Source: Candidatus Iainarchaeum sp. (GTDB lineage: Archaea > Iainarchaeota > Iainarchaeia > Iainarchaeales > GCA-2688035). From it: a DNA stretch of 24,049 nucleotides. The translations under genes were made by a program, and so were the position numbers. Shown here piece by piece: positions 1 through 24,049 of this stretch; position 1 is the first letter of the stretch, and the number at the start of each line of letters is the position of its first letter. Location of the stretch: the NCBI GenBank assembly GCA_017610205.1, contig JAFCCL010000013.1, forward strand, positions 1 through 24,049. Reading direction: 5' to 3'. The notes under the pieces are model-generated. The model was not told the DNA's origin and did not search any database. It worked only from the letters and a program-made list of their open reading frames with translations.

Positions 1-869
1 CAGAAAACACTGCAAGCCTAGTATTGCAAAACACATCAGGCGGAAAAATCACAATCAATTCCATCACATTTTCCGGAGACATAGGCGACACCCTAACAGG
101 CTACACACTAAACAGGCAAACAATAGACCCAACAACAGACTTCCCGCTCGAACTAACTCCAGGAACCGAAATCCTATTAGAAAATCTTGCAGTCCAAAAA
201 AACGGAGAAAACAGCAGCATATTCATAGAATACACTGATGCAACAGGCTTGGACAGAAAAACAGAAATCAAATCAGGAAACGGAGGGCCACCAGGACTGG
301 CAGCAGCATACTGGTTCAACGAAGGAAACGGAACACAAACAACAGACACAAGCGGAAACAAAAACACAGGAATCGGCTTTGACGGGACAGATTATGTTGA
401 TGTAACAAAAATAGGAGTCTGGAACAATCTCTTTGATGACGACAAAGATTTTACTATTACTGCATGGATAAAAGCTTATTCACTAACACACTCCAGCATT
501 GTTGGTCAAAGATATGGTGATTCAATGGTTTTTGGATTACGCAACACAGGAAAACTTTTCCTTAATATGGATGATACCAGAGCTAACAGCCCTGAAAGCA
601 CAAGTGCTCTTACCATAGATAATTGGCACCACATAGCAGTTACTTTTAGCGATTATAGAAACGCTAGTTTTTATATTAATGGGTCTTTTTCAGGTTCAGG
701 AATTGCCAATGACGAAATATCTCCACAAAACAATTTATTCATTGGATGGCAATCCAGATTTGACGTAGGATCTCCAACATATTTCAACGGCCAAATTGAC
801 TCAGTAAAAATCTACAACCGTGCATTAAGCGCAGCAGAAATACAAGCAGAATACAACAGAGGCAGTTAA
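1..869 (+). CDS. Pilin-like scaffold + LamG/concanavalin-A-like jelly-roll surface protein (5' end outside window)
   Basis: Frame is open from base 3 (ENTASLVLQNTSGG) and matches the paralog at 981 (ENTAGLVLQNITGG). LamG motifs: YWFNEGNG..TTDTSG, FTITAWIK, NWHHIAVTF, YING, FNGQIDSVKIYNRALSAAEI. Confidence 0.85.
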   Translation, partial: ENTASLVLQNTSGGKITINSITFSGDIGDTLTGYTLNRQTIDPTTDFPLELTPGTEILLENLAVQKNGENSSIFIEYTDATGLDRKTEIKSGNGGPPGLAAAYWFNEGNGTQTTDTSGNKNTGIGFDGTDYVDVTKIGVWNNLFDDDKDFTITAWIKAYSLTHSSIVGQRYGDSMVFGLRNTGKLFLNMDDTRANSPESTSALTIDNWHHIAVTFSDYRNASFYINGSFSGSGIANDEISPQNNLFIGWQSRFDVGSPTYFNGQIDSVKIYNRALSAAEIQAEYNRGS

Positions 870-942
870 CAAAAAAACTACAACATGATTTCTCCACTAA
901 AACAAAAAAAAAATAAGAACCAAAACAACCCCCCCCAAAAGC

Positions 943-980
943 ATTAAATTACACCACAAACATACAATAATAGACCAACA
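943..980 (+). promoter_or_regulatory. Conserved upstream/promoter block shared by adhesin paralogs (second copy ~2759-2795)
   Basis: attaaattacaccacaaacatacaataatagaccaacaATG vs attaattacacttaaaacatacaataataggtcaaaaATG. Confidence 0.6.
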
Positions 981-2105
981 ATGAACCAAAAAGCTCAGGC
1001 TAGCTTGGAATACTTAATGACTTACGGCTGGGCGCTTGTAATAATTGCCAGTGTTGTTGGAGTGCTTGTTTTTGTCATAAACCCAACTTCTGCTACAGCC
1101 AGTTTTTCAAGCTCTGACCCTTCAAAAATCATGCTAAAAGGAAGCTCAATAACAGAAAACACAGCAGGTCTTGTATTGCAAAACATAACAGGCGGAGCAA
1201 TTAAGGTTAATTCCGTTCACTTTTTTGGAGATTTGGGCGCCGGAAGCAACTGGGCTTTGAACGGCGTTTCTCCGAAAGATTTTCCAATTGAGGTTTCTGC
1301 CGGCAGCGAAATGCATTTTAAAAATCTTGTTTCACAAAACAACTGCACTAATGGCGGTTCTATTGTCCTATTCTATTCAGATTTTGCCGGGTTTGAAAAA
1401 AGAGCTGATATTTCATGCAATAGCGGCGCCAAAATGCCTATTGTCTGGTACAGGTTTGATGAAGGCAACGGTGAAATTGCAAGCGACAGCAGCTGGAATG
1501 AAAATGCTGCAACCCTTAATGGAAATCCGCTTCCAACTTGGGCAAAAGAATGTCCATCCAATGATTGCATTAGCTTTGTTGGAACAGCCAGCAACTATGC
1601 TATAAGTCTAAACACAGTTGAAATTCCAACCAAGTATACGGTTATAGAATGGGTTAAAGGAGAGCTTGCTAACCAAAACGGAGCTCAAAACATTTATGGA
1701 ACAGGATGGGATAGCAAAATCGCTTTTCGCCATGCTTCGGTTGGCACGAACCCGGTAACAGGTTTTTTAATAAGAGATGCTTCCGATACAACTTACTACA
1801 ATGTTTCGGCATATTCATCAACCCATTTAGACGGCTTGTGGCACATCCTTGTTGCAACAGTGGACAGGGAAATCCTTGAAGTAAATGTTTACCTTGATGG
1901 GGCTTTGTTAAAAAGTCAAACAATACCGAGCCATTACTCTGGATCAAGGAGGCTTATAGTAGGGTCTTTTAGTACTGGTTATGGTCTCCTTTACGGCTTG
2001 AATGACGAGGCCAAAATTTATGACAGGATTCTAACAAACTTTGAGATTTGTTCCCTTTGCCTAGAACACAATCCAACAGAAACAACCTGCAATTGCACGC
2101 CCTAG
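981..2105 (+). CDS. Class III signal peptide (archaeal pilin-like) protein with C-terminal LamG-like domain
   Basis: N-terminus MNQKAQ/ASLEYLMTYGWALVII followed by a hydrophobic helix. LamG motifs WYRFDEGNGEIASDSS, WHILVATVD, VYLDG, GLNDEAKIYDRIL. Cys-rich tail. Confidence 0.88.
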   Translation: MNQKAQASLEYLMTYGWALVIIASVVGVLVFVINPTSATASFSSSDPSKIMLKGSSITENTAGLVLQNITGGAIKVNSVHFFGDLGAGSNWALNGVSPKDFPIEVSAGSEMHFKNLVSQNNCTNGGSIVLFYSDFAGFEKRADISCNSGAKMPIVWYRFDEGNGEIASDSSWNENAATLNGNPLPTWAKECPSNDCISFVGTASNYAISLNTVEIPTKYTVIEWVKGELANQNGAQNIYGTGWDSKIAFRHASVGTNPVTGFLIRDASDTTYYNVSAYSSTHLDGLWHILVATVDREILEVNVYLDGALLKSQTIPSHYSGSRRLIVGSFSTGYGLLYGLNDEAKIYDRILTNFEICSLCLEHNPTETTCNCTP

Positions 2106-2168
2106 AATTTGGGGTTTGGTTTCTTAGCACTGGTTGCATTAATGCCTCTACTTTCCTGAAAACTTTTA

Positions 2169-2236
2169 GGCTCTGTAAAAATCATTTTATAAAAGCGCAT
2201 TTGAATGCCTTAAACCGACATTTTTTGCTGGCAAAA
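2169..2236. repeat. Degenerate ~65 bp non-coding element downstream of adhesin genes (second copy 3961-4022)
   Basis: Both copies share ggctctgt..aaatcatttt..aaaa...atttgaatgcctta...ggcaaaa. Confidence 0.6.
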
Positions 2237-2291
2237 TAGTTGTAGGGATTCATAAACAAAACACAGAACTTCTATACCGCCAAACTAATTG

Positions 2292-2610
2292 TGTTGTCCT
2301 GAATTAATGTTCCTTCTGCATTTTTTGTGCATGGTTATCACTTTAAGGCTTTGTCTTCGTAGGCTTCGCATGGTGTTCTGAGGTAGCCATTTTCTAGGGT
2401 TATGTGGGACCGTCTGTAGTTGTAGTAATTGACTGCTTTTCGTAACATACCGAAGTGCTTTTTGAGCTTTTTGATTGTGTCAAACCATTTTTCAAGTTTG
2501 CCGTTTGTTTGGGGATGTCTAACTCTGGCTTTGATGTGCTTTATACCTAACTCGTTCAAGCGTTTTTGAAATACATTGTCTTTTGGGTTTTGGCAGCTTT
2601 GTCTTATGAC
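2292..2610 (-). mobile_element. Truncated IS481-family (rve/DDE) element: transposase C-terminal fragment plus probable right end
   Basis: ORF 2338-2640(-) contains FQKRLNELGIKHIKARVRHPQTNGKLEKWF..YYNYRRSH..L...TP, typical of the integrase-core C-terminus. The N-terminal HTH and catalytic Asp residues are absent. A TGT-starting candidate terminus (tgttgtcctgaattaatgttcc) begins at 2292. Confidence 0.8.
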
Positions 2611-2623
2611 TGAGTTAGACCGC

Positions 2624-2701
2624 CTCATGGACAACGCCAAAATCTACAACCGTGCACTCTCTGCAGCAGAAATACAGTCAGAATACAACAACAGCAAGTA
2701 A
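2624..2701 (+). pseudogene. Orphan 3' tail of a LamG adhesin gene
   Basis: Translates as LMDNAKIYNRALSAAEIQSEYNNSK*, close to the C-termini of 1-869 and 23425-24049; it abuts the IS fragment. Confidence 0.85.
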
Positions 2702-2795
2702 CAAAACCCCGGCACACTTTTTCCACATCCAAAAAAAAGGCAAAACCCTTCAAAAAGTATTAATTACACTTAAAACATACAATAATAGGTCAAAA

Positions 2796-3923
2796 ATGAA
2801 CCAAAAAGCACAAGCAGGATTAGAATACTTAATGACTTACGGCTGGGCGCTGGTAATGGTTTCTGCAATCATAGGCGCACTAATATTAATCACAACACAC
2901 ACAACCAACACAACCACCTTTTCAAGCTCAAACCCAACAAAAATCATGCTAAAAGGAAGCTCAATAACAGAAAACACTGCAGAACTTTTGTTGCAAAACA
3001 TAACAGGCGGAGCAATTAAGATTAATTCCGTTCACTTTTTTGGCGATTTGGAAACTGGCTCAGATTTTAAAGTTAATGGAGCCATACCTGCTTTTCCAAT
3101 TGACATTACAGCCGGCGGTGAAATGCATTTTGACGGACTTGCTTCGCAAAACAATTGCGGTTCCGGTGGCAGCATTTTTGTACTTTACTCCGATGCTTTT
3201 AATTTTGAAAGAACTGTTGAAATTAAGTGCAACGGCGGTGCAACATCCAGTGTTTTAAATGCTTGTGATTATACAACTTGGACACTTGGACAAGGAAGCG
3301 TTGGAGGATTTAGCAAAAATGGAACAGACACTGAAAATTGGAGAATTATGGGCGAAGACCCATGGGGCAAAACCACTATTGTCTGGGAAGCAAGGCCTGA
3401 CGATGCAGGTAATGCAAGCGGTGGATGGAACTACTATCTTCCAATTGATAACACCAAACTATACAGATTTTCTGTCTGGGTTAACAGAACAGTTTTGGGA
3501 GCTAATGGAAGGTTTTATTTTGGAACCACAGGCTATGGGGCGGTCTATGGCGTGACTAGATTATCTGATGAAACCATACAAACTAACCCCTATTTTTATA
3601 CTAGTTCATCTCCCCCTTCATCTACTCAACTGCCAGAGGGAGAATGGGTTTTGGTTGTAGGCCATGTTTTTCCGCATACTCATACAGAAAATTTAAATCA
3701 CCCTGATTCAGGAAGATATACACTAAGTGGGCGCTTGGGAAATATAGCTAACGACTACAAATGGCTGCCTGGAACCACAGGCAGCAGACACAGAACTTAT
3801 CTTTATTATGCCACAGACATTTCAGCAAGGCAGCAATGGGTTTATCCGCGAGTTGACGTGATAGATGGAACAGAGCCATCAATAAATGAATTATTAAATG
3901 GCTTTGATTCATTCATAACATGA
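2796..3923 (+). CDS. Class III signal peptide protein with the same scaffold as 981-2105 but a different (non-LamG) beta-rich C-terminal domain
   Basis: Start moved to ATG 2796 (MNQKAQAGLEYLMTYGWAL) by paralog alignment. The first ~150 aa are highly similar to 981-2105. The C-terminus has GGWN..IDNTKLYRFSVWV, NPYF, EWVLVVGHV, HRTYLYY, PRVDVIDGTEPSINELL. Confidence 0.85.
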   Translation: MNQKAQAGLEYLMTYGWALVMVSAIIGALILITTHTTNTTTFSSSNPTKIMLKGSSITENTAELLLQNITGGAIKINSVHFFGDLETGSDFKVNGAIPAFPIDITAGGEMHFDGLASQNNCGSGGSIFVLYSDAFNFERTVEIKCNGGATSSVLNACDYTTWTLGQGSVGGFSKNGTDTENWRIMGEDPWGKTTIVWEARPDDAGNASGGWNYYLPIDNTKLYRFSVWVNRTVLGANGRFYFGTTGYGAVYGVTRLSDETIQTNPYFYTSSSPPSSTQLPEGEWVLVVGHVFPHTHTENLNHPDSGRYTLSGRLGNIANDYKWLPGTTGSRHRTYLYYATDISARQQWVYPRVDVIDGTEPSINELLNGFDSFIT

Positions 3924-4279
3924 AAACATTTTTACATGCTGGTGTTATGCGCAAGCTATGGGCTCTGTTGAAATCATTTTTAAAACAAAATTTGAATGCC
4001 TTACCCAAATTGTTTGGCAAAAGCAAATACAGGTATATGGCATTAATGGAATCTATTAACTCATTCATCAAACCTATGCTTGGTAGCTATGCTTGGCTTT
4101 GGGCAGGCAGGCAATCGCCAAAAACAGGCAATAATTAAGGCAATTGCTTGCAATTTGGAGTTGGTTGGCTGAAGCATAAAATTGTGGTTTAGTTATAAAC
4201 TGCCAGGGATTTCTACTCTGCCAGGTTATCCAAAATCCTTAAATACTTCTTTCTGCCTTTTAATTCCTGAGGTCTTATA

Positions 4280-4831
4280 ATGGTTAATTGTAAAGGACAG
4301 GAGTCTGCCCCGTTTGAATTGCTTATTTCAGTAATTATAATGGGTTTTGTTATTTTTGTTGGTTTGATTGCAATGAACCAGTTGAATGAACAAAAATGCA
4401 TTAATGAAACAAGGGCAAAGCTTGAAGAAATGAAAACCAAAATTGAAACAGTTGTTGCTGAAAGAAGCCCGCAAAAAATAACATTTCTTCTAAACACCTG
4501 TTACAATCCCAAAGACGAAGATGTAAAAATACAGGACCATGGAGAACCTGCATTTTGTGCAGAATACTGCGGTGCAACCAAAAACCTTTGTACGCTTTTG
4601 CAGTATTATTACAGTGGAGTAAATGACACAGGCGGTCAATCTGAAAGGCTTTGCCTTAACATAAGTCCTGATGCCGATTTTCCAACAGCCGGTGGAAACT
4701 GCCCTGACAAAGAAGGCTACGAACTTGTTGACTTCAGGGACGAAATTGTACAGGGGCAATACCTTTTGGTTAACAAAACAGGCGTTACAAGCACATTTCC
4801 AACAGTATGCGCTTACCTAAAAACAAATTGA
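4280..4831 (+). CDS. Class III signal peptide (minor pilin-like) protein, Cys-rich
   Basis: KG/QESAPFELLISVIIMGFVIFVGLIAM followed by an amphipathic helix; multiple Cys in the extracellular part. Confidence 0.75.
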   Translation: MVNCKGQESAPFELLISVIIMGFVIFVGLIAMNQLNEQKCINETRAKLEEMKTKIETVVAERSPQKITFLLNTCYNPKDEDVKIQDHGEPAFCAEYCGATKNLCTLLQYYYSGVNDTGGQSERLCLNISPDADFPTAGGNCPDKEGYELVDFRDEIVQGQYLLVNKTGVTSTFPTVCAYLKTN

Positions 4832-4867
4832 TGTTTATGCTTTGTATGGTAGGGAGATTGATTAAAC

Positions 4868-5560
4868 ATGATGGGTTTTACTTTAAGTAAGCTAAATCTT
4901 TTGATTTTGGTAACTGTTTTGTTTTCAATAGTTTCCTTTTTCCTGTTTGCCCTTACAGGAATTGTTGTAGGAAACCTTGCCCAGCTTATGGTCAAGGACT
5001 ATTCCGAATCGGTTTTTGGGCTTGTTGGAGGAGGTGATGACAAGCTCTGCCACACAACAACTGTAACAATTCCTGAATCCCTTAAGTATTTTGGCGGAAT
5101 GACTCCAACCCAGTATTTTTTTTATGTAATGAACATAAAGCGTTTGCCAAAAGAATTTGAGGAAGGAAAGCTAAGCACTCTTATTTTTCAGATTGCAAGC
5201 AGAAAAGAGCCTGATAAAATAATTGCCACAAGTAGCATTGACATAAATGCAGAAATTATTTTCTATGACTGGGAAACAAAACCTGAAGACAGGCTTGTTG
5301 AAAAGGACTCAATAACCCTTGACCCAATGTCAATTGGAATTGCTCCAAAAAACAGCATGTATTTAATCAAAGAAGTTTACAACGGAAAAACATATCTTCA
5401 TGTAATTTCCTGCTCTTCATCTTCCAGCCAGTGTCTTGTAAACCTTGACAGAGCTTCCTGCTGGCTTTCAACCTGTGAAGATGCAGATGAACGGCGTGAA
5501 TCATCCTGCTTTCCAAAGCCGGAAGAGTGTGTTTCAAAAATAAACTGCGGAGTTGAATAA
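4868..5560 (+). CDS. Pilin-operon membrane-anchored protein with Cys-rich C-terminus
   Basis: N-terminal hydrophobic helix, GGAG-type RBS upstream, operonic with class III signal genes. Confidence 0.7.
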   Translation: MMGFTLSKLNLLILVTVLFSIVSFFLFALTGIVVGNLAQLMVKDYSESVFGLVGGGDDKLCHTTTVTIPESLKYFGGMTPTQYFFYVMNIKRLPKEFEEGKLSTLIFQIASRKEPDKIIATSSIDINAEIIFYDWETKPEDRLVEKDSITLDPMSIGIAPKNSMYLIKEVYNGKTYLHVISCSSSSSQCLVNLDRASCWLSTCEDADERRESSCFPKPEECVSKINCGVE

Positions 5561-6125
5561 ATTGAAGCCAAAGAATTTGCCAGGAATCAAAAGCTCGTTG
5601 CCTGATTCCAAAAGCTCAAAAGGTTTTCTTGGACCTATTGGAGACGATCTTCCATCTTTAATTCCTTTGATTTTTGCCCTGATGATGTTTTTTTACGTTT
5701 TTACTTTTACCTGGAATATTTTTGACCAACGAAGCATGGCTTTTGATGACGCAATTTCAGTTCTGCGGGTTGGAAACACTTTGAAAGGAGGCAATTATCT
5801 TAGAGGATTTAATATGTTCAACCAAAGGTGTGCAGAGGCTCAAAATATTAGGGGTGTAAAATTTATGGCAGGATTGCTTCCGCTTTCAACTGGCCCCGGC
5901 CAGGAATTTATTGGTCTTGATGTTGAAACCATTGAATCTGATTTTTTTATTGATGGTGGTGAAAAGTTTATCTGCAGCAATGTAAATCTTGGAGAAGAAA
6001 AACCAGGGCTTGAAAGCTCAAACCTTTTTATAAGATCTTTCCCTTTAGCTCTTGAATTTTCTAATACTAAAACAGGCACATTTTATGTAAGACCAATGCT
6101 TTTGGTGGTGGTAACATGGCATTAA
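5553..6125 (+). CDS. Putative class III signal/pilin-like protein
   Basis: SKG/FLGPIGDDLPSLIPLIFALMMFF hydrophobic helix; terminal beta-strand LLVVVTW; overlaps both neighbours. Confidence 0.7.
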   Translation: MNKLKPKNLPGIKSSLPDSKSSKGFLGPIGDDLPSLIPLIFALMMFFYVFTFTWNIFDQRSMAFDDAISVLRVGNTLKGGNYLRGFNMFNQRCAEAQNIRGVKFMAGLLPLSTGPGQEFIGLDVETIESDFFIDGGEKFICSNVNLGEEKPGLESSNLFIRSFPLALEFSNTKTGTFYVRPMLLVVVTWH

Positions 6126-6874
6126 AGCCAATTGCTTGCAACAGAATGCTAAAGCCATTAACTAATAAAAGTCAGCCAGGCTTTCTTAATTCAAAAGGTC
6201 AGGCGGCACTTACAGATGCGCTTTACTTTCTTCTCATAGTTTCAATAATCTGCACAATGCTGTTCTTTTATGCCTCAAATTATGGGCTAACGCTTCAGGA
6301 AAAAGTATCAAACCAGTACTGGAAAGAATATGCCACCGGAGCCCTTGAAACAATATTGTACTCAAGCACTCCAAGAATAGCGGGACATTCACTTGACAGT
6401 ACACCTGAAGTGGATTATTTGCTTGCAGCTGTTAAGGAAGACTTTGCAGAAAATGGAAAAATTGAGGAAACTGCTGAAGTGCTTAAGCAAAACATTAAGG
6501 GAATAATGCAGCCTATTGCCCCTGGTTTTGATTACATGTTTTACTTTTACCTCTTTGACGCAAAAGAATTCGCATTTGTAATGCTTTATACAAGGGATGC
6601 ACCAACACTTGGCGATGCAGGAATTGAACACGGTGATGCCAAAATATTTTTCTGCAATCCTCCATCCCTCAACACTCTTGAAAAGCTTGTGGAAGGAATA
6701 GGTGCAAGCGCTCCAAGCAATGCAAGGGTTCAGTTCATTGAAATCAGTGAAAGTGACATTCCTGGCTATCCTCCTGCAGAAGTAAACCTTACAATGTGGA
6801 TTCCAACCCCTCTTGATTCTGAATTGCTTGACGAACTCAATTGTGAATTAAATGAAACAATTCCATCTTCTTAA
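6116..6874 (+). CDS. Class III signal peptide (pilin-like) protein
   Basis: SKG/QAALTDALYFLLIVSIICTMLFF; last gene of the operon. Confidence 0.75.
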   Translation: MALKPIACNRMLKPLTNKSQPGFLNSKGQAALTDALYFLLIVSIICTMLFFYASNYGLTLQEKVSNQYWKEYATGALETILYSSTPRIAGHSLDSTPEVDYLLAAVKEDFAENGKIEETAEVLKQNIKGIMQPIAPGFDYMFYFYLFDAKEFAFVMLYTRDAPTLGDAGIEHGDAKIFFCNPPSLNTLEKLVEGIGASAPSNARVQFIEISESDIPGYPPAEVNLTMWIPTPLDSELLDELNCELNETIPSS

Positions 6875-6977
6875 ATCTAAAACTCAATTGTGAATTAAAT
6901 GAAACAATTCCATCTTCTTAAATCTAAAACTCAATTGTGAATTAAATGAAACAATTTCGTTTTTTTTTTAAATCTAA
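6834..6977 (+). repeat. 47-bp tandem repeat x3 spanning the stop codon
   Basis: aactcaattgtgaattaaatgaaacaattccatcttcttaaatctaa at 6834-6880 and 6881-6927 (identical) and 6928-6977 (poly-T variant). Confidence 0.95.
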
Positions 6978-6995
6978 AAATAGGTTTGTTCTGAG

Positions 6996-7763
6996 TTATT
7001 TTTTTATTTTCTTTCCACAGCCTGGGCAGACAAATGTTTTAACATTTCCAAGCACTTCTACTTTTTTTGCGCATTTTTCACAAAAAGCAGTTCCGCATTC
7101 AGGGCAAAAAACAACGGCTTCGGTTTCAGCACCGCATTTTGGGCATTTGTTTGAAGCGCCTGATTTTTCTTCCATGCTTTCAAGCCCTTCCAGACTAAAT
7201 TCGTCTTCGCCAATTTTTTCAAGCTCTCCAAGTTCACCGCTTTCTTTTTCGCTTTTTTCAGTTGAAAAAAGGTCTTCAACACTCATTCCTTTAATTTGTT
7301 CACTGCTAAGGCCAATTTCTTCTTTAGGTGCTTCAAATTCTTTTTCTTCAACCTGCTTTTTTTCGTGACCTGGCCTGACGTGTTTTCTTTTCTTTTTGCC
7401 TGTTTCAGTTCCTTCAACACTGCTTTTTTCTCTTGGTCTTTTTCCCTTTTTTCTTTCAAGCCTTTCAATTGCCTTTTTTCTTCGTGCTTTGTCTTTTAGC
7501 TGTGCGTAAATGCTTTCAGCAATGCTGTCGTACTCTTTTTTTTCAGGAAGCCTTTTGTGCTGTTCCTTGAATTTTTGAACCTCTTCCATTGCAAGGCTGG
7601 TTGCAATTTCCTTGCTTGACATTTCCTTGCCTGAGGTTCTTTTTTCTTCTGGCTTTGGGCTGTAGGAAAACTTGTTTTCATCAATTCCAGTCATTGCCTC
7701 GTCAGTTGGTTCAATGCCTTGTCTGTCAAACCTCTGCAGCCTTCTTGGAGTTTTTTTGCCCAT
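6996..7763 (-). CDS. Charged (K/E-rich) protein with C-terminal double zinc finger (4x CxxC)
   Basis: Start moved to ATG 7763 (MGKKTPRR) because the upstream extension runs through a repeat array. C-terminus CPKC..CPEC..CEKC..CPGC. Confidence 0.8.
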   Translation of the reverse strand: MGKKTPRRLQRFDRQGIEPTDEAMTGIDENKFSYSPKPEEKRTSGKEMSSKEIATSLAMEEVQKFKEQHKRLPEKKEYDSIAESIYAQLKDKARRKKAIERLERKKGKRPREKSSVEGTETGKKKRKHVRPGHEKKQVEEKEFEAPKEEIGLSSEQIKGMSVEDLFSTEKSEKESGELGELEKIGEDEFSLEGLESMEEKSGASNKCPKCGAETEAVVFCPECGTAFCEKCAKKVEVLGNVKTFVCPGCGKKIKK

Positions 7764-7785
7764 AAAATCAACAACACTTTCCTTG

Positions 7786-7885
7786 ATTGCAAAAACAATT
7801 GCATAAATCCAATTGCAATATAATACTTCCATTGCAATGCAATAATTCAATTGCAAAACAATACTTCAATTGCAATGCATTTATT
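7786..7885. repeat. ATTGCA(A) array with 19-bp period (imperfect 38-bp duplication)
   Basis: ATTGCA at 7786, 7798, 7812, 7831, 7850, 7869; 7810-7847 resembles 7848-7885. Confidence 0.85.
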
Positions 7886-8173
7886 GAGAGAAAATAGGGC
7901 TTTATTGTTTTTAATTGTTTTGAAAAAAAAGAATGAAAATTGAACCTTGTGATAAGGCCAAAAATTATAGAAAATTGTGTTTTTTGCTAATAAAAAACAC
8001 CATTTTATTGTTATATCAATTAATATAACAACTATTTTTAAGCTTTTTGTCTATCCGAAATTTGGAGCAAATTCTCAGCTGTTGGGCAAAACGGAATTTT
8101 GGGGTTTCGGCCAAGCAGGCTGATCGCTTTTTTTAGTGGGATTGTGTTAAGGCAATGTTGAAAATGCTTTTTT

Positions 8174-8608
8174 TTATTTTCTTTCTTCAAGAAATTGTCT
8201 TGCTTTTACTATTTTTATTCCATTGAATTCTTTTAGTTTCAGCAGGTGGCAGTCTCCTGTAATAATGTAGCCTGCTTTTGCTTCTATTGCTGTTTCAATA
8301 AATTTGTTGTCTGATTTATGTTCAACCACATTTACTTTTACTTTTGTGGTTAATTGGATTGAGTTGTTTAAGTAATGTTTTATAATAAAGTTTCTTGCCT
8401 TTTGGAATGTCCTTTTGGTAGTTTCTTTCCTGTTAAAAACCTCTTTTATTTCGCTGATAATTTGTTTGCTTGTATAATTTTCTATCTTGCCAAGGACAAG
8501 TTTTTCAAATATTTTTGCCGGAGCGCCTTCTCTTGCAATTAGGGCTGAGACAACAATGTTTGTGTCAAGCACAACAATTGGCTTATCTTGTTTTGTGAAC
8601 GATTTCAT
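8174..8608 (-). CDS. vapC: PIN-domain toxin (VapC-like, PIN_3 type)
   Basis: VVLDTNIVVSAL ... E ... SDNKFIETAIEAKAGYIITGDCHLL. Confidence 0.92.
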   Translation of the reverse strand: MKSFTKQDKPIVVLDTNIVVSALIAREGAPAKIFEKLVLGKIENYTSKQIISEIKEVFNRKETTKRTFQKARNFIIKHYLNNSIQLTTKVKVNVVEHKSDNKFIETAIEAKAGYIITGDCHLLKLKEFNGIKIVKARQFLEERK

Positions 8609-8831
8609 CGACAGCAGCCTCAGAAAGCTTGTTTTTTGCCTTTGCTCTCAGGGCCCTAAATTCTTCAACAGCCTTTTGCTTGTCCAGCTTCTTTAAAACA
8701 ATTGTTTTGTTATCAATGGGAAACACAGTAAAGATAGTATTCTCTTTGCTTTCGGTAAATTCCCTCGTTTGTTTTGGAATAATTACCTGCCCCCTGGTAG
8801 ACATTTTGGTTGTTTCAACATTTGGCTTCAT
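8583..8831 (-). CDS. AbrB/MazE/SpoVT-family antitoxin
   Basis: TKMSTRGQVIIPKQTRE swapped-hairpin motif; overlaps the PIN gene; AGGTGA RBS. Confidence 0.9.
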   Translation of the reverse strand: MKPNVETTKMSTRGQVIIPKQTREFTESKENTIFTVFPIDNKTIVLKKLDKQKAVEEFRALRAKAKNKLSEAAVDEIVHKTR

Positions 8832-8860
8832 TCAATCACCTATGCAAAATAACATGTAAA

Positions 8861-8883
8861 CTTATATATAAGATTTTCTTATA
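8861..8883 (-). promoter_or_regulatory. TATA box with overlapping inverted repeat (putative autoregulatory operator)
   Basis: cttatatataag at 8861-8872; tataaga-ttt-tcttata at 8867-8883. Confidence 0.45.
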
Positions 8884-8978
8884 AGTAAGATACCTGTTTG
8901 TTGCTTGTTTTTTGGTCCTGTAATTTTTTTATTGCTTTCTTATCAATATTTTTTTTGCATCTTTTTTAAACTTTGTTT

Positions 8979-8997
8979 CAATTTTCGGCAATTGCCT
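8979..8997. repeat. 19-bp exact direct repeat, copy 1 (contains GGCAATTGCC palindrome)
   Basis: caattttcggcaattgcct, identical at 9830-9848. Confidence 0.9.
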
Positions 8998-9096
8998 GCA
9001 TTTTGGCAAAAAAACCATTTCAGAAAATTCTTCGAAAACAAAGGCTTTTAACACCGTGCATAGTATATTATTAACATATTACTAAGGTGTTTTTTT

Positions 9097-9378
9097 GTGA
9101 AAATGTTGAGTGTTGAGGTTGGTGAAGATTATGCAAAGGCCATTGACAAGGCTATTGCTGCAAGCGGGCTTTACTCTTCCAGAAGCGAGTTTTTGAAGGA
9201 TTCTATTAGGAAAAACCTTGCTGATACCATTGAGCTTAGCTGGAGCCTGGAAAAGTTCAGGGAAGGGGCGAAAAAACTTGGTGCCAAAGCAAGGAAAAGA
9301 GGCTATGCTGGCGGCTTGCTTTCAAAGGAGGAAAAGGAAAAAATTGCTTTGGATTTTATAAAAAAGCACGGGCTTTAA
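9097..9378 (+). CDS. Ribbon-helix-helix (CopG/Arc/MetJ-like) protein, putative antitoxin
   Basis: MLSVEVGEDYAKAIDKAIAASGLYSSRSEFLKDSIR RHH pattern; start is GTG 9097 or ATG 9103. Confidence 0.85.
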   Translation: MKMLSVEVGEDYAKAIDKAIAASGLYSSRSEFLKDSIRKNLADTIELSWSLEKFREGAKKLGAKARKRGYAGGLLSKEEKEKIALDFIKKHGL

Positions 9379-9791
9379 TTGAAATCAGAGGGTTCAAACG
9401 ATTTTATTTCATTTTTGGCTTTTTCAAAGTCTTTAATGTTGAAGGTTACAATGCAATTGCATTTGAAGGCAATTGCTGTTGCCGCATGCAGTGCATCAGA
9501 ATAATGAATTCCTCTGGCAATAAACTTTTTCCAAGGCAAACCAGGCTTTATTCTTGCAGTTTCAAAATTGATATTCTGTTCTTTGAAATAAGCTGTGATT
9601 TCATCTTTGCTCAAATAGGTTTGTTTTTGAACCTCTTCAAAAAACAGGTCGGACAAAATAAGGAAATGTTTCTTTTGCTTTACTTGTTCAAAAAACCATT
9701 CTGCTTCAACAAACAATCCACACAGGTTTCTTCCAAGCTCTTTGCTAAACAAGGAAATAAAAACATTGGAATCCAGGTAAATTCTTTGCAT
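9375..9791 (-). CDS. vapC: PIN-domain (VapC-like) toxin
   Basis: IYLDSNVFI ... EE ... SDALHAATA ... IVTFNIKDF. Confidence 0.9.
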   Translation of the reverse strand: MQRIYLDSNVFISLFSKELGRNLCGLFVEAEWFFEQVKQKKHFLILSDLFFEEVQKQTYLSKDEITAYFKEQNINFETARIKPGLPWKKFIARGIHYSDALHAATAIAFKCNCIVTFNIKDFEKAKNEIKSFEPSDFN

Positions 9792-9829
9792 ATCAAATTC
9801 ATCAATTCTTCATTTAATAAACCATATTC

Positions 9830-9848
9830 CAATTTTCGGCAATTGCCT
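9830..9848. repeat. 19-bp exact direct repeat, copy 2
   Basis: caattttcggcaattgcct. Confidence 0.9.
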
Positions 9849-9869
9849 TTTTTTTGCAGGGTATGTAAG

Positions 9870-10502
9870 TCATTTCGAAATCTGATTTTTTGAGTTTTTC
9901 ACAATAGCCTTTTTAAGCGCTTTTCTTGCGCTGAATATTCTGCTTTGGGCAGTTCCGAGCGGAATTTTAAAATGCGCGGCTGTTTTGTTATAAGTTCTAG
10001 TCTTTCCGTTGTTAAGCCAGTATGAAAATATATCTTTTGTTTTTTGAGAAAGTTTTGTTTTATCCAAATACTGTTTTATTTTTTCCAATATTGCTTTTCT
10101 GTTTGTTTTTAAAATATTTTCTGCAGGGGTTAATTGTCTTCTGTCTCCGTATATTGATAAAAAATCTTCACAAACCTCCTCAAAGTGAAGGTTCTCCCTG
10201 TTTTTTTCAAACTTAAGGATGTCGCGCATATGCCTTTTTCCAATTTCAATGGCATAAAGTTTCTTTGATGCCATTCCAGGCTTCCACTTTTTGGAATTGG
10301 CGACAATTTTTATTACTGCTTGTTGAACCAGGTCTTCTTCAAGGGCTGGGTTTTTTGTTAGTGTTTTTGCCATCTTTTTTAAAATTTCAAGCGAAGGTTC
10401 TACAAATTCCCTGTATCGTTTTTCGGCAATTTTTTTTATTGGCCATCTTTCAACTACTTTTTTTTGCAACGGTCCCCGTGTTGATACTGTTCTTTTCAGC
10501 AT
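9870..10502 (-). CDS. ECF-type sigma70-like protein (regions 2 and 4) with basic N-terminal extension
   Basis: Region 2: LKKMAKTLTKNPALEEDLVQQAVIKIV...WKP..SKKLYAIEIGKRHMRDILK. Region 4 HTH: LSQKTKDIF...TYNKTAAHFKIPLGTAQSRIFSARKALKK. 210 aa, with no region 3. Confidence 0.85.
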   Translation of the reverse strand: MLKRTVSTRGPLQKKVVERWPIKKIAEKRYREFVEPSLEILKKMAKTLTKNPALEEDLVQQAVIKIVANSKKWKPGMASKKLYAIEIGKRHMRDILKFEKNRENLHFEEVCEDFLSIYGDRRQLTPAENILKTNRKAILEKIKQYLDKTKLSQKTKDIFSYWLNNGKTRTYNKTAAHFKIPLGTAQSRIFSARKALKKAIVKNSKNQISK

Positions 10503-10526
10503 AAAATAGTTTAATATTGTTTTTCC

Positions 10527-10541
10527 TTAATAAACTTTGCC
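10527..10541 (-). promoter_or_regulatory. Archaeal BRE/TATA promoter of the sigma-like gene
   Basis: Minus strand ggcaaag-TTTATTAA lies 25-32 bp upstream of the ATG, consistent with a leaderless transcript. Confidence 0.6.
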
Positions 10542-10632
10542 AAAGTTTTTCATTTTTTTTATTTCATTCTCTTTCCTTTTTTGTTATTCCATTTCCTTTA
10601 AATTCTTTTAGTTAACTAATTAATTGTAGGAA

Positions 10633-10980
10633 GTGGCAAATTTTGCTTTTTTTTTGCAGGAGTTTGCCTTTTTCCGGTGGTGGAAAATTTTGTCCTTGCC
10701 TTTTAGTGAAAAAAATGTTCTTTTGAACGAAGTAATTTTGGGAAAGCTGTCTCCTTTGCAGAAGAAAATTCTTATTGAATTGGGTACAGGCCCACAAACT
10801 CTTGATGTTTTAAGCAGCAAAACAGGCTCAAGTGTTTACACCATTGGAAAGCAGTTAAGCCTTTTGCAGATGAGGGCAAGTTACAATCCCCTGCATGGAA
10901 AGGGAATTTCAAAGCCTTTGGTAAAAAAGCAAAAGGGTGTTGGAATTAAGACAACCTACTTTCTTGCACAGGGCTTGTAG
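10633..10980 (+). CDS. Small winged-HTH DNA-binding protein (true start probably near TTG 10723)
   Basis: LSPLQKKILIELGTGPQTLDVLSSKTGSSVYTIGKQLSLL...LVKK...TTYFL. Confidence 0.7.
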   Translation: MANFAFFLQEFAFFRWWKILSLPFSEKNVLLNEVILGKLSPLQKKILIELGTGPQTLDVLSSKTGSSVYTIGKQLSLLQMRASYNPLHGKGISKPLVKKQKGVGIKTTYFLAQGL

Positions 10981-11006
10981 ATATTGCAATATCGGAATTA
11001 AAGATT

Positions 11007-11165
11007 TTAAACTGTAAAGATTTTTTTATTCCTTTGAATGATTTTAATAAATTCTTTGTCGGCATTCGTAAGTCTGGGATTTTTATCCTTAAATCGCATA
11101 GACTCTACAAAGCTTACGGCTTTTTCTCCTATTAATGCTGGTGTTGCCCTAATTGGTTTAGCCAT
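11007..11165 (-). CDS. 52-aa protein not in the ORF track; resembles small antitoxin-like partners of GNAT genes
   Basis: Hand translation MAKPIRATPALIGEKAVSFVESMRFKDKNPRLTNADKEFIKIIQRNKKIFTV*; GGAGTG RBS upstream. Confidence 0.7.
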   Translation of the reverse strand: MAKPIRATPALIGEKAVSFVESMRFKDKNPRLTNADKEFIKIIQRNKKIFTV

Positions 11166-11382
11166 CTTTTCCACACTCCAATTTACTAAATAAATTATCC
11201 TATCAACATTTTTTTAAATTGAAAGTTTATTCTCATATATACACCTTCCTTTATGTATAAGTTAAGTAGTTTTTGGCTTTATTTTATGTACAAAAACATG
11301 TGGTTTTAGGCAAATTGCCTGTTTGCTGTGCACTTATTTTTAACCAAAAGCCTAAAATATGAAAAGCATTCATAATTCTTTC

Positions 11383-12162
11383 ATGCCTCCAAAGAAACCA
11401 AGTAAACCAGTGGCAAAGGCAAGAAAGCCCAAGTTCAAAAGCAAAAGGACAAAGTGTGAAAAGCGAAAAATTGTTAGAAGACTTGCAAGGGAAGCAAAGC
11501 CTGGGAAAAAACCATTGGCTGAACCCTTAACCATTGCCCCTGCTGCTGAAAGGAATGCCGCTTTTAAGAAAGGCAAAATGGTTTTTTATGATGGCAGGAA
11601 AAAGCTTTCTATTCCGATTCACTCCTCTGCTAAATTTTTAGGTTGCGCTCACACTTTGCACCTAGCAGGTGTTTACAAGATAGCTGGTAATTCTGCAGGC
11701 AATAAGTACGTTGGATTGTTTTTCACTACTATTGCTTCTTATCAGCAAATTAATATTCATTTGCTTGTTGAAAAAAGCAATGGGGTTTTGGAGCCAGGAA
11801 AGTATTTGGGTTATGCTGCTGCTGAGCATGACCTTGGGCATATGGAAGTCCGTCAGGACTTTAAGCGTAGGGGTCTTGCTTTAAAGGCTGCTCTAAGGGG
11901 TGAAAGACATGTTAGGTCCACGAGAAAAGGAAAGCATTTGTTTAAACTTCGTGCAGTACACGCTGGCTTTGAAGAAATTATTAAAAAGCTAGACTATCGT
12001 GTGTTAGACCTGTATTCTAGTCCTTACAATGAAAGGGTTTTGATTATGCAAAAGAATGGCAAGCACCAGCCAAAAGACAATTTGAATGAATTTGTTCGAA
12101 TTGAGGCAATTGACCCAAAGACTGGAAAGGAAAGAATGTTTAGTTTTAAGATTGGGGGATGA
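11383..12162 (+). CDS. Highly basic hypothetical protein with K/P-rich N-terminal tail and GNAT-like motif A
   Basis: Start moved to ATG 11383 (MPPKKPSKP), which has caaaag-CCTAAAATA ~25-30 bp upstream. LGHMEVRQDFKRRGLALKA resembles the acetyl-CoA-binding motif. Confidence 0.7.
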   Translation: MPPKKPSKPVAKARKPKFKSKRTKCEKRKIVRRLAREAKPGKKPLAEPLTIAPAAERNAAFKKGKMVFYDGRKKLSIPIHSSAKFLGCAHTLHLAGVYKIAGNSAGNKYVGLFFTTIASYQQINIHLLVEKSNGVLEPGKYLGYAAAEHDLGHMEVRQDFKRRGLALKAALRGERHVRSTRKGKHLFKLRAVHAGFEEIIKKLDYRVLDLYSSPYNERVLIMQKNGKHQPKDNLNEFVRIEAIDPKTGKERMFSFKIGG

Positions 12163-12167
12163 ATGGA

Positions 12168-12430
12168 TTTTTTTGAGTTTCTTTTCCCAATTGAAAAATG
12201 AATGATTTGAATGGATTATTTTTTTTTACTTTTATTTTTTGAATTTTTTTTTGTTTTGATTTTTTGGGAATGATTGAATTTTTGTTTTTTTTATTTTTTT
12301 TTTTATTTTTTTTTTGAGTTTTTTTTTGAATTTTTTTTTATTTTTTTTGTTTTTTTTATTTTTTTTGGCGAGTTTAATTAATAGATATATAATTATTGAA
12401 TAATATATAATATTGAATAATATATAATAA
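12168..12430. other. Poly-T low-complexity tract followed by a 17-bp AT-rich tandem repeat
   Basis: 12215-12366 is dominated by T runs with almost no C; tattgaataatatataa occurs twice, at 12394-12427. Confidence 0.85.
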
Positions 12431-12478
12431 TGAAATGAAAAGAAGGTTTTTATACCAGTTTTGCTTTCTATATATATT

Positions 12479-13021
12479 ATGCCTTTGGAATTTATTACTG
12501 GAGTAGTCCTTGGTTTGATTGATTTAATCAGGATTTCAATTATTGTGGCAATTCCTGCTTTTTTTGTTGTTCTTGTGGCGCAAAAGCTTAATGAACGGAT
12601 TCAAAAGGCCTTTAAGCTAAGCTGGATTGTGTCAGCTTTTGCCACGAGTTTTATTGTTTTGCTTCCGATTGTTTTTTTGGCTTATTTGATTCCCTATGCT
12701 TTGGGTTATTTTGCAAGCCCTTTTCCAGGAATGACCTTTCCTGATTTTATGCAGCTTACTGTAATTGATTATGCAATGGCTGTAATTTTGACAATTATAA
12801 AAAATGTAATTACTGCGTTTATTTTTGCCGTGCTGTTAATGCCGTTGCTTTTCTTTGCCTCTTTTGTGCAAGAAAAATTTTTGGAAAAAACAAAGTTGCC
12901 GAAGTTTGCAAACTTGTTTGTTGCAACGTTCATTACTGCTTTTGCTGCCTGGATAATAATTCTTTTCATTTTTCCGTGGATTTATGCAGGAATTTTTGAA
13001 CTCTTATGGTGGGGTTTATGA
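12479..13021 (+). CDS. Multi-pass integral membrane protein, coupled to the giant surface protein
   Basis: About 4-5 hydrophobic helices; gaagg-TTTTTATA promoter ~27 bp upstream of ATG 12479; stop overlaps the next ATG (ATGA). Confidence 0.85.
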   Translation: MPLEFITGVVLGLIDLIRISIIVAIPAFFVVLVAQKLNERIQKAFKLSWIVSAFATSFIVLLPIVFLAYLIPYALGYFASPFPGMTFPDFMQLTVIDYAMAVILTIIKNVITAFIFAVLLMPLLFFASFVQEKFLEKTKLPKFANLFVATFITAFAAWIIILFIFPWIYAGIFELLWWGL

Positions 13022-16000
13022 AATCAGATTCACAAAAATTTTTGTGCCTTCTTTTGGTTGCGTTAATGATAAACCTTACAATAAGCCCTGCTTTTGGAGA
13101 AGAGCTTCCTGCAACAGTGCCATCTGCTGAAGACTCTGGAGCAGATTTTGCTCTCTCGGAAGTAATTGACAATCCTATAGAGGTTGAATTTGCCTGCTTT
13201 TCTCCTGAAAACGAAAGATATCCTGGAGAAAACACTTTGCTTCCAAACGAGATTGCAGCGCTTAAAAGAAAAACAGAGGCTGAAAATCCTGGTTTTAGTG
13301 TTGACAATGTAAACAGTGGCAGGGGCAGTAATGAGGACCGGGACCAGCTTAAAAATGATATAATTGTACAGGAATCAGAGGACGGTGTTGGCGTTGTAAA
13401 TGAGATTCCTTCCGGAAAAATTGATGTTGGTGAAATTTCGCCGCTGTTTAACAAATGGTTTTTGGGTCCTTTTTCTTTTGGAGTAAGCCTTGATGACACA
13501 ATAAGGCTTGGGCAATGCAGGGATTTGCCAAGGCTTGAGGCAGAGGAACGAGGCTGTCCTTTGACTGATGTCCAGCTTTCTTACAGAAACAGCGGTGACG
13601 GAATTGTTAATAATGTTAAAACAGTTTGGGATGATTTCAAGGACTGGGTAACTCCTGATGCAATTTTTGAGGGAAATACAGGCCAGTATACTGAAGAACA
13701 GCTTGAAAACATTCAGCTTAATATTTCTGCAACCACTGATTCTGAATTGCTTGAGGCAAAATATGTTCAAAAAGAAGTTAAGCAAATTCCAAACAGCGTG
13801 CTTACAGAAGAAGTTGGAGCAAGCATGAAGACTGCTGGTGATTCTTCTGAAAGCCTGATAAGCATTTACAGCATGTTTGACAAATACTACAACAGCTGGT
13901 TTTCAACCGAAATGGTTGTTTCAACCTTTGGCCCGACCCTTTTTGGAACTGCAAAAAAGTATGCCGGCTGGTTAAAGCGCAGGGGGCTTGCCTGGGACAC
14001 TACTGACAACAGGCTAATGCAATGGTTTAGAAGAACCTTTTATGACCCAGGCGGGCTTTTTGGAGAGGCAAGGCTTAAAAGAATGGTTACAAGAACGGAC
14101 AAATACGGTTTTGGAGATGCCTGGACAAAGGGAATTGAGGCAACAGGAGACTGGGATTCAGGTTATGCTTTTATGAAAGGCGGAAGCTTTAGGAAATCGA
14201 TAAACGACTGGTCAAAACCAGGCGGTTACCTTGACGAAATGACTGACCCTCTTCAAAGAGGCGAATTTTTTAAGCAAATAAGGGACTTAAGGGCTTATGC
14301 TCATACAAACAGGGCAATTTGGTCAGAGAAAAAAGGCATTTATGACGCTGCTGTAAAGGCTGCTGGTGAAGCAGGAGCAAACAGCCCGCAGGCAAAAGCT
14401 GCTCTTATGGATTGGGCGCAAACAAATGCAGACCTTATGCTAAAGGCAGACGGTACCTGGCTAAGGCTTGATGCAACAGAGCTTTGGATTAAGGAAGAAG
14501 TTACAGGTCTTTACAACAAGGGAATAAAATTAAAGGGAACTAACAACTTTCTTGCTCTTGCAGGAGACAGCAAGCCGCCTGCCAAAGTACAGCAGGGGTT
14601 TATTCAAACAGTTACCAACGGTTCTGGACCTTATGGCCCAAAATGGGGAGATGATGCATTTGAATTTACAACCAAAGACGGCATGCTTGAAATATTTAAA
14701 ATTGACAAAACCGGTGAATTGATTGACGAGGTTCCTGTAGAGGATTTGCGCAAGGGCTTTTCAAGATATGTTAAAAAGGCAGCAAAAACAGACAAAGGCG
14801 AGTATGTTGAAATTAGTGAGGCAACAATTCCCTATATTGCAAAAGAGTCTCCTACTGGCAAAGTAGGAATTTACACTTCAAACTGGAAGCTTGACCATCT
14901 TGAAACTCCTGAATTGTATGCAAAAAGGCTGACTGACTTAAGGTCTGACAGGGCTATGAATGTAATGTCAAAAAATATGGACAGGCTTTACAATACCCTT
15001 ATTGAAAAGAATTTTGCAGGGCAAAGCAGAAGATATTACAGCTGGCTTGACAAGGCATTTTCCCACGAGCAAGAATTGCTTAAAAGTTATTTGGGAAGCT
15101 TTAAGGGAGCAGCAGAGTGGACTGCAAAGCCATTCCTTTACTGGGGTGGCAAAAGGGCTTTTGGCTTTGAAGGAATGTCTGCATTTATGCTTCCTGACGA
15201 ATGGAAAGAAGTTGAGCTTTATACAGATGACGAAACAATTTTTGACGACGCATATATTGATGTGTTTGCACAGCATGGAAGCGACGAAGGCGAAATATTT
15301 GTACAGGTTTTGAATTATTTGCCGTGGAAAGCTGTGTTAAATTATGTAAGTGAAAAGTTTGCTCCAAACTCTGTTGACAAAGCATATGACGAGTGGACAA
15401 GTCCTTCTGGTGGATGGAGAAGGGGCGTTGAAAACATTGCATATTTTACTTCAACAAGGGATGATTGTGCAACATGCGAACTTACTCTTTCTCCAATAGT
15501 TCTTTCACAGGAAGAGATTTCTGATTTGGAAAACAAGGGAAGGGGAAGGGCAGTAATTGCCTTTAATGTAGAACAGGATATGAAATCATATTTTGTTGAA
15601 GACATTCTTGACAAGGATGTTGGAGAAGACGGAACAACACTTATTGCATTCGGGCACCATACAAACATAAGCGGAGAATCCATGCAAAGTGCAGGGCAGG
15701 ATGCAAGCGACATAGACCTTGTTCTGGCAAGAAAGGACAATGAAACCTGTTCAGATGCAGTAAAAGACCTTGGCCTTGGATTTTTGGGAGACGACCCTCA
15801 AAGAGTTGGGGCATTGCTTGCTGTCAGTGAAAGCGGCCTATATTTTGTTTTTACAGGAATTGGCCTTGTTGGTTCTGCTCTTCAGCAAACTCTTTTGGCT
15901 CCAAGGCTGCAGGATTGTGTTGACGACCTTGAAGGCTACTACCTTCACATGTATTCGCCGTATGATGAAGCAAAGGAAGGAACCTTGACCCCGAATGAAA

Positions 16001-17799
16001 ACGCAAGCAAGAATGCAGGTGACATAATTCAAAATATTAACAATCTTGTAAAAGGCGGAAACACTGCGCCTGAAAAAGAAAAAGATGATGATAACAAGCC
16101 TCTTGTTGATGAAAAAGGACAGCCTTATACTGCGCCAACAAGTTCTGAAAATGATGACAAGATTGTTTATAATAGAACTCTGGAAGGGGATAAAACCGAA
16201 AGTAAAAATTTAGTTGAACTGGCAATGGAAAAAATTACTGGCCAAGCTGAAATACTAAGCCAAAGGACAGAGTCTGCTGCACTGCTTCAGATTGATGTTA
16301 AAACAAAAGGCGAAACCATTGGTCTTGCATTTTTTGAAAAAATGTTTTTCTTTTGGTATAACGGTAATACATTGCCAGCAGTTTATGACACTGTTAGCAG
16401 GACAGTGCTTGAAGACAATGACAAGGATGTTTCAGTAATTATTGACAAGAAAGACGGAACAATTTCTGTAAAAGAAGAAGGAAAGCCTGCTGAAGAAATT
16501 ATTTCAAGCGAAGACAATGTAAGGCTGTCTACAGAAAACCTTGCTGTTCCTGCAGAAGTAATACCTCAAAGAATTGGCCGGGTTGTTTTGCCAACCGGTT
16601 CTCCAATTGAATTGTTTGAGTTGAATTGGCAAGGCAACTTTAAGGTTTTAGACCAAAGTACTTTGGATTGCATCAGGCAAAATGTTTTGGAGCAAACAGG
16701 AGTTCCATTAACAACCAGGGATATTACTGAAGCCTTTGGAGAGGCTAAAGCAATTAAAACAGACCGTTATCCAAGCATTACTGCAAGCGCAAGCCAGCAA
16801 AGCATTATTGCAAACGGAAGCCCTCGTGAAATAGTTTATGGTCCATCAGCGCGTGTTGTAGTAATGACTGACATGAACACAACTCTTTTGAATGGAAGGG
16901 CAATTCCTGCAGGAGACTTTATTTCAGTGGCGTTTAAGAACGGTGTAATTGTTTACAAGCCTGCTTCCGGAGGAAATCCGGCAGAGCTTTTGATTTGGCT
17001 AAGTTACCATGAAAGAACAATTTTGAGGCCAAGCCAGGTAAAGGGCTTAAAGGCAACACTTGACAGTGTAACAAATGCTGAAACAGGGTGCCCTGAACCT
17101 GCAATAAACCTTGAGGCAATTCCAAACCTTGATGCAGGTGAAAGAAGCCAGATAACTGAAAGGGTTGAAAATTTCAACCAGGCAATAGAAAAAATGGGAC
17201 CGTTCCAGATATTTGACACTGACAGGCACAGGTTTGTCTTTTACAGCGAAAAAACAAGCCCTGGCTGCGACCCGCAGGATGAAGGCTGCTGCCAGGACAG
17301 GGTTTCAATAATTAACAAGGAAACAGGCGAGGTTTATGACCAGGCAATTGTCGGAGGGGTAAAGCAGACTCCTGAAGGAATAGAGTTTACAACAGAGGAC
17401 GGAAAGAACCACACTCTTGACTTTTCTGCAGACAACGGAGTTCCAAAAATAAGCTACAATAATATGGCTCCTGAAACTCTTACAATGGCAAGGGGTCCAA
17501 ACGGTGCCTTTTGGTATGATCCTGATGATGAGCTTTGGAGGCCTTACAATGCACAGCTTTTGCCATTGCTTGAGGCTTTTAAGACAAACGGAATGGACAT
17601 TAGGGAAAGGGCAGATGGCAGTGTAAACGGGATGCCTGGCGGAAATACAATGAATGTTAATGTCGGTGGCTCTGCTGAATCGCCTTTTAATTTGCCAAGC
17701 CTTCCTTTGGCGCCAATTGAAATGCTGCTCTTTATACTAACCCTAATGGCAGTAATTTGTGTTGCAAGAATTGGCATTGAAAAAAGGCTCAGTGGGTGA
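13018..17799 (+). CDS. Giant (~1593 aa) secreted, C-terminally anchored surface protein of unknown function
   Basis: ATG 13018 (ATGA overlap); Sec-type signal MKSDSQKFLCLLLVALMINLTISPAFG; C-terminal TM MLLFILTLMAVICVA plus a basic tail. Confidence 0.9.
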   Translation: MKSDSQKFLCLLLVALMINLTISPAFGEELPATVPSAEDSGADFALSEVIDNPIEVEFACFSPENERYPGENTLLPNEIAALKRKTEAENPGFSVDNVNSGRGSNEDRDQLKNDIIVQESEDGVGVVNEIPSGKIDVGEISPLFNKWFLGPFSFGVSLDDTIRLGQCRDLPRLEAEERGCPLTDVQLSYRNSGDGIVNNVKTVWDDFKDWVTPDAIFEGNTGQYTEEQLENIQLNISATTDSELLEAKYVQKEVKQIPNSVLTEEVGASMKTAGDSSESLISIYSMFDKYYNSWFSTEMVVSTFGPTLFGTAKKYAGWLKRRGLAWDTTDNRLMQWFRRTFYDPGGLFGEARLKRMVTRTDKYGFGDAWTKGIEATGDWDSGYAFMKGGSFRKSINDWSKPGGYLDEMTDPLQRGEFFKQIRDLRAYAHTNRAIWSEKKGIYDAAVKAAGEAGANSPQAKAALMDWAQTNADLMLKADGTWLRLDATELWIKEEVTGLYNKGIKLKGTNNFLALAGDSKPPAKVQQGFIQTVTNGSGPYGPKWGDDAFEFTTKDGMLEIFKIDKTGELIDEVPVEDLRKGFSRYVKKAAKTDKGEYVEISEATIPYIAKESPTGKVGIYTSNWKLDHLETPELYAKRLTDLRSDRAMNVMSKNMDRLYNTLIEKNFAGQSRRYYSWLDKAFSHEQELLKSYLGSFKGAAEWTAKPFLYWGGKRAFGFEGMSAFMLPDEWKEVELYTDDETIFDDAYIDVFAQHGSDEGEIFVQVLNYLPWKAVLNYVSEKFAPNSVDKAYDEWTSPSGGWRRGVENIAYFTSTRDDCATCELTLSPIVLSQEEISDLENKGRGRAVIAFNVEQDMKSYFVEDILDKDVGEDGTTLIAFGHHTNISGESMQSAGQDASDIDLVLARKDNETCSDAVKDLGLGFLGDDPQRVGALLAVSESGLYFVFTGIGLVGSALQQTLLAPRLQDCVDDLEGYYLHMYSPYDEAKEGTLTPNENASKNAGDIIQNINNLVKGGNTAPEKEKDDDNKPLVDEKGQPYTAPTSSENDDKIVYNRTLEGDKTESKNLVELAMEKITGQAEILSQRTESAALLQIDVKTKGETIGLAFFEKMFFFWYNGNTLPAVYDTVSRTVLEDNDKDVSVIIDKKDGTISVKEEGKPAEEIISSEDNVRLSTENLAVPAEVIPQRIGRVVLPTGSPIELFELNWQGNFKVLDQSTLDCIRQNVLEQTGVPLTTRDITEAFGEAKAIKTDRYPSITASASQQSIIANGSPREIVYGPSARVVVMTDMNTTLLNGRAIPAGDFISVAFKNGVIVYKPASGGNPAELLIWLSYHERTILRPSQVKGLKATLDSVTNAETGCPEPAINLEAIPNLDAGERSQITERVENFNQAIEKMGPFQIFDTDRHRFVFYSEKTSPGCDPQDEGCCQDRVSIINKETGEVYDQAIVGGVKQTPEGIEFTTEDGKNHTLDFSADNGVPKISYNNMAPETLTMARGPNGAFWYDPDDELWRPYNAQLLPLLEAFKTNGMDIRERADGSVNGMPGGNTMNVNVGGSAESPFNLPSLPLAPIEMLLFILTLMAVICVARIGIEKRLSG

Positions 17800-17885
17800 A
17801 GCTTTTTGAAAAGAATTTTGCAATTTTTTCAAGGCTTGATTGGTGGCCTGTTTTTGAATGGAATTAGGGGTGAAGCTTTTTGAAA
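17794..17885 (+). repeat. 18-bp direct repeat duplicating RBS and TTG start
   Basis: gggtgaagctttttgaaa at 17794-17811 and 17868-17885. Confidence 0.9.
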
Positions 17886-18533
17886 GACAATGAACAATTT
17901 CTTCTTTTTCTTGCTGTTCAATCCAATGGATTGCACAGTCTTCTTAAAATTTCAACTGCAAAAATTTCAAAAGAGTTGGGAGTAAGCCAGCAGACTGTTT
18001 CAAGAAAGCTAAGGGAACTTAGAAAGGCAGATTTTATTTCACTGGAAGCATCTCCAAGTGGTTGCACTATTTCACTGACAAAGAAGGGAATTGAATTGCT
18101 TCGCTTTCAATTTTTTTCATTGCAAAAGCTTTTTCAGCAGGGAAAAAGCAGGGTTTTGCACGCCAAAGTAAAAATTGGTTTGGGTGAAGGGCGCTATTAT
18201 ATAAGCAGGCCTTTTTACCTAAAGCAATTCAAAAAAGCCCTTGGCTTTAAGCCTTTCTTTGGAACCCTGAACCTTGAAGTTAACCAGGCAGAACTTGCTG
18301 GCTTTGCTTCCTTCCTGACTTCTGTTGAAATTTCCGGTTTTGAAACAGAGGAAAGGAGTTTTGGCAAAATTAAGGCATTCAAGGTTTTGGTTGAAGGAAA
18401 GCAGCCTGCGGCAATAATTTTTCCTGAAAGAACTGCTCACAAAAAGAACGAGGTTGAAGTAATTGCTTCCTTAAATCTTAGAAAAAAATTTGGATTAAAA
18501 GAAGGAAGCAAAGTAAGTATTTCAAGGGCTTGA
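17880..18533 (+). CDS. ribK: CTP-dependent riboflavin kinase with N-terminal HTH (RibK/RbkR, DUF120)
   Basis: HTH ISKELGVSQQTVSRKLREL; kinase motifs GLGEGRYY, LGFKPFFGTLNL, PERTAH, EVIAS.NLRKKFGLKEG. Confidence 0.95.
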   Translation: MKDNEQFLLFLAVQSNGLHSLLKISTAKISKELGVSQQTVSRKLRELRKADFISLEASPSGCTISLTKKGIELLRFQFFSLQKLFQQGKSRVLHAKVKIGLGEGRYYISRPFYLKQFKKALGFKPFFGTLNLEVNQAELAGFASFLTSVEISGFETEERSFGKIKAFKVLVEGKQPAAIIFPERTAHKKNEVEVIASLNLRKKFGLKEGSKVSISRA

Positions 18534-18534
18534 A

Positions 18535-19152
18535 TTATTTTTTTTTAAGTTTCTTATAGTATTTAGAGTTATAGTATTCTAACATTATTTTTGTTGACGT
18601 ATTCACAAATTTTATTTCTGCATTTTGCAAAGCCTCTTGGTATTCTTTATAGTACTGGTTTCTGTTTCCCCAGTTTACTTTTCCTGAGCTAACTGCGGCT
18701 TCAAGCGCTATCAATGCAGCTTTTGCTTCTGCTTCATAGGTTGTGTTCATTTCTTCTACTGCCTGGGCATATCTTTCGTTGAGAATTTTGAGTTCTTTGT
18801 AAGTTGCCCTATCTCTTCTGAATTTCCTTACCCCTCCGTATTTGCTAAAAATAAGTTTATCCCCTAGTTTGAATGGATGCATTGGAAGCCATTTTTTGGC
18901 AAGAATTTCTTTTGCAATGGTTTTTGGACTTTTTACCAGGTCTTTTGCAACAGCTTTTCCTTTTGAAACATATTTTGGCGCTGTTTCTCCCAATTTAAGA
19001 CCGTGTTTTTTTATAAAGTCTTTTATGTTTTTTTCTTGTTGTTTGTGCATTATTTCAAATTCAAAGAAATTTCTTTCAGCACCCTGTCTTGGCGCAGGTC
19101 TTATTCTTCTTTCTGCACGAATTGGTCTTTCGGTAATTGGTTTTGGCGGCAT
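18535..19152 (-). CDS. Basic hypothetical protein with R/P-rich N-terminal tail and helical C-terminus
   Basis: 205-aa ORF beginning MPPKPITERPIRAERRIRPAPR; no recognisable family. Confidence 0.7.
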   Translation of the reverse strand: MPPKPITERPIRAERRIRPAPRQGAERNFFEFEIMHKQQEKNIKDFIKKHGLKLGETAPKYVSKGKAVAKDLVKSPKTIAKEILAKKWLPMHPFKLGDKLIFSKYGGVRKFRRDRATYKELKILNERYAQAVEEMNTTYEAEAKAALIALEAAVSSGKVNWGNRNQYYKEYQEALQNAEIKFVNTSTKIMLEYYNSKYYKKLKKK

Positions 19153-19265
19153 TTTATTTTCCTTCTATCCTAAAGGCAAAAGAAGGTTCTGCTTTTTAGG
19201 CAAATAAATTGTGTTTTTAATATTTTTAAGGCTTTGCTCAATTCATAAAAACAGCCAAAAAGTGT

Positions 19266-20021
19266 TTATGTGTACATTGGCGTGTGTGTTCCGGTTTCAA
19301 ATTTTTTGACGTCTCCGCTTGCCTGCTTTAATTGCTTTAGGTGTTCAAGCAATGCCTTTTCTGTTTCCTTTGCCTCTTTTTTTAACGGGGCTGTGTCAAT
19401 TTTAAAGCCAAACATTTCGTTGAGTTTTTCAATTAAGGCAGCGCTTGCCTTGTAGTCTGCAGCAATCTGGACATTTCCCAAAAGGCTGAATGCTTCCAGT
19501 GAACGGTCTTTGAATTCAAGCATCATTAATGCCGTTATTCCGCTTGTAATTCCTTCTTTTATTACTTCAACTTTGTGCTTTTCAAGCATTTTTTTGCTTG
19601 CGTTATCTGAAGCAATTCCATAAACTGTTTGCCTTCCCTCTTTTTTTGGCAAGGCCCTTATTCCGCTTAGTGAAATTATTCTGTTGATTTTCTTTTTTTC
19701 AACCCAGTCGGTAATCCCCTTGCTCATTTTGTCAGTAAACACTTGTGGAACAATCTGCTCTGACACCAAAAGCACTATTTTGTATTTGTCGCTTACATAA
19801 ATTCTGCTTGGGTGCACTGGCAGTCCGTTGTGAACCCTGATAATTGGAACAAATGTTTCCGAAACAATGTATCCTGCTTCCCTGCAGTCAATTTTTTCAC
19901 TCAAGTACTTTACTGCAATTGTTCCAACAAGACCCATTCCTGGAAACCCTTCAATTAGAGTATAGCCTGCAACATTAATCGGCTTTTTTTCAACAAATCT
20001 TACCAGTGGCTTGCTTTCCAT
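19266..20021 (-). CDS. PAC2-family proteasome assembly chaperone (Pba-like)
   Basis: LIEGFPGMGLVGTIA, P.RIY, G.TSGITAL..., C-terminal HbYX motif MYT; AGGTGA RBS. Confidence 0.92.
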   Translation of the reverse strand: MESKPLVRFVEKKPINVAGYTLIEGFPGMGLVGTIAVKYLSEKIDCREAGYIVSETFVPIIRVHNGLPVHPSRIYVSDKYKIVLLVSEQIVPQVFTDKMSKGITDWVEKKKINRIISLSGIRALPKKEGRQTVYGIASDNASKKMLEKHKVEVIKEGITSGITALMMLEFKDRSLEAFSLLGNVQIAADYKASAALIEKLNEMFGFKIDTAPLKKEAKETEKALLEHLKQLKQASGDVKKFETGTHTPMYT

Positions 20022-20081
20022 TTCAATTCACCTTCAGGAATAAATAGAATTAAGTTCTTAATAAGGCTTACTGTTAATGCA

Positions 20082-20876
20082 ATGGTTATGGCAAAAGTCG
20101 CCAATTTTGGGAATTTTGGCTCTGGCAATTTTGGAAATCATGTTCGCTTTTTTGAAATAGATGCTTTGAGGGGAATTGCAGTAATTGCAATGATTGCCTT
20201 TCATGCCTTGTTTGCATTAAACTTTCTTGCAGGCTATTGCTTTGAACTGAACTCTGGTCTTTTTCTTTTAATGGGGCGTTTTGCCTCAGTTGCCTTTATT
20301 TTTCTTGTAGGAATTTCCCTAACTTTAAGTTACAATAAGGCAAAAAAACACAAGCAGAGCATTGCCATTTTTAGCAAATACCTGTTCAGAGGGCTTTGGA
20401 TTTTCTTCCTTGGTTTGTTAATAACCCTAATTACTTTTCTTGCCTTTCCTGAGTTCCCTGTTTTATTTGGAGTACTGCAATGTATTGGACTCTCAATAAT
20501 TCTTGCCTTTCCCTTTCTTGCATTTCGCCGTCTAAAAGGAAACGCAGAAATTTTTTTCCTTGGATGGCTGTTTATCACCGCAGGAGTTTTTTTGTCAGAA
20601 ATTTCAATTCAAACACCCTGGCTTTTGTGGCTTGGCTTAAAGCCAATTGGCTTTCAAACCCTTGACTATTTTCCACTGCTTCCATGGTTTGGGCTTGTTC
20701 TTTTGGGAATTTTTGCAGGCAATATCCTGTACCCCGACGGCAAAAGAAGCTTTGTTTTGTCAGATGCTTCGCCAAATCCTTTAATTGCATTGTTTTCCTT
20801 TCTTGGCAGGTACAGTCTTGTAATATACTTTTTGCACTTTCCTATTTTGGTTGCGATTGTTGAACTTCTTGCCTAG
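20082..20876 (+). CDS. DUF1624 / heparan-alpha-glucosaminide N-acetyltransferase-like membrane protein
   Basis: RFFEIDALRGIAVIAMIAFH, FIFLVGISL, FGVLQCIG, DYFPLLPWFG, LGRYSLVIYFLHFPIL. Confidence 0.92.
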   Translation: MVMAKVANFGNFGSGNFGNHVRFFEIDALRGIAVIAMIAFHALFALNFLAGYCFELNSGLFLLMGRFASVAFIFLVGISLTLSYNKAKKHKQSIAIFSKYLFRGLWIFFLGLLITLITFLAFPEFPVLFGVLQCIGLSIILAFPFLAFRRLKGNAEIFFLGWLFITAGVFLSEISIQTPWLLWLGLKPIGFQTLDYFPLLPWFGLVLLGIFAGNILYPDGKRSFVLSDASPNPLIALFSFLGRYSLVIYFLHFPILVAIVELLA

Positions 20877-21228
20877 TTTCTATAGGCTTAATTTTTTTTC
20901 CAAGTTTTGTTCCGCATTTTGGGCAAAACGCGCTTTTTTCAGGAGCTTTTTCCTTGCAGTTTGGGCATTTCAGAACAGTTTTTTTAATGCCTTTGACAAT
21001 GAAAAAAATTGTTGTTCCTGCAATTATTATTCCCAAAGCCTGCATTGCTAAAGCCGCTGTTGGGAGCAATGCAAAGATATCGCATGGGTTGAATACTATT
21101 TCAAATCCTTTTGGCATTGAAGCAATTTTTGCACAAGCTTCAGAGGTAATTCCTGTTACAAGCGACAAACCTGTTCCAATTACAAAAAGCATTAAGCCCA
21201 TTGCTGCAAGATATGCCTTTCCAAACAT
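20842..21228 (-). CDS. Two-TM membrane protein with C-terminal zinc ribbon
   Basis: Start moved to ATG 21228; CPNC...FCPKCG; 3' end overlaps the convergent gene. Confidence 0.8.
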   Translation of the reverse strand: MFGKAYLAAMGLMLFVIGTGLSLVTGITSEACAKIASMPKGFEIVFNPCDIFALLPTAALAMQALGIIIAGTTIFFIVKGIKKTVLKCPNCKEKAPEKSAFCPKCGTKLGKKIKPIETRQEVQQSQPK

Positions 21229-21237
21229 GCAAACAAA

Positions 21238-21269
21238 AAAGTGCAAACTCCTATTTTAGAGTTTCGGCA
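21238..21269 (-). promoter_or_regulatory. Promoter block shared with 22715-22746
   Basis: 28 of 32 nt identical; minus strand tgCCGAAAc-ycTAAAATA-nnn-gtttgcacttt (BRE plus TATA variant). Confidence 0.7.
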
Positions 21270-21280
21270 AAGGTGGCTTT

Positions 21281-21658
21281 TTAGCAAACTTTAATGTCAA
21301 TACAGGAATACAATGAAAATGCATATACTGTTTGTTTAAAGCGTTTTAATATTACAAAACCTAGTTTCTTTAGGTGATTTATGTCCCTGCTAATTGCCTC
21401 TTGATGTCTGTTTAAAGCCTTGGCTATCTCAGAGATAGATTTTGGCTTGTCTGCTTCTTGAACTTTAATAAGATAGCGTAGCAAGTCTATCTTTTTTGGG
21501 GACAAAAGCTTATCTAATTGTTCATAAGAATCCAGATACAACATATTTTTGGGTTGAGCAATTTCTTTAAGTGGCTTTTTTGAAAAAAGTTCTTTGTAAT
21601 CTGATTCAATGTCTCCGCCAATTAAGATGGTTAAAGCATTTTTTTTATTCATTTCCAC
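21281..21658 (-). CDS. HTH regulator/antitoxin (HVO_A0114-like)
   Basis: LYLDSYEQLDKLLSPKKIDLLRYL...PKSISEIAKALNRHQEAISRDINHLKKLGFV. Confidence 0.85.
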   Translation of the reverse strand: MEMNKKNALTILIGGDIESDYKELFSKKPLKEIAQPKNMLYLDSYEQLDKLLSPKKIDLLRYLIKVQEADKPKSISEIAKALNRHQEAISRDINHLKKLGFVILKRFKQTVYAFSLYSCIDIKVC

Positions 21659-21701
21659 ACCCTCTTTTTTTTATATAAAATGTACTATGATTATTATAAA
21701 T

Positions 21702-21722
21702 ATATATAACTAACTAGTTATA
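21702..21722. promoter_or_regulatory. Palindromic operator TATAAC-N6-GTTATA (second copy 22114-22134)
   Basis: atatataactaactagttata vs atatataacaaacaagttata (19/21). Confidence 0.65.
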
Positions 21723-21761
21723 TAACTTTTGTGTTAATAAATCTTTGGTTTTTTATAATTT

Positions 21762-22097
21762 TCATTTAAGCCACTTATTAACATACGATTTTTTGTAATT
21801 CTTCCAGTTCTGCATTATATCTTGTTTACATTCATTAAAAGTAGCTTGGGATATATTTTTTCCTTTGAGTCGTTCTCCTTTATCGTTTAGTGTTCGATAA
21901 AAACGATGCGCATGGCAGTGGCCGTGTGAGGTATCATATTTCATTACTTCCTATTTTGATTCTCTCTGAGAATGAATTTGTAAGACACAAAATGAAACCA
22001 ATTTTTTTTGAACTCTATCAAAGTCAATTCTTGTCATAATGAAGTCTTCAAGACTTTCTTCCAATAGCTTTTGTTTTGTCCAAGTTTCTACAGGCAT
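21762..22097 (-). pseudogene. Putative toxin (YD-x-x-HG-x-x-H-x-H family) interrupted by an in-frame TAG
   Basis: ATG 22097 reads MPVETWTKQK...HSQRESK*EVMKYDTSHGHCHAHRFY...; TAG at 21953-21951; lies upstream of the HTH gene. Confidence 0.75.
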
Positions 22098-22154
22098 ATA
22101 ACATCAAATCATAATATATAACAAACAAGTTATAATCTTATATATTGATTTTTT

Positions 22155-22703
22155 TTACCATCTTTTTTTCCTGCGCTGGATTTGAATACTGGGCTTAGTT
22201 TTTGTCCAAAGTTGGCAAACGCTTTTTTTGCTTGTTCTTTTTTTGAAAGCTTTTACTAAAAATAGGTTTGCTGCCAAACCAACAAAACCAAACAATATAA
22301 TGCAAATGCTGGATATTGTAAGAAACCGGTAGAATATTGCCTGCCCTGCTTCCTTGCCAAAGACACCTTCCATTGTTTGAATTGCAAAAAATGCTGCAAA
22401 AAACCCAAGAAATACTCCAAGAAAGGCCATTGAAATCAAGGGGGAAAGAACAAGCCATTCGTTTTTTACTGTCTTTTTGTTAGTGGTTTTTGTTCCAACC
22501 CAAAACATTGTTGCAAGCGCTGCCAAAAAGACAGCTCCTGTTAAAGCAAAGTTAAAAGTTTCCTGAACTGTCAACTGTGAAGGCGAAATAGTTCCAAAAA
22601 AAGCAATGGAAATGTTTATTGTGGCAACAAGACAAAGCATCATTGCTAGAAAAAAGAACAAAGGCCCGTTGCCATCAAAAACTTTCGCAATAAGTTTCTT
22701 CAT
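22155..22703 (-). CDS. Four-TM membrane protein with basic C-terminal tail
   Basis: Hydrophobic helices; start moved to ATG 22703 to fit the shared promoter. Confidence 0.75.
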   Translation of the reverse strand: MKKLIAKVFDGNGPLFFFLAMMLCLVATINISIAFFGTISPSQLTVQETFNFALTGAVFLAALATMFWVGTKTTNKKTVKNEWLVLSPLISMAFLGVFLGFFAAFFAIQTMEGVFGKEAGQAIFYRFLTISSICIILFGFVGLAANLFLVKAFKKRTSKKSVCQLWTKTKPSIQIQRRKKRW

Positions 22704-22753
22704 TTGTTTCAATTAAAGTGCAAACAAGTATTTTAGGGTTTCGGCAGAAGAAA

Positions 22754-23148
22754 TTAACTAATTTTAACTACCACATAAAACGCTGCAAACAAAGAAATTA
22801 TCCCTATAACAACTAGCGCATTTATTAAAATTGTTATTCAATCAAGGTCCTGTTCAACAGCAACATACTTGCATATATAAACCGTATCACTTGGCTGGGC
22901 AATTGTTCCATCTCTTTTTAGCGGCCTGCGTTCGCCTTCTGGAAAAAATTCTTGAACTGTTTATTTTGGAGATGCAAAATCCATATAATTATCATAAGTT
23001 ATATAGGGGTGATAGAACCACAATAGGCCATGCATTGAGGAGCCACGCTATTGTCAGGTGCTACAGGACCTAATGCGATTATTACACTAAACGCAATGAA
23101 AATAAACAGGCAGGCCAGATATATTTTTAGAAAAGTTCCACGGTGCAT
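22754..23148 (-). pseudogene. Decayed small membrane/secreted protein gene
   Basis: MHRGTFLKIYLACLFIFIAFSVIIALG... then a frameshift near 23010 and two stops; ends ITILINALVVIGIISLFAAFYVVVKIS*. Confidence 0.5.
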
Positions 23149-23424
23149 CAAAAATATTAAGTTCTTTCCACTATTTTATTGTTTTGCTTTGATGTAACTG
23201 CTAACAGCCCCTGAGAATTGGCGTGTAATGCGTTTAATAGCTGATTTAATCGTGTCCTATTTTTTGTCCTATGCTGTTTGCTTTCCTTCTTTTGTGTTCT
23301 TTTGTAAGTTAAACCACAAATTCAGCATTTTAGCTTTTGCAAGAAATTGAAAAACCGTTAGCAGTTACTTTGGGGTTTGAAAAAAATGGTGTCGTGGTTT
23401 TGTTAGTTGCTGTTTGGAGTTTTG

Positions 23425-24049
23425 TTATTTGCCGCTGTTGTATTCTGACTGTATTTCGGTTGCACTTAGAGCTCTGTTGAAGATTTTGACTTCATCAATT
23501 AAGCCGTCAAACAACAATCCTCCGCCTGTTCTTCTGCCAATATTTAGGTTATGACTCCCTGGTTTAGTATTATCATGTGCTTTATTGCGTTCTCCTATAT
23601 TTATGCCGTTTATATAAGCGATTTCGTGTTTTCCGTTTAATGTCCAAGCCAGATGATACCATTTATTTGCCAGCCAATCGTTTTCTGCAAGTTCTTCATC
23701 TATGCAGGCACTTATTCCTTCATCGTATCCTGTAGTACCATTAGAAGTATAAGTGTGAACACACCCGCTTTGATAAATATCTAATTCATATTCTGTGTAA
23801 TGCTTTCCGACTATTGTTTGCCTGTATGGCAAGGTTGCAGGTATTTTAAACCAAGCCATCAAAGTCATCTCTTTAGCCATATCTAAGCTATCGCTATCAC
23901 TTATATCAACATAATCCACTATTCCATCAAATTGCAGGCATTTTCCGCTTGGGCACTCTGAACCAACCCAAACAGGGCCATCAGCTCCAGCGGGCTTTAG
24001 CGTGCCGTTGTTTCCATTTCCGCTGCTGTCTGATGCAATTTCGCCGCTG
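23425..24049 (-). CDS. LamG-like adhesin paralog (5' end outside window)
   Basis: Frame is open to the window edge (SGEIASDSSGNGNNGTL...ECPSGKCLQFDG); MTLMAWFK, WYHLAWT, YING, FDGLIDEVKIFNRALSATEIQSEYN. Confidence 0.9.
   Translation of the reverse strand, partial: SGEIASDSSGNGNNGTLKPAGADGPVWVGSECPSGKCLQFDGIVDYVDISDSDSLDMAKEMTLMAWFKIPATLPYRQTIVGKHYTEYELDIYQSGCVHTYTSNGTTGYDEGISACIDEELAENDWLANKWYHLAWTLNGKHEIAYINGINIGERNKAHDNTKPGSHNLNIGRRTGGGLLFDGLIDEVKIFNRALSATEIQSEYNSGK

What the first reader, a model, noticed from the sequence alone, without database searches (positions are those of the whole stretch)
9870..10541. Intact bacterial-type ECF sigma70-like gene in an archaeal genome under an archaeal promoter
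Seen: region 2 (EDLVQ core-binding motif) and region 4 (IPLGTAQSRIFSARKAL) are both present with ECF-like spacing. The gene has a BRE/TATA at -25 to -32, Lys-rich composition like its neighbours, an added basic N-terminal tail and no adjacent anti-sigma. Known: archaeal RNA polymerase initiates with TBP/TFB and does not use sigma factors. Inference: the protein is either repurposed as a DNA-binding regulator or acts on a bacterial RNA polymerase. The latter would make it an effector delivered to a bacterial host or prey, which is unexpected for DPANN symbionts.
Basis: partly seen in the sequence, partly recalled or inferred. Interest (0 to 1): 0.9.

Follow-up and report, generated by a model that had tools for sequence, protein, structure and literature searches.

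The report
Sigma-factor-like gene in a DPANN archaeon
A small symbiont-type archaeon carries an intact, natively expressed-looking copy of a bacterial-style sigma factor gene, one of a family already reported in such archaea, and what it does in a cell that has no bacterial RNA polymerase is still unknown.

Summary
Window 9870-10502 (minus strand) is an intact 210-aa ORF with the two-domain ECF sigma-70 layout. It matches TIGR02937 at E 7e-10 over nearly the whole profile. Sigma70_r2 just passes Pfam's cut-off and region 4 falls below it. The AF2 model has pLDDT 87, and all the best PDB fold matches are ECF sigmas.

The genome is archaeal, DPANN, of the Iainarchaeota/Diapherotrites type. It has TBP, one archaeal RNAP A' gene and no bacterial alpha-CTD. 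The gene is native: tetranucleotide and codon usage are typical, and a BRE/TATA sits at the genome's canonical leaderless distance and is conserved in a congener's syntenic ortholog. dN/dS is about 0.4. There are three to four further sigma-like paralogs on other contigs, one on the same contig as TBP.

The gene belongs to a well-supported, fast-evolving, patchy clade: 16 of 215 genomes of the phylum. TIGR02937-like genes occur in 98 of 215, and 40 of 215 are above the cut-off.

Sigma-70 genes in DPANN, with no anti-sigma and an unclear mechanism, were already published (Castelle 2021).

The likeliest role is an intracellular DNA-binding transcription regulator. The effector idea has no support: there is no signal peptide and no evidence of export. 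The binding test on the archaeal clamp gave no verdict.

The parts
9870..10502 (-). CDS of the 210-aa ECF-type sigma-70-family protein (stop codon included)
   Evidence: ORF. TIGR02937 E 7e-10. phrog_1740 'RNA polymerase sigma factor' E 2.4e-11. Clade profile against PDB: Mtb SigH 5zx2_F, E 5.6e-8. AF2 pLDDT 87.3. All ten Foldseek hits with E<=0.001 are sigma factors, nine of them ECF sigmas.
10428..10502 (-). Basic N-terminal extension (residues 1-25), ending in the clade motif RWP..K
   Evidence: 8 K/R against 1 D/E. The motif is conserved in clade alignment A2. Residues 11-30 are modelled with pLDDT 87-98.
10212..10391 (-). Sigma region 2 (residues 38-97), including EDLVQ (56-60)
   Evidence: Pfam Sigma70_r2 at 24.3 bits and 26.4 bits in the six-frame genome search. 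D57 and Q60 align with near-invariant D and Q of the canonical-ECF-like set. The near-invariant W is Y83 here.
9909..10055 (-). Sigma region 4 HTH (residues 150-198), including GTAQSRI
   Evidence: Pfam Sigma70_r4 at 17.8 bits, below the cut-off. Y171, G183, T184, S187 and R188 align with the invariant or near-invariant positions of the ECF-like set.
10527..10541 (-). BRE/TATA-like promoter element (TTTATTAA at -32..-25, A-rich BRE at -36..-33) for a leaderless mRNA
   Evidence: It matches the genome-wide motif and its position. The block 10521-10549 is conserved in the ortholog's upstream region in G004.
10576..10640 (.). About 65-nt intergenic block, nearly identical in the G004 ortholog locus. 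It holds the 12-nt palindrome TTAGTTAACTAA (10608-10619) and a TATA-like TTTAAATT (10597-10604) facing the divergent wHTH gene.
   Evidence: Alignment A6 and sequence. Its role as an operator or promoter is inferred.
10633..10980 (+). Divergently transcribed small winged-HTH-like ORF (115 aa), syntenic with the sigma-like gene in G000 and G004
   Evidence: ORF. No Pfam or PHROG hit. Ortholog is 70% identical, dN/dS 0.25. The HTH nature is judged by eye from the sequence, not by a tool.
9375..9791 (-). PIN-domain gene 78 nt downstream on the same strand. It is a neighbour and is not shown to be functionally linked.
   Evidence: Pfam PIN E 8.5e-6. Syntenic in G004.

Best explanation
This is a native chromosomal gene of a DPANN archaeon of the Iainarchaeota/Diapherotrites type. 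It encodes a divergent two-domain (sigma2 + sigma4) ECF-type member of the sigma-70 family.

Shown:
- The gene is intact.
- It is transcribed from an ordinary archaeal BRE/TATA promoter as a probably leaderless mRNA.
- It is under purifying but relaxed selection.
- It belongs to a lineage-specific clade that has duplicated within these archaea. This genome holds three ECF-like paralogs, a group-3-like one and a split one.
- The clade is patchy and sits in variable regions next to toxin-antitoxin, transposase-like or restriction-like genes.

Inferred: the cell has only an archaeal RNA polymerase with TBP and TFB. I therefore think the protein most likely acts inside the archaeon as a sequence-specific transcription regulator. 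It would bind DNA with its well-preserved region-4.2 helix-turn-helix, and possibly with region 2, at or near TBP/TFB promoters. In that reading it is a bacterial-type transcription factor like most archaeal regulators, not a classical initiation factor. Its target genes are unknown.
For: Identity:
- TIGR02937 E 7e-10; Sigma70_r2 above the cut-off.
- Clade profile against a canonical ECF-like profile: hhalign 99.8%, E 8.3e-30, 168 columns.
- PDB sequence hits are ECF sigmas SigH, SigE, SigL and SigW.
- AF2 pLDDT 87.3 with two helical domains. The ten Foldseek hits with E<=0.001 are all sigma factors, nine of them ECF sigmas.

Archaeal host:
- Two TBP genes, a single RNAP large-subunit domain in an 870-aa A' gene, and no bacterial alpha-CTD.
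- Most of the 80 nearest A' relatives are titled Candidatus Iainarchaeum, Diapherotrites or simply archaeon.
- The contig itself carries a CTP-dependent riboflavin kinase, PAC2 and HVO_A0114.

Native, not chimeric:
- Contig tetranucleotide correlation with the rest of the genome is r=0.994.
- Codon-usage score is at the 43.6th percentile and GC3 is typical.
- Paralogs lie on the 122-kb contig C10, which also holds TBP, and on the 126-kb contig C17.
- The syntenic ortholog in G004 is 47% identical.
- Single-contig genomes G038 and G179 have TIGR02937 matches above the cut-off.

Promoter. The BRE/TATA block is conserved in G004 although the coding region is only 64.5% nt-identical.

Selection: dN 0.40, dS 0.94.

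Clade:
- 16 rows with SH-aLRT 98. The three own ECF-like paralogs fall in three subclades, each with orthologs elsewhere.
- 16 of 215 genomes of the phylum match at E<=1e-5.

DNA-binding helix kept: Y171, G183, T184, S187 and R188 match the invariant or near-invariant positions of the ECF-like set. Overall 7 of 9 such positions are kept.

No export signal.
Against: - No call tests DNA binding, targets or expression.
- If only an HTH were needed, nothing explains why the region-2 helix with D57 and Q60 is also kept in this subclade. I recall this helix as the core-RNAP-binding helix. That fits a role in contact with a polymerase clamp at least as well.
- Region 4 and TIGR02937 score below their curated cut-offs.
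- The near-invariant region-2 Trp is Tyr here.
- In the other subclade the Q is replaced by A, N or S.
- The gene evolves faster than its neighbours: dN/dS is 0.42 against 0.09-0.25. It is absent from most relatives, so its function is dispensable or strain-specific.
Confidence: 0.55

Rival explanations
1. It is a true sigma-style factor for the archaeal polymerase. Region 2 would dock on the A' clamp coiled-coil, which is the homologue of the bacterial beta' clamp helices and the site used by TFE and Spt5. The protein would redirect or modulate initiation at a dedicated promoter set.
For: - Both sigma domains and the linker are kept with ECF spacing.
- D57 and Q60 of the region-2 helix are kept in this subclade.
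- The A' coiled-coil stretch (residues about 223-270) is almost invariant in 32 Iainarchaeota-type sequences.
- Several paralogs per genome resemble a bacterial alternative-sigma repertoire.
- In G005 a clade member lies 12 nt downstream of TFB on the same strand.
Against: - No archaeal RNAP is known to use sigma (textbook knowledge; stated also in the passage of PMC8204110 read).
- The TFB adjacency was seen in 1 genome only among the loci held.
- The Q of the region-2 helix is lost in the other subclade, and the Trp of region 2.3 is replaced.
Confidence: 0.15
2. It is an accessory regulator belonging to a mobile element, provirus or defence/TA island. It would control that element's genes rather than host housekeeping genes. 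It would still work inside the archaeon.
For: - The gene is flanked by two PIN/antitoxin modules.
- Paralog C17_202 lies next to a 307-aa ORF that looks transposase-like to me (not tested with a family search).
- In G005 the clade member occupies a slot downstream of TFB. In this genome homology ends exactly at the TFB stop and that slot holds different genes.
- Distribution is patchy and evolution is fast.
- The best library match is a PHROG sigma family. The nearest Atlas feature clusters are viral ECF-like sigma clusters at 0.97, which is a lead only.
- A 2025 paper reports rpoS-like genes in DPANN viruses and in one prophage (PMC12647753, passage read).
Against: - None of 10 unexplained window ORFs has a PHROG hit at E<=0.001.
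- No tRNA gene that might mark an integration site is in the window.
- No close relative was found in IMG/VR by pattern scan.
- In GenBank phages the only hits are 5 Bacteroides phage records at 28% identity.
- The C17_226 type keeps its place next to IMP dehydrogenase in three genomes from two genera (G000 and G006 of one, G007 of another), which looks chromosomal and vertical.
Confidence: 0.2
3. It is an effector delivered to a bacterial host or prey, where it binds bacterial core RNA polymerase and reprograms or blocks transcription.
For: The hallmark residues of a bacterial ECF sigma are largely kept: 7 of 9 near-invariant positions. The basic N-terminal tail has no assigned role.
Against: - There is no signal peptide or membrane segment.
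- No secretion genes are nearby.
- Several paralogs per genome, and a promoter like that of ordinary genes, give no hint of export.
- As I recall, known DPANN hosts are archaea; this was not tested here.
Confidence: 0.03
4. It is an artefact or relic: bacterial or phage DNA mis-binned or chimerically assembled into an archaeal MAG, or a decaying horizontally transferred gene with no function.
For: - The contig is short (24 kb) and comes from a MAG of 24 contigs.
- Scores against the curated sigma models are marginal.
- One paralog (C16) is split by a stop, and so is one copy in G007.
Against: - Archaeal genes lie on the same contig.
- Composition and codon usage are typical.
- The archaeal promoter is conserved in an ortholog from another genome.
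- dN/dS is below 1.
- Paralogs lie on large contigs that carry TBP.
- Related genes occur in single-contig genomes.
- Mis-binning was ruled out independently for DPANN sigma genes by Castelle 2021.
Confidence: 0.03

Closest known systems
Bacterial extracytoplasmic-function (group 4) sigma-70 factors, e.g. M. tuberculosis SigH/SigE/SigL, E. coli sigmaE, P. aeruginosa AlgU
   Same: The architecture is the same two-domain sigma2-linker-sigma4 layout of about 200 aa with no regions 1.1 or 3. These are the best sequence and fold matches in the PDB. The region-2 D..Q helix and the region-4.2 GT..SR helix are kept.
   Different: - The host has no bacterial core RNAP.
- Scores against TIGR02937 and Sigma70_r4 are below the curated cut-offs.
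- The near-invariant Trp is Tyr.
- There is an added basic N-terminal tail with a clade-specific RWP/AE.RY..FVEP motif.
- No anti-sigma was found.
- The promoter is an archaeal BRE/TATA.
Sigma-70 genes of DPANN archaea reported by Castelle et al. 2021 (fam00359, 'particularly prevalent in Woesearchaeota')
   Same: The phenomenon is the same: sigma-70-family genes in DPANN genomes, not mis-binned, with no anti-sigma, alongside TBP, TFB and TFE, and with an unclear mechanism.
   Different: This genome is of the Iainarchaeota/Diapherotrites type. The word Diapherotrites does not occur in that paper's main text. Whether this clade is part of fam00359 could not be checked because Supplementary Table 3 is closed. 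The clade structure, promoter, selection and synteny data given here are not in the passages I read.
Phage-encoded divergent ECF-like sigma factors (PHROG 1740; rpoS-like genes in DPANN viruses, PMC12647753)
   Same: This is the best single library score: phrog_1740, E 2.4e-11, residues 15-206. The nearest Atlas feature clusters are viral.
   Different: No phage context is present in the window. Identity to any GenBank phage protein is only 28%. No IMG/VR relative was found by pattern scan.

Membership tests
Sigma-70 family, ECF / group 4 | Sigma region 2 domain recognised by the curated model (Pfam PF04542 at or above its gathering score) | tested here: met
   24.3 bits against a cut-off of 24, residues 38-97, and 26.4 bits in the genome search. 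The margin is small.
Sigma-70 family, ECF / group 4 | Sigma region 4 HTH recognised by the curated models (PF04545 or PF08281 at or above the gathering score) | tested here: not met
   PF04545 scores 17.8 against 24.1 and PF08281 scores 12.3 against 25.7. The region still aligns column for column with ECF region 4.2 in profile-profile and PDB comparisons.
Sigma-70 family, ECF / group 4 | Full-length match to the NCBIfam superfamily model TIGR02937 above its cut-off | tested here: not met
   38.8 bits against a cut-off of 42.9, E 7e-10, covering profile positions 4-164 of 165. The ortholog in G004 (46.9 bits) and the clade member in G005 (43.4 bits) do pass.
Sigma-70 family, ECF / group 4 | Two-domain fold (sigma2 + sigma4 only) like solved ECF sigmas | tested here: met
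   AF2 model with pLDDT 87.3: helices 23-119, a low-confidence linker at 120-125, and helices 126-209. All ten Foldseek PDB hits with E<=0.001 are sigma factors, nine of them ECF sigmas. TM-scores are low (0.26-0.33) because the domain orientation differs.
Sigma-70 family, ECF / group 4 | Binds bacterial core RNA polymerase and directs promoter-specific initiation | not testable with these tools
   The genome has no bacterial-type RNAP: one archaeal A' gene and no alpha-CTD. The one complex job, against the archaeal clamp, gave no verdict.
Sigma-70 family, ECF / group 4 | Cognate anti-sigma factor, usually co-transcribed (common in ECF groups but not universal) | tested here: not met
   The neighbours are a PIN gene and an unassigned wHTH-like ORF. 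No zf-HC2 was found in the genome. Other anti-sigma families were not searched.
DPANN sigma-70-like genes (Castelle 2021) | Sigma-70-family gene on a contig with archaeal, taxonomically informative genes in a DPANN genome | tested here: met
   Archaeal genes lie on the same contig. TBP and a sigma-like paralog share contig C10. A' relatives are titled Iainarchaeum or Diapherotrites.

The most novel reading that the evidence does not exclude
These DPANN proteins are working sigma-type factors for an archaeal RNA polymerase. Region 2 docks on the A' clamp coiled-coil and region 4 reads a promoter element. Some archaea would then run a sigma-style alternative-regulon switch on top of TBP/TFB. That would be a hybrid of the bacterial and archaeal initiation systems.
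Probability: 0.12. Interest if true: 0.9.

Novelty: new member of a known kind. Interest (0 to 1): 0.45.

Why it matters
Sigma factors are the defining initiation factors of bacteria, and archaea are thought to do without them. A conserved, duplicated and natively promoted sigma-like family in DPANN archaea bears on two questions. One is how a bacterial initiation factor is re-used after transfer across domains. The other is whether the universally conserved polymerase clamp can still accept it.

This gene offers a compact, intact test case with a syntenic ortholog, a defined promoter and three ECF-like paralogs. The phenomenon itself is already in print, and nothing here shows an unusual mechanism. 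Its value is as a well-characterised candidate for biochemistry, not as a discovery.

Tried and rejected
- Complex prediction of the sigma2 part (residues 1-125, alignment A4) with the A' clamp coiled-coil fragment (residues 190-300, alignment A5): no verdict, score 0.00 in two runs, controls not run. This is no evidence either way.
- Sequencing runs holding window 9300-11200: none was listed and no RNA holder was listed.
- The word-index homologue search found only the protein itself among 195 candidates. The exhaustive HMMER search was needed.
- The search for related loci in genome contigs and in viral contigs with the protein found no relatives. The same was true for the 302-aa paralog in viral contigs.
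- Mis-binning or chimera: rejected (see the rivals).
- 'HTH-only regulator mis-called as sigma': rejected, because region 2 is also matched.
- 'Sigma-like protein as the antitoxin of the downstream PIN gene': considered. The sigma-PIN adjacency is seen only in G000 and G004, and G004 has a separate small ORF between them that looks like an RHH antitoxin by eye. I dropped the idea.
- TFB-sigma operon as a general rule: seen only in G005 among the loci held. In this genome the TFB gene has different downstream genes.
- I could not test whether the clade occurs outside this phylum, for example in Woesearchaeales. The genome search was run only within the window's own phylum, and the metagenome representatives carry no taxonomy.
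- The unlabelled hits P0013-P0062 are called 'canonical-ECF-like' from their motifs only. Their bacterial origin was not checked.
- Rows left out of the tree: P0001 (the query itself), P0005 and P0007 (fragments), P0014 (internal duplication), and P0018, P0037 and P0048 (long multidomain proteins). Most TIGR02937 matches were never fetched; 20 regions were fetched.
- Supplements of PMC8204110 and PMC12647753 were not seen.
Full report
**What is there**

Window 9870-10502 (minus strand) is an intact 210-aa ORF. Pfam finds Sigma70_r2 at residues 38-97 (24.3 bits, cut-off 24). It finds Sigma70_r4 at residues 150-198 (17.8 bits, below the 24.1 cut-off). NCBIfam's ECF superfamily model TIGR02937 aligns residues 31-199 to profile positions 4-164 of 165. 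The E-value is 7e-10 and the score 38.8 bits, just under the 42.9 cut-off. The best library score is PHROG 1740, 'RNA polymerase sigma factor', at E 2.4e-11.

A profile of the protein's own clade (A2, 12 rows) hits M. tuberculosis SigH (5zx2_F) over positions 24-198 at E 5.6e-8. It then hits SigE, SigL and SigW. An AF2 model built on a 55-row alignment has mean pLDDT 87.3. It shows two helical domains joined by a low-confidence linker at residues 120-125. All ten Foldseek PDB matches with E<=0.001 are sigma factors, nine of them ECF sigmas. TM-scores are low (0.26-0.33) because the relative domain orientation differs.

**The host is an archaeon of the DPANN type and the gene is native**

- The window is the whole of contig C11 of a 1.37-Mb, 24-contig genome estimated 92.3% complete and 0.62% contaminated.
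- The genome has two TBP genes and one RNAP large-subunit match in an 870-aa A' gene. It has no bacterial alpha C-terminal domain.
- The 80 closest A' genes in the species-representative collection are 59-92% identical. Most are titled Candidatus Iainarchaeum, Diapherotrites, Forterrea or simply archaeon. A few records carry bacterial or Thaumarchaeota labels.
- On the contig itself lie a CTP-dependent riboflavin kinase, a PAC2 protein and an HVO_A0114-type HTH. I recall these as typically archaeal.
- The contig's tetranucleotide profile correlates at r=0.994 with the rest of the genome.
- The gene's codon-usage score is at the 43.6th percentile of 940 ORFs, and its GC3 is typical.

**Promoter**

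I took 732 ORFs with a free upstream region. They show an A-rich then T/A-rich signal at -37..-25 and a G-rich signal at -12..-8. An iterated 14-nt motif, GAAAAGCTTTAAAA, has its best matches starting mostly at -40..-37. That is an archaeal BRE/TATA at the distance expected for leaderless mRNAs.

The sigma-like gene has GGCAAAGTTTATTA starting at -39, with a score of 8.4. Scores above 8 in that window occur in 18.4% of real upstreams and 1.1% of shuffled ones. Two paralogs have similar matches: 9.6 at -36 and 9.4 at -41.

In the ortholog locus of a congener (G004), the block around this BRE/TATA (window 10521-10549) is conserved. So is a roughly 65-nt block (10576-10640) next to the divergent gene. 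The coding sequence, by contrast, is only 64.5% identical at the nucleotide level.

**Family and evolution**

The genome holds several further sigma-like genes:
- Two ECF-like paralogs on contig C17: 202 aa at 31% identity, and 226 aa.
- A 302-aa group-3-like protein on C10, the contig that also carries a TBP gene. It scores 69 bits against FliA/WhiG and 66 bits against TIGR02937, above the cut-off.
- A copy on C16 split by a stop codon.

The exhaustive HMMER search of 1.84 billion representatives found only 62 proteins at E<=1e-3 and 11 at E<=1e-10. The top eleven share a basic N-terminus and the motif AE.RY..FVEP. The remainder look like canonical ECF sigmas, but their taxonomy is unknown.

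In a tree of 86 rows, the window protein sits in a clade of 16 rows with SH-aLRT 98. Seven rows come from genomes of this phylum and nine are metagenome representatives, three of which are identical to genome ORFs. The three own ECF-like paralogs fall in three subclades, each with orthologs in other genomes. The duplications are therefore older than these genera.

Distribution is patchy:
- With the protein as query: 6 of 22 other genomes of the same family and 0 of 18 genomes from other families of the order.
- With the clade profile: 16 of 215 genomes of the phylum and 10 of 79 genera.
- With TIGR02937 at E<=1e-5: 98 of 215 genomes, with 40 of 215 above the curated cut-off. These include the single-contig genomes G038 and G179.

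Many of the weaker TIGR02937 hits cover only the HTH end of the profile. The same search also rings below the cut-off in 3 archaeal control genomes. The figure of 40 is therefore the safer count.

Against the G004 ortholog the protein is 46.8% identical, with dN 0.40 and dS 0.94. The syntenic neighbours are better conserved: wHTH 70% (dN/dS 0.25), PIN 80% (0.21) and RHH 91% (0.09). The gene is constrained but fast-evolving.

**Context**

The gene is flanked by toxin-antitoxin genes and a divergent small winged-HTH-like ORF. That module is shared with G004. Other clade members sit elsewhere:
- Next to TFB in G005.
- Next to IMP dehydrogenase in G000, G006 and G007.
- Next to what looks like a fibrillarin gene, judged by eye, in G023.

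In this genome, homology to G005 ends exactly at the TFB stop and different genes follow. No phage signature was found in the window.

**Function**

Nine positions are invariant or near-invariant in 36 canonical-ECF-like sequences. The window protein keeps seven of them: D57, Q60, Y171, G183, T184, S187 and R188. It changes two, A to E55 and W to Y83 (I mapped these by hand from the printed alignment). I recall the D..Q helix as the core-binding helix and GT..SR as the -35 recognition helix. No call tested these roles.

The protein has no hydrophobic segment, with a maximum 19-aa hydropathy of 0.38. Because the cell has only an archaeal polymerase, I favour an intracellular DNA-binding regulator (0.55). 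The rivals are:
- An accessory or mobile-element regulator (0.2), which overlaps with the favoured reading.
- A true sigma-type partner of the archaeal clamp (0.15).
- An effector (0.03).
- An artefact or relic (0.03).

**Prior knowledge**

Castelle et al. 2021 (PMC8204110; passages read) state several points about DPANN genomes. They encode sigma-70 genes, 'particularly prevalent in Woesearchaeota'. Mis-binning was ruled out and no anti-sigma factors were found. The mechanism is unclear given TBP, TFB and TFE. A 2025 paper (PMC12647753; passage read) reports rpoS-like genes in DPANN viruses.

Searches for a functional study of sigma in archaea found none. The terms used were 'sigma factor' + 'archaeal RNA polymerase' + DPANN; sigma-70 + Woesearchaeota; sigma + Diapherotrites/Iainarchaeota; and ECF + archaea. 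I looked only at the listings for these.

**Verdict**

The feature is real and native. It is a new member, and probably a distinct Iainarchaeota clade, of an already reported kind. The effector interpretation is unsupported and the function remains open.

Noticed in passing
window 8962-9005 and 9813-9856: A 44-nt repeat (80% identical) contains the perfect palindrome GGCAATTGCC. It lies about 100 nt upstream of the RHH gene (9097, +) and about 47 nt upstream of the PIN gene start (9791, -). There are 7 matches with at most 1 mismatch in the window against 1.5 expected. It may be a shared operator of the convergent RHH/PIN pair.
   Followed up: partly
window 10576-10640: The intergenic block between the sigma-like gene and the divergent wHTH ORF is almost identical in G004. 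It holds the 12-nt palindrome TTAGTTAACTAA and is more conserved than either coding region.
   Followed up: partly
window 13006-17799: A 1597-aa ORF has no Pfam or PHROG match. It is preceded by an extremely T-rich low-complexity stretch at about 12220-12360, in a 1-kb window (12001-13000) of GC 0.29.
   Followed up: no
window 2652-6874: Five same-strand ORFs (423, 183, 230, 190 and 252 aa) have no Pfam or PHROG match. Laminin_G_3 (concanavalin-like) proteins lie at both ends of the contig.
   Followed up: no
L138 (G000:C16:113800-116800) 875-1462 and 1481-1801: A fifth sigma-like gene of this genome is split into 195-aa and 106-aa ORFs by a TAA stop. It lies beside an ORF that looks like an MCM helicase C-terminus by eye; this was not tested.
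   Followed up: partly
L102 (G005:C12) 565-2115: A TFB gene is followed after 12 nt, on the same strand, by a member of the sigma-like clade. In the window's own genome the TFB gene is 98% identical in protein, but homology stops at its stop codon and other genes follow.
   Followed up: partly
L101 (G007:C4) 89-1470: Tandem sigma-like genes: one is split into 164-aa and 79-aa ORFs and is followed by an intact 211-aa paralog. They lie next to IMP dehydrogenase, as does the C17_226 paralog of this genome.
   Followed up: no
L019, L023, L043, L022, L086 (genome contigs): Records titled Chloroflexota or Chloroflexi bacterium, Candidatus Falkowbacteria and Thaumarchaeota carry an archaeal RNAP A' gene 60-92% identical to this genome's. 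The public labels of these MAGs look wrong.
   Followed up: no
window 3-869: The Laminin_G_3 protein at the contig start also gives a weak, sub-threshold match to the clostridial neurotoxin receptor-binding N-domain family (E 4.5e-4, 20.4 bits against a 23.8 cut-off). This probably reflects only the shared concanavalin-like fold.
   Followed up: no
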